Shown here piece after piece: positions 1-64,000 of a stretch of DNA of 64,000 bases; positions within the stretch are counted from its first letter, which is position 1, and the number at the start of each line of letters is the position of its first letter. The translations under genes were made by a program, and so were the position numbers. This stretch comes from Escherichia coli O127:H6 str. E2348/69 (GTDB taxonomy: Bacteria; Pseudomonadota; Gammaproteobacteria; Enterobacterales; Enterobacteriaceae), in assembly GCF_000026545.1 (NCBI RefSeq), contig NC_011601.1; one strand, written 5' to 3'. The notes beneath the pieces are model-generated. The model had not been told where the DNA came from. It did no database searches and saw only the letters and a list, made by a program, of their open reading frames with translations.

Positions 1-126
1 GGCGTCGTCGGCAGCCATTTCATTCAGCACTTTCAAAACGCAGCCCAGCGCGTCCGGAACGTATCCTAAGTCTCCGCTGGCGATTTCCGCGTACCGCTTG
101 CGTATTAACTCACAATATTTTTCCAC
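1..126 (-). CDS. yaeP: UPF0253 protein YaeP, N-terminal 42 codons (3' end lies beyond window start)
   Basis: Reverse-strand translation from GTG at 126 reads [42 protein letters not shown], matching recalled YaeP; truncated by window edge. Confidence 0.5.
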
Positions 127-291
127 ATGCCCTCCTGTCAGCACTCTGACTTAACCGTGGATGCAAGTCTAAGCCTACGAAGATAAACTCTGTTTCGCAA
201 GGTGACTATACCACACTCATTTCTGCAATATCAGCGCCGCAACTGCACGTATTCCGTTACAATGGCCTCCTGATTCGAAAGGAGTTTTCTT

Positions 292-837
292 ATGGCGCTT
301 AAAGCGACAATTTATAAAGCGACGGTTAATGTGGCCGATCTCGACCGCAACCAGTTTCTCGATGCCTCTCTGACGCTGGCGCGCCATCCTTCAGAAACCC
401 AGGAGCGCATGATGCTGCGCCTGCTGGCGTGGCTAAAATATGCCGATGAACGTCTGCAATTTACCCGTGGTTTGTGTGCCGATGATGAGCCGGAAGCGTG
501 GCTGCGTAACGATCATTTGGGTATTGATTTGTGGATTGAGCTGGGGCTGCCGGATGAGCGACGGATTAAGAAAGCCTGCACCCAGGCCGCAGAAGTGGCG
601 CTGTTTGCCTATAATAGTCGGGCGGCGCAAATCTGGTGGCAGCAAAATCAGAGCAAATGTGCGCAGTTTGCCAATCTTTCCGTCTGGTATCTGGACGACG
701 AGCAGCTGGCGAAAGTGAGCGCTTTTGCCGATCGTACCATGACGCTGCAGGCAACGATTCAGGATGGCGTGATCTGGTTATCGGATGATAAGAATAATCT
801 GGAAGTGAACTTAACTGCCTGGCAACAACCTTCATGA
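292..837 (+). CDS. yaeQ: YaeQ family protein
   Basis: 181-aa ORF; sequence and position upstream of arfB/nlpE match YaeQ. Confidence 0.85.
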
Positions 838-1256
838 TTGTGATTTCCCGACATGTTGCTATCCCCGATGGTGAGCTTGAGATCACCGCCATTCGTGCGC
901 AGGGCGCGGGCGGGCAGCATGTTAATAAGACCTCAACGGCTATTCATCTGCGTTTTGACATTCGGGCGTCCAGCCTGCCAGAGTATTACAAAGAGCGTCT
1001 GCTCGCCGCCAGCCATCACTTGATCAGCAGTGATGGGGTGATTGTCATTAAGGCACAGGAATACCGCAATCAGGAGCTCAACCGCGAAGCGGCGCTGGCC
1101 CGGCTGGTGGCAGTGATTAAAGATTTAACAACAGAACAAAAAGCCCGACGACCCACGCGGCCCACCCGCGCATCAAAAGAGCGCAGGCTGGCATCGAAAG
1201 CACAAAAATCAAGCGTGAAGGCGATGCGCGGCAAAGTGCGCAGCGGTCGGGAATAA
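834..1256 (+). CDS. arfB: Alternative ribosome-rescue factor ArfB (peptidyl-tRNA hydrolase, GGQ motif)
   Basis: 140-aa ORF with [19 protein letters not shown] motif and basic C-terminal tail; start overlaps yaeQ stop. Confidence 0.85.
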
Positions 1257-1269
1257 AAAGAAGGAATGG

Positions 1270-1980
1270 ATGGTGAAAAAAGCGATAGTGACAGCGATGG
1301 CTGTAATCAGCCTCTTTACTCTGATGGGATGTAATAATCGGGCCGAAGTCGATACGCTTTCTCCGGCACAGGCTGCCGAACTGAAACCGATGCCGCAAAG
1401 TTGGCGCGGCGTGCTGCCGTGTGCTGATTGCGAAGGAATCGAAACCTCTCTGTTCCTCGAAAAAGACGGAACCTGGGTGATGAATGAGCGTTATCTGGGG
1501 GCTCGTGAAGAACCTTCCTCCTTCGCTTCCTACGGTACATGGGCGCGAACCGCTGACAAGCTGGTATTAACCGATAGCAAAGGTGAAAAGTCATATTATC
1601 GCGCGAAAGGAGATGCGCTGGAGATGCTCGATCGTGAAGGTAATCCGATTGAATCGCAGTTCAACTATACGCTGGAACCGGCACAATCCAGCTTACCCAT
1701 GACACCGATGACCCTGCGGGGCATGTATTTTTATATGGCTGATGCGGCGACCTTCACTGATTGCGCGACCGGAAAACGTTTCATGGTGGCGAATAACGCA
1801 GAGCTGGAGCGTGGCTACCTGGCTGCGCGCGGTAACAGTGAAAAACCGGTATTACTGTCAGTAGAAGGTCACTTTACGCTTGAGGCTAATCCGGATACCG
1901 GTGCGCCGACCAAAGTATTAGCGCCCGATACGGCAGGTAAATTTTACCCAAACCAGGATTGCAGTAGTTTGGGGCTGTAA
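1270..1980 (+). CDS. nlpE: Outer-membrane lipoprotein NlpE (CutF)
   Basis: 236-aa ORF with lipoprotein signal (LMGC lipobox) and CxxC motif; synteny. Confidence 0.85.
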   Translation: MVKKAIVTAMAVISLFTLMGCNNRAEVDTLSPAQAAELKPMPQSWRGVLPCADCEGIETSLFLEKDGTWVMNERYLGAREEPSSFASYGTWARTADKLVLTDSKGEKSYYRAKGDALEMLDREGNPIESQFNYTLEPAQSSLPMTPMTLRGMYFYMADAATFTDCATGKRFMVANNAELERGYLAARGNSEKPVLLSVEGHFTLEANPDTGAPTKVLAPDTAGKFYPNQDCSSLGL

Positions 1981-2075
1981 CCCGTCTTGAGACAGAAACA
2001 AATGAAATATTGCCTCATGCGCTGCGCTTATCAGTCCTAAAGCATACAATGCAATATTTTGAATTAGCACGATTT

Positions 2076-2112
2076 TGTAGGCCGGATAAGGCGTTCACGC
2101 CGCATCCGGCAT
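2076..2112. repeat. REP (repetitive extragenic palindromic) element
   Basis: tgtaggccggataaggcgttcacgccgcatccggca palindromic unit downstream of nlpE. Confidence 0.7.
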
Positions 2113-2135
2113 TTTGCGCACGAGGCTGGCTTTTA

Positions 2136-2960
2136 TCACTGAGTCAGTCCAACAAAGCGACTTGCTTTAATATAAATCCCTGGCTTCAGGTGCCCAATAT
2201 ACTGTAACTGCGTTTCTGGTTTAAATGCAGAGACATCACCACTACGCATATGCATCAGATCGGCAGGGCTAATCCAGCCTGATTGCGCCAGCGTAAGCGG
2301 ATGCCCGGCTTTGGCAAATGCATCAGTGACAAATTCCGAACAAAACCACGACTTTTTGTCTCCTTCGCCCACACTGCTTAACTGCGCTTTCGCCAGGCCG
2401 CTGACGCACTGTTGACGAAAATCCTCGGAGAACGGATTTAGTGAGCACATCTGGCGAGTCACCATAAATGGAATAAATTCGACAATGCCGCGATAGTTGT
2501 AACCGCTATCTTTAATTTTGTTGGTGAACGCGGTGATTTCTGTGGCTTGTTGCGGGGTAAGATCCGGGACTCGTAAGACGAAAAGCTTATCACTATGCTT
2601 TATGGCTTTTTTAAGGGAAACAATCTGGACGCCAGCGCCTGTCGCTTCGGCAACGTTGTTATCTCCCAAATAGATTGCAACGTGACTCACAGAGGAAGTG
2701 CTGAATACGCGGATACCAAATGAGGTTACCCCAAGGCTTGAGGAGAAAAGCAAATCGCCGGGTTTGAGATCTGGTTCCGTTATTTCTTTTATTGATTGTT
2801 CGGTGAAAGAGCTTTGATGCTGGAATTTAACAGCCCATGTTTTCGCCTCGGCATTTACCACTGTGGCTGATGAGTCTGGCTGGCTGATATCAACGGTACA
2901 GGCCGAAAGTAAAAGAAAGCAGGGGAGAAGCAGGCGGCAGTACGCCTTTGGTTTATCCAT
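2136..2960 (-). CDS. yaeF: YaeF/YiiX-family permuted papain-like lipoprotein
   Basis: ORF on minus strand; probable start MDKPKAYCRLLLPCFLLLSAC (lipobox); synteny between nlpE and proS. Confidence 0.8.
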   Translation of the reverse strand: MDKPKAYCRLLLPCFLLLSACTVDISQPDSSATVVNAEAKTWAVKFQHQSSFTEQSIKEITEPDLKPGDLLFSSSLGVTSFGIRVFSTSSVSHVAIYLGDNNVAEATGAGVQIVSLKKAIKHSDKLFVLRVPDLTPQQATEITAFTNKIKDSGYNYRGIVEFIPFMVTRQMCSLNPFSEDFRQQCVSGLAKAQLSSVGEGDKKSWFCSEFVTDAFAKAGHPLTLAQSGWISPADLMHMRSGDVSAFKPETQLQYIGHLKPGIYIKASRFVGLTQ

Positions 2961-2977
2961 TTTATACAATCCATGTA

Positions 2978-3008
2978 AAAAAGGGCCCCGAAATTCAGGA
3001 CCCTTTCT
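2978..3008 (-). terminator. Probable rho-independent terminator downstream of proS
   Basis: On minus strand AAGGGTCC-loop-GGGCCCTT stem followed by T-run. Confidence 0.5.
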
Positions 3009-3012
3009 GGCA

Positions 3013-4731
3013 TCAGCCTTTAATCTGTTTCACCAGATAATCGACGATGTCACCAGTCTTAATTAACTGTTTCTCGCCGTTACGACGATATTTATATTCG
3101 ATATCATCGTTGTCGAGGTTACGGTCGCCCAGCACAATAGTGTGCGGAATACCGATCAGTTCCATATCAGCAAACATCACGCCCGGACGCTCTTTGCGGT
3201 CATCCAGCAGCACTTCGATACCTTGTGCGCGCAGTTCGCTGTACAGTTTCTCAGCAAGTTCCTGTACGCGGAAGGATTTGTGCATGTTCATTGGCAGAAT
3301 CGCCACCTGGAACGGCGCGATAGCGTCAGGCCATACGATGCCGCGTTCGTCGTAGTTCTGCTCAATCGCCGCAGCTACCACACGCGTTACGCCGATACCG
3401 TAGCAACCCATCGTCAGGATTTGGTTACGGCCATCTTCACCCTGTACGGAGGCTTTCAGTGCTTCGGAGTACTTGGTACCCAGCTGGAAGATGTGACCGA
3501 CTTCGATACCACGTTTGATCAGCAGCGTACCCTGACCATCCGGGCTTGGATCGCCAGCCACCACGTTGCGGATATCAGCAATTTCCGGGGTAGCGACATC
3601 GCGATCCCAGTTGATACCGAAGTAGTGTTTACCATCGATGTTAGCACCAGCAGCGAAATCACTCATCGCCGCAACGGTACGGTCAATCACCACCGGAATC
3701 GGCATGTTTACCGGACCCAGTGAACCCGGACCGGCTTTAACCACGGCACGAATTTCTTCTTCGGTCGCAAAAGTCAGCGGGCTGGCAACCTGCGGCAGTT
3801 TTTCTGCTTTAACTTCGTTCAGCTCGTGGTCACCGCGCACCAGTAGCGCAACCAGCGGGAAGCTACTGCCTTCAACCGCTTTAACCAGCAGAGTCTTAAC
3901 CGTTTTCTCAATCGGCAGATTGAACTGTTCAACCAGTTCCGCGATGGTTTTCGCGTTCGGCGTATCAACCAGCGTCATTTCCTGGGTAGCAGCAGCGCGC
4001 GGTTCTTTCGGCGCGATAGCTTCTGCCAGTTCAATGTTCGCTGCATAGTCAGAAGTATCGGAGAAGACCACATCGTCTTCTCCGCTCTGCGCCAGCACCT
4101 GAAATTCGTGAGAGGCGCTACCGCCGATAGAACCGGTATCGGCCTGTACGGCGCGGAAATCCAGCCCCATGCGGCTGAAGATTTTGCTGTAGGCCGCATA
4201 CATTGCATCGTAGGTTTCCTGCAGGGATTCCTGAGAAGTATGGAAAGAGTAAGCATCTTTCATCAGGAATTCGCGGGAACGCATGACGCCGAAACGCGGA
4301 CGCACTTCGTCGCGGAACTTGGTCTGGATCTGATAGAAGTTCAGCGGCAGCTGTTTGTAAGAGCTCAGCTCGTTACGAATCAGGTCTGTAATCACTTCTT
4401 CATGAGTTGGGCCGAGTACGAACGGACGGTCACCACGGTCAGCAATACGCAGCAATTCCGGGCCATACTGTTCCCAACGACCACTCTCTTGCCACAGTTC
4501 AGATGGCTGAACCACCGGCATTAACACCTCGATCGCACCGGCGTTGTTCATCTCTTCACGCACGATGTTTTCGACTTTTTTCAGAACGCGCACGCCGGTC
4601 GGCAGCCAGGTATATAACCCGGAGGCCAGCTTGCGGATCATCCCGGCGCGCAGCATCAGCTGATGGCTGATCACCTCGGCGTCGGCAGGTGTCTCCTTGA
4701 GAGTGGAGAGCAGGTATTGGCTAGTACGCAT
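3013..4731 (-). CDS. proS: Proline--tRNA ligase
   Basis: Track ORF 3013..4785; likely true start [20 protein letters not shown] at 4731 giving 572 aa; class II aaRS motifs. Confidence 0.9.
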
Positions 4732-4841
4732 GTTGTTACGGTTCCAGTTGGAAGGTAGAACAGGCTCAAGGCGAGCCTGGGACAAAAAAAGTGATTTAGT
4801 TTACCAGTGCAAAAGAAATGTCAAAAGAGAAGGGCGTGAAT

Positions 4842-5549
4842 TTAACGCGGTTCCAGCGCAAAGACTTCAAAACCTGCGTCGGTGACGCGCCAGCGAACGT
4901 TAAAATCATGCAGCCAGACGGCATAGGTTTTGCCCGTTTCCTCACCTTTACGATAGGCCGGGCGCGGGTCCTGCGCCAGTACTTCGCGGATAAACAGCGT
5001 TAACTGCGGATAACGCTTCTCCAGCGTCAAAAGCTGCTTTTCGACCTCTGCGGTAAAACACACCGCCATTTCTGCCGCTGGCGCACTTTGCGCATAGCTG
5101 GCACTGGCATCGGGAAGCGATTCAGCAAAGGGGAGATACGGTTTGATATCCACTACCGGCGTACCATCGACCAGATCCAGACTGCCGAGCTTCAGAATCA
5201 CGCTGTCTTTATGGCAAACAACCTCTTTCAGCTCTACCAGCGACATACCAATCGGGTTAGGGCGAAAAGTGGAGCGCGTAGCGAAAACACCCATTCTGGC
5301 ATTACCGCCGAGACGAGGCGGACGCACAGTCGGACGCCAGCCGCCTTCCATCGTTTGATGAAAGACGAAAAGGATCCATAAATGGCTGAATGCTTCCAGG
5401 CCGCGAACGGCGTCGGCCTGGTTGTAGGGAGCAATGAGATGTAGTTCGCCGTTGGCGCTTTTTACCAGACCTGGCTGGCGCGGAACGGCGAATTTTTCTT
5501 TATAGGGCGAGCGAATAACGCCTATTTGCTCGAACTGGAAACTGCTCAT
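4842..5549 (-). CDS. tsaA: tRNA (adenine37-N6)-methyltransferase TsaA (YaeB)
   Basis: 235-aa ORF; sequence and synteny with proS/rcsF. Confidence 0.85.
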   Translation of the reverse strand: MSSFQFEQIGVIRSPYKEKFAVPRQPGLVKSANGELHLIAPYNQADAVRGLEAFSHLWILFVFHQTMEGGWRPTVRPPRLGGNARMGVFATRSTFRPNPIGMSLVELKEVVCHKDSVILKLGSLDLVDGTPVVDIKPYLPFAESLPDASASYAQSAPAAEMAVCFTAEVEKQLLTLEKRYPQLTLFIREVLAQDPRPAYRKGEETGKTYAVWLHDFNVRWRVTDAGFEVFALEPR

Positions 5550-5950
5550 TTCGCCGTGATGTTAAGCGCAGAACCGATACATACAGCCTGACGATAGCAA
5601 CCTGGCGTACCGCTGGTGACTTCGCAGCTATGCAGTAATACCGCATTGGCTTTCATTTTCGAGGCGTTGATTTGCATCCGCTTACGTGCGGTTGGAATGC
5701 TCGGCGGAGAGTCCTGATTAGAGGCCTGGCAAGAGTCGCCACTGACTTCACCGAGATCGCGGAACGGTTTGCCGACTAATTCTTCTGCATTGGTATAAAT
5801 TCGGACCGGCGTGGCGCGCGGCGCTTTCGGTTTTGCAGGCTCCGCTTTCGGCTGGGGTGCAGTGCTTTGAACGGGTTCGACAGGGGATCTGCTTAACATG
5901 GAACAGCCGCTTAGCATGAGTGCTACTAAACAGATCGGTAAAGCACGCAT
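5546..5950 (-). CDS. rcsF: Outer-membrane lipoprotein RcsF (Rcs phosphorelay sensor)
   Basis: 134-aa ORF with lipoprotein signal (LSGC) and Pro-rich linker; overlaps tsaA start. Confidence 0.85.
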   Translation of the reverse strand: MRALPICLVALMLSGCSMLSRSPVEPVQSTAPQPKAEPAKPKAPRATPVRIYTNAEELVGKPFRDLGEVSGDSCQASNQDSPPSIPTARKRMQINASKMKANAVLLHSCEVTSGTPGCYRQAVCIGSALNITAK

Positions 5951-6067
5951 AGTATTTCCTCAATGTATGATCAAAACGTCAATATTGAATCAGGCGCTTG
6001 TAAAAATGACAAGACGGGCAAGCGCCCGTCCTGAATGATATTACAAATTGTGGAAACAGCCTAAATA

Positions 6068-6883
6068 TTACCAGCCTTTAACAGCGCCGCCGTTAAACAC
6101 TTTGTTTGCTGCTTCGTAAACTTCGTCAGACTGATAAGCCTGAACGAATTTCTTCACGTTTTCGGCGTCTTTGTTGTCTTCACGCGTTACGATCAGGTTT
6201 ACGTACGGGGACTCTTTATCTTCGACAAAGATACCGTCTTTCGCTGGAGTCAGGCCAATCTGGCTGGCATAGGTGGTATTGATAACTGCCAGAGCGATTT
6301 GCGCGTCGTCCAGAGAGCGCGGCAGCTGCGGTGCTTCCAGTTCAACAATTTTCAGATTTTTTGGGTTCTCAACAACATCAAGAACGGTCGGCAGCAGGCC
6401 AACGCCATCTTTCAGTTTGATCAAGCCCACTTTTTGCAGCAGCAGCAGTGAACGACCAAGGTTAGTTGGGTCGTTTGGCACGGCAACCTGCGAACCATCC
6501 TGCAGTTCATCCAGTGATTTGATTTTCTTGGAGTAACCAGCAATCGGATAAACAAATGTGTTGCCTACTGCGACCAGTTTGTAGCCACGATCTTTCAGTT
6601 GCTGATCAAGGTACGGTTTATGCTGGAAGGCGTTGGCGTCGATATCGCCTTTGCTCAATGCTTCGTTTGGCAGAACATAGTCGTTGAAGGTTACCAGCTC
6701 AACGTCCAGGCCATATTTGTCTTTCGCAACTTTCTGCGCGACTTCTGCAACCTGCTGTTCGGCACCAACAATCACGCCGACTTTAATGTGGTTTGGATCT
6801 TTTTCATCCTGACCGCAGCCTACCAGTGCCAGTGATCCAATCAGGGCTCCCACTGCCGCAAAGGTTTTGAATTTGAACGCCAT
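6068..6883 (-). CDS. metQ: D-methionine ABC transporter substrate-binding lipoprotein MetQ
   Basis: 271-aa ORF with lipobox LVGC; NlpA-family; metNIQ operon order. Confidence 0.9.
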   Translation of the reverse strand: MAFKFKTFAAVGALIGSLALVGCGQDEKDPNHIKVGVIVGAEQQVAEVAQKVAKDKYGLDVELVTFNDYVLPNEALSKGDIDANAFQHKPYLDQQLKDRGYKLVAVGNTFVYPIAGYSKKIKSLDELQDGSQVAVPNDPTNLGRSLLLLQKVGLIKLKDGVGLLPTVLDVVENPKNLKIVELEAPQLPRSLDDAQIALAVINTTYASQIGLTPAKDGIFVEDKESPYVNLIVTREDNKDAENVKKFVQAYQSDEVYEAANKVFNGGAVKGW

Positions 6884-6922
6884 ACCTTATTCCTTCTTCA
6901 ATTATTTATGTTGTGTTGAACG

Positions 6923-7576
6923 TTACTTGCGAGTGACAGCCCGGACGATGCGGTCGCCTGCGAACTGAATTAAATAAACCAGAATGACCAGCAATACCAG
7001 TACCGTATTCATCACCGTCGCGTTGTAGCCGATGTAGCCATACTGATAGCCAATCTGACCTAAACCACCGGCACCGACTGCACCACCCATCGCGGAATAA
7101 CCGACCAGGGTAATCAGGGTAATAGTTGCCGCATTCACCAGACCCGGCAACGCTTCCGGTAACAGCACTTTACGGACGATCTGCATTGGCGTGGCACCCA
7201 TTGCGCGGGAGGCTTCAATTAACCCGGTTGGGATCTCCAGAAGAGCGTTCTCGACCATACGGGCAATAAACGGTGCTGCACCAACGGTTAACGGAACAAT
7301 CGCTGCCTGCAATCCAATCGATGTACCGACAATAACGCGGGTAAACGGAATCATCCATACCAGCAAGATAATGAACGGGATGGAACGGAAAATGTTCACA
7401 ATCGCAGAAATGGTACGATACAACTTCGCGTTAGCAATAATTTGCCCCGGACGCGTGACATAAAGCAGAACGCCAACCGGCAGACCAATCACAAAGCCAA
7501 AAAAACCGGATACGAAGGTCATTGCCAGCGTTTCCCATACGCCACGAACCAGCAGCCACATCATCGGCTCAGACAT
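6923..7576 (-). CDS. metI: D-methionine ABC transporter permease MetI
   Basis: 217-aa hydrophobic ORF, ABC permease; synteny. Confidence 0.9.
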
Positions 7577-8600
7577 AACCCAGTACCTCTACTTTTACAT
7601 GGTGTTCCTGCAGCCAGGCAATGGCGGCTTGCGTATCTTGTTGTGTGCCGTGCATTTCAGTCAGCATGATGCCGAACTTAACGCCACCGGCGTAATCCAT
7701 CTGCGCGCTAATAATGTTGTTGTTGACGTTGAAACGACGCGCGGTTTCAGAAAGCAGTGGGGCATCGACCGATTGACCGGTAAACTCCAGACGCAGCATC
7801 GGCACGCAGTCAGTAAATGGCTCCGCTTGCAGACGTTCCTGGTAATCTTCCGGGATATCCAGATGCAGGGTCGACTGAATAAACTTCTGCGCCAGCGGCG
7901 TTTTCGGATGCGAGAACACTTCACTTACCGTGTCCTGCTCGATCAGTTCGCCATTGCTGATGACCGCCACGCAATCACAAATGCGCTTCACAACGTCCAT
8001 TTCGTGAGTGATCAACAGAATCGTCAAACCCAGACGGCGGTTGATGTCTTTCAGCAGTTCGAGAATAGAACGTGTCGTTGCCGGGTCCAGCGCGCTGGTG
8101 GCTTCATCACACAGCAATACTTTGGGATTGCTGGCTAATGCACGGGCAATCGCCACACGTTGTTTCTGCCCACCGGAAAGATTCGACGGGTAGCTATCAT
8201 GCTTATCGCCAAGACCAACCAATGACAGCAATTCCGTCACGCGACGTTTGATCTCGTCTTTCGGTGTGTTGTCCAGCTCCAGCGGCAGAGCCACGTTGCC
8301 AAAAACAGTACGCGAAGAGAGCAGGTTAAAATGCTGGAAAATCATACCAATCTGGCGACGAGCTTTGGTCAACTCGGATTCTGACAGCGTGGTCAGTTCC
8401 TGGCCATCGACCAGCACGCTACCCTCGGTTGGGCGCTCCAGCAGGTTTACACAACGTATAAGCGTACTCTTACCCGCGCCTGAGGCACCGATAACGCCAT
8501 AAATTTGTCCAGCTGGCACATGCAGGCTGACGTTGTTCAACGCCTGGATGGTGCGGGTGCCCTGGTGGAACACTTTGGTGATATTCGAAAGTTTTATCAT
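7569..8600 (-). CDS. metN: D-methionine ABC transporter ATP-binding protein MetN
   Basis: 343-aa ORF with Walker [10 protein letters not shown], signature LSGGQKQR, C-terminal NIL domain. Confidence 0.9.
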
Positions 8601-8690
8601 TGATTATTTATTATCGTCATTAAGTTAGTCGTGGCATTTCGAATGCCTGGAACGGGCAACGCCGTCAATGAAATGGATGTTAAGGCATCC

Positions 8691-8698
8691 AGACGTCT
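8691..8698. promoter_or_regulatory. Candidate MetJ met-box (AGACGTCT) upstream of metN
   Basis: Perfect AGACGTCT octamer about 90 bp upstream of metN start in the metN/gmhB divergent region. Confidence 0.4.
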
Positions 8699-8787
8699 AA
8701 ATCAATCAGGTTTATGCGAAGAGCACTTTCTTGCAGGTCGAAACATGCGATACTAGCGTCACATGCCTTATTAAGGAGCTATAAAAG

Positions 8788-9360
8788 GTGGCGAAGAGCG
8801 TACCCGCAATTTTTCTTGACCGTGATGGCACCATTAATGTCGATCACGGTTATGTCCATGAGATCGACAACTTTGAATTTATCGACGGTGTTATTGACGC
8901 CATGCGCGAGCTAAAAAAAATGGGCTTTGCGCTGGTGGTAGTAACCAACCAGTCTGGCATTGCTCGCGGTAAATTTACTGAAGCACAGTTTGAAACGCTG
9001 ACCGAGTGGATGGACTGGTCGCTGGCGGACCGCGATGTCGATCTGGATGGTATCTATTATTGCCCGCATCATCCGCAGGGTAGTGTTGAAGAGTTTCGCC
9101 AGGTCTGCGACTGCCGCAAACCACATCCGGGGATGTTTTTGTCAGCACGCGATTATTTGCATATTGATATGGCCGCTTCTTATATGGTGGGCGATAAATT
9201 AGAAGATATGCAGGCAGCGGCTGCGGCGAGCGTGGGAACAAAAGTGCTGGTGCGTACGGGTAAACCTATTACGCCTGAAGCAGAAAACGCGGCAGATTGG
9301 GTGTTAAATAGCCTGGCAGACCTTCCGCAAGCGATAAAAAAGCAGCAAAAACCGGCGTAA
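8788..9360 (+). CDS. gmhB: D-glycero-beta-D-manno-heptose-1,7-bisphosphate 7-phosphatase GmhB
   Basis: 190-aa ORF from GTG; HAD motif FLDRDGTIN; immediately upstream of rrn operon. Confidence 0.85.
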
Positions 9361-9403
9361 TGATTAAAAGATGAGCGGTTGAAATGAAAATGCATTTTTC
9401 CGC

Positions 9404-9431
9404 TTGTCTTCCTGAGACGACTCCCTATAAT
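9404..9431 (+). promoter_or_regulatory. rrn P1 promoter (-35 TTGTCT, 16-bp spacer, -10 TATAAT)
   Basis: cttgtcttcctgagacgactccctataatgcgcc closely resembles rrn P1 core promoters with GC-rich discriminator. Confidence 0.6.
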
Positions 9432-9513
9432 GCGCCTCCATCGACACGGCGGATGTGAATCACTTCACACAAACAGCCGGTTCGGTTGAAGAGAAAAATC
9501 CTGAAATTCAGGG

Positions 9514-9541
9514 TTGACTCTGAAAGAGGAAAGCGTAATAT
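9514..9541 (+). promoter_or_regulatory. rrn P2 promoter candidate (-35 TTGACT, -10 TAATAT)
   Basis: ttgactctgaaagaggaaagcgtaatat about 110 bp downstream of P1. Confidence 0.5.
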
Positions 9542-9582
9542 ACGCCACCTCGCGACAGTGAGCTGAAAGCCCCGTCGCAACT

Positions 9583-9595
9583 GCTCTTTAACAAT
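9583..9595 (+). promoter_or_regulatory. boxA antitermination element in rrn leader
   Basis: TGCTCTTTAACAA matches boxA consensus in 16S leader. Confidence 0.6.
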
Positions 9596-9725
9596 TTATC
9601 AGACAATCTGTGTGGGCACTCGAAGATACGGATTCTTAACGTCGCAAGACGAAAAATGAATACCAAGTCTCAGGAGTGAACACGTAATTCATTACGAAGT
9701 TTAATTCTTTGAGCATCAAACTTTT

Positions 9726-11267
<1,542 letters not shown>

Positions 11268-11335
11268 CCTTAAAGAAGCGTACTTTGAAGTGCTCACACA
11301 GATTGTCTGATGAAAATGAGCAGTAAAACCTCTAC

Positions 11336-11412
<77 letters not shown>

Positions 11413-11454
11413 AATTTGCACCGCAAATTTGAAGAGGTTTTAACTACATGTTAT

Positions 11455-11530
11455 GGGGCTATAGCTCAGCTGGGAGAGCGCCTGCTTTGCACGCAGGAGG
11501 TCTGCGGTTCGATCCCGCATAGCTCCACCA
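11455..11530 (+). tRNA. alaV: tRNA-Ala (TGC anticodon)
   Basis: GGGGCTATAGCTCAGCTGGGAGAGCGCCTGCTTTGCACGCAGGAGGTCTGCGGTTCGATCCCGCATAGCTCCACCA in spacer. Confidence 0.95.
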
Positions 11531-11713
11531 TCTCTGTAGTGATTAAATAAAAAATACTTCAGAGTGTACCTGCAAAGGTTCACTGCGAAGTTTTGCTCTT
11601 TAAAAATCTGGATCAAGCTGAAAATTGAAACACTGAACAACGAGAGTTGTTCGTGAGTCTCTCAAATTTTCGCAACACGATGATGGATCGCAAGAAACAT
11701 CTTCGGGTTGTGA

Positions 11714-14617
<2,904 letters not shown>

Positions 14618-14715
14618 ACAACGCCGAAGATGTTTTGGCGGATTGAGAGAAGATTTTCAGCCTGATACAGATTAAATCGACAGGTCATAACGTGACGTGT
14701 TGATAAAACAGAATT

Positions 14716-14835
14716 TGCCTGGCGGCCTTAGCGCGGTGGTCCCACCTGACCCCATGCCGAACTCAGAAGTGAAACGCCGTAGCGCCGATGGTAGTGTGGG
14801 GTCTCCCCATGCGAGAGTAGGGAACTGCCAGGCAT
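14716..14835 (+). rRNA. rrfH: 5S ribosomal RNA
   Basis: TGCCTGGCGGCC...GGAACTGCCAGGCAT, 120 nt. Confidence 0.95.
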
Positions 14836-14887
14836 CAAATTAAGCAGTAAGCCGGTCATAAAACCGGTGGTTGTAAAAGAATTCGGT

Positions 14888-14964
14888 GGAGCGGTAGTTC
14901 AGTCGGTTAGAATACCTGCCTGTCACGCAGGGGGTCGCGGGTTCGAATCCCGTCCGTTCCGCCA
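14888..14964 (+). tRNA. aspU: tRNA-Asp (GTC anticodon), distal gene of rrn operon
   Basis: GGAGCGGTAGTTCAGTCGGTTAGAATACCTGCCTGTCACGCAGGGGGTCGCGGGTTCGAATCCCGTCCGTTCCGCCA. Confidence 0.95.
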
Positions 14965-14975
14965 CTTATTAAGAA

Positions 14976-15003
14976 GCCTCGAGTTAACGCTCGAGGTTTT
15001 TTT
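14976..15003 (+). terminator. Rho-independent terminator of rrn operon
   Basis: GCCTCGAG-ttaacg-CTCGAGG hairpin followed by TTTTTTT. Confidence 0.75.
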
Positions 15004-15125
15004 CGTTTGTATTTCTATTATTGCCAAAATCGCAAAAATCCTCTGCGTTTTACGCCATTTTTCCACAACAGTCTGAAGCCCATAATCACCTCAGTTAACG
15101 AAAATAGCATTAAAAGAGGCATATT

Positions 15126-15929
15126 ATGGCTATCCCTGCATTTGGTTTAGGTACTTTCCGTCTGAAAGACGACGTTGTTATTTCATCTGTGAAAACGGCG
15201 CTTGAACTTGATTATCGCGCAATTGATACCGCACAAATCTATGATAACGAAGCCGCAGTAGGTCAGGCGATTGCAGAAAGTGGCGTGCCGCGTCATGAAC
15301 TCTACATCACCACTAAAATCTGGATTGAAAATCTCAACAAAGCTAAATTGATCCCGAGTCTGAAAGAGAGCCTGCAAAAATTGCGTACCGATTATGTTGA
15401 TCTGACGCTAATCCACTGGCCGTCACCAAACGATGAAGTCTCTGTTGAAGAGTTTATGCAGGCGCTGCTGGAAGCCAAAAAAGAAGGGTTGACGCGTGAG
15501 ATCGGTATTTCCAACTTCACGATCCCATTGATGGAAAAAGCGATTGCTGCTGTTGGCGCTGAAAACATCGCTACTAACCAGATTGAACTCTCTCCTTATC
15601 TGCAAAACCGTAAAGTGGTCGCTTGGGCTAAACAGCACGGTATCCATATTACTTCCTATATGACTCTGGCGTATGGCAATGCACTGAAAGATAAGGTTAT
15701 TGCTCGTATTGCAGCTAAACACAATGCGACTCCGGCTCAAGTGATTCTGGCGTGGGCTATGGGGGAAGGTTACTCAGTAATTCCTTCTTCTACTAAACGT
15801 GAAAACCTGGAGAGTAATCTTAAGGCACAAAATTTACAGCTTGATGCCGAAGATAAAAAAGCGATCGCCGCACTGGATTGCAACGACCGCCTGGTTAGCC
15901 CGGAAGGTCTGGCTCCTGAATGGGATTAA
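15126..15929 (+). CDS. dkgB: 2,5-diketo-D-gluconate reductase B (aldo-keto reductase)
   Basis: 267-aa ORF; AKR family motifs; synteny after rrnH. Confidence 0.9.
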
Positions 15930-29974: not shown

Positions 29975-30733
29975 ATGTCCTTCATGTCTTCGTTCTTGCA
30001 CGGCAGATTTCTGCATCCAGGCGTGTTTTCGTTATGCGTTTTGCTCCCTTTACTCGCCAGCGCCACCACATCACATATCTCTTTTAGCTACGCCGCCCGC
30101 CAGCGGATGCAAAACCGTGCGCGTTTATTAAAACAGTACCAAACTCCTCTGAAAAAGCAGGCCAGCTATATTGTGGAAGGCAATGTCGAAAGCAGAAGGG
30201 CGCTGCGCCAGCACAACCGCGAACAGATAAAACAGCATCCAGAATGGTTTCCTGCGCCTCTCAAAGCGAACGACCGACGCTGGCAGGCGTTGGTGGAGAA
30301 TAATCATTTCTTAAGCAGCGACCATCTACATAACATCACCGAAGTGGCGATTCACCGCCTGGAGCAGCAGCTAGGTAAGCCTTATATCTGGGGGGGCACG
30401 CGGCCTGATAAAGGCTTCGACTGTAGCGGGTTGGTTTTTTATGCCTACAACAAGATCCTTGAGGCTAAGCTCCCGCGCACGGCCAATGAGATGTACCACT
30501 ACCGTCGGGCAACGATTGTGGTGAATAACGACCTGCGCCGGGGAGATTTGCTGTTTTTCCATATCCACAGTCGTGAGATAGCCGACCATATGGGCGTATA
30601 TCTTGGAGACGGTCAGTTTATCGAGTCACCGCGCACCGGGGAAACCATTCGGGTAAGTCGGTTAGCTGAACCTTTCTGGCAGGATCACTTTTTGGGTGCG
30701 CGCAGGATTTTGACGGAAGAGACGATTTTGTAA
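29975..30733 (+). CDS. yafL: NlpC/P60-family peptidoglycan endopeptidase lipoprotein YafL
   Basis: 252-aa ORF with catalytic Cys in DCSGLVFYAY and His in HMGVYLGDG; alternative start 29984. Confidence 0.8.
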   Translation: MSFMSSFLHGRFLHPGVFSLCVLLPLLASATTSHISFSYAARQRMQNRARLLKQYQTPLKKQASYIVEGNVESRRALRQHNREQIKQHPEWFPAPLKANDRRWQALVENNHFLSSDHLHNITEVAIHRLEQQLGKPYIWGGTRPDKGFDCSGLVFYAYNKILEAKLPRTANEMYHYRRATIVVNNDLRRGDLLFFHIHSREIADHMGVYLGDGQFIESPRTGETIRVSRLAEPFWQDHFLGARRILTEETIL

Positions 30734-30789
30734 ATGGGTAATATTGACGAACTGGCAAAAGGTCGGATGCCACGCGGCATCCGACCTGT

Positions 30790-31146
30790 TTACATCTGGG
30801 CTGAAAACTCACGTTCTAAGACATCAATAATGAGCTGGTTTTTTGAAATGGAATGTTGTCTGGCGACGATGGTCAGCCGCGAATCAATGTGATGAGGAAC
30901 ACGAAGCGTCAGGCGTTTTTGCTCTTCTTCTTCACGAAAAGGGGCAATACCGTCCTCTTCACAATCCGCCATCCACTCATCCAGCGCGCTTTCGCCTTCA
31001 CGATATAATGCCTCAATACTTGTGGCTACAAAGTCACAATAACCGTTTACATTGAGGAACTTGCCGCGAAATGCGTTGATATCGGCTTCAAATGTCACTG
31101 CGGCTGGTTGACCTTTAATTGTGATAATGTTCGATGCTTTATTCAT
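30790..31146 (-). CDS. HicB-like antitoxin candidate (C-terminal ribbon-helix-helix-like segment)
   Basis: 118-aa ORF; C-terminus KRLTLRVPHHIDSRLTIVARQHSISKNQLIIDVLERE resembles RHH DNA-binding; 8-bp overlap with upstream partner gene. Confidence 0.5.
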   Translation of the reverse strand: MNKASNIITIKGQPAAVTFEADINAFRGKFLNVNGYCDFVATSIEALYREGESALDEWMADCEEDGIAPFREEEEQKRLTLRVPHHIDSRLTIVARQHSISKNQLIIDVLEREFSAQM

Positions 31147-31438
31147 AATCTACCCCTACACAGTTAACAAACCACTCCTTAAGACCTGCTACTGCGCCTT
31201 TATCCATCACATTCTTTGGATGTGGCTCATGTGTGCTGAATTTGGTCGTTCCAATCTGAAATTTTCGTCTGGAGCCGTTGTTATTTTTTATTGTTCCACC
31301 CACAGCTTTAATGAGTGCAACAACATCATCCCATTTAATTCCAGATTTTGGCGGCTCCGTCATTACATCGTCGAATGTTTTTCTATGACGAGAGCCTAGC
31401 GCGCTGACCTTAATCATACTATCAATCCATGACGTCAT
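31139..31438 (-). CDS. HicA-like (YcfA-family) toxin candidate
   Basis: 99-aa ORF; segment GGTIKNNNGSRRKFQIGTTKFSTHEPHPKNVMDKGAVAGLKEW resembles HicA core; precedes HicB-like ORF with overlap. Confidence 0.45.
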   Translation of the reverse strand: MTSWIDSMIKVSALGSRHRKTFDDVMTEPPKSGIKWDDVVALIKAVGGTIKNNNGSRRKFQIGTTKFSTHEPHPKNVMDKGAVAGLKEWFVNCVGVDYE

Positions 31439-31521
31439 TGTATGGTGTCATCGTAGTCTCTTTGCAGTGTGACGTCAATTAATGGTGTCAGGTGCTGCAA
31501 AGCATGGAAAAGATTCCTCAA

Positions 31522-33250
31522 TCAACTCAACGCCCCCATAATCTTCAACTCCAGCTCGTCCGGCACTTCGTTATACGACAGCACATGCAGCCCCGGCGCA
31601 AACAACCTTGCGTAGCGCGCCAGCAAGGGGCGCAGCTGCGGCGGCACCAGCAGCACTGGATCTTTCCCCGCCGCTTTCATCTGTTCCTTCACCTGCGGCA
31701 TCGTGATCTGAAACTGGTTGAGCATATTCGGGTCCACCGGCACGCTATCGAGCATCACTTTGCCGGCCTGTTGCGCCTGATTCACCACGTTGGTCAGCAG
31801 ATTTTCCAGCTCATTATTCAGCGTATACACCGTCAGCTCCTGCTTGCGAACGAACGGATGGGTTATGCTGCGCCGCAGCGCCAGGCGCACATCGGCCGCC
31901 AGCAGAATATGATCTTTAGTCACCGCACTACTGGCGACCAACACGGTGGCGATGGTGACGATATCGCGCAGGGAAACGCCTTCAGTCAGTAGCGCCCGGT
32001 ACACTTTCAGCAACTAGCTGTAATTGAGCGCCGCGCTCAAATCTTCCGCCAGTCGCGGTGCCATCGACGACAAACGGTTATGCAGCTGAGTAATATCGTC
32101 ATAGTTAAACAAATCAGGAATATAGCTGCGCACAATCTTATTCACATGGGTGGCAATTACGCTGGCGCTGTCGATCACCTGATACCCCATATTCAGCGCC
32201 TTCGCTTTCTGCGCGGGCTGAATCCAGGTGACCGGCATCCCGTACGCCGGGTCGTTCCCCAGCACGCCGTCTATCTCGCCGTAGGTTTCGCTGGAGGGCA
32301 GGGCCATCAGTTTATCTGCCGGAATATCCGCTTCATCAGCCTTAATGCCGTTGATGAAAATGGCGTACTGGCTGGGCTTGAGGCGGAAGTTTTCCCGAAT
32401 GCGGATCTCCGGCAGCAGCACGCCGTTGCCGTCAGAAATCACCTGCCGCACGCCGCGAATCCGCTGGGTGAGCGGGTTACCCTGTGCTTTGTCCACCAGC
32501 GCCACCAGCTTGTAGCCGAGGCTTAAACTGATGGGCTCGATCAGCGGAATGGTTTCCCAACTGACCTGTTGCTCGCTGGTTTCGGTGATGGTTCGGGTCA
32601 GCGTTTCGAGGCTTTTCTCCTCCGCCTCCGCCGCCTGCGGCTGTTTGCTCATCCGCCAGCCGGTAAAGCCAAGCAGGGCGCTGAACAGCAAAAACGGCAG
32701 GTGCGGCATCCCCGGCACCACCGCCAGCACAAACATAATTCCGGTAGCGGTGTAGAGCACCGACGGGCTTGCCAGCAACTGGTGGCGCACGTCATGGGCA
32801 ATATCGCCATTATCGCTGACGCGGGTGACGATAATCGCCGCTGCGGTGGAGAGCAGCAGGGAAGGGATCTGTGCCACCAGTCCGTCGCCGATGGTCATCA
32901 ACACATATTGCTGGAAGGCGGCGTCGGCGCTCAGGTTGTATTTGAAGATCCCGATACAGACGCCGCCGATCAGGTTGATCGCCAGAATCATCATCCCGGC
33001 GATGGCGTCTCCGCGCACAAACTTCGATGCCCCGTCCATCGCACCGTAGAAATCGGCCTCGCTGGCAACATCTTTACGCCGGGTTTGCGCCTGCGCCTGG
33101 TTGATCAATCCGGCGTTAAGATCGGCGTCAATCGCCATCTGTTTGCCGGGCATCGCGTCCAGGGTAAAGCGGGCAGAAACCTCGGAAATACGCTCGGCCC
33201 CTTTGGTGACGACAATAAAGTTGATAGTGAACAGCGTCAGTAAATCCGAG
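31522..33250 (-). pseudogene. lfhA: Flag-2 lateral flagellar export protein FlhA homologue remnant (N-terminally deleted, in-frame TAG)
   Basis: FlhA-like sequence (FTLDAMPGKQMAIDADLNAGLI) runs from about 33250 to 32017; TAG at 32014-32016 interrupts, FlhA-like C-terminus continues 32013..31522. Confidence 0.7.
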
Positions 33251-33991
33251 CGTGAAAGCATTATCGCCGCGCTGCACGGGCAGTCGATTTTCAATGGCGG
33301 CGGGCTGTCGCCGTTAAATAAAATCAGCCCGACGCATCCGCCGAAACCTGCCACCGTGGCGGTGCCGGAAGAGACGGAGAAAAAAGCGCGCGACGTCAAC
33401 GAGAAAACGGCGCTACTGAAGAAGAAGTCCGCCACTGAGCTTGGCGAGCTGGCGACCAGTATCAACACCATCGTCCGCGATGCGCATATGGAAGCCAATC
33501 TGGAGATGGAGATTGTTCCGCAGGGATTACGCGTGCTGATTAAAGATGACCAGAACCGCAATATGTTTGAACGCGGCAGCGCGAAGATTATGCCGTTCTT
33601 TAAAACGCTGCTGGTGGAACTCGCGCCGGTATTCGACTCGCTCGACAACAAAATTATTATTACCGGGCATACCGATGCGATGGCCTATAAAAGCAATATC
33701 TACAACAACTGGAACCTTTCGGGTGACCGCGCGCTTTCGGCTCGTCGGGTACTGGAAGAGGCCGGGATGCCGGAAGATAAAGTGATGCAGGTGAGCGCAA
33801 TGGCGGACCAGATGCTGCTGGACGCGAAAAATCCGCAAAGTGCGGGTAACCGGCGCATTGAGATTATGGTGCTCACCAAAAGCGCGTCCGATACGTTGTA
33901 TCAATATTTTGGTCAGCATGGGGATAAGGTGGTGCAGCCGCTGGTGAAAAAGCTGGATAAGCAGCAGGTGCTTTCGCACCGAACGCGTTAA
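33251..33991 (+). pseudogene. lafU: Flag-2 MotB-like LafU remnant (OmpA-like C-terminal domain retained)
   Basis: OmpA/MotB-like C-terminal domain (IIITGHTDAMAYKSNIYNNWNLSGDRALSARRVL); no N-terminal TM segment; abuts lfhA remnant. Confidence 0.6.
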
Positions 33992-34027
33992 ATGCTGAAT
34001 CTTTACGCATTTCTCAAACTCTGAAAT

Positions 34028-34047
34028 CACTGTATACTTTACCAGTG
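34028..34047 (+). promoter_or_regulatory. LexA SOS box upstream of dinB
   Basis: CACTGTATACTTTACCAGTG fits CTGT-N8-ACAG consensus, about 15 bp upstream of dinB start. Confidence 0.7.
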
Positions 34048-34061
34048 TTGAGAGGTGAGCA

Positions 34062-35117
34062 ATGCGTAAAATCATTCATGTGGATATGGACTGCTTTTTC
34101 GCCGCGGTGGAGATGCGCGACAATCCCGCCCTGCGCGATATCCCTATTGCTATTGGCGGCAGCCGCGAACGCCGGGGGGTGATCAGCACCGCCAATTATC
34201 CCGCGCGTAAATTTGGCGTGCGTAGCGCAATGCCAACCGGCATGGCGCTCAAACTGTGTCCGCATCTCACCTTGCTTCCAGGACGCTTTGACGCCTACAA
34301 AGAAGCGTCAAATCATATCCGCGAAATTTTCTCGCGCTATACCTCGCGCATTGAACCGTTATCACTGGATGAAGCCTATCTCGAGGTCACCGATAGTGTG
34401 CATTGCCACGGCTCCGCGACCCTCATCGCCCAGGAAATCCGCCAGACGATTTTCAACGAGCTGCAATTGACGGCATCTGCGGGCGTTGCGCCGGTAAAGT
34501 TTCTCGCCAAAATTGCTTCCGACATGAATAAACCCAACGGTCAGTTTGTGATTACTCCGGCTGAGGTTCCGGCATTTCTGCAAACCTTACCGCTGGCAAA
34601 AATTCCCGGCGTCGGCAAAGTCTCAGCGGCTAAACTGGAAGCTATGGGGCTACGAACCTGCGGTGATGTGCAAAAGTGTGATCTGGTGACTCTGCTCAAA
34701 CGTTTTGGCAAATTTGGCCGCATTTTGTGGGAGCGTAGTCAGGGCATTGACGAGCGCGATGTTAACAGCGAAAGGTTGCGAAAATCCGTCGGTGTAGAAC
34801 GTACGATGGCGGAAGATATTCATCACTGGTCTGAATGTGAAGCGATCATCGAGCGGCTTTACCCTGAACTGGAGCGTCGTTTGGCAAAGGTAAAACCTGA
34901 TTTGCTGATTGCCCGCCAGGGGGTGAAATTAAAGTTCGACGATTTTCAGCAAACTACTCAGGAGCACGTCTGGCCGCGGCTGAATAAATCTGCTCTAATC
35001 GCCACCGCGCGTAAAACCTGGGATGAACGCCGCGGCGGGCGCGGTGTGCGGCTGGTGGGGCTGCATGTGACGTTGCTTGACCCGCAAATGGAAAGACAAC
35101 TGGTGCTGGGATTATGA
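34062..35117 (+). CDS. dinB: DNA polymerase IV (Y-family translesion polymerase)
   Basis: 351-aa ORF starting MRKIIHVDMDCFFAAVEMRDNPALRDIPIAIGG. Confidence 0.9.
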   Translation: MRKIIHVDMDCFFAAVEMRDNPALRDIPIAIGGSRERRGVISTANYPARKFGVRSAMPTGMALKLCPHLTLLPGRFDAYKEASNHIREIFSRYTSRIEPLSLDEAYLEVTDSVHCHGSATLIAQEIRQTIFNELQLTASAGVAPVKFLAKIASDMNKPNGQFVITPAEVPAFLQTLPLAKIPGVGKVSAAKLEAMGLRTCGDVQKCDLVTLLKRFGKFGRILWERSQGIDERDVNSERLRKSVGVERTMAEDIHHWSECEAIIERLYPELERRLAKVKPDLLIARQGVKLKFDDFQQTTQEHVWPRLNKSALIATARKTWDERRGGRGVRLVGLHVTLLDPQMERQLVLGL

Positions 35118-35566
35118 ATAACATACAAATAAGAAACTATCAGCCTGGCGATTTTCAGCAACTATGCGCTATTTTCATTAGAGCGGTTACGATGACCGCC
35201 AGTCAGCATTATTCACCACAACAAATTGCCGCCTGGGCGCAGATTGACGAATCTCGCTGGAAGGAGAAACTCGCGAAATCACAAGTGCGGGTTGCAGTTA
35301 TTAATGCACAACCGGTTGGTTTTATCTCCCGCATTGAACATTATATCGATATGTTATTTGTTGACCCTGAATACACCCTCCGTGGGGTTGCCAGCGCTTT
35401 GTTAAAACCTTTGATTAAGTCTGAATCCGAACTTACGGTGGACGCCAGCATAACCGCAAAACCCTTTTTTGAACGTTATGGTTTTCAGACAGTTAAGCAG
35501 CAGCGCGTTGAATGCCGGGGAGCGTGGTTTACTAATTTTTATATGCGATATAAACCGCAACATTAA
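35114..35566 (+). CDS. yafP: GNAT-family acetyltransferase YafP
   Basis: 150-aa ORF; start overlaps dinB stop (ATGA); GNAT-like fold signature. Confidence 0.8.
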   Translation: MNNIQIRNYQPGDFQQLCAIFIRAVTMTASQHYSPQQIAAWAQIDESRWKEKLAKSQVRVAVINAQPVGFISRIEHYIDMLFVDPEYTLRGVASALLKPLIKSESELTVDASITAKPFFERYGFQTVKQQRVECRGAWFTNFYMRYKPQH

Positions 35567-35744
35567 ATCCAGCTTGCAAAGAAAATAACGCCCGCCTAGT
35601 ATGTGCGCGTTTTCTTATTCCACAAACTGCAAGGAGGTAAATCATGACAAATCCTTTATCAATGACTCTTTGCAGACCTTTCCAGGATTAATTCTTTTTT
35701 TCTTGCCCTGGATTCGTCTGCCATTTCCTGATTTTTATTCATAA

Positions 35745-36896
35745 ATGGAATGGTACATGGGCAAATATATTCGTCCCTTATCTGATGCGGTACTTACCAT
35801 CGCATCTGATGACCTGTGGATCGAGAGTTCAGCGATCCAACAATTACACACCACGGCAAATTTACCCGACATGCAACGCGTAGTAGGGATGCCAGATTTA
35901 CACCCCGGACGCGGCTATCCGATTGGCGCAGCGTTCTTCTCCGTAGGCCGTTTTTACCCGGCACTGGTCGGCAATGATATCGGCTGCGGTATGGCGCTAT
36001 GGCAAACAGATATTTTCGCGCGCAAATACAACGCCGATAAGTTTGAAAAGCGATTATCAGATCTGGATGACGTTGCTGAAGAAAGCTGGCTGGAGGAAAA
36101 CCTGCCGTCAGCATTTGCACAGCATCCGTGGCGCAGCTCGCTTGGCTCCATCGGTGGCGGTAACCACTTCGCAGAACTGCAACAGATTGATCAAATTATC
36201 GACGCGGAACTGTTTGCACTGGCTGGTCTGGATGCGCAGCATCTGCAACTGCTGGTTCATAGCGGCTCGAGGGGGTTGGGGCAGTCTATTTTACAGCGGC
36301 ATATTGCCTCGTTTTCGCATCATGGTTTGCCGGAAGGCAGTGACGACGCGCTAAGTTATATTGCGGAACATGATGATGCGCTGGCGTTTGCGCGTATTAA
36401 TCGCCAGCTGATCGCTTTGCGCATAATGCAACAAGTTAAGGCCAACGGAAATTCGGTTCTGGATGTGGCGCATAACTTTGTTAGCGCATGTCGAATCGGC
36501 GATCAACAGGGCTGGTTACACCGTAAAGGGGCTACGCCGGATGACAACGGTCTGGTGATTATTCCCGGTTCACGCGGTGATTACTCCTGGCTGGTTAAGC
36601 CTGTTGCGAACGAAAAAACGCTCCACTCGCTGGCGCATGGGGCAGGGCGTAAATGGGGGCGCACCGAGTGTAAAGGGCGTCTGGCAGCGAAATACACGGC
36701 GACGCAACTCTCACGTACTGAACTTGGCAGTCGGGTAATTTGTCGCGATAAACAACTCATCTTTGAAGAAGCGCCACAAGCCTATAAATCGGCTGAAAGT
36801 GTGGTGCAATGTCTGGTGCTGGCTGGGTTAATTATTCCTGTCGCGCGACTGCGTCCGGTGCTGACGCTCAAAAACAGTGGAGGGAAAAAAGGATGA
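35745..36896 (+). CDS. rtcB2: RtcB-family RNA ligase paralogue (RtcB2; full-length counterpart of K-12 ykfJ)
   Basis: 383-aa ORF with RtcB motifs [30 protein letters not shown]; stop overlaps prfH start (ATGA); true start may be 35757. Confidence 0.8.
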
Positions 36897-37474
36897 TCTT
36901 GCTACAACTCTCCTCAGCTCAGGGGCCGGAAGAATGTTGTCTCGCAGTGAAAAAGGCACTGGACAGGCTGATTAAAGAAGCTGCCCGACAAGACGTCGCG
37001 GTAACGGTGCTGGAAACAGAAACGGGTCGCTACTCTGACACACTACGTTCGGCGCTGGTTTCACTTGATGGCGACAACGCATGGGCTCTAAGCGAAAGCT
37101 GGTGCGGCACTATTCAGTGGATTTGTCCGAGTCCGTATCGGCCTCATCATGGGCGCAAAAACTGGTTTCTGGGCATTGGGCGTTTTACCGCTGATGAGCA
37201 GGAACAATCGGATGCAATCCGTTATGAGACGCTGCGTTCGTCGGGGCCGGGCGGTCAACATGTCAATAAAACCGACTCGGCGGTACGCGCCACGCATCTG
37301 GCATCCGGTATTAGCGTGAAGGTTCAGTCAGAGCGCAGTCAGCATGCTAACAAACGGCTGGCGCGATTACTGATTGCCTGGAAGCTGGAACAACAGCAAC
37401 AGGAAAATAGCGCGGCGCTGAAATCGCAGCGGCGAATGTTCCATCACCAGATTGAACGTGGCAACCCGCGATGA
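36893..37474 (+). CDS. prfH: Peptide chain release factor homologue PrfH (GGQ motif)
   Basis: Start [24 protein letters not shown] motif [15 protein letters not shown]; translationally coupled to rtcB2. Confidence 0.85.
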
Positions 37475-37563
37475 ACGTTTACAGGGATGGCTTTTATCGA
37501 AGGATAATGAAGGATGAAACTGCCGGAAGGCGATTAAACGCCATCCGGCAGCAAATCAAATAA

Positions 37564-39021
37564 TTACTTCGCCGGAATTTCTTTCAGCAGTTCAGTCAGA
37601 AGCGTCCAGTAATGACCAACGCTTTCGATATGAACTTGCTCATCCGGGGAGTGTGGACCGGTGATGGTTGGCCCGATAGACACCATGTCCATTTCCGGAT
37701 ACGGTTTTTTGAACAGACCACATTCGAGGCCCGCGTGGATAATCTGGATGTTCGGCGTTTTGTTGAACAGACGCTGATAGGTTTCACGTACCAGATGCAT
37801 TACCGGAGAGTTAGCGTCCGGCTGCCAGCCAGGATATGCGCCTTTTGCTTCTGTTTTCGCACCTGCCAGTTTACCCAGTGAATCCAGCATGCTCACTACG
37901 TAGTCTTTACCGCTGTCGATCAGAGAACGGATCAGGCAGTGAATTTCTACGTTATTGTCGGTCATGGTCACCACACCGACGTTCAGGGAGGTTTCGACCA
38001 CACCTTTTGCCACGTCGGAGTTGCGGATCACACCGTTCGGGGTGGCGTTCAGCAGACGAATAAAGGTATCGCGAGATGTCGCCGTTAATGCAGCTTTGTC
38101 GTTCGCTACGGAGTCCAGCAGCAATGCCAGATTCTTCTCTTTTTCTGCCAGTTCGTTTTTCAGGATCTCCTGATAGGTATCCACCAGAGATTTCAGGGCG
38201 TCGACTTTATCAGCTGCGACAGCAATGGTCGCAAAGGCTTCACGCGGGATGGCGTTACGCAGTGTGCCGCCGTTGAAATCAATAAGACGCAGGTCCAGTT
38301 CTTCTGCATGACCCGCCAGGAAGCGCACCAACAGTTTGTTGGCATTACCCAGGCCAACGTGGATTTCACCGCCGGAGTGACCGCCTTTCAGACCTTTTAA
38401 GGTTAACTTGAAGGTTTCAAAACCAGCTGGAACCGCTTCACGATCTAAATGCAGGTTGGAGGTGAAGTCGATACCTCCCGCACAACCCATGTAGATTTCA
38501 CCTTCTTCTTCGGAGTCGGTGTTAATCAGAATATCAGCCTGCAACCAGTTGCTCTGTAAGCCAAAAGCACCGTCCATACCGGCTTCTTCGGTCATGGTCA
38601 GCAGCACTTCCAGCGGGCCGTGAACCACGTTTTCGTCAGCCAGAACCGCCAGTGCAGAGGCCATACCAATGCCGTTATCCGCACCCAGCGTGGTGCCGCG
38701 TGCTTTAACCCATTCGCCATCAATATAAGGCTGGATAGGATCTTTGGTGAAGTCATGCACGGTGTCGTTATTTTTTTGCGGCACCATATCGAGGTGGGCC
38801 TGCAAGACGACCGGTTTACGATTTTCCATACCTGCGGTAGCAGGTTTACGAATCAGGATATTACCTACCTGATCGCGTTCGACATGGAAACCTTTCTCTT
38901 TTGCCCAACCAACAATGTATTCAGCGAGTTGCTCTTCATGATAGGACGGGTGAGGAATAGAACAGATTTTGGCAAAAATATCCCACAGCGGCTGTGGAGA
39001 TAATTGAGACAGTTCAGACAC
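37564..39021 (-). CDS. pepD: Cytosol non-specific dipeptidase PepD (aminoacyl-histidine dipeptidase)
   Basis: 485-aa ORF; M20-family metallopeptidase; synteny. Confidence 0.9.
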   Translation of the reverse strand: MSELSQLSPQPLWDIFAKICSIPHPSYHEEQLAEYIVGWAKEKGFHVERDQVGNILIRKPATAGMENRKPVVLQAHLDMVPQKNNDTVHDFTKDPIQPYIDGEWVKARGTTLGADNGIGMASALAVLADENVVHGPLEVLLTMTEEAGMDGAFGLQSNWLQADILINTDSEEEGEIYMGCAGGIDFTSNLHLDREAVPAGFETFKLTLKGLKGGHSGGEIHVGLGNANKLLVRFLAGHAEELDLRLIDFNGGTLRNAIPREAFATIAVAADKVDALKSLVDTYQEILKNELAEKEKNLALLLDSVANDKAALTATSRDTFIRLLNATPNGVIRNSDVAKGVVETSLNVGVVTMTDNNVEIHCLIRSLIDSGKDYVVSMLDSLGKLAGAKTEAKGAYPGWQPDANSPVMHLVRETYQRLFNKTPNIQIIHAGLECGLFKKPYPEMDMVSIGPTITGPHSPDEQVHIESVGHYWTLLTELLKEIPAK

Positions 39022-39281
39022 GTTAAGTCTCCTTGTCGATCACCCGCAAAACAGTATTGCAGGTCACAGGGTTAGCAGAAAATGTTGTCAACACAAGACA
39101 GGCTTGCGAGATATGTTTGAGAATACCACTTTATCCCGCGTCAGGGAGAGGCAGTGCGTAAAAAGACGCGGACTCATGTGAAATACTGGTTTTTAGTGCG
39201 CCAGATCTCTATAATCTCGCGCAACCTATTTTCCCCTCGAACACTTTTTAAGCCGTAGATAAACAGGCTGGGACACTTCAC

Positions 39282-39740
39282 ATGAGCGAAAAATACATCG
39301 TCACCTGGGACATGTTGCAGATCCATGCACGTAAACTCGCAAGCCGACTGATGCCTTCTGAACAATGGAAAGGCATTATTGCCGTAAGCCGTGGCGGTCT
39401 GGTACCGGGTGCGTTACTGGCGCGTGAACTGGGTATTCGTCATGTCGATACCGTTTGTATTTCCAGCTACGATCACGACAATCAGCGCGAGCTTAAAGTG
39501 CTGAAACGCGCAGAAGGCGATGGCGAAGGCTTCATCGTTATTGATGACCTGGTAGATACCGGTGGTACTGCGGTTGCGATTCGTGAAATGTATCCAAAAG
39601 CGCACTTTGTCACCATCTTCGCAAAACCGGCTGGTCGTCCGCTGGTTGATGATTATGTTGTTGATATCCCGCAAAATACCTGGATCGAACAGCCGTGGGA
39701 TATGGGCGTCGTATTCGTCCCGCCAATCTCCGGTCGCTAA
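39282..39740 (+). CDS. gpt: Xanthine-guanine phosphoribosyltransferase
   Basis: 152-aa ORF with PRPP-binding motif [11 protein letters not shown]. Confidence 0.9.
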
Positions 39741-39744
39741 TCTT

Positions 39745-39780
39745 TTCAACGCCTGGCACTGCCGGGCGTTGTTCTTTTTA
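39745..39780 (+). terminator. Probable terminator downstream of gpt
   Basis: CAACGCC-loop-GGCGTTG inverted repeat followed by T-rich tract. Confidence 0.5.
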
Positions 39781-39831
39781 ACTTCAGGCGGGTTACAATA
39801 GTTTCCAGTAAGTATTCTGGAGGCTGCATCC

Positions 39832-41076
39832 ATGACACAGGCAAACCTGAGCGAAACCCTGTTCAAACCCCGCTTTAAACATCCTGAAACCTCGACGCTA
39901 GTCCGCCGCTTTAGTCACGGCGCACAACTGCCTGTGCAGTCGGCTCTTGATGGTAAAACCATCCCTCACTGGTATCGCATGATTAACCGTCTGATGTGGA
40001 TCTGGCGCGGCATTGACCCACGTGAAATCCTCGATGTCCAGGCGCGTATTGTGATGAGCGATGCCGAACGTACCGACGATGATTTATACGATACGGTGAT
40101 TGGCTACCGCGGCGGCAACTGGATTTATGAGTGGGCTACCCAGGCGATGGTGTGGCAACAAAAAGCCTGTGCGGAAGAAGATCCGCAACTCAGCGGTCGA
40201 CACTGGCTGCATGCGGCTACGTTGTACAACATTGCTGCCTATCCTCATCTGAAAGGAGATGACCTGGCCGAGCAAGCGCAGGCTTTGTCAAACCGCGCCT
40301 ATGAAGAGGCCGCTCAGCGTCTGCCGGGCACGATGCGACAGATGGAGTTTACCGTACCCGGCGGTGCGCCCATCACCGGCTTTTTGCATATGCCGAAAGG
40401 TGATGGCCCGTTCCCGACAGTATTAATGTGTGGTGGTCTGGATGCGATGCAGACGGACTATTACAGCCTGTATGAACGTTATTTTGCGCCGCGCGGCATT
40501 GCGATGCTGACTATTGATATGCCGTCGGTGGGCTTTTCTTCAAAATGGAAGCTCACCCAGGACTCCAGCCTGTTGCATCAGCACGTCTTAAAGGCGCTGC
40601 CTAACGTACCGTGGGTAGATCACACTCGCGTCGCGGCCTTTGGTTTCCGTTTCGGCGCTAACGTTGCCGTGCGTCTGGCATACCTTGAATCGCCGCGTCT
40701 GAAAGCGGTTGCCTGTCTTGGTCCGGTAGTTCATACCCTGTTGAGTGATTTTAAGTGCCAGCAACAGGTGCCGGAAATGTATCTTGACGTGCTGGCGAGC
40801 CGTTTGGGGATGCATGATGCTTCCGACGAAGCGTTGCGCGTGGAGCTGAATCGCTATTCATTAAAAGTGCAAGGATTGCTGGGACGTCGCTGCCCAACGC
40901 CAATGTTATCAGGCTACTGGAAGAACGATCCGTTCAGCCCGGAAGAGGACTCACGCTTAATCACCTCATCATCTGCTGACGGTAAATTGTTAGAGATCCC
41001 ATTTAACCCGGTGTATCGGAATTTTGACAAAGGTCTTCAGGAAATCACCGACTGGATCGAAAAACGATTGTGTTAA
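39832..41076 (+). CDS. frsA: Esterase FrsA (fermentation/respiration switch protein)
   Basis: 414-aa ORF; alpha/beta hydrolase. Confidence 0.9.
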
Positions 41077-41535
<459 letters not shown>

Positions 41536-41544
41536 GTGAAATGT

Positions 41545-41565
41545 GCCGGATGCATCACATCCGGC
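41545..41565. terminator. Bidirectional hairpin between convergent crl and phoE
   Basis: GCCGGATG-catca-CATCCGGC perfect inverted repeat. Confidence 0.6.
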
Positions 41566-41573
41566 AATATCCA

Positions 41574-42629
41574 TTAAAACTGATAGGTCATGCCAACCGC
41601 GACAATATCATCATTATTGATGTTCAGCTTATTATCGCTATCCAGTTGGTTTATTTTATAATCAACAAATGCCGACATATTTTTGTTGAAATAATACGTA
41701 GCACCAACATCGATATAATTGACCAGATCTTCATCACCGATTCCTTCAATATCTTTCCCTTTCGATAAGACATAACCCAGCGACGGACGCAGACCAAAGT
41801 CAAACTGGTATTGGGCGACCGCTTCAAAGTTCTGTGTCTTATTGGCAAAGCCGCCAGTTATTGGCGTCATTTTGCGTGTTTCAGAATAGAAAGTTGCCAG
41901 ATAAATATTATTGGCATCGTATTTCAGACCTGTTGCCCATGCTTCTGCACGCTTGCCTGTGCCACGGCTTTGCAGGTTCTGCTCGTTGGTGCGATCAGAG
42001 TTGGTATAGGCTCCACTGATGGCGAAATCGCTGCCACCAAAGTCATATGTCAATGACGTGCCGAAGCCATCACCGTTTTGCTTTTTAACGTCGCGGTTTT
42101 CGTTTTTCCCTTGATATTGCAGGGTTAAGTTCAGGCCATCGATAACGCCGAAGAAGTCGGTGTTCCGATACGTCGCCAGACCGCTGGCGCGTTTGGTCAT
42201 AAAGTTGTCGGTCTGCGCCGAGGAGTCGCCACCAAATTCCGGGAACATATCGGTCCAGGCTTCCACGTCATACAACGCGCCCAGGTTACGACCATAATCG
42301 AAAGAACCCAAATCTTTATATTTCAACCCGGCAAAAGCGAGACGCGTTTTTTGCTGTGCAGTATCACTCTCCGCTTTATTACCGGCAAACTCAGCTTCCC
42401 AACGACCATAACCAGTCAGTTGATCGTTAATTTGTGTTTCGCCTTTAAAACCAAAACGGATATAACTTTGGTCGCCATCTTTACTGTCATTATCACTCAT
42501 ATAATGCATGGCTTTAACTTTGCCATAGACATCCAGTTTATTACCGTCTTTGTTATATATTTCTGCGGCCTGTACGGATACAGATGCCACAATGCCCATC
42601 ACCACTAATGCCAGAGTGCTCTTTTTCAT
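41574..42629 (-). CDS. phoE: Outer-membrane phosphoporin PhoE
   Basis: Porin with C-terminal F; probable start at second Met ([16 protein letters not shown]); Pho box upstream. Confidence 0.9.
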
Positions 42630-42701
42630 TTTCATTCCTGATTTTAATTAACGCGCGAATATTCAGCGGGAGAGTCCCGTTGAAAACAGGAAAGTTTTTA
42701 A

Positions 42702-42729
42702 CCTGAGATTGTTAAAGATATATTACAGA
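42702..42729 (-). promoter_or_regulatory. Pho box (PhoB-binding site) of phoE promoter
   Basis: Reverse strand reads CTGTAATATATCTTTAACAATCTCAGG, two direct 7-bp CTGTAAT-like repeats spaced 11 bp. Confidence 0.6.
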
Positions 42730-42917
42730 TTAATAATATTCTTAAAATGTGGTAATTTATTAAATCTGTAATAAAAGCGTAAACAACTGCCGCTACGCTT
42801 GCTGATCCCGCGCAACAAAACGCCATGCTTTGCTTGCAGATGGTTGGCAACCGACGACAGTCCTGCTAAAACGTTCGTTTGATATCATTTTTTCCTAAAA
42901 TTGAATGGCAGAGAATC

Positions 42918-44021
42918 ATGAGTGACAGCCAGACGCTGGTGGTAAAACTCGGCACCAGTGTGCTAACAGGCGGATCGCGCCGCCTGAACCGTGCCCATAT
43001 CGTTGAACTTGTTCGCCAGTGCGCGCAGTTACATGCCGCCGGGCATCGGATTGTTATTGTGACGTCGGGTGCGATTGCCGCCGGACGTGAGCACCTGGGG
43101 TACCCGGAATTGCCAGCGACTATCGCTTCAAAACAGCTGCTGGCGGCGGTAGGGCAGAGTCGACTGATTCAACTGTGGGAACAGCTGTTTTCAATTTACG
43201 GCATTCATGTCGGGCAGATGTTGCTGACCCGTGCTGATATGGAAGATCGTGAACGCTTCCTGAACGCCCGCGATACCCTGCGTGCGTTGCTCGATAACAA
43301 TATCGTTCCGGTAATTAATGAGAACGATGCTGTCGCTACTGCAGAGATTAAGGTCGGTGATAACGATAACCTTTCTGCGCTGGCGGCGATTCTGGCGGGT
43401 GCCGATAAACTGTTGCTGCTGACCGATCAAAAAGGTTTGTATACCGCTGACCCGCGCAGCAATCCGCAGGCAGAACTGATTAAAGATGTGTACGGCATTG
43501 ATGACGCACTGCGCGCGATTGCCGGTGATAGCGTTTCAGGCCTCGGAACTGGCGGCATGAGCACCAAATTGCAGGCCGCTGACGTGGCTTGCCGTGCGGG
43601 TATCGACACCATTATTGCCGCGGGCAGCAAGCCGGGCGTTATTGGTGATGTGATGGAAGGCATTTCCGTCGGTACGCTGTTCCATGCCCAGGCGACTCCG
43701 CTTGAAAACCGTAAACGCTGGATTTTCGGTGCGCCGCCTGCGGGTGAAATCACGGTAGATGAAGGGGCAACTGCCGCCATTCTGGAACGCGGCAGCTCCC
43801 TGTTGCCGAAAGGCATTAAAAGCGTGACTGGCAATTTCTCGCGTGGTGAAGTCATCCGTATTTGCAACCTCGAAGGTCGCGATATCGCCCACGGCGTCAG
43901 TCGTTACAACAGCGATGCATTACGCCGTATTGCCGGACACCACTCGCAAGAAATTGATGCAATACTGGGATATGAATACGGCCCGGTTGCCGTTCACCGT
44001 GATGACATGATTACCCGTTAA
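42918..44021 (+). CDS. proB: Glutamate 5-kinase
   Basis: Start [19 protein letters not shown]; 367 aa with C-terminal PUA domain. Confidence 0.9.
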
Positions 44022-44032
44022 GGAGCTGGCCG

Positions 44033-45286
44033 ATGCTGGAACAAATGGGCATTGCCGCGAAGCAAGCCTCGTATAAATTAGCGCAACTCTCCAGCCGCGA
44101 AAAAAATCGTGTGCTGGAAAAAATCGCCGATGAACTGGAAGCACAAAGCGAAAGCATCCTCAACGCTAACGCACAGGATGTTGCAGACGCGCGTGCCAAT
44201 GGCCTTAGCGAAGCGATGCTTGACCGTCTGGCACTGACGCCCGCACGGCTGAAAGGCATTGCCGACGATGTGCGCCAGGTGTGCAATCTCGCCGATCCGG
44301 TGGGGCAGGTAATCGATGGCGGCGTACTGGACAGTGGCCTGCGTCTGGAGCGCCGTCGCGTGCCGCTGGGGGTGATTGGCGTGATTTATGAAGCGCGCCC
44401 GAACGTGACGGTAGATGTTGCTTCCCTGTGCCTGAAAACCGGTAACGCGGTGATCCTGCGCGGCGGCAAAGAAACCTGTCGCACTAACGCTGCAACGGTA
44501 GCGGTGATTCAGGACGCCCTGAAATCCTGCGGCTTACCGGCGGGTGCCGTGCAGGCAATTGATAATCCTGACCGTGCGCTGGTCAGTGAAATGCTGCGTA
44601 TGGATAAATACATCGACATGCTGATCCCGCGCGGTGGGGCTGGTTTGCATAAACTGTGCCGCGAGCAGTCGACAATTCCGGTGATCACAGGCGGTATAGG
44701 CGTATGCCATATTTACGTTGATGAAAGCGCAGAGATCGCTGAAGCCCTGAAAGTAATTGTCAACGCGAAAACTCAGCGTCCGAGCACGTGTAATACGGTA
44801 GAAACGTTGCTGGTGAATAAAAACATCGCCGATAGCTTCCTGCCCGCATTAAGCAAGCAAATGGCGGAAAGCAGCGTGACATTACACGCAGATGTAGCTG
44901 CGCTGGCGCAGTTGCAGGCAGGCCCCGCGAAGGTGGTGGCTGTTAAAGCCGAAGAGTATGACGATGAGTTTCTGTCATTAGATTTGAACGTTAAAATCGT
45001 CAGCGATCTTGACGATGCCATCGCCCATATTCGTGAACACGGCACACAACACTCCGATGCGATCCTGACCCGCGATATGCGCAACGCCCAGCGTTTTGTT
45101 AACGAAGTGGATTCGTCCGCTGTTTACGTTAACGCCTCTACGCGTTTTACCGATGGCGGCCAGTTTGGTCTGGGAGCGGAAGTGGCGGTAAGCACACAAA
45201 AACTTCACGCGCGTGGCCCGATGGGGCTGGAAGCACTGACCACTTACAAGTGGATCGGCATTGGTGATTACACCATTCGTGCGTAA
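44033..45286 (+). CDS. proA: Gamma-glutamyl phosphate reductase
   Basis: 417-aa ORF starting [13 protein letters not shown]; aldehyde dehydrogenase family. Confidence 0.9.
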
Positions 45287-45400
45287 ATAAAACCGGGTGA
45301 TGCAAAAGTAGCCATTTGATTCACAAGGCCATTGACGCATCGCCCGGTTAGTTTTAACCTTGTCCACCGTGATTCACGTTCGTGAACATGTCCTTTCAGG

Positions 45401-45476
45401 GCCGATATAGCTCAGTTGGTAGAGCAGCGCATTCGTAATGCGAAGGTCGTAGGTTCGACTCCTATTATCGGCACCA
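45401..45476 (+). tRNA. thrW: tRNA-Thr (CGT anticodon)
   Basis: GCCGATATAGCTCAGTTGGTAGAGCAGCGCATTCGTAATGCGAAGGTCGTAGGTTCGACTCCTATTATCGGCACCA. Confidence 0.9.
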
Positions 45477-45490
45477 TTTAAATCAATAAA

Positions 45491-46000
45491 TTACCTCACA
45501 TTTAAGTAAACCACGTTCACCTCTTGTGCCGTATTTGTGCCATTGCGACTTATAATCGCATCGATTTTGCTCGCGTGCTCGGTGAGATGCCCGGCTGAAA
45601 GGTGGGCGTATCTTTGAACCATTTCGAGAGTTTCCCATCCTCCCATCTCTTTAAGTGCAAGAAGAGAGACACCGGACTGAACCAGCCAGCTTGCCCAGGT
45701 ATGCCTCAGGTCATGGAAGCGGAAGTTGCTAATGCCTGCCCGCTTTAACGCTCCCTTCCATGCCTTGTTGCTGTCGGTTCTCATCTTCCTTACCGCTGCT
45801 GTTTTTGTTCCGTCGCTTCGGTAGGCAGGTCTGGTGTGGACAAATACCCATCTCTTATGGAGCCCCTGCTGTTTTCTTAATATCTGGCATGCGGTTTCGT
45901 TAAGAGGAACTCCGATCGCATTGCCAGCTTTTGTTTCATCAGGGTGCATCCATGCCATTTTCTTATCCAGATCGACCTGTGACCACTCAAGGTCTGTAAC
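45491..46000 (-). pseudogene. Tyrosine-recombinase (phage-type integrase) C-terminal fragment, truncated by IS insertion
   Basis: Catalytic-domain motifs [16 protein letters not shown] and [10 protein letters not shown]; only about 165 C-terminal codons remain; 5' part cut at IS end near 46001. Confidence 0.75.
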
Positions 46001-46072
46001 TGTAGTGGCACACTGAATTTGGCCACCTGAACAGAGGTGATATGCTCACCTCAGAACAACACAGGTGCTCCA

Positions 46073-46494
<422 letters not shown>

Positions 46495-46523
46495 TTACGC
46501 AGTCAGGTACTTGAGTTGCATAA

Positions 46524-48624
<2,101 letters not shown>

Positions 48625-48734
48625 TGTTTGAAGATTGTTGTGCCGTATTTGTGACATACACATGACAACATCATGCATCAACTTTCTGTTTGTGCCATCA
48701 ACTATAGCTTAGTGAATGCGGTTAATGCTTGCTA

Positions 48735-48808
48735 AAACAGATAGTTATGATTGGTGCTACAGATTCGTAATGCGAAGGTCGGAGGTTCGACTCCTATTAT
48801 CGGCACCA
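48735..48808 (+). repeat. Degenerate duplicate of thrW 3' portion (ptwF-like pseudo-tRNA / island attachment-site repeat)
   Basis: 48763-48808 matches thrW 3' 46 nt with one mismatch; following ttaaatcaataagttac also resembles sequence after thrW. Confidence 0.6.
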
Positions 48809-48899
48809 CTTAAATCAATAAGTTACACATCATTAATACCTTCCTTATTTTTTGATTGGGACAGATTTGGGACCGATGGGTTCAGGATCGAATCTATTT

Positions 48900-49017
48900 A
48901 CCGTGCGTGTTCGGTAAGGTGATTAGGTGCGAGGTGAGCATATCGACGAACCATTTCGAGAGTTTCCCATCCGCTCATTTTTAAGTGCAAGCAGGGAAAC
49001 ACCGGACTAAACCTATC
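48900..49017 (-). pseudogene. Second short integrase-gene fragment
   Basis: About 115 bp similar to 45575-45690 inside the integrase remnant (shared gaaccatttcgagagtttcccatcc...ttaagtgcaag...caccggact). Confidence 0.45.
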
Positions 49018-49194
49018 AGCTGTTCGAAAATGGCAAGCGGATTAATATGCCATGGCGGCTTTGAGCCGCACGCATGGGGTGTGGCAAGCCTGATGGATGT
49101 TGCTGTGCTTGTGGTGGCGTGTTTGCTGGTCTGGTTGTTGGTTAATCGCGAAAATCATTATGCCTGAGGAATACCACAGGACGTTCAGGTTTTG

Positions 49195-49224
49195 CATAAA
49201 AAAGCCCACCATTAAGGTGGGCAA
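49195..49224 (-). terminator. Candidate rho-independent terminator (minus strand) upstream of yagU
   Basis: GCCCACC-attaa-GGTGGGC stem with A-run on plus strand (U-tract on minus). Confidence 0.4.
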
Positions 49225-49429
49225 AAGGAATGATTTATATTCTCTGAGAGAGACATTACATTTCTCCTTGCCACTTCTAACATAAAAATATGGAGAAATA
49301 ATGGAGCTTATATTAATTGGCGATTAGGTAATCATGTGGTTATACAAAACAATACAGTTCTTTACATTTGCCTTGTTTTATGAATACTCCTAAAGAGGTG
49401 TATAACATAATGGTACAAGCAGGGTAGAT

Positions 49430-50044
49430 ATGAATATATTTGAACAAACTCCACCAAACCGCAGACGTTATGGTCTTGCTGCATTCATTGGGCTGATTGC
49501 TGGCGTTGTTTCCGCATTTGTGAAGTGGGGGGCTGAAGTTCCATTGCCGCCACGTAGCCCGGTGGATATGTTTAATGCAGCGTGTGGCCCGGAATCATTA
49601 ATCAGGGCTGCTGGGCAAATTGATTGCTCCCGTAATTTTCTCAATCCTCCGTATATTTTTCTTCGAGACTGGTTGGGGCTGACAGATCCCAATGCGGCTG
49701 TTTATACCTTTGCCGGGCATGTCTTTAACTGGGTTGGTGTTACGCACATTATCTTTTCGATAGTGTTTGCTGTCGGTTATTGTGTGGTCGCTGAAGTATT
49801 TCCAAAAATTAAACTCTGGCAGGGCTTACTGGCAGGTGCTTTAGCCCAACTTTTTGTTCATATGATTTCATTCCCTCTCATGGGACTGACGCCACCTCTG
49901 TTTGATCTCCCGTGGTATGAGAATGTCTCTGAAATTTTTGGACATTTAGTCTGGTTCTGGTCTATTGAAATTATTCGCAGAGATTTACGAAACAGAATTA
50001 CCCATGAGCCAGACCCTGAGATCCCTTTAGGCTCAAATAGATAA
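49430..50044 (+). CDS. yagU: Inner-membrane protein YagU (DUF1440)
   Basis: 204-aa ORF starting [30 protein letters not shown]; multiple TM segments. Confidence 0.85.
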
Positions 50045-50056
50045 TGCTTTGAATGA

Positions 50057-50087
50057 TAAAAATGGCGCAAATATAGCGCCATTTTTA
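50057..50087 (+). terminator. Rho-independent terminator after yagU
   Basis: AATGGCGC-aaatata-GCGCCATT hairpin followed by TTTTT. Confidence 0.65.
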
Positions 50088-50292
50088 TAGGTTAAAAACG
50101 TTGCTTTTCATATTCTGATGCGGACAGTAAGTGATCATATCGCGCTACTTCAGGATGATGTAGGTCCGGAGAACGCTACAGAAGAAGAGGCATTGTTGCT
50201 GGAAAATGGAAGAAGTTTCAGGTTTTGTTGTCCCTGAAAAACGAAGCCCCGCTATTACAGCTGGCGGGGCAATGCAATTAATTATTGTATAT

Positions 50293-50622
50293 TTATAACG
50301 GTGTTAGCCCGTATTTAGCTCTTGCACGATTGCAAGCCTCATTGACTTCTCCGTTCTCACCAGACATGGCGAATTCTCTGCATGTGGACGATCGATTTTT
50401 ATATATCGTGCAGCAGGCATTTTTGCCCGGTGTTCCTGCAAGGGCAATACATCGGGGATTTTTCTGATTAGTACCGCTCATGCATCGGTGAAAAGGGGAT
50501 ATTTGTTCAGTAAGCCTGGCGGGAATGGTACCGCCAGCATCGTCGGCTTCGGCCCAGTAAAAAGAGACGCGGAAAAATGCACAACAGGCACCACACGTCA
50601 TGCATGGATTCAGATTGCTCAT
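50293..50622 (-). CDS. ykgJ: Cys-rich zinc/iron-chelating domain protein YkgJ
   Basis: 109-aa ORF with [10 protein letters not shown] and C-terminal Cys cluster. Confidence 0.8.
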
Positions 50623-50934
50623 AATTCACCAGTACAGCTATAAATCGTAAAGAGAACTGCGGTACGTCGTATGCAGGGACGTATCGCGGTTGGCTGGTGT
50701 ACTTTCGATAGTGTGAGTATTGAATGATTTCCAGCCGTTACCGATTTTACGTCCTAATTAGTGAAGAAACCACTCGTTAGCAGGCCGCCTGGTACCTTTC
50801 CGTGTCTCCTGAACACTGTGGTGTGCATATGAGAAAGCTCATCGTTACAGGTGACATTGACGATCGCTTCCACATCATTTAATCGATTTTTGAGTCTCTG
50901 AGGTGGAATTCTTCCCTCGTCCGATGGATAAGTC

Positions 50935-51645
50935 TTAGTCCGCCGAAGGGGGCTTAGCCGGACAGGAATCGCTAATCTTAATGAATTTGTCGTTATAGAC
51001 CAGATAGTGATTCCCCGGCTGACGTAACTCAGGCTGATGAACCACGTCTCCCGGACGTAGATACCAGGCATCGCCTTCCTCTTCGGTCGAATCACATCCT
51101 GGTTTAATCAGTAGCTTAAACCACGTGTTGCCGGTGTTACTTACCGTTCCGGTCACCTGATCGAAGGACCATTTAAACTGAACCTGACGTGGTCGTACTA
51201 CCAGAATGGTATCCATCACCACCACCGGCTCCGTGCTGACCTCACCGCCGGTTGGGCTGCGTTTTGTCAGGTTACGAGTGGGGACCTCGCGAAATGAGAC
51301 CCGGTAGTAGCGCTCGCGGTTATCCCGTGGACCATGATAGTAAAATTTAAAATACTCGCTCTCACCAGCCTGCAACGCCAGCTGGCGGGGGGCGAAAAGT
51401 AGTTCACCATCCACCGGTCGGGTGCGCAATTCACTGCTGCCCGGGCTATCAATAGCACTGATGGCAATACGGTATATCCGCGCGCTTTTGTTGTTATTCA
51501 CGACACGTTTGCTGACAAAGTCAGTCTCGGACGGCAGTGAAAAAGTCAGATTGCCGACCGAAATCGCCTGTGTCAAAGGTGCCGCCAGCATACAGACCAC
51601 TGTCAGCAGGGCCTTAGTTAATGTTACGCCACGTCGCCTGAACAT
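50935..51645 (-). CDS. ecpE: E. coli common pilus chaperone-like protein EcpE
   Basis: Probable start [27 protein letters not shown] (signal peptide); last gene of ecp operon. Confidence 0.8.
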
Positions 51646-53257
51646 GAATCTCTCCTGAAGCGCTGACTTCGCCAAACCAGCCGTTATCATCTACCGTACG
51701 CAGAGAAATGGCGTTATCCATTGGAATCGAAAATTTGACTGTGGTCTTATCCATCTGCCCCACTTCGCCAGAGATATCAGTCCACGGTGTGGTCAACCAC
51801 AGCGCATCGGTCATATCCCGCCAGCTATCATCGCACCCGGCATCGTAGGTTTTTGTAGCTCCGTTGCGGGTAATAAAGGAAAGCGTCGCCGGGAACGGTA
51901 CTTTCGCCTTACCGTCATCGGAGCTGAAGACACAATAGGAGCGCCCGCCAATCACCTGCGCGGGTCCGGTCACCTTGATCAGCACTTCGTCGGCAGCTGT
52001 TTTACCGCTGGTGGTTACGATATAGCCGAAATCGAGTGCCGACTCGCCGCTGGCGACATATCCCTCCCGCGACGGTGTCTGAGTATATTCATCGGAGATA
52101 ATACTGATGCTGAAATCACGGGGTTTGATAATCAGCGTGTTGGAGGTAGAAAATTCATACCAGCCAGACTCCGGTGATGTGGTGTTCTGAAAGCGAAAGT
52201 TGAATAGATCTTTGGTGTTGATATCGCTGATCCCGAGGTTCACCATCTGTTTAAAGAAGTTGCTCGAGAAGAAAACATAGATCGAGTCTGCGCTCTTCAT
52301 CTCGTTGAAGGTGTAGTAATAGGCAGTATTGCTCACAGGTTTCCATGAACTGCCATTCAGACTGAACTGCATATCGTACGCCCCGACGGCCGAGGCTAAC
52401 GACGAGTTGGCGATCGCCGGGAATATATGGATTGAGGTGTTGCTGAGTCCGTTCGTTTGCAGGGTATAGTTAACCATCTTACAACTTAATCCTGAACGGC
52501 TGCCGATGGTTTGCGTCCGGCAGTCGGCATTCCCTTCGCCCAGAGTCGGTACTCCGTCGCTGTTGATAAATACTTCCGCCAGCGAGTGGGTATTTATCAA
52601 CCGCAGATTTGCTGCTTTCGTATGGGTGACGTTGCGAACATACCAGTTGCCGGAGGCCTGATCCTTACAGCGTGCGCCGCTGCTGGCATCATAGTTCACA
52701 GAGGTCTGGCAGGCATTGATGGTCATTGTAAAGCTGCTGCCGACGGGCATTTGTTGCAGATACTGGTAAAATGCGTCTGACAACATGCCGTGCATCCACT
52801 TCGCGCCGCCGCTGGTCACCGTCGCGCCATAAAATCCACTGGCGTCGGTGGTTTGCGGCAGGATAAGACTGGTGGTCATATTACACCCAGCGTACCAGTT
52901 GATGCAGCGCAAGCCAGTTAAAGGAGATGAAACTGGTGAATTTTCCAGCCACATATCAAACTTCCAGTTGGTATAAAGGCCGGTGTTGTAACCGTTATCA
53001 ATGTAGCCGAGGCTTTGCTGATAGATGGTTCCTGAACCATTGTATTTTAAACCGGTCCAGCGGTTGGCACCGGTCAGGCGCGGATCCAGCGCCCCGCCAG
53101 GAGTGACGAAAAAGTTGTCGTCTGAGTTGTTTTCGACAAACACAAACTCGCGTGCCGGTGCATCCGCCCAGGTTGTTTTGCTCACAGCCGCTCTGAGCGC
53201 GGTTGCAGGCCAGATTAGCGCAAAGATTATCATCGCTATCAGTAGGTTAACTCTCAT
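51614..53257 (-). CDS. ecpD: E. coli common pilus tip adhesin EcpD
   Basis: 547-aa ORF with signal peptide [23 protein letters not shown]; operon position. Confidence 0.85.
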
Positions 53258-55772
53258 TCTCTTCTCCTGTCTGCGTCACCGCCGCCCACGATGAGAGGCC
53301 GCTGCAGACCACATCACCGACCCAGACGGCACCGCGCGCCTGGTTGAGTTCCAGTGCCACTTCGCAGGTTTTATTGCCACTGTAGCGAAAATCGATAGTG
53401 GGGTATTTCTTATCCACGTCCATGACAAACTCGCCGTTTTCATCGGTTCGGGTTCGGCCGATATGGTTGTTAATCCGTGCGTTAGCCAGCAGTGTGCCGT
53501 CTTCCGCACGGATACGACCGGAGACGGTAACCATCTGCTTCACCTCTGGCTCAATGACAGCGACATTGCCTGGATAGAGAGTCAGATGACTTTTGCGACC
53601 GCTGACGATATCGTAACTGTCGAGTGAGTTTTTGCTGTTCTGTAACTCCACCTCATATCTTCCATAGGGAGAGAGCGGGAGATAGTTACGCTTGCCGTTA
53701 AGCGGGAAAATCCGCCCGTTGATTTTGGCGCTGATCTGACCATCGTTCTCCAGGCCAGTGTCGAATATCACCCCAGCGTTGCCATCGGTCCGCCCGCTGG
53801 CAGCGATGTTTTTACCCTGCCAGCCGACGCTGCCGTTGGCGGTCAAATTGGTATTGATGTAGCCGTCCGCCGCGCTATTGACGTTCAGCGTTCCGCTGGC
53901 GTAACGAGCGTCGAACTGTGCATACGCCCCACCGCTGAGGGTTTTGTCATCACCGGTATCGCCGGAGATGGCTCGTGACAGATTGGCACCAACAGTGCGA
54001 ATGGTTCCTTCATCAAACTGTTTGCGTGCTGACAGGTTTGCCATGGTGTAGCCGTTTTGATGGGTCATCCCTGCGCTAAACCAGTTGCCCAGTGGTAGCG
54101 AGAGATCGAGAGCGATATATTTCCCTGTATTGGCGCTGCTGTCGCCGTTGTTATAGCGCTGAATACCGGCCCGCAGGCCAAGCGAACCAAAGGTACCGCT
54201 GTAGACACTCTGATAGTAATCTGCCGTGTAATAATGGCTGTTGTAGCGGCGGTCATCATTGTAGCTGATGCTGAACGTACCCAGCTTCGACCACAGTGAG
54301 TTCAGGTTGAGTGTGCCGCCGATTGCACGGTTGTCGGCATCGCTACGTCGCAATTGATTGCCAATGCGGGTTTTTTCCTGGTTAACCCACAGCGAACTGA
54401 AGCCTCCAGGTAGAGTGGCGCTGATGCTGGCGATGTTGCTCCATGAGCTGTCACTGGCCAGCATGTTTTGCAGGTTAACGTTGATCGCCACCCCAAGCGG
54501 CAGCGTCAGACGGGTTTCACCCACCGCCTGATTATCGTATCCATATCCTGTTGCCGCCCAGCTAAACGTACTCAGTGAGCCGGAGGTCGAGGCACCTGCC
54601 AGCCAACTCTCTTTGGCTGGTCGCGTCTTTTTCCCGTTTTCCGACCAGCGATCCATATGAAAGCTACCGCCCCATATCTGCCACGCCAGCGGTGCACCGA
54701 CGCCACGCCCCCGGCTAAACAGCTTATTGACCCGCTGGGTGCGTTTGCTGATCACGCGACCGTTAACGATTACCTCAACTTCCACATCGTAAATACCGTA
54801 CGGTAGACCCCGGGTATCCACTTCATGATTGCCCATGGTGAAGTTCTGAACGCTTAGTAGTCGCCCATCACGGGTGAGATGTACTTCGCCCGCTGCCGGT
54901 AAAAAGGCGATCACTGGCGTGGCCGACTGGCTGCTGTCGAAGATGGTGGAGCTGGCCTGGTTTCCCCAGGAAAGGCCGTAAATCTTCCCTGCTGAAATGG
55001 CGGTCATCGGCCCTAAGGACTGCAAGTTCCAGGTGTCGAGCATTCCACCGGCAAATCGGTGACCAGCAAAATCGCGTTCATACATCGCTTTATATAATTC
55101 ACTGTCCTGTTGACCGCTACCAATCCCGTACAGTGAGCCGTCGAGCACCACGTGATGTTCGCGCAGCGCAGTAACGTTATTCAGCGACAGATAGCTGGAG
55201 GTGTTGCTCCCGCCGTTACGCAACTGGTTGTTATAGACACCGAAGTTATAGCTCAGATTACTGCTGAGGGTATTAACACTGGACTGCCCGATGTCTTCGC
55301 TACGTGAGCGTAGTACGGTGCCCAGCGCTTCGCGCTTGACCACCAGCTGCAGCAGCAGTTGGCGCAAGCTGAGATCCAACTGCGCGTTGTCAGTCAGGGG
55401 GATGGTAAGGGCCTCATTGAACGGGGCGTTGGCCAGAGTCATCAGTTGCTGTCGAGTTTGTTCGCTGACACTGGCGTTATCTTCACTCTCTTCCAGCTGT
55501 ATTTTCCGGATGCGTAACTGTCCATCATCCAACCAGATAAAAGCGCTGCCGATTCGCTGATCGTCCTGGCGACCCTGGCTACCGGCGAGATGAATATAGA
55601 GCGGGACGCTCATGCCGTCCTGAAGCGCCTGACTGAAGGCCTGCGGAATAATCACCCCACCTATTTGCTGCGCACTTATGTCAGCAGCGCTGGCATCGGG
55701 CTGAACGAACAAAAAGACCATGCCGAAGGCAAACTGGGCTTTCAGTCCTGGGGAGAACCGTCGTAAAGGCAT
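53247..55772 (-). CDS. ecpC: E. coli common pilus outer-membrane usher EcpC
   Basis: 841-aa ORF, usher-sized beta-barrel protein with signal peptide. Confidence 0.9.
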
Positions 55773-55797
55773 TGTCGTTATCCATCTGCACAGCTAT

Positions 55798-56466
55798 CTA
55801 TTTCACGGGAATGAACTTATCACCCTGCCAAAGTGCAACCCGTCCTTTGTTATCCGCCGTGTCCACGCGGGTAAAACGACGCGACTTGCCCGGCATCAGG
55901 TAGTAATTCTCTTTACACTCCTTACCATTGGCGGCTTTCAGGCAGGGGCCGTAGGCGAGGATCCGCAGCGTCGCATTTCCTGTATTTGTCAGGGAGCCGT
56001 TGGCGTACTGAAAGTGGTAGTTTGCCTGGCGGGGTGCGACGACCAGAATGGTGCCGATGCGGGCGGAAGCAGTGGCCACAGCGCTACGGTTGGCATTATC
56101 GCGCTGCGCATCACTGAGGGCCTGATCAAACCAGACAATGCGGTAGTAGCGCTCTTTTTCATCTGCTGGTCCCTTATAGAAGAAGCGGATCACTTCGCTG
56201 GCTTGGGCGGGTAGCAGCAAGCTGGCGGGAGTGAGTAGCAACTCATCCGGCTTGTCCATTGCGATAACCTGCCCGTCGTCAAGCGGTGAAGAGAGCCGTT
56301 CGAGACGGATATTGATGAGGCGGCCACTGTCGGTACTGTTTTGGATCGTTTTGCTTAGCGTGCTGCTGTCACTGTTCATAAACGATGATATATCGCCGAC
56401 ATCCAGCGCCTGGGCCGGTGATATTCCGGAAAACAGCAGAGCGAGAGGCAGAAGGTGCTTTTTCAT
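55798..56466 (-). CDS. ecpB: E. coli common pilus periplasmic chaperone EcpB
   Basis: Probable start [20 protein letters not shown]; about 222 aa. Confidence 0.85.
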
Positions 56467-56522
56467 AACAATTCCGTCCAGGAATAAAGCAGGGGGGTAC
56501 CCCTGCTGGTACATCAGAGAGA

Positions 56523-57110
56523 TTAACTGGTCCAGGTAGCGTCGAACTGTACGCTAACGTCGCCGCTCCAGATGCCTTCCGGTAGAGTGCTGTAATCGGT
56601 TACTGCGGTGGTACCATTGGTGGTGCCGCTGATGATGGAGAAAGTGAAACCATCCTGTGCGGTGGTACGATTGCTGGCATTGTAACCGTTAGCCAGTGGG
56701 CTAAGGTTGCCGCCCAGTACGCCGTTGGCGGTATCGATCATCACGGTATCGCCAGTTTTTTCGACTGCCGCGCCGTTATAATCCACGCCCACATTCAGTG
56801 TGGATCCTGAGGTATCCAACTGGGTTAAGGTGTTGGTGATAAGACGTGAGGTCAGTTTAAAGGCGGTAGCCGTTGAGTCACCCTCGATAGCCACGTCAAA
56901 TAGACCTTTCTGTGAGTTAAAACCTTTAATGCCTTCGGCATACTGGAACGCCAGGCTACCGAGTGGCGTCACAACCAGCTTACTGGTGGTGTCTTTTTTG
57001 GCTGTTGCTGACCAGGTCGCTACAGCCTGAGCTGTTACGTCAGCAGCCTGCGCTACACCTGTACCGGTAAACACCGTTACCAGAGCTATTGCCAGAACCT
57101 TTTTTTTCAT
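56523..57110 (-). CDS. ecpA: E. coli common pilus major subunit EcpA (MatB)
   Basis: 195-aa ORF with signal peptide [22 protein letters not shown]; Thr/Gly-rich pilin. Confidence 0.9.
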
Positions 57111-57183
57111 TGCTTTTCTTCCCGAGTTGAATTGAGGACATGAAGTCCCGGTGAGTCATTTTTAAAACTAACTTGCCTGGAGT

Positions 57184-57786
<603 letters not shown>

Positions 57787-58178
57787 CTATAATTTTTACA
57801 GGTACATTCAGTTTCTTTAGTAAATCGGAAGTAAATAAGATACGTAGCACATATCAATATAGGTTAAACGAGATTAAGTTTTAATTATTTCGATTAGGTT
57901 TAAATTTATGTTTTTTTCCTGATGAGTGTCAATATGTGAACAGAAAATGAATTCCATGGTTAAGTCAATATTTACAAAAAATGAAAATATTGCTTTTTTG
58001 ATAAGAAGAAAAAGACATTCAGTTTCATAAGGTTATTGGCAATATAACGTTCAATTCTTACTTGCATTTTATATTAGCCAGGAACTTTGCCCTGAGGTGT
58101 TAGGAATAGTCTTAATGTGTTGTGTAATGGACTAGTAAAAAAACAAGTTTAAATGATAAGAAATAGAATATAAAACTA

Positions 58179-58403
58179 TCATGAGTCATCATTAAAGATG
58201 ATTTGCCAATCAGTAAGGTGTTTTAATGGATTAACATGCCGCACAAAATGGTTATGGGTGTTCATCCCAATAAGTGATGAAAAATTAAACAGGTGTAAGT
58301 ACGTCATCTGTCCGGTAAGCCCCCTAAGAGCCAAATTAAGTGAAGTTAAACGAAGACTGCCAGTTGTCACAGGAACGATGGCCTCTTTGCCAGGGCACTG
58401 CAT
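58179..58403 (-). CDS. Hypothetical small ORF in AT-rich ecpR-ykgO intergenic region (possibly ykgL-like)
   Basis: 74-codon ORF only; no recognisable motif; position resembles K-12 ykgL. Confidence 0.25.
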   Translation of the reverse strand: MQCPGKEAIVPVTTGSLRLTSLNLALRGLTGQMTYLHLFNFSSLIGMNTHNHFVRHVNPLKHLTDWQIIFNDDS

Positions 58404-58809
58404 TCAGTCATCTGTGCGTGTTACTCTAACTGGCACTCGAACGTCGGCGATGGGGTTACCGATGGATCTGGCCGTTCCTGTGGCGTAAACGTTTTTATGT
58501 CAGTACCAACAGATTTACCACATTTATCATCTTAACAGTTTGAGTGTAAATGCAGGCTGCGTCGCAAAGGGAGGAAACTGAGTGGCGTGTTCAGTCTAAA
58601 ATAGAGTTGATGCCAGCATACAGGGCGCAGCTGGTCAACAAGTCAACATTAATATAATGGAATATTCGGAGAGAAACGTCAGGCAGTTGACCTTAAATGA
58701 ACAGGAAGATACATCCCCAGGAAAATTAATGCTGGTGTAATAAATACACCAACATTAATCCGGTCTGATTATTAATCAGACAAATATCGTTAATTCGTCG
58801 AATTTTAAA

Positions 58810-58950
58810 TCAACGTTTTTTCTTACGACCCTGAACGGCCTTAAAACGTGGATTAGATTTACAAATCACATACAGCCGTCCTTTTCGCTTCACAATCTGA
58901 CAGTCTGGATGGCGTTCTTTTGCGGTACGCAGAGAGTTAAGGACTTTCAT
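58810..58950 (-). CDS. ykgO: 50S ribosomal protein L36 paralogue (zinc-independent type)
   Basis: Reverse-strand translation [46 protein letters not shown]; lacks the full Cys/His zinc ribbon; start overlaps ykgM stop (ATGA). Confidence 0.85.
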
Positions 58951-59216
58951 CATGCCCCCTTTTTCGTGCTAACAAAACGACCAAAACGTTGGGTGAACCG
59001 TGCAACATTTCCTTCTGATGCCACTGTTCTCAGCTTCCCTGTATAGAACGGGTGCGATTTCGAAGAGACATCAATTGTTACGTACGGATACGTTACGCCA
59101 TCCAGCTCAATCTCACGGTCTGTTTTGATAGTCGAGCCGATTTTAAAGTACTCATCAACGCTGGTGTCGTGGAACACCACAGTACGATACTCAGGATGGA
59201 TATTGGGTTTCATCAT
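58950..59216 (-). CDS. ykgM: 50S ribosomal protein L31 paralogue type B (zinc-independent)
   Basis: 88-aa [36 protein letters not shown]... lacking CxxC zinc motif. Confidence 0.9.
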
Positions 59217-59224
59217 TTTTACCT

Positions 59225-59242
59225 GTTATGTTATAACATAAC
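59225..59242. promoter_or_regulatory. Zur box (zinc uptake regulator operator) upstream of ykgM-ykgO
   Basis: Perfect 18-bp palindrome GTTATGTTATAACATAAC immediately upstream of ykgM start, resembling Zur consensus. Confidence 0.7.
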
Positions 59243-59577
59243 CGTAAAGATACATGCTCATCCGGATCATTTCAACACCCAATCACTGTGACTATTTGTG
59301 GGATGTGGAATTTCCGCAACGGGGAAGTCTGGCATTGTTAGCAGCCATTGGCGACGCTCCCATAAACGCCTGGATGAGTGATTGATGATGGTTTCGCTGA
59401 GAGTATGGATTTTTCGAGAATGGAGGCTATCTCCACTTTACTGGCCGATGATTTATTGCAGCATGATTGATTACCTGACAATGTGTATTCCTCTCCCACG
59501 GATATAATAATTACTTACAAAAAAGGGAGAGGATGCATATTTTAAATATCACTGAAGTGAACAGTTTATTGCCGTTA

Positions 59578-59679
59578 TTAATAGAAATGGAGAAATAAAT
59601 AGGCGTATTCTACAATTGCGACAAAAACAACGATATTAATCAGTTTATGACTGATTTGCTGTACTTTATTCTCTTTCAT
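59578..59679 (-). CDS. ykgR: Small hydrophobic protein YkgR (33 aa)
   Basis: Reverse-strand translation MKENKVQQISHKLINIVVFVAIVEYAYLFLHFY; single TM helix. Confidence 0.6.
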   Translation of the reverse strand: MKENKVQQISHKLINIVVFVAIVEYAYLFLHFY

Positions 59680-60151
59680 TGGTACTTCCTCGCTTTAAAA
59701 AAGAGTGCACTTCGTAAGTGCCCTTATATAAATAACGAGTTTGGTCAACCAATTTTTTGACATGTATCACAAATTTGAATAGATGTATTACATCGGCTAT
59801 CTTTTATTGCCCCAACGTCATTGATATATGTCGCCTGAAATCAGTTACGGGAATGAGTCTGATCTCAAGACTGGCCCAGTCCTGGCGTTGATTGGCGCTG
59901 AGGAGCATATCGCATCTCATCGTAACGTCGTATCTCCTGGGGTGTTATACAAGATATCGTTGTAGGTAACCAGGGAGAGGAATTGAGTCTATTAAACCGT
60001 CAACTATGCCGGATACATACTGGATTACACTGCTGGCACGCCTTGCGAGAGAACGTGCCGCAGTGACGGGTTAATTATCTGAAAGAATTTGCGAGGCTGT
60101 ATCGGTTATTCATTGATTTGATAGTTTTACTCTCGGGAGAGTAATCGATAT

Positions 60152-61294
60152 TTAATCCATTAACGGAAACCAGCCAGTTCCTTTCGATGCCTGAATTTGA
60201 TCCCATAGTTTATCCGGAATGGTTAATTCAGGAATGTGTTGTGGATTAAGGGCTGTTTGAATTTCATGACTTCTACCTGATTCAGCTAAAGTCACCCATT
60301 CTGGATTTATCACCAGCCCTTTACCGATCGCAACAAGTGGCAGGCCAGCGGAAATTGCTTCTTGAGCCTGAGACGGTGTGCGTATTTTACCTGCGGCGAT
60401 TACCGGCACTCTGCCTGCAATATGATTTAAAATCAATTCAATAGTTCGGGGGCCATTTGGCGACTCAACAGGGTAGCTATCGTTAATACTGACCAGCGAG
60501 GTATGTATATACGAAATACCGGATGAAATGAGCCGATCAAGGAGTTTATAAGTATCCTCTATCCGCAGTCCCCCTGTTACAGATTCTTCAGGAGATATTC
60601 TGTAACCGATAGCAAAGGGCTTTGTCGCATATTCATAGACTACATTTTTTACTTCCTGTAATACGGCCAGCGGGAAGCGCATACGTCCTTCAAGATCTCC
60701 TCCCCATCGGTCATTACGCTGGTTAAATAGAGGGGAGAAGAAATTCTGCAGAAGGAATCCGTGCGCACCATGAAGTTCAACGCCATCAAAACCTGCTTTA
60801 ATCGCCCTTTTTGTGACATCTCCGAATGCTCTAATGGTTTCCTGAATTTCGTTTTCAGTCATTTCCCTGCTTTGTACCACTCTCTTCATAAAGTCACCAG
60901 ATTTTACGCTTGATGCGCTGGCACTAATAACATCGTTATTTGGCACAAGCTCCGGGATGGCTTTATTACCGGCGTGGAAAATCTGTAAAATAGCCGGAGC
61001 ACCGCCACTTTTTGCTGCAGCTGCTAACTTTTCAAGGCTGTTAATGAAACGGTCGTCATACGCGGCAAATTCATGAGTAAACCCAATGCCGCTTGGCGTG
61101 ACATAGGTGCATCCTGTTATTACTAAACCAACATTTTGTGAGCGACGTTTATAAAATTCGAGTTCTTGCTCAGAGATGGTTCCATCAGGATTAGCTGACC
61201 AGGTTGTCATAGGAGCCATAACGATACGATTACGTAGCTTTATTTTTTCTGTCAGCATAAAAGGAGAAAACAATGATGGGTGTTTATTTGTCAT
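60152..61294 (-). CDS. NADH:flavin oxidoreductase (Old Yellow Enzyme family)
   Basis: 380-aa ORF with OYE-like TIM-barrel motifs (APMTTWSA, HGAHGFLLQNFFSP); not recalled at this position in K-12. Confidence 0.75.
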   Translation of the reverse strand: MTNKHPSLFSPFMLTEKIKLRNRIVMAPMTTWSANPDGTISEQELEFYKRRSQNVGLVITGCTYVTPSGIGFTHEFAAYDDRFINSLEKLAAAAKSGGAPAILQIFHAGNKAIPELVPNNDVISASASSVKSGDFMKRVVQSREMTENEIQETIRAFGDVTKRAIKAGFDGVELHGAHGFLLQNFFSPLFNQRNDRWGGDLEGRMRFPLAVLQEVKNVVYEYATKPFAIGYRISPEESVTGGLRIEDTYKLLDRLISSGISYIHTSLVSINDSYPVESPNGPRTIELILNHIAGRVPVIAAGKIRTPSQAQEAISAGLPLVAIGKGLVINPEWVTLAESGRSHEIQTALNPQHIPELTIPDKLWDQIQASKGTGWFPLMD

Positions 61295-61465
61295 AACAAT
61301 ACCTCAAATGTTTATCTGATTTTAATGCGTATAATCTTAATAAGTTGAGTTGCTACTTTTTGATGCTTTTTTCTTTAATAGAATTCTTTTTGAGTAATTT
61401 CATTATTGTCGTGTAGTCAATAAAGGATAAATGTCAGGGAGATAATGAATCTCCCTGCAAGGTTA

Positions 61466-62386
61466 TTACAAATGTGTTTTGTAAAAAGGAATTAATTTAT
61501 CGAGCGCCTGTTTCACAGGTTCTGGCTTATCATACAGGTCGTAATGTGAATAACCTTCAACCACGACTAACTCTTTATGTTTTGAGGCAGCGCGGCCAAT
61601 AATTTCGCAGCCGTCACGGTAGGCACCAAATGCGCCCACTCTATCGCCCACCACAACCATTATTGGTTGAGTTAACAGGACTTCTGCAAGATGAAATGCA
61701 TCCCAACCCACGGCAACAGTCTGATGTGAGAATAGCGAACGATTTACCCCATTAGGTGCACAGCCTCGTGGCGAACGATAATATTCTGTGGCTTCAAAAA
61801 GGTCTATTTCTGTTAATTCCGCTTCAAGAGCTGCATCCGGAGAAGAGGGGAGTAAATCATCTACGCGAAGTTTTGCGCCGTTAGCTTCGTCTGTTCTTTG
61901 TTGCGCCATTGCTTCGAGTGCTCCGATAGGATTAAACGCTGTAAATCCCTCACGCATAAGACGCCCGTAGTTTGCACCCGTGACAGTACCAATAGCTTTA
62001 ATTCGACGTTCTGTCATTGCGGCATTAATGGCATATCCACCTCCACCACAAATACCCAGTACACCAATACGCCCGGCATCAACGTAAGGTAAGGTGGTAA
62101 GGTAATCAACGACAATGCTGAAGTCTTTTACTCGCATTGTTGGATCTTCCAGATAACGCGGTTCCCCACCGCTGCTTCCCTGAAAACTGGCATCAAAAGC
62201 AATGACGATAAAGCCAGCTTTTGCCAGGGCGGCACCATACACACTACCCGATGTCTGTTCTTTGCAGCTTCCAATTGGATGGGCGCTGATAATGGCAGGA
62301 TACTTTTTTTCACTATTAAAATCGTCAGGGAAATAGATATCAGCAGCTATATCCCAGTAAGTGTGTTTTATCGAAACAGTTTTCAT
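61466..62386 (-). CDS. Alpha/beta-fold hydrolase
   Basis: 306-aa ORF with nucleophile elbow-like GICGGGGY and hydrolase-like architecture. Confidence 0.7.
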   Translation of the reverse strand: MKTVSIKHTYWDIAADIYFPDDFNSEKKYPAIISAHPIGSCKEQTSGSVYGAALAKAGFIVIAFDASFQGSSGGEPRYLEDPTMRVKDFSIVVDYLTTLPYVDAGRIGVLGICGGGGYAINAAMTERRIKAIGTVTGANYGRLMREGFTAFNPIGALEAMAQQRTDEANGAKLRVDDLLPSSPDAALEAELTEIDLFEATEYYRSPRGCAPNGVNRSLFSHQTVAVGWDAFHLAEVLLTQPIMVVVGDRVGAFGAYRDGCEIIGRAASKHKELVVVEGYSHYDLYDKPEPVKQALDKLIPFYKTHL

Positions 62387-62542
62387 TTCAAGCTCCGGGG
62401 ATTTGCCTAAACAGATTTAAATATCATTTCTATTATCCGCAACTGGCATTCGTGTTCATATCGAGAACGGCGTAATAGTATGACTTGTATTGGTTATCAT
62501 CAATGGTCTAATATCTATCACAGTGTTAAGTTAAGGTTTACA

Positions 62543-63469
62543 ATGATGAAAATAGAGCCTTCAATTTTGCCTTCTCTTGCCTGGTTTGCGCTTATTGTTC
62601 GTGCCGGCAGTTTTTCCAGAGCCGCTTCTGAAATGGGTATTACGCGGGCCGCATTGTCCCAGAATTTAAAATCTCTTGAGGAACGTCTTAACACCAAGCT
62701 GATATACCGTACGACCCGCAATATGTCGCTTACTGAGGAAGGACAGCGTCTGTATGAAGTGCTGGTGTCGGCTTTGGGGCAAATTGATGATGCTTTGAAA
62801 GATGTTGGTGATACCCAACTTGAACCTACAGGCCTGTTGAGAATAAATTCCTCCCGTGTTGCAGCAAGGATGCTTATTGAGCCTCATATTGGCGAGTTTC
62901 TTACTCGTTACCCCAAAACAAAGATAGAACTCATTATGGATGACGGTTTATCTAACATTATTGCGGACGGCTGTGATGTGGGCATACGTCTTGAGCAAGG
63001 ACTGGATGAGCATATGACTGCCGTTCCTGTTTCTCCGCTTATTAAACTGGTTACTGTGGCATCGCCAGATTATTTAAAAGAACACGGTATTCCTGAAACG
63101 CCTCAGGAACTGAGTAACCATAATTGCCTTCGGTTGCGGCATAAAAGTAGCGGTGCACTCTCTGCATGGGAGTTTTCTAATGTTGCGGGCGGGAATGAAG
63201 AGTTCGAAATAGAGGTTTCAGGTAAGTATATTTCTAATGATGACGAAAGCATGATACGAATGGCGCTGAATGGAACGGGTATCATTCAACATCTGGATTT
63301 TGCAATCGCTGAACATATCAATGCGGGCAAGTTACAGCCGATTCTTGAGGATTGGGCCGTTTCATTTCCTGGGTTTTATATATATGTTTCATCACGGGTG
63401 AGAATGCCCTCTAAAGTTCGTGCTTTTATTGATTTTATGGTGGAGAAAAGAGTAAAAATAGAAAGTTAA
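62543..63469 (+). CDS. LysR-family transcriptional regulator
   Basis: Track ORF 62480..63469; probable start MMKIEPS at 62543; wHTH GSFSRAASEMGITRAALSQNLKSLE; divergent from hydrolase/OYE genes. Confidence 0.75.
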   Translation: MMKIEPSILPSLAWFALIVRAGSFSRAASEMGITRAALSQNLKSLEERLNTKLIYRTTRNMSLTEEGQRLYEVLVSALGQIDDALKDVGDTQLEPTGLLRINSSRVAARMLIEPHIGEFLTRYPKTKIELIMDDGLSNIIADGCDVGIRLEQGLDEHMTAVPVSPLIKLVTVASPDYLKEHGIPETPQELSNHNCLRLRHKSSGALSAWEFSNVAGGNEEFEIEVSGKYISNDDESMIRMALNGTGIIQHLDFAIAEHINAGKLQPILEDWAVSFPGFYIYVSSRVRMPSKVRAFIDFMVEKRVKIES

Positions 63470-63551
63470 TGATGTGTGTCAGAATATCGGTAAGAAGAAT
63501 GGCACAATCGTGAGGGTACGTTTATTCATAATAAATCTCCTGAAAGTTTAG

Positions 63552-64000
<449 letters not shown>

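What the first reader, a model, noticed from the sequence alone, without database searches (positions are those of the whole stretch)
35567..35744. Strong Shine-Dalgarno plus 15-codon ORF in the leader of rtcB2-prfH
AAGGAGGT (35631-35638) sits 5 nt upstream of an ATG at 35644 that opens a 15-codon ORF (MTNPLSMTLCRPFQD, stop at 35689-35691), ending about 55 nt before rtcB2. A near-consensus ribosome-binding site on such a short ORF, directly upstream of a ribosome-repair module, could be a regulatory leader peptide that senses translation status, or a small protein gene.
Basis: inference. Interest (0 to 1): 0.35.

Follow-up and report, generated by a model that had tools for sequence, protein, structure and literature searches.

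The report
Leader-peptide switch of ribosome-repair operon
The 15-codon mini-gene in front of the E. coli ribosome-repair genes rtcB2-prfH is real and conserved; it is the unannotated counterpart of a leader peptide known from Pseudomonas aeruginosa (PA5471.1), and it probably turns the repair genes on when ribosomes stall at the start of translation.

Summary
In detail: AAGGAGGT lies at 35631-38, ATG at 35644, and the 15-codon ORF stops at 35689-91. It sits 65 nt before the conserved rtcB2 start at 35757. All 80 rtcB2-prfH loci fetched from gamma- and beta-proteobacteria have such a 13-16-codon ORF with a strong Shine-Dalgarno site. The P. aeruginosa copy is PA5471.1, the characterised stalling-sensing leader of armZ (an RtcB2 homologue) and PA5470 (prfH).

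The peptide is not what is conserved. Codons 2-7 vary freely, while CUUUGC(A/G)G is nucleotide-invariant because it belongs to two mutually exclusive helices. P1 pairs it with the SD. P2 pairs it with a downstream YCYGC block. A third helix, P3, buries the rtcB2 ribosome-binding site. All three helices show covariation.

The reading frame is nevertheless kept: the ATG-to-TGC spacing is only 21, 24 or 27 nt, and the stop lies 18 nt after TGC.

Folding models predict that a ribosome held on codons 1-5 favours P2 and loosens P3. Colicin E3-cleaved ribosomes, the substrate of RtcB2-PrfH, are reported to stall at start codons.

Verdict: this is an unannotated E. coli member of the PA5471.1 leader family, probably an ermC-like translational attenuator. 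The mechanism is inferred, not demonstrated.

The parts
35574..35579 (+). Putative sigma-70 -35 hexamer TTGCAA
   Evidence: TTGC(A/T)A-N17-TAnnAT is found 22-34 nt upstream of the helix-1 sequence in almost every genus, although the flanking genes differ. It scores 8/12, below the 9/12 cut-off of the promoter scan. Inferred; no TSS data.
35597..35602 (+). Putative -10 hexamer TAGTAT, followed by a GC-rich stretch (GTGCGCG); the TSS is inferred near 35609
   Evidence: Conserved position and 17-nt spacer across genera. The TSS position is inference only.
35627..35636 (+). Segment 1: CUGCAAGGAG, the 5' strand of helix P1, covering most of the Shine-Dalgarno site
   Evidence: Pairs with 35666-75 in the MFE structure. 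P1 is 88.6% paired in 58 distinct leaders against 43-54% in slid registers, and pair 13-21 shows AU 24 / GC 23.
35631..35638 (+). Shine-Dalgarno AAGGAGGT of the leader ORF
   Evidence: AAGGAG(GT) or a close variant precedes the uORF ATG by 4-8 nt in 80/80 loci.
35644..35691 (+). Leader ORF, 15 codons plus TAA (MTNPLSMTLCRPFQD); orthologue of PA5471.1
   Evidence: The frame is kept across indels (ATG-to-TGC spacing of 21, 24 or 27 nt only) and the stop is 18 nt after TGC in about 56 of 60 distinct uORFs. The PA7 copy, MIQFSTLCRLRLA, matches published PA5471.1 features: 13 aa, Q3, F4 and about 250 bp upstream.
35666..35677 (+). Segment 2: CUCUUUGCAGAC (codons 8-12). It is the 3' strand of P1 (35666-75) and the 5' strand of P2 (35672-77)
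   Evidence: CUUUGC(A/G)G is nucleotide-invariant in 74 leaders, including GC-rich Pseudomonas. The shared GC(A/G)G makes P1 and P2 mutually exclusive.
35681..35712 (+). Inner hairpin: UCCAGG (35681-86, the last uORF codons) pairs with CCUGGA (35707-12), with a U-rich loop that contains the stop codon
   Evidence: Present in every E. coli fold. Together with P2 it forms a -18.4 kcal/mol hairpin (z = -4.9, 0 of 200 shuffles as good). Conservation was judged by eye only.
35716..35727 (+). Segment 3: GUCUGCCAUUUC. It is the 3' strand of P2 (35716-21) and the 5' strand of P3 (35719-27)
   Evidence: P2 is 86.6% paired against 27-45% in slid registers. Pairs 28-43 (AU 40 / GC 12 / GU 6) and 30-41 (GC 39 / AU 16 / GU 3) have no broken cells. 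P2 is also the only helix RNAalifold found on the plain MAFFT alignment.
35738..35739 (.). Insertion point of the ERIC/IRU element (55 or 127 nt) in many other E. coli strains, located in the apical loop of P3; empty in this window
   Evidence: alignment. Two-piece matches are the majority of the sampled rows.
35747..35755 (+). Segment 4: GGAAUGGUA, the 3' strand of P3. It occupies -10 to -2 of the rtcB2 start, i.e. its ribosome-binding site
   Evidence: P3 is 71.8% paired against 20-45% in slid registers, with compensatory pairs 48-70 (AU 24 / UA 11) and 46-72 (CG 43 / UA 6). It is present in the free-RNA MFE structure and lost when a ribosome is placed on the uORF start codon.
35757..36896 (+). 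rtcB2 (RNA ligase RtcB family, 379 aa), the regulated gene
   Evidence: RefSeq annotation of the identical region; homologues listed.
36893..37474 (+). prfH (release factor H), overlapping the rtcB2 stop. Here it is 193 codons because of a TGA at 37472-74

Best explanation
The region 35574-35756 is the promoter and regulatory leader of the rtcB2-prfH ribosome-repair operon. The 15-codon ORF is a leader ORF that is translated so that its translation can be monitored. It is not a functional peptide. It is the E. coli orthologue of P. aeruginosa PA5471.1.

Proposed mechanism; the steps below are inferred unless marked otherwise.
(1) In free or normally translated mRNA, segment 2 (codons 8-11) pairs with the SD region (helix P1). 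Segment 3 pairs with the rtcB2 ribosome-binding site (helix P3), so rtcB2-prfH is poorly translated.
(2) A ribosome held on the start codon or on codons 1-5 covers the SD strand but leaves segment 2 exposed.
(3) Segment 2 then pairs with the 5' part of segment 3 (helix P2, stacked on the inner hairpin). This strips 1-3 pairs and the flanking extension from P3 and makes the rtcB2 RBS about 3-5 kcal/mol easier to open.
(4) A healthy ribosome instead runs through segment 2 and terminates 18 nt after the Cys codon while still covering segment 2. P3 reforms, and afterwards P1.

In this way each initiating ribosome tests its own competence. Colicin E3-cleaved ribosomes, the substrate of RtcB2-PrfH, stall at start codons and would hold the switch on.

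Shown here: the anatomy, the conservation, covariation of P1, P2 and P3, maintenance of the reading frame, and the computed accessibility changes.
Shown by others, in P. aeruginosa only: translation of the leader and induction by stalling.
Inferred: that E. coli works the same way, and that the output is translational.
For: Homology and context:
- A leader ORF is present in 80/80 rtcB2 loci of gamma- and beta-proteobacteria, in Salmonella and in 5,388 of 5,426 E. coli genomes.
- In a metagenome scan, 19 of 19 true leaders with enough sequence precede rtcB2.
- The PA7 copy matches published PA5471.1 properties. armZ is RtcB-like and PA5470 is prfH.

RNA switch:
- The CUUUGC(A/G)G core is invariant.
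- Covariation supports P1, P2 and P3, each well above slid-register and shuffle controls, and RNAalifold independently recovers P2.

Coding constraint:
- Indels occur only in multiples of 3, the stop position is fixed, and the N-terminal half is hypervariable.

Switch behaviour:
- Enforcing P2 instead of P1 lowers the RBS2 opening cost by a median of 3.2 kcal/mol (E. coli 11.8 to 6.0). The drop exceeds 1 kcal/mol in 88% of 60 leaders and never goes the other way.
- In the ribosome-position scan, P-site codons 1-5 lower the cost (E. coli 11.0 to 5.8-6.0) and later positions raise it by 1-1.5 kcal/mol.

External experiments:
- E3-cleaved ribosomes stall at the start codon (PMC13166195).
- The P. 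aeruginosa Q3-amber mutant is constitutive, whereas the Q3K missense change does not raise armZ expression (PMC13041342). Codon 2-3 occupancy lies in the predicted ON window for the 13-codon Pseudomonas form (L064).
- K-12 ykfJ is inducible by 4-azaleucine (PMC3516279).

No intrinsic terminator lies between the uORF and rtcB2 in E. coli.
Against: - There is no direct evidence in E. coli that the uORF is translated or that it regulates anything. I found it in no Ribo-seq or small-ORF paper or supplement that I could search.
- The published P. aeruginosa model is transcriptional (a terminator formed by segments 3 and 4), not translational.
- P2 and P3 overlap by only 1-3 nt, so they are not strictly exclusive.
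- The predicted accessibility change is small in some lineages, for example Pseudomonas sp. 21 and Serratia oryzae.
- P3 alone is not unusually stable in E. coli (z = -1.3).
- The folding models are equilibrium models with an assumed ribosome footprint.
- Covariation counts are per sequence, not per evolutionary event.
- The helices were first seen in these same sequences.
Confidence: 0.7

Rival explanations
1. Same leader, but the output is transcriptional, as proposed for P. aeruginosa. Completed uORF translation leads to premature termination before or within rtcB2 (intrinsic or Rho-dependent), and stalling prevents it. This is not exclusive of the best explanation, because translational repression of rtcB2 could itself cause Rho-dependent polarity.
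For: Published model for PA5471.1. The spacer after the uORF is pyrimidine-rich and G-poor, and a U-rich tract follows segment 3 in most lineages.
Against: No intrinsic terminator-like site lies on the + strand in 35000-36000. The U-tract begins 8-10 nt after the last paired base of P2 and lies in the loop of P3. The roughly 150-nt stretch between the uORF and the conserved core is specific to P. aeruginosa and absent from the other Pseudomonas species and from the enterics; I assume, but could not confirm, that the published terminators lie in it. What is conserved is pairing with the rtcB2 RBS. Rho dependence could not be tested.
Confidence: 0.2
2. The ORF encodes a functional 15-residue peptide, i.e. 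it is a small protein gene.
For: A strong SD, and an ORF conserved in length.
Against: Codons 2-7 and 12-13 vary freely among close relatives. The conserved L-C-(R/G) and Q residues are fixed as the nucleotides CUU UGC RGR and CAG, third positions included, even in GC-rich genomes, and these nucleotides lie in helices P1, P2 and the inner hairpin. Length varies from 13 to 17 residues.
Confidence: 0.03
3. The ORF is not translated. The conserved sequences are only an RNA structure, for example a stability or processing element, and the ATG and stop codon are incidental.
For: The strongest conservation is at the RNA level. P1 buries most of the SD in the free RNA, at -14.7 kcal/mol.
Against: The ATG lies 4-8 nt after the SD in 80/80 loci. 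Indels between the ATG and the core occur only in multiples of 3. The stop position is fixed relative to the core. A stop occurs in the +1 frame in 55 of 60 distinct uORFs, while the uORF frame is always open. PA5471.1 point mutants (Q3 amber versus Q3K) behave as expected for a translated ORF.
Confidence: 0.04
4. A constitutively repressive uORF or ribosome decoy. It simply lowers downstream expression, or permits reinitiation, without sensing anything.
For: Deleting PA5471.1 raises armZ expression.
Against: A simple decoy does not explain the covarying alternative helix P2, the fixed geometry of the stop codon, or the drug and stall inducibility shown in P. aeruginosa. The 65-nt gap argues against termination-reinitiation coupling.
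Confidence: 0.05

Closest known systems
PA5471.1 leader peptide of P. aeruginosa armZ (PA5471)-PA5470 (Morita et al. 2009, J Bacteriol 191:4966; reviewed in PMC12057347 and PMC13041342)
   Same: Homologous. It is a short leader ORF with a strong SD upstream of an RtcB2-type gene followed by prfH, and it shares the CCUUUGCAGG core and the SD-pairing helix. The PA7 copy, MIQFSTLCRLRLA, sits in the same alignment as the E. coli ORF. Ribosome stalling on the leader induces the downstream genes.
   Different: The P. aeruginosa leader is 13 codons long and lies about 250 nt upstream, with a lineage-specific insert of about 150 nt. Its P3 is degenerate and the published output is transcription termination. 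The E. coli form is compact (65-nt spacer), has no terminator, and its conserved third helix buries the rtcB2 RBS. ArmZ has the added anti-MexZ function; E. coli RtcB2 is a 16S rRNA ligase. I could not read the 2009 paper, so I do not know whether it noted homologues outside Pseudomonas.
ermC / cat / cmlA-type leader-peptide translational attenuation
   Same: Works alike. A ribosome stalled on a short leader ORF frees a segment that pairs with an anti-RBS segment, which exposes the downstream RBS. The layout is a four-segment 1:2 / 2:3 / 3:4 arrangement.
   Different: Not homologous. In erm and cat leaders the stall depends on a specific nascent peptide plus a drug. Here the peptide is not conserved, segment 1 is the leader's own SD, and the productive stall window is the start codon and the first few codons.
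Amino-acid biosynthesis attenuators (trpL, hisL, and similar)
   Same: A leader ORF coupled to alternative RNA helices.
   Different: Those have runs of regulatory codons and an intrinsic terminator. Neither is present here.
arfA regulation by trans-translation (conceptual analogue, from my own knowledge)
   Same: A ribosome-rescue factor whose expression rises when the process it backs up fails.
   Different: A different mechanism (a truncated mRNA that is tagged by tmRNA). No leader ORF is involved.
RtcR/sigma-54 control of the paralogous rtcBA operon in E. coli
   Same: Controls an RtcB RNA-repair ligase in response to translation or RNA damage.
   Different: That is a protein activator with a sigma-54 promoter. 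Here there is a sigma-70-like promoter plus a cis-acting leader.

Membership tests
PA5471.1-type leader of rtcB2(armZ)-prfH operons | A short ORF with an SD located upstream of, and on the same strand as, an RtcB2-family gene followed by prfH | tested here: met
   Window: uORF 35644-91, rtcB2 35757-36896, prfH 36893-37474. The same arrangement is seen in 80/80 loci.
PA5471.1-type leader of rtcB2(armZ)-prfH operons | Sequence homology to PA5471.1 itself | tested here: met
   The PA7 ORF MIQFSTLCRLRLA matches the published 13-aa length, Q3, F4, the C7T amber change, the C12A F4L change and the position about 250 bp upstream. It shares GCAAAGGAGG...CCUUUGCAGG with the E. coli leader through a continuous series of intermediates.
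PA5471.1-type leader of rtcB2(armZ)-prfH operons | The leader is translated, and interfering with its translation induces the downstream genes | not testable with these tools
   Shown for P. aeruginosa in the literature. For E. coli there is only indirect support: frame conservation and ykfJ induction by 4-azaleucine.
PA5471.1-type leader of rtcB2(armZ)-prfH operons | Alternative mRNA structures controlled by ribosome position | tested here: met
   P1 and P2 share GC(A/G)G, and both covary. Accessibility depends on ribosome position.
PA5471.1-type leader of rtcB2(armZ)-prfH operons | A transcription terminator (segments 3:4) between the leader and the structural gene | tested here: not met
   No terminator-like site on the + strand in 35000-36000. 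The simple scan finds none in L073 either, so this scan is of limited power.
erm/cat-type translational attenuators | The RBS or start of the regulated gene is sequestered in a helix whose partner can be captured by a leader-ORF segment | tested here: met
   P3 covers -10 to -2 of rtcB2. P2 competes for its 5' end, and the opening cost falls by a median of 3.2 kcal/mol.
erm/cat-type translational attenuators | A conserved nascent-peptide arrest motif acting together with a specific drug | tested here: not met
   No peptide-level conservation remains once the RNA-constrained codons are set aside.
Functional small protein | The amino-acid sequence is conserved more than the nucleotides (synonymous variation at conserved residues) | tested here: not met
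   The conserved residues use invariant codons: CTT in 19/20, TGC in 20/20 and CAG in 19/20 of the 15-codon uORFs. The remaining positions are hypervariable.
trp/his-type attenuators | Tandem regulatory codons plus an intrinsic terminator | tested here: not met
Rfam families | A match to a curated covariance model | tested here: not met
   The only hit was STnc350, on the minus strand, at E = 0.54 and 20.7 bits against a gathering score of 60. It is absent from the Salmonella locus, and nothing covers the leader in any of five genera.

The most novel reading that the evidence does not exclude
The leader is a self-test device for ribosome integrity, and it is the ancestral regulator of all proteobacterial rtcB2-prfH operons. 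A ribosome with a 16S rRNA cleaved in the decoding centre (colicin E3-type damage) initiates on the very strong SD, cannot leave the start codon, and so holds the mRNA in the P2 conformation. That conformation unmasks the RBS of the enzymes that repair this exact lesion. Healthy ribosomes reset the switch by translating through it. On this reading, the P. aeruginosa PA5471.1/ArmZ/MexXY antibiotic-induction circuit is a derived co-option of a damage-sensing translational attenuator, not a mechanism unique to MexXY.
Probability: 0.4. Interest if true: 0.8.

Novelty: new member of a known kind. Interest (0 to 1): 0.62.

Why it matters
Work on E. coli RtcB2-PrfH from 2022 to 2026 established what the proteins do, namely rescue and religate colicin E3-cleaved ribosomes. 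The papers I could search used plasmid promoters and say nothing about how the native operon is controlled.

Separately, the P. aeruginosa antibiotic-resistance literature treats the PA5471.1 leader as peculiar to MexXY regulation. Linking the two gives four things:
- A concrete, testable regulatory model for a ribosome-repair system that is present in most E. coli.
- An explanation of why the inducers are ribosome poisons.
- The suggestion that the clinically important ArmZ induction pathway evolved from a ribosome-damage sensor.
- A compact natural RNA device, about 150 nt long, that would report on early-elongation competence of ribosomes.

It also adds an unannotated translated ORF to E. 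coli K-12, where the leader survives in front of the ykfJ-prfH deletion remnant.

Tried and rejected
1. yafP terminator. I first read 35588-35612 as a terminator hairpin for yafP. Comparison across genera shows that the region is a conserved promoter instead.
2. Rfam STnc350. The minus-strand hit (E = 0.54) is rejected as chance because the Salmonella rtcB2 locus has the leader but no STnc350 match.
3. Plain MAFFT alignment plus RNAalifold. This mis-registered Proteus and Providencia and recovered only P2. I replaced it with gapless windows anchored on motifs that are independent of the pairing.
4. First ribosome-position scan. It allowed P1 to close around a ribosome sitting in its loop, which is sterically implausible, and it gave noisy results. 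I redid it with the SD strand masked.
5. Intrinsic terminator in the E. coli leader: none found.
6. The 47-aa ORF at 35601-35744 in another frame. It is broken by T-run length variation in strain BH100 and in L009, so it is not a gene.
7. Apparent exceptions without a uORF (Citrobacter L011 and L012, and L016). They do have it, behind a variant SD (AAAGGGGG or AAAGGGAG) that fell below my filter.
8. Ribo-seq and small-ORF literature. There is no mention of the peptide, and nothing in the one supplementary file held as text.
9. Morita et al. 2009, the primary PA5471.1 paper, could not be read.
10. Distant PrfH operons at 37-45% identity. The contigs were mostly too short, and the four with usable upstream sequence show no SD-led leader of this type. 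Conservation outside the gamma- and beta-proteobacteria therefore remains open.
Full report
**1. The observation**

The window is an E. coli chromosome. Gene order around the finding is dinB (34062-35117), yafP (35114-35566), a 190-nt spacer, rtcB2 (35757-36896), prfH (36893-37474) and pepD on the minus strand.

AAGGAGGT is at 35631-38, followed by five bases and ATG at 35644. Fifteen sense codons encode MTNPLSMTLCRPFQD, and TAA is at 35689-91.

One correction concerns the distance to rtcB2. RefSeq and all homologues start rtcB2 at ATGGGC (35757), not at the in-frame ATG at 35745, which is not conserved. The gap is therefore 65 nt.

The octamer on its own is not statistically remarkable: 2 copies in the window against 1.09 expected. 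Nothing is annotated in the spacer in RefSeq, including the curated K-12 record.

**2. Conservation**

I aligned diverse RtcB2 proteins and fetched 80 loci, one genome per species. They span Escherichia, Citrobacter, Klebsiella, Kosakonia, Budviciaceae, Proteus, Providencia, Morganella, Serratia, many Pseudomonas, and beta-proteobacteria such as Cupriavidus, Achromobacter and Aquitalea.

- An ATG-initiated ORF of 13-16 codons, rarely more, with AAGGAG(GT) 4-8 nt upstream was found by a mechanical scan in 77 loci.
- The other three (two Citrobacter and L016) have the same ORF behind AAAGGGGG or AAAGGGAG. The total is 80 of 80.
- Salmonella has it too: MTLYSLNALCRHFQH.
- Within E. coli, the 96-nt core is present in 5,388 of 5,426 complete genomes. 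The exact sequence is in K-12, where rtcB2-prfH is a deletion remnant.
- A metagenome scan for the SD-plus-core motif gave 54 matches. Twenty-one have a leader-type uORF, and all 19 of those with enough downstream sequence are followed by rtcB2 about 150 nt later (273 nt in the P. aeruginosa-type contig L130). The other 33 have no uORF and no rtcB2, which is about what I expected by chance for a 20-base pattern (my own estimate).

The leader is therefore specific to this operon.

**3. Identity with PA5471.1**

The PGAP note on some RtcB2 entries refers to drug-inducible mexXY expression. In P. aeruginosa, armZ (PA5471) is RtcB-like, PA5470 is prfH, and a 13-residue leader peptide, PA5471.1, lies about 250 bp upstream. 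PA5471.1 links ribosome stalling to armZ expression.

The ORF I found in P. aeruginosa PA7 (L073) is MIQFSTLCRLRLA. It is 13 residues long and lies 254 nt upstream. Its Gln3 and Phe4 use the codons implied by the published C7T (Q3 amber) and C12A (F4L) mutations. It is PA5471.1, and it lies in one continuous alignment with the E. coli ORF.

None of the E. coli RtcB2-PrfH papers I could search mention a leader or the native promoter. A 2025 review calls leader-peptide control 'unique to MexXY'. I could not read the 2009 primary paper.

**4. What is actually conserved**

The peptide is not. Among 15-codon versions, codons 2-7, 12, 13 and 15 take many different residues.

The apparent L-C-(R/G) motif is the nucleotide string CUU UGC (A/G)G(A/G). 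It is invariant at third positions in 74 leaders, including GC-rich Pseudomonas (that CUU is a rare Leu codon there is from my own knowledge). This string is complementary to the equally invariant GCAA(A)GG that overlaps the SD.

The ORF as such is nevertheless under constraint:
- The ATG-to-TGC distance is 21, 24 or 27 nt and nothing else, in 60 distinct sequences.
- The stop lies 18 nt after TGC in about 56 of 60.
- The +1 frame contains a stop in 55 of 60, whereas the uORF frame is always open.

This is the signature of a leader ORF whose translation matters, not its product.

**5. The RNA switch**

Downstream blocks are also conserved: GCCCYGG, then (G/C)YCYGCCA..UCC, a U-rich stretch, and AUGGAUUGGUAU abutting the rtcB2 AUG.

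I built a gapless 80-column alignment of 58 distinct leaders from four windows. The windows were anchored on motifs chosen independently of the pairing. I then counted three helices.

| Helix | Window coordinates | Partners | Standard pairs | Slid registers | Main covarying pairs |
|---|---|---|---|---|---|
| P1 | 35627-36 / 35666-75 | SD region : codons 8-11 | 88.6% | 43-54% | AU 24 / GC 23 at one pair |
| P2 | 35672-77 / 35716-21 | codons 10-12 : YCYGC block | 86.6% | 27-45% | AU 40 / GC 12 / GU 6; GC 39 / AU 16 / GU 3; CG 39 / UG 13 / UA 4 (first two with no broken cells) |
| P3 | 35719-27 / 35747-55 | rest of that block : -10 to -2 of the rtcB2 AUG | 71.8% | 20-45% | AU 24 / UA 11; CG 43 / UA 6 |

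In all three helices, 0 of 500 shuffles reached the observed pairing or covariation score. Examples of the compensatory series in P2:
- E. coli GCAGAC/GUCUGC
- Proteus GCGGAC/GUCCGC
- Morganella GCGGGC/GCCCGC
- Pseudomonas GCAGGUC/GGCCUGC
- L084 GCAGAGC/GCUCUGC

RNAalifold on an unrefined MAFFT alignment independently reported P2 and nothing else.

P1 and P2 share GC(A/G)G, so they exclude each other. P2 and P3 overlap by 1-3 nt.

In E. coli:
- The P1 hairpin folds at -14.7 kcal/mol (z = -3.6).
- P2 plus the inner hairpin (35681-86 / 35707-12) folds at -18.4 kcal/mol (z = -4.9).
- P3 alone folds at -8.5 kcal/mol (z = -1.3).

**6. Promoter**

TTGC(A/T)A-N17-TAnnAT lies 22-34 nt upstream of segment 1 in nearly all genera, although the neighbouring genes differ. 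In E. coli it is TTGCAA at 35574-79 and TAGTAT at 35597-602. The leader and operon are therefore probably an independent transcription unit, not only a read-through of dinB-yafP. This is an inference; I have no TSS data.

**7. How it probably works**

In the free-RNA MFE structure, P1, the inner hairpin and P3 coexist, and the rtcB2 RBS is buried. With a ribosome placed on the uORF start codon, full P2 forms and P3 disappears.

- Enforcing P2 (SD strand masked) instead of P1 lowers the free-energy cost of opening the rtcB2 RBS window (-13 to +3) by a median of 3.2 kcal/mol across 60 leaders. In E. coli it falls from 11.8 to 6.0. The drop exceeds 1 kcal/mol in 88% of leaders and never goes the other way.
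- I scanned ribosome positions with the SD strand masked whenever a ribosome is on the uORF. A P site at least 5 codons before the Cys codon lowers the cost by 2-3 kcal/mol on average (E. coli 11.0 to 5.8-6.0). Positions from 3 codons before Cys through to the stop raise it by 1-1.5 kcal/mol.

The model is therefore ermC-like. An early stall gives P2 and opens the RBS. Normal elongation and termination, with the terminating ribosome still covering segment 2, gives P3 and then P1, which closes the RBS.

The model accounts for published P. aeruginosa genetics:
- A stop at codon 3 (Q3 amber) is constitutive, whereas Q3K does not raise armZ expression. For the 13-codon Pseudomonas form modelled (L064), the ON window is codons 1-3.
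- The clinical deletion of nt 16-22 removes ACCCUUU, the P1 strand, and leaves GCAGG, the P2 strand. That deletion also shifts the frame, so it does not discriminate between models.

The model also fits the biology. Colicin E3-cleaved ribosomes, which RtcB2-PrfH repairs, accumulate at the start codon in toeprinting assays (PMC13166195). In addition, K-12 ykfJ is reported to be inducible by 4-azaleucine.

**8. Caveats**

- Nothing has been measured in E. coli.
- The accessibility calculations are equilibrium models with an assumed footprint.
- P2 and P3 overlap only slightly.
- The effect is small in some lineages, for example Pseudomonas sp. 21.
- Covariation counts are per sequence rather than per evolutionary event.
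- The published P. aeruginosa output is transcription termination. P. aeruginosa has a lineage-specific insert of about 150 nt and a degenerate P3, so it may be the derived form. A transcriptional component in E. coli, for example Rho-dependent polarity, cannot be excluded.
- No intrinsic terminator is present in the E. coli leader.

**9. Comparison and novelty**

The element is a member of the PA5471.1 leader family by homology, context and alternative-structure logic. It does not meet the 'terminator' feature of the published model. It works like erm/cat translational attenuators but lacks their peptide-specific arrest. It is not a small-protein gene, not a trp-type attenuator, and not in Rfam.

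I rate it a new member of a known kind. As far as the searchable literature shows, three points are new:
- The leader exists in E. coli, and throughout proteobacterial rtcB2-prfH operons.
- It has a covariation-supported three-helix architecture.
- It is linked to start-codon stalling of damaged ribosomes.

Conservation beyond gamma- and beta-proteobacteria could not be established.

Noticed in passing
window 37472-37474: prfH in this window has TGA where strain ECCNB12-2 has CGA and Salmonella has CGG. PrfH is therefore 193 rather than 204 residues, losing the last 11. Whether the truncated protein is functional is unknown.
   Followed up: partly
window 35738/35739; L002, L003, L005, L008, L017, L076: Many E. 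coli strains carry an ERIC/IRU element at this point, either 127 nt or an internally deleted 55-nt form. The point lies in the apical loop of helix P3, between the anti-RBS strand and the rtcB2 RBS. K. spallanzanii and another enterobacterium have inserts at the equivalent place. The inserts may change regulation of the operon.
   Followed up: partly
window 34062-35566: dinB overlaps yafP directly (35114-35117), so the yafN-yafO toxin-antitoxin pair present in K-12 and in strain ECCNB12-2 is absent here, as in strain M15.
   Followed up: no
window 35603-35612 and the equivalent in other genera: The stretch between the putative -10 hexamer and the predicted TSS is GC-rich (GTGCGCG, ACGCGCA, CCGCCGC) and is followed by a T-rich run in most genera. 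It resembles the discriminator of stringently controlled promoters (my own knowledge). I did not test this.
   Followed up: no
window 35615-35622 with 35746-35753: When P3 is lost in the model, the 5'-UTR sequence UUAUUCCA pairs with UGGAAUGG of the rtcB2 RBS. Proteus has a similar AUCCAU/AUGGAU possibility, but by eye the pairing is not consistently conserved.
   Followed up: partly
window 35601-35744: A 47-codon ORF in another frame ends exactly at the in-frame ATG at 35745. It is broken by T-run length differences in strain BH100 and in L009, so it is not conserved.
   Followed up: yes
L149 (JGI Ga0496889_0000265), 167-3209: A metagenomic contig encodes RtcB and a PrfH (38% identical to the E. 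coli protein) next to a T4-type portal protein gene, with two small ORFs between them. It may be a phage carrying a ribosome-repair module.
   Followed up: no
L150 (CP044016.1), about 200 nt upstream of rtcB at 1198: A distant PrfH operon with a 466-aa RtcB has a 15-codon ORF in its leader, MKSLTTISTIQFIAA, without an SD. The sequence UUGCAGCC-UAAA-GGUCGCAA forms a hairpin around its stop codon. This is a single sequence and could be chance.
   Followed up: no
L088 2180-2303 (Salmonella, between dinB and the leader): A sub-threshold Rfam match to V_AS5 on the minus strand (39.9 bits against a gathering score of 96). It may be a repetitive intergenic element rather than that RNA.
   Followed up: no
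window 32014-33991: Overlapping ORFs resemble FlhA (minus strand) and a MotB-type protein (plus strand) upstream of dinB. From my own knowledge of K-12, these look like the lfhA/lafU remnants of the Flag-2 cluster.
   Followed up: no
E. coli plasmids (and summaries): Fifteen of the matches to the yafP-leader-rtcB2 region lie on plasmid records rather than chromosomes. I did not examine them.
   Followed up: no

Follow-up and report, generated by a model that had tools for sequence, protein, structure and literature searches.

We found that a 64,000-nucleotide stretch of Escherichia coli E2348/69 (O127:H6) DNA, referred to here as the window, contains the RtcB2-PrfH ribosome rescue and repair operon preceded by a homologue of the Pseudomonas aeruginosa PA5471.1 leader. 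We consider it very likely that the locus is best explained by two things jointly, the known RtcB2-PrfH operon and expression of that operon under its own promoter by way of a PA5471.1-type leader switch, the latter of which we infer. The module itself has already been characterized, and nothing about it is new as such. Induction of the operon is not a subject of the E. coli RtcB2-PrfH papers that we consulted, and a homologue of the PA5471.1 leader suggests a specific mechanism of induction that can be tested. E2348/69 is a widely used EPEC reference strain.

On the plus strand, rtcB2 (35757-36896) encodes a full-length, 379-aa 3'-phosphate/5'-OH RNA ligase of the RtcB2 subfamily (NCBIfam, Pfam RtcB and RefSeq WP_000521585.1), and prfH (36893-37474) encodes release factor H, which is 193 aa in E2348/69 and has its GGQ at residues 120-122. 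Both genes are annotated by RefSeq in E2348/69. The genes overlap by 4 nt (ATGA, 36893-36896), as proposed in a preliminary description of this DNA, and a GGAGGG Shine-Dalgarno lies 8 nt 5' of the prfH ATG. The motifs named in that description for the RtcB-like protein and for PrfH (GGQ) are all present. It also gave the ligase a 383-aa reading frame at 35745-36896; the open reading frame exists, but 35745 is not the start of rtcB2. We place the start at 35757 since this is the RefSeq-annotated start, the NCBIfam model begins at residue 5 of the 383-aa frame, the ATG at 35745 is absent from Citrobacter, and the published H294 numbering is compatible only with a 379-aa protein.

The RtcB2-PrfH pair of E. 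coli ATCC 25922 has been described by biochemistry, in vivo protection against colicin E3 and a cryo-EM structure, PDB 7SA4 (Tian et al. 2022, PNAS, PMC9304027; Maviza et al. 2022, PMC9223846). Peptide release by PrfH is confined to 70S ribosomes cleaved between A1493 and G1494, RtcB2 mends the cut 30S subunit and not tRNAs, and together they guard cells against colicin-E3-like toxins (PMC9304027; PMC9223846; PMC13166195; further mechanism literature, PMC12829566). Reading the locus as a damaged-ribosome rescue and 16S rRNA repair pair, made of an RtcB ligase and a release-factor homologue, was therefore correct according to these three studies, while calling it a candidate system whose natural stress is open is out of date given the published toxin protection. 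Carried over from the steps that others established on near-identical E. coli proteins, a colicin-E3-type or CdiA-CT nuclease would cut 16S rRNA between A1493 and G1494 and stall the ribosome, the GGQ loop of PrfH would hydrolyze the peptidyl-tRNA so that the 70S ribosome can be disassembled, and RtcB2 would then seal the 16S rRNA again once the 30S subunit is free. The E2348/69 operon shares with that of ATCC 25922 the species, the locus, the two overlapping genes, the 379-aa RtcB2 frame, in which H294 and every metal ligand are kept, and the reported PrfH rRNA contacts; it differs in that PrfH stops at codon 194 rather than 205.

RtcB2 scored far above the curated NCBIfam cut-offs (639.6 bits for PRK09588, cut-off 407; 618.7 for TIGR03073 'release_rtcB', cut-off 271.8), its match spans positions 1-378 of the 379 in the PRK09588 model, and prfH is immediately downstream, which places it in the RtcB2 subfamily; the Pfam profile RtcB (PF01139) matches in agreement with NCBIfam. 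Residues D74, C77, N136, H137, H168, H239 and H294 align with D95, C98, N202, H203, H234, H329 and H404 of Pyrococcus horikoshii RtcB, where D95, C98, H203, H234 and H329 are two-metal ligands, N202 contacts GTP and H404 is guanylylated (PMC9745838). All metal, GTP-contact and nucleophile positions of the family are kept. The preliminary description had held that missing metal-binding His/Cys residues or a shortened frame would speak against the assignment, and we found a full-length protein with all catalytic residues aligned. RtcB2 of E2348/69 should thus be catalytically competent. It would also be expected to ligate 16S rRNA at A1493/G1494 and not to act on tRNA, a specificity carried over from the ATCC 25922 protein by way of other E. 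coli alleles (approximately 97% identity to FDAARGOS_536) rather than the ATCC 25922 RtcB2 sequence itself. Canonical RtcB proteins (E. coli RtcB1 of rtcBA and P. horikoshii RtcB) share with RtcB2 the fold family, the two-metal site and the His-GMP nucleophile; RtcB2 is approximately 100 residues shorter than the P. horikoshii protein, and its substrate is 16S rRNA in place of tRNA (PMC9304027). Among the PADLOC-DB anti-phage models, no family matched RtcB2 or PrfH at E <= 0.001.

PrfH scored 321.2 bits on TIGR03072, likewise far above its cut-off (166.65), has its GGQ within an RF-1 domain at residues 106-189, and aligns to RF2 only from approximately RF2 residue 115 on, without RF domain 1, which identifies it as release factor H. 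The GGQ-containing domain 3, whose absence would have counted against the preliminary reading, is therefore there. PrfH and RF2 share this domain and a related domain 2/4, while PrfH lacks RF domain 1 and reads cleaved rRNA instead of a stop codon (PMC9304027). The E2348/69 protein is identical to chain 8 of PDB 7SA4 at 190 of 193 positions. Residues R83, H86, R88, R189, R52, S53, H184, R181, K89, N90 and H85 have been assigned to the A1493-3'-phosphate, C1914, h18 and S12 (PMC9304027), and all of these, together with Q122, are kept.

The operon is nevertheless not the intact two-gene module of the preliminary description: rtcB2 is full length, but prfH is cut by a premature TGA at codon 194 (37472-37474, plus strand). 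This codon is CGA in the closest relatives and CGG in K-12, one or the other in other E. coli. Downstream of the TGA, 10 codons (TFTGMAFIEG) and the original TAA are still in frame at 37475-37507. A length of 204 aa is found in the characterized E. coli PrfH and in each of the other E. coli alleles examined, so that PrfH of E2348/69 lacks residues 194-204 (RTFTGMAFIEG) and covers positions 1-192 of the 200 in TIGR03072, leaving its C-terminal rRNA-recognition end incomplete. An exact 60-mer around the TGA occurs in only three genomes of 5426, all O127:H6, and E2348/69 PrfH appears, from these sequence comparisons, to be a lineage-specific allele without its last 11 residues.

We asked what this stop means for function. 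One reading is that the operon is half decayed, with the stop destabilizing the rRNA-recognition domain, PrfH inactive and only RtcB2 working, either by mending free 30S subunits or in dependence on other rescue factors. We regard this as quite possible, leaning somewhat against it. The lost segment holds a near-invariant F196 (at least 90% conserved in the homologue alignment) and the mostly conserved R194 and G198, it is predicted to form a beta-strand at 194-197 with a pLDDT of approximately 90, and it belongs to residues 180-204, which were assigned to the rRNA-recognition domain of EcPrfH (PMC9304027). No homologue in the aligned set stops before F196, and even the shortest natural PrfH proteins examined, those of Klebsiella at 199 aa, keep this residue. 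Furthermore, over-expressed RtcB2 protects cells by itself (PMC9223846; PMC13166195), so a loss of PrfH would be tolerable. However, the residues that contact A1493P, C1914, h18 and S12 all lie within 1-189 and are intact, the rest of prfH shows seven synonymous and three non-synonymous codon differences with no further lesions, the allele persists in three assemblies from the lineage, and some UGA read-through could occur. Since its PrfH lacks the conserved C-terminal strand, E2348/69 may differ in toxin sensitivity, and findings made in this strain with colicin E3 or on contact-dependent inhibition (CDI) may not match those in ATCC 25922. The natural 193-aa PrfH could also serve as a structure-function probe for that strand.

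Upstream of rtcB2 we found a set of elements, all on the plus strand, that would provide the operon with its own control. Promoter-like hexamers, TTGCAA-17 nt-TAGTAT (35574-35602), were located by pattern search and match 8 of 12 consensus positions, the predicted -10 element being at 35597-35602; a putative promoter of the form TTGC(A/G)N-17-TAnnAT was seen by eye upstream in most other genera compared, with a pattern match in P. aeruginosa. A generic promoter and terminator scan returned no more sites than in shuffled sequence and none on the plus strand between yafP and rtcB2, the 8-of-12 hexamers falling below its threshold. Downstream of the hexamers lies a segment, A (CUGCAAGGAGG, 35627-35637), that holds the Shine-Dalgarno of the leader (AAGGAGG, 35631-35637), which in 11/11 protein-anchored loci precedes the leader ATG by 7 nt. 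The leader ORF (15 codons and TAA, MTNPLSMTLCRPFQD, 35644-35691) is a homologue of P. aeruginosa PA5471.1. It occurs in each of the 11 loci located by way of their PrfH proteins, is directly followed by rtcB2 in 41 of 120 matches of a leader pattern search, and carries no RefSeq annotation in E2348/69 or K-12. Inside the ORF, segment B (CUCUUUGCAGAC, 35666-35677) can pair with A or with C. Across the 11 unbiased loci its UUUGCAG never varies, while the frame of translation does (LCR in one, FAG in the other), which puts the conservation at the RNA level. Folding indicates two alternative partners for segments C and D (UUCGUCUGCCAUUUC, 35713-35727), namely B (through 35716-35721) and the ribosome-binding site of rtcB2, and C/D are predicted to sequester segment E (GGAAUGGUACAUGGG, 35747-35761), which comprises the rtcB2 ribosome-binding region and AUG. 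Compared with Rfam at E <= 1, the interval 33500-38000 showed no known RNA family on the leader and gave only two sub-threshold snoRNA-like chance matches. Our literature search found no paper tying a PA5471.1-type leader to E. coli rtcB2-prfH, nor the leader peptide sequence.

We hypothesized that these elements form a four-segment RNA switch that governs expression of the operon from a promoter of its own. In this in silico model, A would pair with B and C/D would mask the ribosome-binding site and AUG of rtcB2 when the RNA is free or the leader is fully translated (off), and a ribosome held at the leader start would free B to pair with C and expose the rtcB2 start (on). Consistent with the off state, the minimum-energy fold of the free RNA pairs A (35627-35636) with B in 10 of 11 anchored loci, and E is paired to C/D in 10/11 loci when the RNA is free and in 2/11 when a ribosome is placed on the leader AUG. 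The B:C helix has 92.7% of cells paired, three covarying pairs and a score reached by none of 500 shuffles, though for 38 of the 49 sequences in the alignment the search pattern had itself dictated four of the seven pairs. RNAalifold on the 49 leaders recovered B:C only. By eye, the D:E helix shows a compensatory change: E. coli has GGAAUGG/CCAUUUCC where other genera have GGAUUGG/CCA(C/A)AUCC. Between clades, insertions and deletions prevent alignment of the inner stem and of the D:E helix. Since segment B is invariant, the A:B helix cannot display covariation and is suggested by conservation and folding predictions only. The predicted gain in accessibility of the rtcB2 ribosome-binding site is modest, from 0.26 to 0.45 in E. 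coli, and is clade-dependent, being absent from several Pseudomonas sequences in the same calculation. Given these models, we consider the case evenly balanced that rtcB2-prfH of E. coli and other Enterobacterales is switched on by a leader sensing ribosomes held at its start. Ribosomes damaged by colicin E3 reportedly stall on start codons (PMC13166195), and because of this we propose that the very lesion which the operon mends may also be its direct inducer.

Given that dinB and yafP lie immediately upstream, with the LexA box of dinB at 34030-34045, we weighed whether the pair belongs to the SOS regulon, sharing with dinB-yafP a transcript that starts at the dinB promoter under LexA control and responds to DNA damage. 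The neighbors are as first described: rtcB2-prfH is on the same strand as yafP, 178 nt downstream, and with no terminator-like site detected on the plus strand between yafP and rtcB2 some read-through could occur. The order dinB-(yafP)-rtcB2-prfH-pepD-gpt-frsA-crl is kept in Salmonella, Klebsiella and Citrobacter, and in Enterobacter, Cronobacter and Kosakonia as far as the fetched flank goes, to frsA; the position between dinB(-yafP) and pepD is ancestral in Enterobacteriaceae. Against the SOS reading, the leader-rtcB2-prfH unit stands behind unrelated genes in Pragia, Pseudomonas (P. aeruginosa included) and Entomomonas with promoter-like hexamers of its own, from which we take the dinB-yafP link to be positional. 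Furthermore, the intergenic region between yafP and rtcB2 contains no LexA-type core (CTGTAT-N7-CAG), the sole other match in the window being at 61522-61537, approximately 24 kb off, and the homologous P. aeruginosa operon is reported to answer ribosome stalling, not DNA damage. SOS control is thus improbable; the adjacency is conserved synteny and we found no evidence of SOS control in it.

The PA5471.1-armZ (PA5471)-PA5470 operon of P. aeruginosa has the same three parts as the E. coli locus, namely a short leader ORF, an RtcB2-family gene and prfH, and ArmZ is 61% identical to RtcB2 of E2348/69. The P. aeruginosa leader (MIQFSTLCRLRLA) aligns with that of E. coli, and the two share the Shine-Dalgarno context and the UUUGCAG, CUGCC and GGAUUGG-AUGGGCAA motifs. 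It fits the published PA5471.1 (13 aa, Q3, F4, approximately 250 bp upstream). Overall, the E. coli element has what marks a PA5471.1-type leader: its ORF is short, has a strong Shine-Dalgarno and immediately precedes an RtcB2-family gene, and it has motifs in common with PA5471.1. The two leaders differ in length, 15 codons in E. coli against 13, and in distance to the ligase gene, 113 nt against 254 nt; the E. coli spacing is shorter because it lacks an insertion of approximately 140 nt in the B-C loop. They may also differ in mechanism. As later papers recount it, PA5471.1 senses stalled ribosomes by transcription attenuation or termination (Morita et al. 2006, 2009, via PMC3516279, PMC12057347, PMC13041342), whereas in E. 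coli the predicted fold would block the ribosome-binding site and AUG, that is, act on translation, and a terminator scan detected no intrinsic terminator between leader and rtcB2.

ArmZ is described as an RtcB-like anti-repressor of MexZ, and this, with the identity and the common operon and leader architecture, could suggest that the E. coli protein is mainly a regulator and not an rRNA ligase, which is very improbable given that a near-identical E. coli RtcB2 allele ligates cut 16S rRNA and needs H294 in vivo (PMC9304027) and that the catalytic residues are all kept in E2348/69 RtcB2 and in ArmZ too. The leader switch would, if true, join MexXY antibiotic induction through ArmZ in Pseudomonas with ribosome repair in E. 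coli, a connection that we did not find made in the literature searched. We know of no link to MexZ or MexXY in E. coli.

We questioned how unusual the E2348/69 copy is. An intact copy had been called notable; at least 80% of rtcB2-prfH is present in 2709 of 5426 complete E. coli genomes, so about half carry a near-full-length copy and having one is unremarkable. The description of ykfJ and prfH as truncated in K-12 was borne out by genome comparison: these pseudogenes (b0235, b0236) are deletion remnants that lack 1027 bp across the gene junction, corresponding to 35962-36988 of the window. K-12 keeps the locus, and conservation is 100% in the leader, in the first approximately 205 nt of rtcB2 and in the last approximately 500 nt of prfH, which in K-12 has a full 3' end with CGG at codon 194. 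It differs from E2348/69 further by a 127-nt repeat-like insertion between leader segments D and E and by yafN-yafO between dinB and yafP. The K-12 remnant ykfJ has been reported to be inducible by 4-azaleucine, which speaks for the leader model.

RtcB2 of E2348/69 has 10 amino acid substitutions relative to FDAARGOS_536, its closest relative among the genomes fetched, and the same 10 sites differ also from two other E. coli alleles compared. We considered whether so many private substitutions reflect relaxed selection and rejected this, given 26 synonymous and 10 non-synonymous codon differences in rtcB2 from its nearest relative, which is consistent with purifying selection, and given that divergence runs from yafP to pepD. 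Across this tract E2348/69 has diverged by 1.2-4.4%, a pattern that suggests a diverged or recombined tract.

We found that the module read in the preliminary description as an RtcB2-PrfH pair was rightly identified. The RNA ligase scores 639.6 bits against PRK09588 (cut-off 407) and 618.7 bits against TIGR03073 'release_rtcB' (cut-off 271.8), PrfH scores 321.2 bits against TIGR03072 (cut-off 166.65), and Pfam agrees with these NCBIfam assignments for both proteins. PrfH is identical at 190/193 positions to chain 8 of PDB 7SA4 ('Peptide chain release factor H'), and all motifs quoted beforehand are found in the two proteins. A 2006 paper described the operon and the deletion it has suffered in K-12 (PMC1586002). 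In E. coli ATCC 25922, peptide release by PrfH is confined to 70S ribosomes with a cut between A1493 and G1494, and cryo-EM at 2.55 Å shows the factor in the ribosomal A site. RtcB2 of that strain repairs the cut 30S subunit rather than cut tRNAs, and the pair reverses the toxicity of colicin-E3-like toxins, for which Q122 and H294 are needed (PMC9304027). Colicin E3 resistance is lost in knock-outs (PMC9223846), and follow-up papers appeared in 2026 (PMC12829566, PMC13166195). Given this work, calling the module a 'candidate' system whose natural stress is 'open' is out of date. For a system that is both known and common, fresh interest is limited to a strain-specific nonsense codon in prfH and an unannotated leader of the PA5471.1 type.

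We determined how widely the module occurs by nucleotide matching, in which E2348/69 itself matched at 100% identity over 35567-37474. A match was present in 5415 of 5426 complete E. coli genomes, and 2709 of the 5426 carry at least 80% of the query, so an intact copy is not the notable rarity it had been taken for. The remaining matching genomes mostly hold a K-12-type remnant; the truncation noted for K-12 is real and removes 1027 bp, equivalent to window 35962-36988. RefSeq gives the order lafU, dinB, yafP, 'RNA ligase RtcB family protein', prfH, pepD (opposite strand), gpt, frsA and crl in E2348/69. The module lies at the same place, between dinB(-yafP) and pepD-gpt-frsA-crl, in Salmonella, Klebsiella and Citrobacter, and gene order matches up to the end of the fetched flank in Enterobacter, Cronobacter and Kosakonia; the module is therefore ancestral at the dinB-pepD locus.

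The proposed 383-aa ligase ORF exists at 35745-36896, although translation from the conserved start, its second ATG (35757), yields 379 aa. This start is the one RefSeq uses, the NCBIfam match sets in only at residue 5 of the longer reading frame, Citrobacter lacks the first ATG (35745), and the published catalytic His294 lands on a histidine only with 379-aa numbering. Alignment to canonical RtcB showed that the two-metal ligands and the His nucleophile, as defined in Pyrococcus horikoshii RtcB, are all kept: D74, C77, N136, H137, H168, H239 and H294 correspond to D95, C98, N202, H203, H234, H329 and H404.

As previously claimed, rtcB2 overlaps prfH (36893-37474, plus strand) by ATGA, with a GGAGGG Shine-Dalgarno sequence 8 nt before the prfH ATG. 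PrfH retains Q122 of the GGQ motif and all residues reported to contact the cleaved A1493-3'-phosphate, C1914, h18, S12 and C1054. The module had been called intact, which holds for these residues and the RtcB2 catalytic residues but not for the length of prfH, which stops at a TGA at codon 194 (37472-37474, plus strand). By sequence comparison this codon is CGA in E. coli FDAARGOS_536, which of the genomes retrieved is the nearest relative, and CGG in K-12; the CGA indicates a single C-to-T transition. Beyond the TGA, ten leftover codons continue in frame up to the original TAA, and the change removes 11 conserved C-terminal residues, leaving 193 aa compared with 204 aa in the structurally characterised EcPrfH and the other E. 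coli alleles examined. An exact 60-mer around the stop occurs in 3 of the 5426 complete E. coli genomes, all O127:H6. When 19 PrfH sequences spanning several genera were aligned, conservation reached at least 90% at F196 and was less strict, though still present in most, at R194 and G198; even the shortest natural forms among them, from Klebsiella (199 aa), have F196. Residues 194-197 are predicted to form a beta-strand (pLDDT approximately 90) in an AlphaFold2 model of 204-aa PrfH (mean pLDDT 82). The published C-terminal deletion of CgPrfH takes away a different, more distal tail (PMC12829566) and therefore does not settle the effect of this truncation. We consider it possible, if somewhat doubtful, that the 193-aa protein is impaired. 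Loss of PrfH would be tolerable since over-expressed RtcB2 alone protects cells (PMC9223846, PMC13166195).

Between yafP and the conserved rtcB2 start lie 190 nt containing a 15-codon leader ORF, MTNPLSMTLCRPFQD (35644-35691, plus strand), preceded at a distance of 7 nt by the consensus Shine-Dalgarno sequence AAGGAGG; RefSeq annotates the ORF in neither E2348/69 nor K-12. We examined 11 loci from E. coli, Salmonella, Klebsiella, Citrobacter, Enterobacter, Cronobacter, Kosakonia, Pragia, Pseudomonas, Entomomonas and one further contig, which were reached via their PrfH proteins and are thus unbiased regarding the leader. All 11 contain a leader ORF of 13-18 codons with the same Shine-Dalgarno spacing. 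UUUGCAG is invariant within this ORF, CUGCC follows further downstream, and GGA(A/U)UGG-N3-AUGGGCA marks the rtcB2 start in every one; several have unrelated genes upstream. Scanning species-representative genomes for the leader pattern gave at least 120 matches. Among the matches listed, 41 were followed directly by an RtcB2 homologue from residue 1, with identities as low as 50%, and those without an adjoining RtcB2 were at about the chance level estimated beforehand. Most leaders translate UUUGCAG in the frame that gives Leu-Cys-Arg, but four use the one that gives Phe-Ala-Gly, so conservation lies in the RNA and not the peptide. The leader region (35574-35761) is kept across Enterobacterales, Pseudomonas and other proteobacteria.

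We folded the leader with ViennaRNA, as free RNA and with a ribosome footprint on the leader AUG, for the 11 unbiased loci and for all 50 leaders. In free E. coli RNA, the leader Shine-Dalgarno segment A (35627-35636) is predicted to be sequestered by segment B (35666-35675), a pairing found in 10/11 and 41/50 leaders, while segments C/D (35713-35727) cover the rtcB2 ribosome-binding region and AUG, segment E (35747-35761; 10/11 and 37/50). With the footprint, B (35672-35677) would pair with C (35716-35721; 10/11 and 35/50) and the rtcB2 start would be released, C/D pairing with it in 2/11 and 21/50. These folds give a consistent picture, in which the leader probably works as a four-segment RNA switch. 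The alignment of 49 leaders has 92.7% paired cells and three covarying pairs for the B:C helix, a score reached in 0 of 500 shuffles; a caveat is that for 38 of the 49, the pattern used in the search had already fixed four of the helix's pairs. Such a leader might respond to ribosomes held at its first codons, which would fit the reported accumulation of colicin-E3-cut ribosomes at start codons (PMC13166195). The predicted gain in accessibility of the rtcB2 ribosome-binding site is modest, and several Pseudomonas sequences have none. The loop between D and E carries an insertion polymorphism after window 35736: K-12 has a 127-nt element (about 2833-2960 of locus L003), E. coli ETEC4091 has a 56-nt short form built from both its ends, and E2348/69 has neither; the pairing segments are untouched. 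The K-12 element may resemble the ERIC/IRU intergenic repeat.

A counterpart of this leader is known from P. aeruginosa. The locus of its PrfH (PA5470) encodes an RtcB2 homologue 61% identical to that of E2348/69 with all catalytic motifs, and 254 nt upstream lies a 13-codon leader, MIQFSTLCRLRLA, sharing the E. coli leader motifs. This fits PA5471.1, which summaries of the published work (PMC3516279, PMC12057347, PMC13041342) describe as a 13-aa peptide with Gln3 and Phe4 about 250 bp upstream of armZ. According to these summaries, PA5471.1 translation senses stalled ribosomes and attenuates armZ-PA5470, whose expression is activated by early stop codons in the leader, Q3Am among them, ArmZ falls in the PRK09588 cluster, and K-12 ykfJ is inducible by 4-azaleucine. 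The E. coli leader therefore has a known regulatory element as its homologue. It goes unmentioned in the papers examined on E. coli RtcB2-PrfH, and a full-text literature search returned nothing on a leader peptide combined with rtcB2 or on the peptide sequence. The Pseudomonas model, as summarised, is transcriptional, whereas the E. coli folds cover or release the rtcB2 start, and a terminator scan detected none around the E. coli leader. In P. aeruginosa, the corresponding region (1640-1830 of that locus) differs from E. coli and other Pseudomonas species by an insertion of approximately 140 nt in the B-C loop, which may be the site of the published terminators.

We questioned whether the SOS-linked dinB-yafP neighbourhood noted previously reflects shared regulation. 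The genes do adjoin, dinB has a LexA box (34030-34045), and read-through from dinB-yafP into rtcB2 is possible; however, promoter-like hexamers at 35574-35602 travel with the leader-rtcB2-prfH unit, and no LexA-type core match (CTGTAT-N7-CAG) lies between yafP and rtcB2, the only other one in the window being at 61522-61537, approximately 24 kb away. The link therefore looks positional. dinB and yafP overlap by ATGA (35114-35117) because E2348/69 lacks the yafN-yafO toxin-antitoxin pair that separates them in K-12 (compare locus L002, 2844-3538). This pair is also missing in two other E. coli genomes with intact modules, and FDAARGOS_536 has yafO and an intact module.

A GC-rich inverted repeat, CTGCCGGAAGGCG...CGCCATCCGGCAG (37520-37551), between the convergent prfH and pepD is probably their shared transcription stop; the terminator scan missed it because no T-run follows on the plus strand. 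Divergence from FDAARGOS_536 across 35114-39021 is 4.4% in yafP, 3.3% in rtcB2, 1.9% in prfH and 1.2% in pepD, but only 0-0.2% in the neighbouring gpt and frsA. Most changes in the yafP-pepD tract are synonymous, and it has the look of an old or imported allele rather than of decay. The module also occurs in 22 plasmid-collection records, eight of them typed conjugative. Several of the records measure 0.8-4.9 Mb and probably represent misfiled chromosomes or chromids; a few measure 24-127 kb, and with the conjugative-typed records they make it possible that this chromosomal region is occasionally mobilised. Finally, window 32014-33991 holds a remnant of the lateral-flagella (Flag-2) locus, in which lafU (plus strand) accompanies a minus-strand pseudogene that is FlhA-like and interrupted by an internal stop, as RefSeq annotates them in E2348/69 and K-12.

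Follow-up and report, generated by a model that had tools for sequence, protein, structure and literature searches.

The window analysed here is a 64,000-nucleotide stretch of the chromosome of Escherichia coli O127:H6 E2348/69, and the locus of interest lies within it, just upstream of yagU. Positions 48700-49500 of the window are 100% identical to three assemblies of E2348/69 (EPEC). Adding 224000 to a window position gives the NC_011601 coordinate, the same offset holding for NZ_LT827011, and yagU occupies 273430-274044 in both of these records and 49430-50044 in the window. From left to right, the order is proBA, thrW, a truncated integrase gene, an IS3 element interrupted by ISEc21, a tRNA-Thr fragment, a second integrase remnant on the minus strand, a small ORF, a hairpin, yagU, ykgJ and ecpEDC. 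The features discussed below are the following.

48765-48811 (about), plus strand: 3' fragment of thrW (tRNA-Thr), an att-site copy where the upstream IS-riddled island ends on its right side
48823-48981, minus strand: remnant of the 3' end of an integrase gene from a thrW-targeting phage, recognised by sequence match and carrying an internal stop
48985-49167, plus strand: 60-codon ORF with a GTG start, read here as a pseudogene fragment, with phage-gene homology over about 49021-49148
49149-49267, no strand assigned: orphan segment that holds the hairpin, without a match in K-12-type genomes
49198-49203, minus strand: U6 tail, the last U of which is the lowest RNA2 end in published RIL-seq data (NC_011601 273198)
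49204-49222, minus strand: terminator stem-loop GCCCACC-UUAAU-GGUGGGC, with 7 bp, 6 of them G-C pairs, and a 5-nt loop
49198-49286, minus strand: the RNA published as yagU.E2348C_0240.IGR (the IGR RNA), with a minimal extent of 89 nt, RNA1 5' ends at 49281-49286 and a 3' end at 49198
49266-49272, minus strand: GGCAAGG motif, which matches the PP6 sRNA target motif in the published Table S7
49361-49388, plus strand: candidate yagU promoter TTTACA-16-AATACT, from a sequence scan

Island remnants and the boundary with core DNA

ARAGORN called no tRNA at 48765-48811. Next to this fragment, positions 48820-48980 are 92% identical to the 3' end of the integrase genes of SfII, SfI and SfIV, all of which are thrW-integrating phages, and 76% identical to P22 int. 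Between the first, thrW-adjacent truncated integrase gene and the tRNA-Thr fragment lies a broken IS3-family element, inside which we found the transposase gene of ISEc21 (IS110 family) at 47216-48292, with further parts at 48411-48617 and upstream. The remnants of two successive thrW islands therefore stand here in tandem.

The first-pass annotation had placed an island boundary between these remnants and yagU, and comparison with K-12 agrees with it. Homology to K-12 starts at about 49262-49268 and runs rightward; on its left, 270 nt of other sequence separate this junction from paoA in K-12. Of 5426 complete E. coli genomes, 1299 (24%) contain a 101-nt segment spanning the hairpin and the RNA, and in 1286 of those carriers, CFT073 and Nissle 1917 among them, it is at least 99% identical. 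The K-12-type paoA-yagU spacer was found in 3580 genomes. In many carriers, thrW directly adjoins the integrase remnant; in others, a newer element lies between thrW and the scar, namely an intact prophage in an IMG/VR contig and the IS-riddled island in E2348/69.

To the right of the boundary, the major plus-strand Cappable-seq start site of K-12 (U00096.2 302183) corresponds to about 49398 in the window, close to the candidate yagU promoter. Ler represses yagU about 3-fold in EPEC (PMC3891560), and a differential-expression table in a second EPEC study lists yagU at a log2 value of -1.4, alongside the ecp genes (PMC8550237). The AT-rich region upstream of yagU may be a target of Ler or H-NS.

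The far side of yagU also carries phage sequence. In the gap between yagU and ykgJ, a 39-codon plus-strand ORF (50118-50237) encodes a Tfa C-terminal motif (…ATEEEALLLE…), and PGAP annotates its ST131 copy as 'tail fiber assembly protein'. Published coordinates, converted to the window, indicate that 50118-50237 appears to be the location of EcsR2, an sRNA of the yagU-ykgJ intergenic region that was mapped by 3' RACE and is reported to occur in 66 of 66 E. coli genomes examined (PMC4350180). In the same gap, at 50062-50082, a perfect 7-bp hairpin (ATGGCGC…GCGCCAT) has T-runs on each side and has the form of a two-way terminator, readable on both strands; it separates the convergent genes yagU and ykgJ, and the yagU 3' end in the K-12 3'-end tables (TRS) falls here (303649-303651). 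Lying between colinear phage tail-fibre fragments, yagU may itself be surrounded by a very old prophage scar. We rejected a precise insertion of yagU between the phage 97-aa gene described below and its truncated tfa neighbour, because, downstream of yagU, the remnant of tfa reaches further in the 5' direction than does the one in phage 21 or BL21.

A decayed fragment of a phage membrane-protein gene

The 60-codon plus-strand ORF reported earlier, with its hydrophobic peptide and GTG start, is present at 48985-49167. In RefSeq, it takes a shorter form with an ATG start (49030-49167), annotated as a 45-aa hypothetical protein, WP_000146238.1. The proposal that it encodes a small membrane protein fared poorly: it contains the last third of a 97-aa gene of phage origin and has no Shine-Dalgarno sequence. 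Other E. coli genomes have single or multiple copies of the DNA at 49021-49148, at 81-84% identity. In BL21, the match falls in the Rac prophage, within a 97-aa gene and at 84% DNA identity, and the encoded protein belongs to phrog_1443 (E = 2e-58); the window ORF covers positions 62-96 of the 97 in that family, which is well short of full length. Pfam gave no match.

Phage 21 and many lambda-like phages carry identical intact copies of the 97-aa gene. The phage 21 annotation describes the product as a putative membrane protein with two TMDs; its gene stands last, behind the side tail fibre, and the convergent cargo genes sitDCBA come after it. In IMG/VR_UViG_2872678658_000005 (8656-10557), an intact thrW prophage lies upstream of the same scar, and behind its phrog_1443 gene, of 95 aa, stands a convergent cargo of three genes, encoding a ParA-like P-loop protein of 281 aa and proteins of 132 and 221 aa; this cargo may be a defence or partition module. 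Residues 23-55 of the window ORF align to the C-terminal third of phage 21 gp24 (phrog_1443). Unlike gp24, however, the window copy lacks about the first two thirds of the gene and its last codons, and it is frameshifted with respect to the family and fused to the integrase remnant.

Decay of the ORF was followed in an alignment of six loci, from E2348/69, an ST131 isolate, EC17GD31, IMT16316, isolate '648' and the IMG/VR contig. Because of a 5-bp indel at 49057, the hydrophobic part shares its frame with the 49030 ATG in one haplotype only; in the other haplotype, that ATG gives 22 codons before a stop, and an ATG at 49048 opens the frame of the hydrophobic part. The TGA that ends the frame in E2348/69 (49165-49167) is private to that strain; at the other loci, the frame continues as far as a TAA within the hairpin loop and gives 61 or 57 aa, so that the ORF takes three forms (45, 61 or 57 aa) across the six loci. 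Changes in the shared frame comprise nine nonsynonymous and one nonsense against two synonymous, and we take this ratio to indicate neutral drift. Where conservation of the ORF had been proposed as a check, we thus find that start, frame and stop differ between strains and that substitutions follow a neutral pattern.

Could a 45- or 60-codon ORF nonetheless have been retained from the phage as the gene of a functional small membrane protein or toxin? The hydrophobic segment at its C-terminal end has its homologue in the second transmembrane segment predicted for the phage protein, some open frame persists across the segment in all six loci, and PGAP annotates it. Against this, positions 62-96 of the 97-aa family are all that is present, start, frame and stop vary between haplotypes (45, 61, 57 aa), and the substitution pattern is neutral. 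None of the possible starts (48985, 49030, 49048) has a Shine-Dalgarno sequence in front of it, and a scan found no plus-strand promoter upstream of the ORF. Of the marks of a small membrane protein or type I toxin (an RBS, a conserved ORF and an overlapping antisense RNA), none was found; the 3' end of the minus-strand RNA of E2348/69, at 49198, is 31 nt past the stop of the ORF, and the two do not overlap. We therefore regard a functional product as very improbable indeed and conclude from these alignments that the ORF is a neutrally decaying pseudogene fragment of a phage gene. WP_000146238.1, WP_000146240.1 and their relatives, in about 1300 complete genomes, would be better annotated as such.

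A terminator and the Hfq-bound RNA that ends at it

The clean hairpin with an adjacent A-run reported at 49195-49224 is also present. On the plus strand, the DNA reads GCCCACC-ATTAA-GGTGGGC at 49204-49222, with AAAAAA (49198-49203) before the stem; the minus-strand RNA across hairpin and tail reads GCCCACCUUAAUGGUGGGCUUUUUUA, with the stem at 49222-49204 and U6 at 49203-49198. The stem-loop has a folding energy of -15.2 kcal/mol (z = -2.6 relative to shuffles) and is unchanged in all six aligned loci. On the plus strand, the stem runs into AAAAGG, so the shape of a terminator exists on the minus strand only. A strict motif, which required 7 bp or more of perfect stem including 5 or more G-C pairs, then a loop of 3-8 and a T-run, has nine matches on the two strands of the 64-kb window and a mean of 0.07 per dinucleotide shuffle; the hairpin is therefore not a product of chance. 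A simple terminator scan of 2.5 kb gave 3 sites versus 2.5 in shuffles, which is no excess.

The earlier observation that no annotated minus-strand gene precedes the hairpin also stands, since none lies to its right before ykgJ. In its G-C-rich perfect stem, short loop and U6 tail, and in having an RNA that ends at the tail, the hairpin resembles canonical Rho-independent terminators, from which it differs in having no annotated gene before it. The gene that it first served has presumably been lost. We rejected the idea that it once ended the pao or yagP operon and survived a deletion there, given that K-12-type genomes contain no match to 49149-49267.

Evidence for use of the terminator comes from published data. 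Supplementary tables of an Hfq RIL-seq study in the same strain list a minus-strand RNA, 'yagU.E2348C_0240.IGR', with three partners (PMC8550237). It is RNA2 in 36 chimeric fragments with sroC (273198-273220, minus strand) and in 14 with escC (273198-273234, minus strand; odds ratio 148, p = 1.6e-19), and it is RNA1 (273281-273286) in 12 fragments with the PP6 prophage sRNA E2348C_1409.E2348C_1408.IGR (PMC8550237). These significant chimeras, 62 fragments in all, show association with Hfq, with two of the three partners significant in one library or pooled set only (PMC8550237). Table S5 of that study gives the longest U tract as 6 and counts 50 fragments in the activating condition, 50 of 50 as RNA2, and 12 in the non-activating condition, 0 of 12 as RNA2 (PMC8550237). 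Abundance is low, at about 900 of 18 million RIL-seq fragments, near that of XylZ or ZbiJ (PMC8550237).

The meaning of the from and to columns in these tables was deduced from other rows of the same tables. For minus-strand sRNAs, the lower RNA2 coordinate lies no more than about 3 nt from the 3' end mapped by the authors: the minor form of PasA has its 3' end at 743264 and chimera ends that start at 743267, and the PP6 sRNA has its 3' end at 1444797 and chimera ends at 1444795-1444800. Because both rows fit, we read 273198 (window 49198, the last U) as the 3' end of the RNA. The Table S7 site UGUUAGAAGU-GGCAAGG-AGAAAUGUAA is an exact match to the minus strand at 49282-49256, which confirms the mapping of the IGR RNA to the window. 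The 106-nt interval given in Table S7 (273231-273336) was considered as evidence of a longer RNA and rejected, as it corresponds to the range of 5' ends with 50 nt of padding per side. The RNA1 5' ends lie within 6 nt of each other (49281-49286), and the true start of the RNA may lie further upstream than 49286. As delimited here (49198-49286), the RNA folds at -24.9 kcal/mol (z = -2.9).

The transcript end that had been predicted near 49195 is thus matched by RIL-seq fragments whose 3' ends reach NC_011601 273198, window 49198. From the sequence and these published 3' ends, we conclude that the hairpin is a genuine terminator used in vivo. The suggestion of an unannotated small RNA is borne out to the extent that an Hfq-bound minus-strand RNA ends at the hairpin tail; a regulatory role for it is hypothetical.

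This RNA was considered as a form of EcsR2 and rejected, since EcsR2 belongs to another locus, downstream of yagU. The two share a neighbourhood, and EcsR2 sits in the stretch with the decayed phage tail-fibre-assembly gene (50118-50237); unlike EcsR2, the IGR RNA is a minus-strand RNA from the upstream side of yagU and is encoded in only 24% of complete genomes. The nearer comparison is with the accessory sRNAs of EPEC (PasA-D and E2348C_1409.E2348C_1408.IGR; PMC8550237), which come from the same strain and data set and are likewise Hfq-bound, with a terminator hairpin and U tail in prophage-derived DNA. Those sRNAs, however, have 10-41 partners, mostly in CDS or 5'UTR, and shared seed motifs, and the Pas sRNAs were seen on Northern blots, whereas the IGR RNA has three partners, is about 10-100 times less abundant and received no sRNA call.

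The RNA also contains a potential reading frame. On the minus strand, 49212-49269 comprises AAGGAG, 7 nt and then a 14-codon ORF at 49256-49212 (MSLSENINHSFCPP), whose stop falls in the terminator loop; an AUG-UAA start-stop lies just upstream. The Shine-Dalgarno-like AAGGAG (49264-49269), which the GGCAAGG motif (49266-49272) overlaps, is AAAGAG at the ST131 locus, and codon 2 of the 14-codon ORF differs in E2348/69. GGCAAGG itself requires the base at 49271, which is private to E2348/69; the other five loci have GACAAGG. Further bases private to E2348/69 among the six loci occur at 49252 and 49332.

Among the carriers, NZ_CP148323.1 has a 24-bp deletion corresponding to window 49233-49256, in the body of the RNA, and keeps the terminator. 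Its 75%-identity match had been considered as a divergent variant, which was rejected, since it is the same locus with the deletion. This genome is a natural variant that could be used for a functional test.

Origin and regulatory potential of the RNA

In a lambda-type prophage map, int lies beside attL and the tail-fibre/b region beside attR. The orientation of the scar fits a lambda-type prophage, and we infer that this map applies here. We read the locus as the scar of an old lambdoid prophage that once occupied thrW, of which about 160 bp of the integrase 3' end remain, joined to the last third of the 97-aa membrane-protein gene; deletion of nearly the whole prophage joined the tail of the integrase gene to that of a late phage gene. 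Next to the right comes a 120-nt orphan segment with the leftward Rho-independent terminator, and the scar abuts the core upstream region of yagU. Relatives of the orphan segment were found in no phages, plasmids or representative genomes of other species, and a search for the exact hairpin 22-mer with one genome per species gave four chance matches, in unrelated bacteria only. The single IMG/VR match to the hairpin segment is the same E. coli locus, beside an intact thrW prophage.

The published data indicate that weak leftward transcription, which begins at 49286 or to its right, in or near the yagU upstream region, ends at the U6 tail at 49198 and yields an RNA of at least 89 nt; the hairpin and U tail would let this RNA load on Hfq, where it was ligated to SroC, escC mRNA and the prophage sRNA. 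Its 5' part would be core DNA common to K-12, and its 3' 70 nt (49198-49267), with the terminator, would be confined to carriers of the scar. We read the product as a young and scarce 'proto-sRNA' created by rearrangement, which may have little or no regulatory effect. Taken together, a prophage scar, a terminator in use, a low-abundance proto-sRNA and an ORF that is not a gene make up the account that we consider probable.

How much regulation such an RNA exerts is a separate matter. The authors of the RIL-seq study left it out of their 13 new sRNAs, and it is not in their Table S6 (PMC8550237). Their rule calls for at least three partners, of which more than 67% are in CDS or 5'UTR (PMC8550237), and the partners here are one sRNA, one CDS and one IGR, a proportion below that threshold. 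A PWM scan of 49270-49470 found no convincing minus-strand sigma-70 promoter; the best score was 4.4, below the median best score of 5.7 in random 201-nt segments of the 64-kb window, and the best weak candidates were TTAATA-18-CATATT (start at about 49280) and ATGATT-17-TATAAG (start at about 49300). Rfam gave no family at the gathering threshold, the best being Hrs12 at 25.4 bits versus 70, and all of the weak matches were due to the terminator. The K-12 3'-end tables (TRS) contain no minus-strand end upstream of yagU, which is expected because K-12 lacks the hairpin.

That the RNA is a true Hfq-dependent regulatory sRNA of the carrier lineages (E2348/69, CFT073, Nissle), which in EPEC would pair with the mRNA of escC, the type III secretion secretin, and take part in titration with SroC and the prophage sRNA, has some points in its favour. 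It has a U6 tail and always occurs as RNA2, as is typical of sRNAs, in the activating condition; the odds ratio for escC chimeras is 148; and a two-helix escC duplex (8 + 7 bp, -18 kcal/mol), involving CAGAGAA and AUCAUUC of the sRNA, is predicted to lie 20-50 nt downstream from where the escC chimeras have their 5' ends. The predicted pairings, however, do not rise above background, 14% of random segments scoring as well with escC and 48% as well with SroC (-15.8 kcal/mol). The small number of partners, the authors' own rule and the want of a clear promoter also speak against it, as does the dependence of GGCAAGG on a base private to E2348/69. Identity over the segment reaches 99-100% in 1286 of 1299 carriers, and the two haplotypes, about 8% apart in the adjacent ORF remnant, show no fixed difference within it; such identity may, however, reflect young lineages or recombination. 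In the six-locus alignment, the haplotypes differ at 10 sites and the indel in 49057-49182 and at no fixed site in 49183-49391, a low divergence among six related sequences that could come either from constraint on the RNA together with the control region of yagU, or from recombination; EC17GD31 is visibly mosaic further right. We consider a regulatory sRNA of this kind unlikely, and think it more likely that the RNA does little.

A bolder form of the same idea holds that a lineage-restricted Hfq-dependent sRNA was born by rearrangement, when a fossil phage-island terminator came to lie beside the core upstream region of yagU, and was then drawn into the EPEC virulence network through escC pairing and cross-talk with SroC and the prophage sRNA, the latter through a site created by the private mutation at 49271. 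We hold this to be distinctly unlikely; if true, it would be a datable case of sRNA birth and target acquisition inside one species. The RNA might instead be the stable processed 3' end of a longer minus-strand transcript, either antisense to yagU or reading through from ykgJ. The intergenic region offers no good promoter, and 3' fragments are protected by terminator hairpins and bound by Hfq, which favours this reading; on the other hand, the strong two-way terminator at 50062-50082 in the gap between ykgJ and yagU should block leftward transcription, which makes read-through from ykgJ unlikely, and the 6-nt cluster of RNA1 5' ends suggests a defined end. Processing from a longer transcript therefore seems to us quite improbable, and we retain the proto-sRNA produced by weak leftward transcription as the better account.

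The importance of the finding is modest. What is new here is a minor example of a familiar class and not a new kind of element: an overlooked Hfq-bound RNA with a clean terminator, unnamed in the published EPEC interactome tables that already contain it. The locus neighbours EcsR2, already an example of sRNA emergence in work whose theme was the creation and destruction of sRNA genes by rearrangements (Raghavan et al. 2015; PMC4350180). Were the RNA functional, it would be a compact case of sRNA birth, with a core 5' end and an island 3' end, present in 24% of genomes and not in K-12. If it has no function, it would illustrate how leftover terminators make background transcription into stable Hfq ligands.

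Follow-up and report, generated by a model that had tools for sequence, protein, structure and literature searches.

Here we found that positions 58,810 to 59,243 of a 64,000-nucleotide stretch of DNA from Escherichia coli O127:H6 str. E2348/69 (contig NC_011601.1, hereafter the window) almost certainly comprise the E. coli ykgM-ykgO operon, a pair of genes, repressed by the zinc sensor Zur, for back-up forms of the ribosomal proteins L31 and L36. This feature is already known in detail, and nothing new about it emerges from the window. The locus was called ykgM-ykgO because 1201 bp around the operon are 100% identical to the corresponding DNA of E. coli CFT073, Nissle 1917, ATCC 25922, LF82, and other B2 strains, because both products match type B protein models, and because both are identical to chains of PDB entry 6I7V. 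The RefSeq annotation of the matching B2 loci lists ykgR, ykgM (type B L31), ykgO (type B L36), and ykgL, and the ykgM-ykgO operon was found in about 5050 of 5426 complete E. coli genomes.

The first gene, ykgM (58950..59213, minus strand), encodes a type B, cysteine-free bL31 (bL31B) of 87 aa, as called from the open reading frame, RefSeq, Pfam, and NCBIfam. Read from its first ATG, the frame spans 58950..59216 and gives 88 aa, and the RefSeq start at 59213 gives 87 aa; the upstream ATG at 59216 was rejected as the true start because Pfam homology begins at the second ATG. Pfam model PF01197 matches YkgM at 87.1 bits (cut-off 27), with model positions 1-65 of 65 covered. NF002462, “type B 50S ribosomal protein L31”, scores 122.8 bits (cut-off 86), and YkgM stays below the cut-off of 70 on the two other full-length L31 models (58.9 on NF000612, 53.7 on NF001809). 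In an alignment with RpmE of K-12, YkgM carries a 12-residue insertion, and C16, C18, C37, and C40 are all replaced (DVCSKCHP becomes DVSSKSHP), leaving no cysteine in the protein. Of 81 YkgM orthologues, 79 likewise have no cysteine. Over residues 1-68, YkgM is identical to chain D7 of 6I7V, which is named “50S ribosomal protein L31 type B”. The initial annotation had described ykgM as an L31 of type B that lacks the CxxC pair, and both the missing cysteines and the NCBIfam type B score above cut-off bear this out.

The second gene, ykgO (58810..58950, minus strand), encodes a type B bL36 (bL36B) of 46 aa, called from the same four sources. Its frame runs from the first ATG over 58810..58953 (47 aa), and the RefSeq start at 58950 yields 46 aa. 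YkgO scores 68.5 bits on PF00444 (cut-off 26.1) and 90.9 bits on NF002021, “type B 50S ribosomal protein L36” (cut-off 70), and its residues 1-45 are identical to chain C5 of 6I7V (“50S ribosomal protein L36 2”). Both scores above cut-off and the chain identity agree with the earlier assignment of ykgO as an L36 paralogue.

Both proteins had also been called zinc-independent. For YkgM this is directly evident from the absence of cysteine; for YkgO it is less self-evident. Judged from the alignment with RpmJ (L36), the Cys3-His zinc site of L36 is disrupted in YkgO, yet the change affects just half of the four ligand positions: C11 becomes H14 and H33 becomes F36, and C14 and C27 persist as C17 and C30. 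The resulting His/Cys/Cys pattern is conserved in 80 of 81 orthologues, and the fourth L36 ligand (His to Phe) is the only one clearly lost. A review takes the zinc-binding motif to be missing from YkgO (PMC7873864), and no direct metal analysis of YkgO was found in the literature searched. It is improbable, in our estimate, that YkgO is not truly metal-free, with His14, Cys17, and Cys30 holding zinc or another metal weakly. If YkgO did bind metal, the L31 half of the operon alone would be a clean zinc-sparing switch.

Just upstream of ykgM lies the operator (59224..59243, given without strand), an 18-bp perfect palindrome, GTTATGTTATAACATAAC (59225-59242), set in a 20-bp site for two Zur dimers. 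The palindrome and its position had been noted earlier and are exact: GTTATGTTATAACATAAC is perfectly self-complementary, with 11 nt between it and the downstream ykgM ATG, and it has no second copy in the window even when up to three mismatches are allowed (0/100 shuffles). Palindromy by itself is not significant and is weak evidence for a site. Since 34 of 100 simulated 64-kb windows contain some perfect 18-bp palindrome, we did not use it as an argument. Palindromes with arms of at least 7 are in fact depleted in the real window, with one (this site) against 5.3 expected.

The assignment to Zur is supported by the motif itself, and nothing contradicts it. From the crystal structure of (Zur2)2 on DNA, Gilston et al. 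derived the skeleton RNNNYRNNRYNNYRNNNY, which has TATA at its centre (PMC4219657), and GTTATGTTATAACATAAC matches it at all eight constrained positions; RNNNYRNNRYNNYRNNNY is uninformative alone, with 258 matches on the plus strand of the window. The 20-mer pattern TGWNAYRWTATAWYRTNWCA fits 59224-59243 with one mismatch, and this is the sole site in the window with two or fewer mismatches (0.15 expected), a match that is circular because TGWNAYRWTATAWYRTNWCA was partly derived from the ykgM operator. For that reason the ykgM site was left out of the weight matrix, which was built only from the K-12 znuA/C, zinT, and pliG operators. On this independent matrix the ykgM site scores 24.6 bits, close to the 25.7-28.0 bits of the training operators. 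Among 200 simulated windows the highest score was 20.7 bits and the mean of the maxima was 13.0, so that none reached 24.6. The check proposed in the initial annotation, scoring the palindrome with a Zur weight matrix, thus places it far beyond chance. The next best position in the window, 31279-31298, scores 13.2 bits, the level of the simulated maxima, and was rejected as a second Zur site.

The ykgM operator shares its 20-bp architecture with the znuA/znuC, zinT, and pliG operators, including the central TATA and the overlapping RNNNY elements. It differs from them in being a perfect palindrome, where theirs are imperfect. The pliG operator is also bound through a single-dimer intermediate (PMC4219657). 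An older 23-bp gamma-proteobacterial consensus, GAAATGTTATA-N-TATAACATTTC, has no match in the window at three or fewer mismatches; its best alignment, still at the ykgM site, has 6 mismatches in 22 positions. This consensus has an odd centre and the ykgM site is even-centred, and the structure-based motif describes the site better.

The experiments that the initial annotation called for are already published: Zur binding and its consequences have been measured on sequences identical or nearly identical to the window's. In EMSA, the K-12 L31p operator gave a Kd-app of 0.025e-18 M2, the tightest of four operators, with cooperative binding by a dimer of Zur dimers, and L31p was repressed 560-fold in wild type compared with a zur deletion (PMC4219657). 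A chromosomal ykgM-lacZ fusion is silent in wild type and very highly expressed in a zur::kan strain, and the chelator TPEN raises its expression almost 1000-fold (PMC7297116). In Nissle 1917 treated with calprotectin, ykgM rises about 2500-fold and ykgO about 1000-fold (PMC10410751). RNA-seq and reporters were used for Nissle, and EMSA, RT-PCR, and lacZ for K-12. The K-12 data, obtained on an 18-mer identical to the one in the window (PMC4219657, PMC7297116), agree with the earlier claim that Zur regulates the pair. The claim that the pair is derepressed under zinc limitation holds as well, given the response to TPEN (PMC7297116) and the response to calprotectin at a Nissle locus that is 100% identical to the window (PMC10410751).

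The proteins themselves have been followed onto the ribosome. Mutations in zur suppress the slow growth of rpmE deletion strains by allowing YkgM to take the place of L31, and ribosomes of zur mutants contain one copy each of YkgM and YkgO (PMC9966373). Replacement of both L31 and L36 on ribosomes is reported (PMC9966373; PMC7873864), and the 6I7V chains are identical to the window's proteins, which upholds the proposed role of the pair as substitutes for L31 and L36. The rpmE leader provides a route by which YkgM (L31p) represses the synthesis of L31 (PMC9825181).

We then compared orthologous loci. A scan of one genome per species returned 80 of them from about 30 genera, including Escherichia, Citrobacter, Kluyvera, Enterobacter, Klebsiella, Salmonella, Serratia, Photorhabdus, Brenneria, and Vibrio; tallies are given over 81 loci. 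An L36 paralogue directly follows ykgM in all 81, and a related box lies upstream of ykgM at a near-constant distance from the ATG, again in 81 of 81. The 20-bp site ends 11-13 nt before the ykgM ATG in 71 loci, and the best score upstream of ykgM on the independent matrix is at least 15 bits in 80. The box carries 1.59 bits of information per position, compared with 0.34 in the flank, taken as the 100 bases upstream. A perfect palindrome is present in only six of the 81 loci. In most genera the ATG-proximal (right) arm drifts (for example AACAAAAC and AACAATAC), and the left arm has no compensating changes.

The other elements around the operator are predictions. A sigma-70 -35 hexamer, TTGAAA (59270..59275, minus strand), was found by consensus scan and is identical in K-12. 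It is separated by a 17-bp spacer from a predicted -10 hexamer, TATCTT (59247..59252, minus strand), which has 9 of 12 matches in the same type of scan. Both hexamers are only consensus matches, and the scan of the region returned two such sites where chance predicts 3.1. Conservation points to the same hexamers: TTG at 59275-59273 is conserved at 90% or more over 81 upstream regions whose flank is otherwise unconserved, T59252 and A59251 of the -10 are conserved at 0.8-0.9 (81 loci), and these TTG and TA positions are the sole conserved upstream positions besides the box. Four bp separate the end of the predicted -10 from the palindrome downstream of it, and a transcription start about 7 nt downstream of the -10 would therefore fall inside the box. 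We found no mapped E. coli ykgMO transcription start in the literature searched. The Zur footprint that has been mapped at ykgM of Y. pestis overlaps the -10 there (PMC2706843). A putative Shine-Dalgarno AGG for ykgM (59222..59224, minus strand) abuts the Zur box and lies 8 nt before the ATG at 59213.

Two other readings of the palindrome were weighed against a Zur operator. It could be the operator of another member of the Fur family, such as an iron Fur box, or of some unrelated protein that binds palindromes. Fur boxes, like Zur boxes, are AT-rich palindromes, and the 6 mismatches to the old 23-bp Zur consensus make it only a moderate fit. Against this, the 19-bp Fur consensus has at least 9 mismatches throughout 59200-59300, worse than at hundreds of random window positions, and two features that Gilston et al. 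regard as Zur-specific, the central TATA and the RNNNY spacing, are present (PMC4219657). It also scores like the genuine Zur operators on a matrix that excludes it, and published work on the identical 18-mer shows both that Zur binds it and that expression depends on zur (PMC4219657, PMC7297116). We therefore regard recognition by a regulator other than Zur as extremely improbable. The palindrome might instead act as an RNA hairpin in the ykgM 5' leader, affecting translation or stability, rather than as a DNA operator. With the box 11 nt from the start codon and abutting the AGG, at least part of it is probably transcribed. The predicted fold of the ykgM leader, however, is only -6.1 kcal/mol (z = -0.28), with 69 of 200 shuffles as stable, and with a start inside the left arm, as expected from the predicted -10, the complete hairpin could not form. 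The right arm drifts in orthologues without compensation in the left, which favours recognition by a protein over an RNA stem. The hairpin reading has next to no chance of being correct, and we keep the palindrome as a Zur operator.

The two genes meet at a single base. With the RefSeq starts, position 58950 is shared by the ykgM stop codon TGA (58952-58950) and the ykgO ATG (58950-58948) in the motif TGATG, in agreement with the one-nucleotide overlap described earlier. The accompanying motif was misplaced, as “ATGA at 58950-58952” assigns a four-letter motif to three positions; ATGA occupies 58953-58950 and corresponds to a 4-nt overlap through an in-frame upstream ATG (58953). This upstream ATG is probably not the real ykgO start. 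It was rejected because homology begins at the second Met, because the codon is not conserved, and because its Shine-Dalgarno spacing is 1 nt. In all 80 orthologues the start codon lines up with the second ATG, which is also where position 1 of the Pfam L36 model falls, and the upstream codon is ATG here, GTG in K-12, and GTG or CTG in some Kluyvera. A Shine-Dalgarno sequence read for ykgO, AGGGGG (58955..58960, minus strand), lies within the last ykgM codons; 4 nt separate it from the annotated start at 58950, compared with 1 nt for the upstream ATG. Of 81 orthologues, 79 carry an SD-like tetramer at -16..-4 of the ykgO start.

The overlap suggests that translation of ykgO may be coupled to that of ykgM, an arrangement with which independent initiation is equally compatible. 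Spacing at the junction is -4 to +5 nt in 73 of the 81 loci (-4 or -1 in 18, 0 to +5 in 55), +9 to +18 in seven, and +197 in one. Since the overlap is absent at many junctions, ykgO must be expressed without it in many species. Together with the SD-like motif that precedes ykgO in nearly every locus, this lack of conservation would fit a ykgO that initiates independently at its own SD, the overlap being incidental gene packing. That possibility bears on the coupling claim only, and we consider it plausible but less likely than not. A junction of 5 nt or less in 73 loci, with the SD inside the ykgM coding sequence, is the classic layout for re-initiation by a terminating ribosome that has unfolded the site. 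A caution given in PMC9825181 is that the ykgO knockout made there could have affected expression of ykgM, its neighbour in the same operon. The two mechanisms are not mutually exclusive, and no experiment on the dependence of ykgO translation upon that of ykgM was found in the literature searched.

Downstream of ykgO, between the convergent ykgO and ykgL genes, there is a terminator-like hairpin (58721..58761, minus strand) with a 15-17 bp stem and a 5-nt loop, followed by UUUU. RNA folding of 58715-58815 gives -35.7 kcal/mol (z = -6.5), and 0 of 200 shuffles are as stable. A simple terminator scan made no call at 58721-58761, probably since it needs at least 5 T and the site has 4. Fig. 2A of PMC7297116 shows a terminator downstream of ykgO. 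Known RNA families around the operon were rejected, the only match being a chance-level folP hit from Rfam over the terminator hairpins (20 bits against a gathering threshold of 99, E = 0.79).

Among the closest known systems, E. coli K-12 ykgM-ykgO has the same genes in the same order, the one-base overlap, and the neighbours ykgR and ykgL. The 18-bp palindrome, the -35, the -10, and both SD regions are identical, and identity is ~98% over 701 aligned bases. A few SNPs separate the two. One at 59244, C in the window and T in K-12, lies two bases outside the palindrome, within the ~30-bp footprint but beyond the 20-bp recognition site. An intact flavin oxidoreductase of 380 aa is encoded upstream of ykgR in this B2-type strain, whereas K-12 has only the ykgP remnant there. 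At ykgM-ykgO itself the differences from K-12 are trivial. The K-12 Zur operator was reportedly predicted by Panina in 2003. Nissle 1917 ykgMO is 100% identical over 1201 bp (promoter, operator, and both genes), with no difference detected; it shares the window's C at 59244 and responds strongly (PMC10410751).

Y. pestis ykgM-rpmJ2 and B. subtilis ytiA (rpmEB) are comparable Zur-regulated systems. Each has a Zur box over the core promoter of a cysteine-free L31 paralogue, an overlap that is predicted for the window's operon, and both paralogues displace zinc-binding L31 (PMC2706843, PMC7363858). The Y. pestis ykgM box is imperfect, GATGTTACATTATAACATA (PMC2706843). In B. subtilis, the box is of the Gram-positive 9-1-9 type and there is no linked L36 paralogue (PMC4219657, PMC7363858).

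The operon also occurs in records labelled as plasmids. These comprise K-12 laboratory plasmids of 214-242 kb, three smaller records of 10-69 kb, and others of 1.3-4.9 Mb. The 214-242 kb K-12 plasmids are probably F-primes. The 1.3-4.9 Mb records look like misfiled chromosomes. A mobile zinc module on plasmids was rejected, as the listed plasmid records with ykgMO contain none.

Taken as a whole, ykgM and ykgO form one transcription unit with a predicted sigma-70 promoter, and the operator lies just after the predicted -10, where transcription is expected to start. Under zinc sufficiency, a pair of zinc-loaded Zur dimers binds the palindrome cooperatively and silences the operon several hundred-fold. 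Bound Zur probably blocks RNA polymerase; we infer promoter occlusion in E. coli because the predicted -10 ends so close upstream that the box covers the start, the exact position of which is likewise a prediction. When zinc is scarce, Zur loses its sensing zinc and leaves the DNA, and the operon is transcribed, with the transcript probably ending at the hairpin and UUUU at 58721-58761. YkgM and YkgO then substitute for zinc-binding L31 and L36 on the ribosome, allowing translation to go on with less zinc, and YkgM represses rpmE (L31) translation as well. Release of zinc from the displaced L31 and L36 may be a benefit of the exchange.

The main benefit could instead be a fail-safe for unmetallated L31 and L36, combined with stationary-phase remodelling and rpmE repression, rather than zinc release. 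In wild-type cells entering stationary phase, bL31B replaces bL31A, and the paralogues differ in fitness during cyclic growth (PMC7363858). Compared with L31, YkgM binds ribosomes more strongly, and it rescues the growth of rpmE deletion strains (PMC9966373); L31 synthesis is repressed by L31p (PMC9825181). This account is not exclusive with zinc sparing, however. Having the tightest operator of the Zur regulon ties expression to severe zinc depletion (PMC4219657), and the zinc-reservoir model is the one given in reviews (PMC9966373; PMC7873864). We consider it unlikely, though a serious contender, that the fail-safe function is the main one, and zinc release is the benefit we favour. The choice between the two leaves the identity of the sequence feature unchanged.

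The exchange of L31 for L31p is a model for ribosome heterogeneity and metal economy. The promoter allele in the window is that of Nissle 1917, whose ykgMO promoter has been engineered as a calprotectin/zinc biosensor (PMC10410751; PMC12279244) and is used in that form for gut inflammation.

Both ykgM and ykgO open with a tandem ATGATG on the minus strand (59211-59216 and 58948-58953, respectively). In each doublet, the second ATG is the predicted start, being the one favoured by both homology and conservation. For ykgO, the doublet reads GTGATG in the comparison strain K-12 rather than the ATGATG of the window. Between the predicted -35 element and the ykgM start codon, the sole difference from K-12 is at position 59244, which is C in the window and in B2 strains and T in K-12. 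This position lies two bases beyond the Zur box palindrome, yet within the approximately 30-bp Zur footprint. Perfect palindromes are depleted across the window: simulations matched for composition gave 5.3 on average with arms of 7 bp or more, and here the Zur box is the sole example found.

A 33-amino acid ORF, MKENKVQQISHKLINIVVFVAIVEYAYLFLHFY (59578-59679, minus strand), annotated in RefSeq as the small membrane protein YkgR, shares its strand with ykgM and sits 364 bp upstream of that gene. Further along, an intact 380-amino acid NADH-dependent flavin oxidoreductase ORF occupies 60152-61294 (minus strand). Its counterpart in the comparison strain CFT073 is annotated as frameshifted, although the CFT073 record contains N's and indels here; in K-12 only the ykgP pseudogene remnant is left. 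On the other side, ykgL (58550-58775, plus strand) converges on ykgO, with two hairpins (58763-58781 and 58721-58761) between the converging genes; in CFT073, ykgL is annotated as a frameshifted pseudogene.

More broadly, the window contains a complete rRNA operon (16S, tRNA-Ile, tRNA-Ala, 23S, 5S, and tRNA-Asp; 9726-14964), a second tRNA-Asp (23112-23188), and tRNA-Thr(CGT) (45401-45476). Rfam matches above the gathering score were found to naRNA4/CssrE (28000-28077, plus strand, 80.6 bits) and IS009 (50050-50250, plus strand, 190 bits). Collinearity with CFT073 is incomplete over the full length, with tRNA-Thr shifted by about 3.9 kb and the island genes pic and vat present within the CFT073 stretch matching the window.

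Of 5426 complete E. coli genomes, roughly 370 (about 7%) give no ykgMO match. Among the matches listed, the "plasmid" copies are on K-12 laboratory plasmids of 214-242 kb, which we presume to be F-primes, on smaller records of 10-69 kb, or on megabase-sized records filed as plasmids.

YkgO is described in reviews as zinc-free; our literature search found no direct metal measurement on it. Alignment to L36 places the zinc-ligand positions at H14, C17, C30, and F36 (window 58813-58950, minus strand). Two of the four are still Cys and a third is His; the fourth alone has been lost (His to Phe). This H/C/C pattern is found in 80 of the 81 orthologues.
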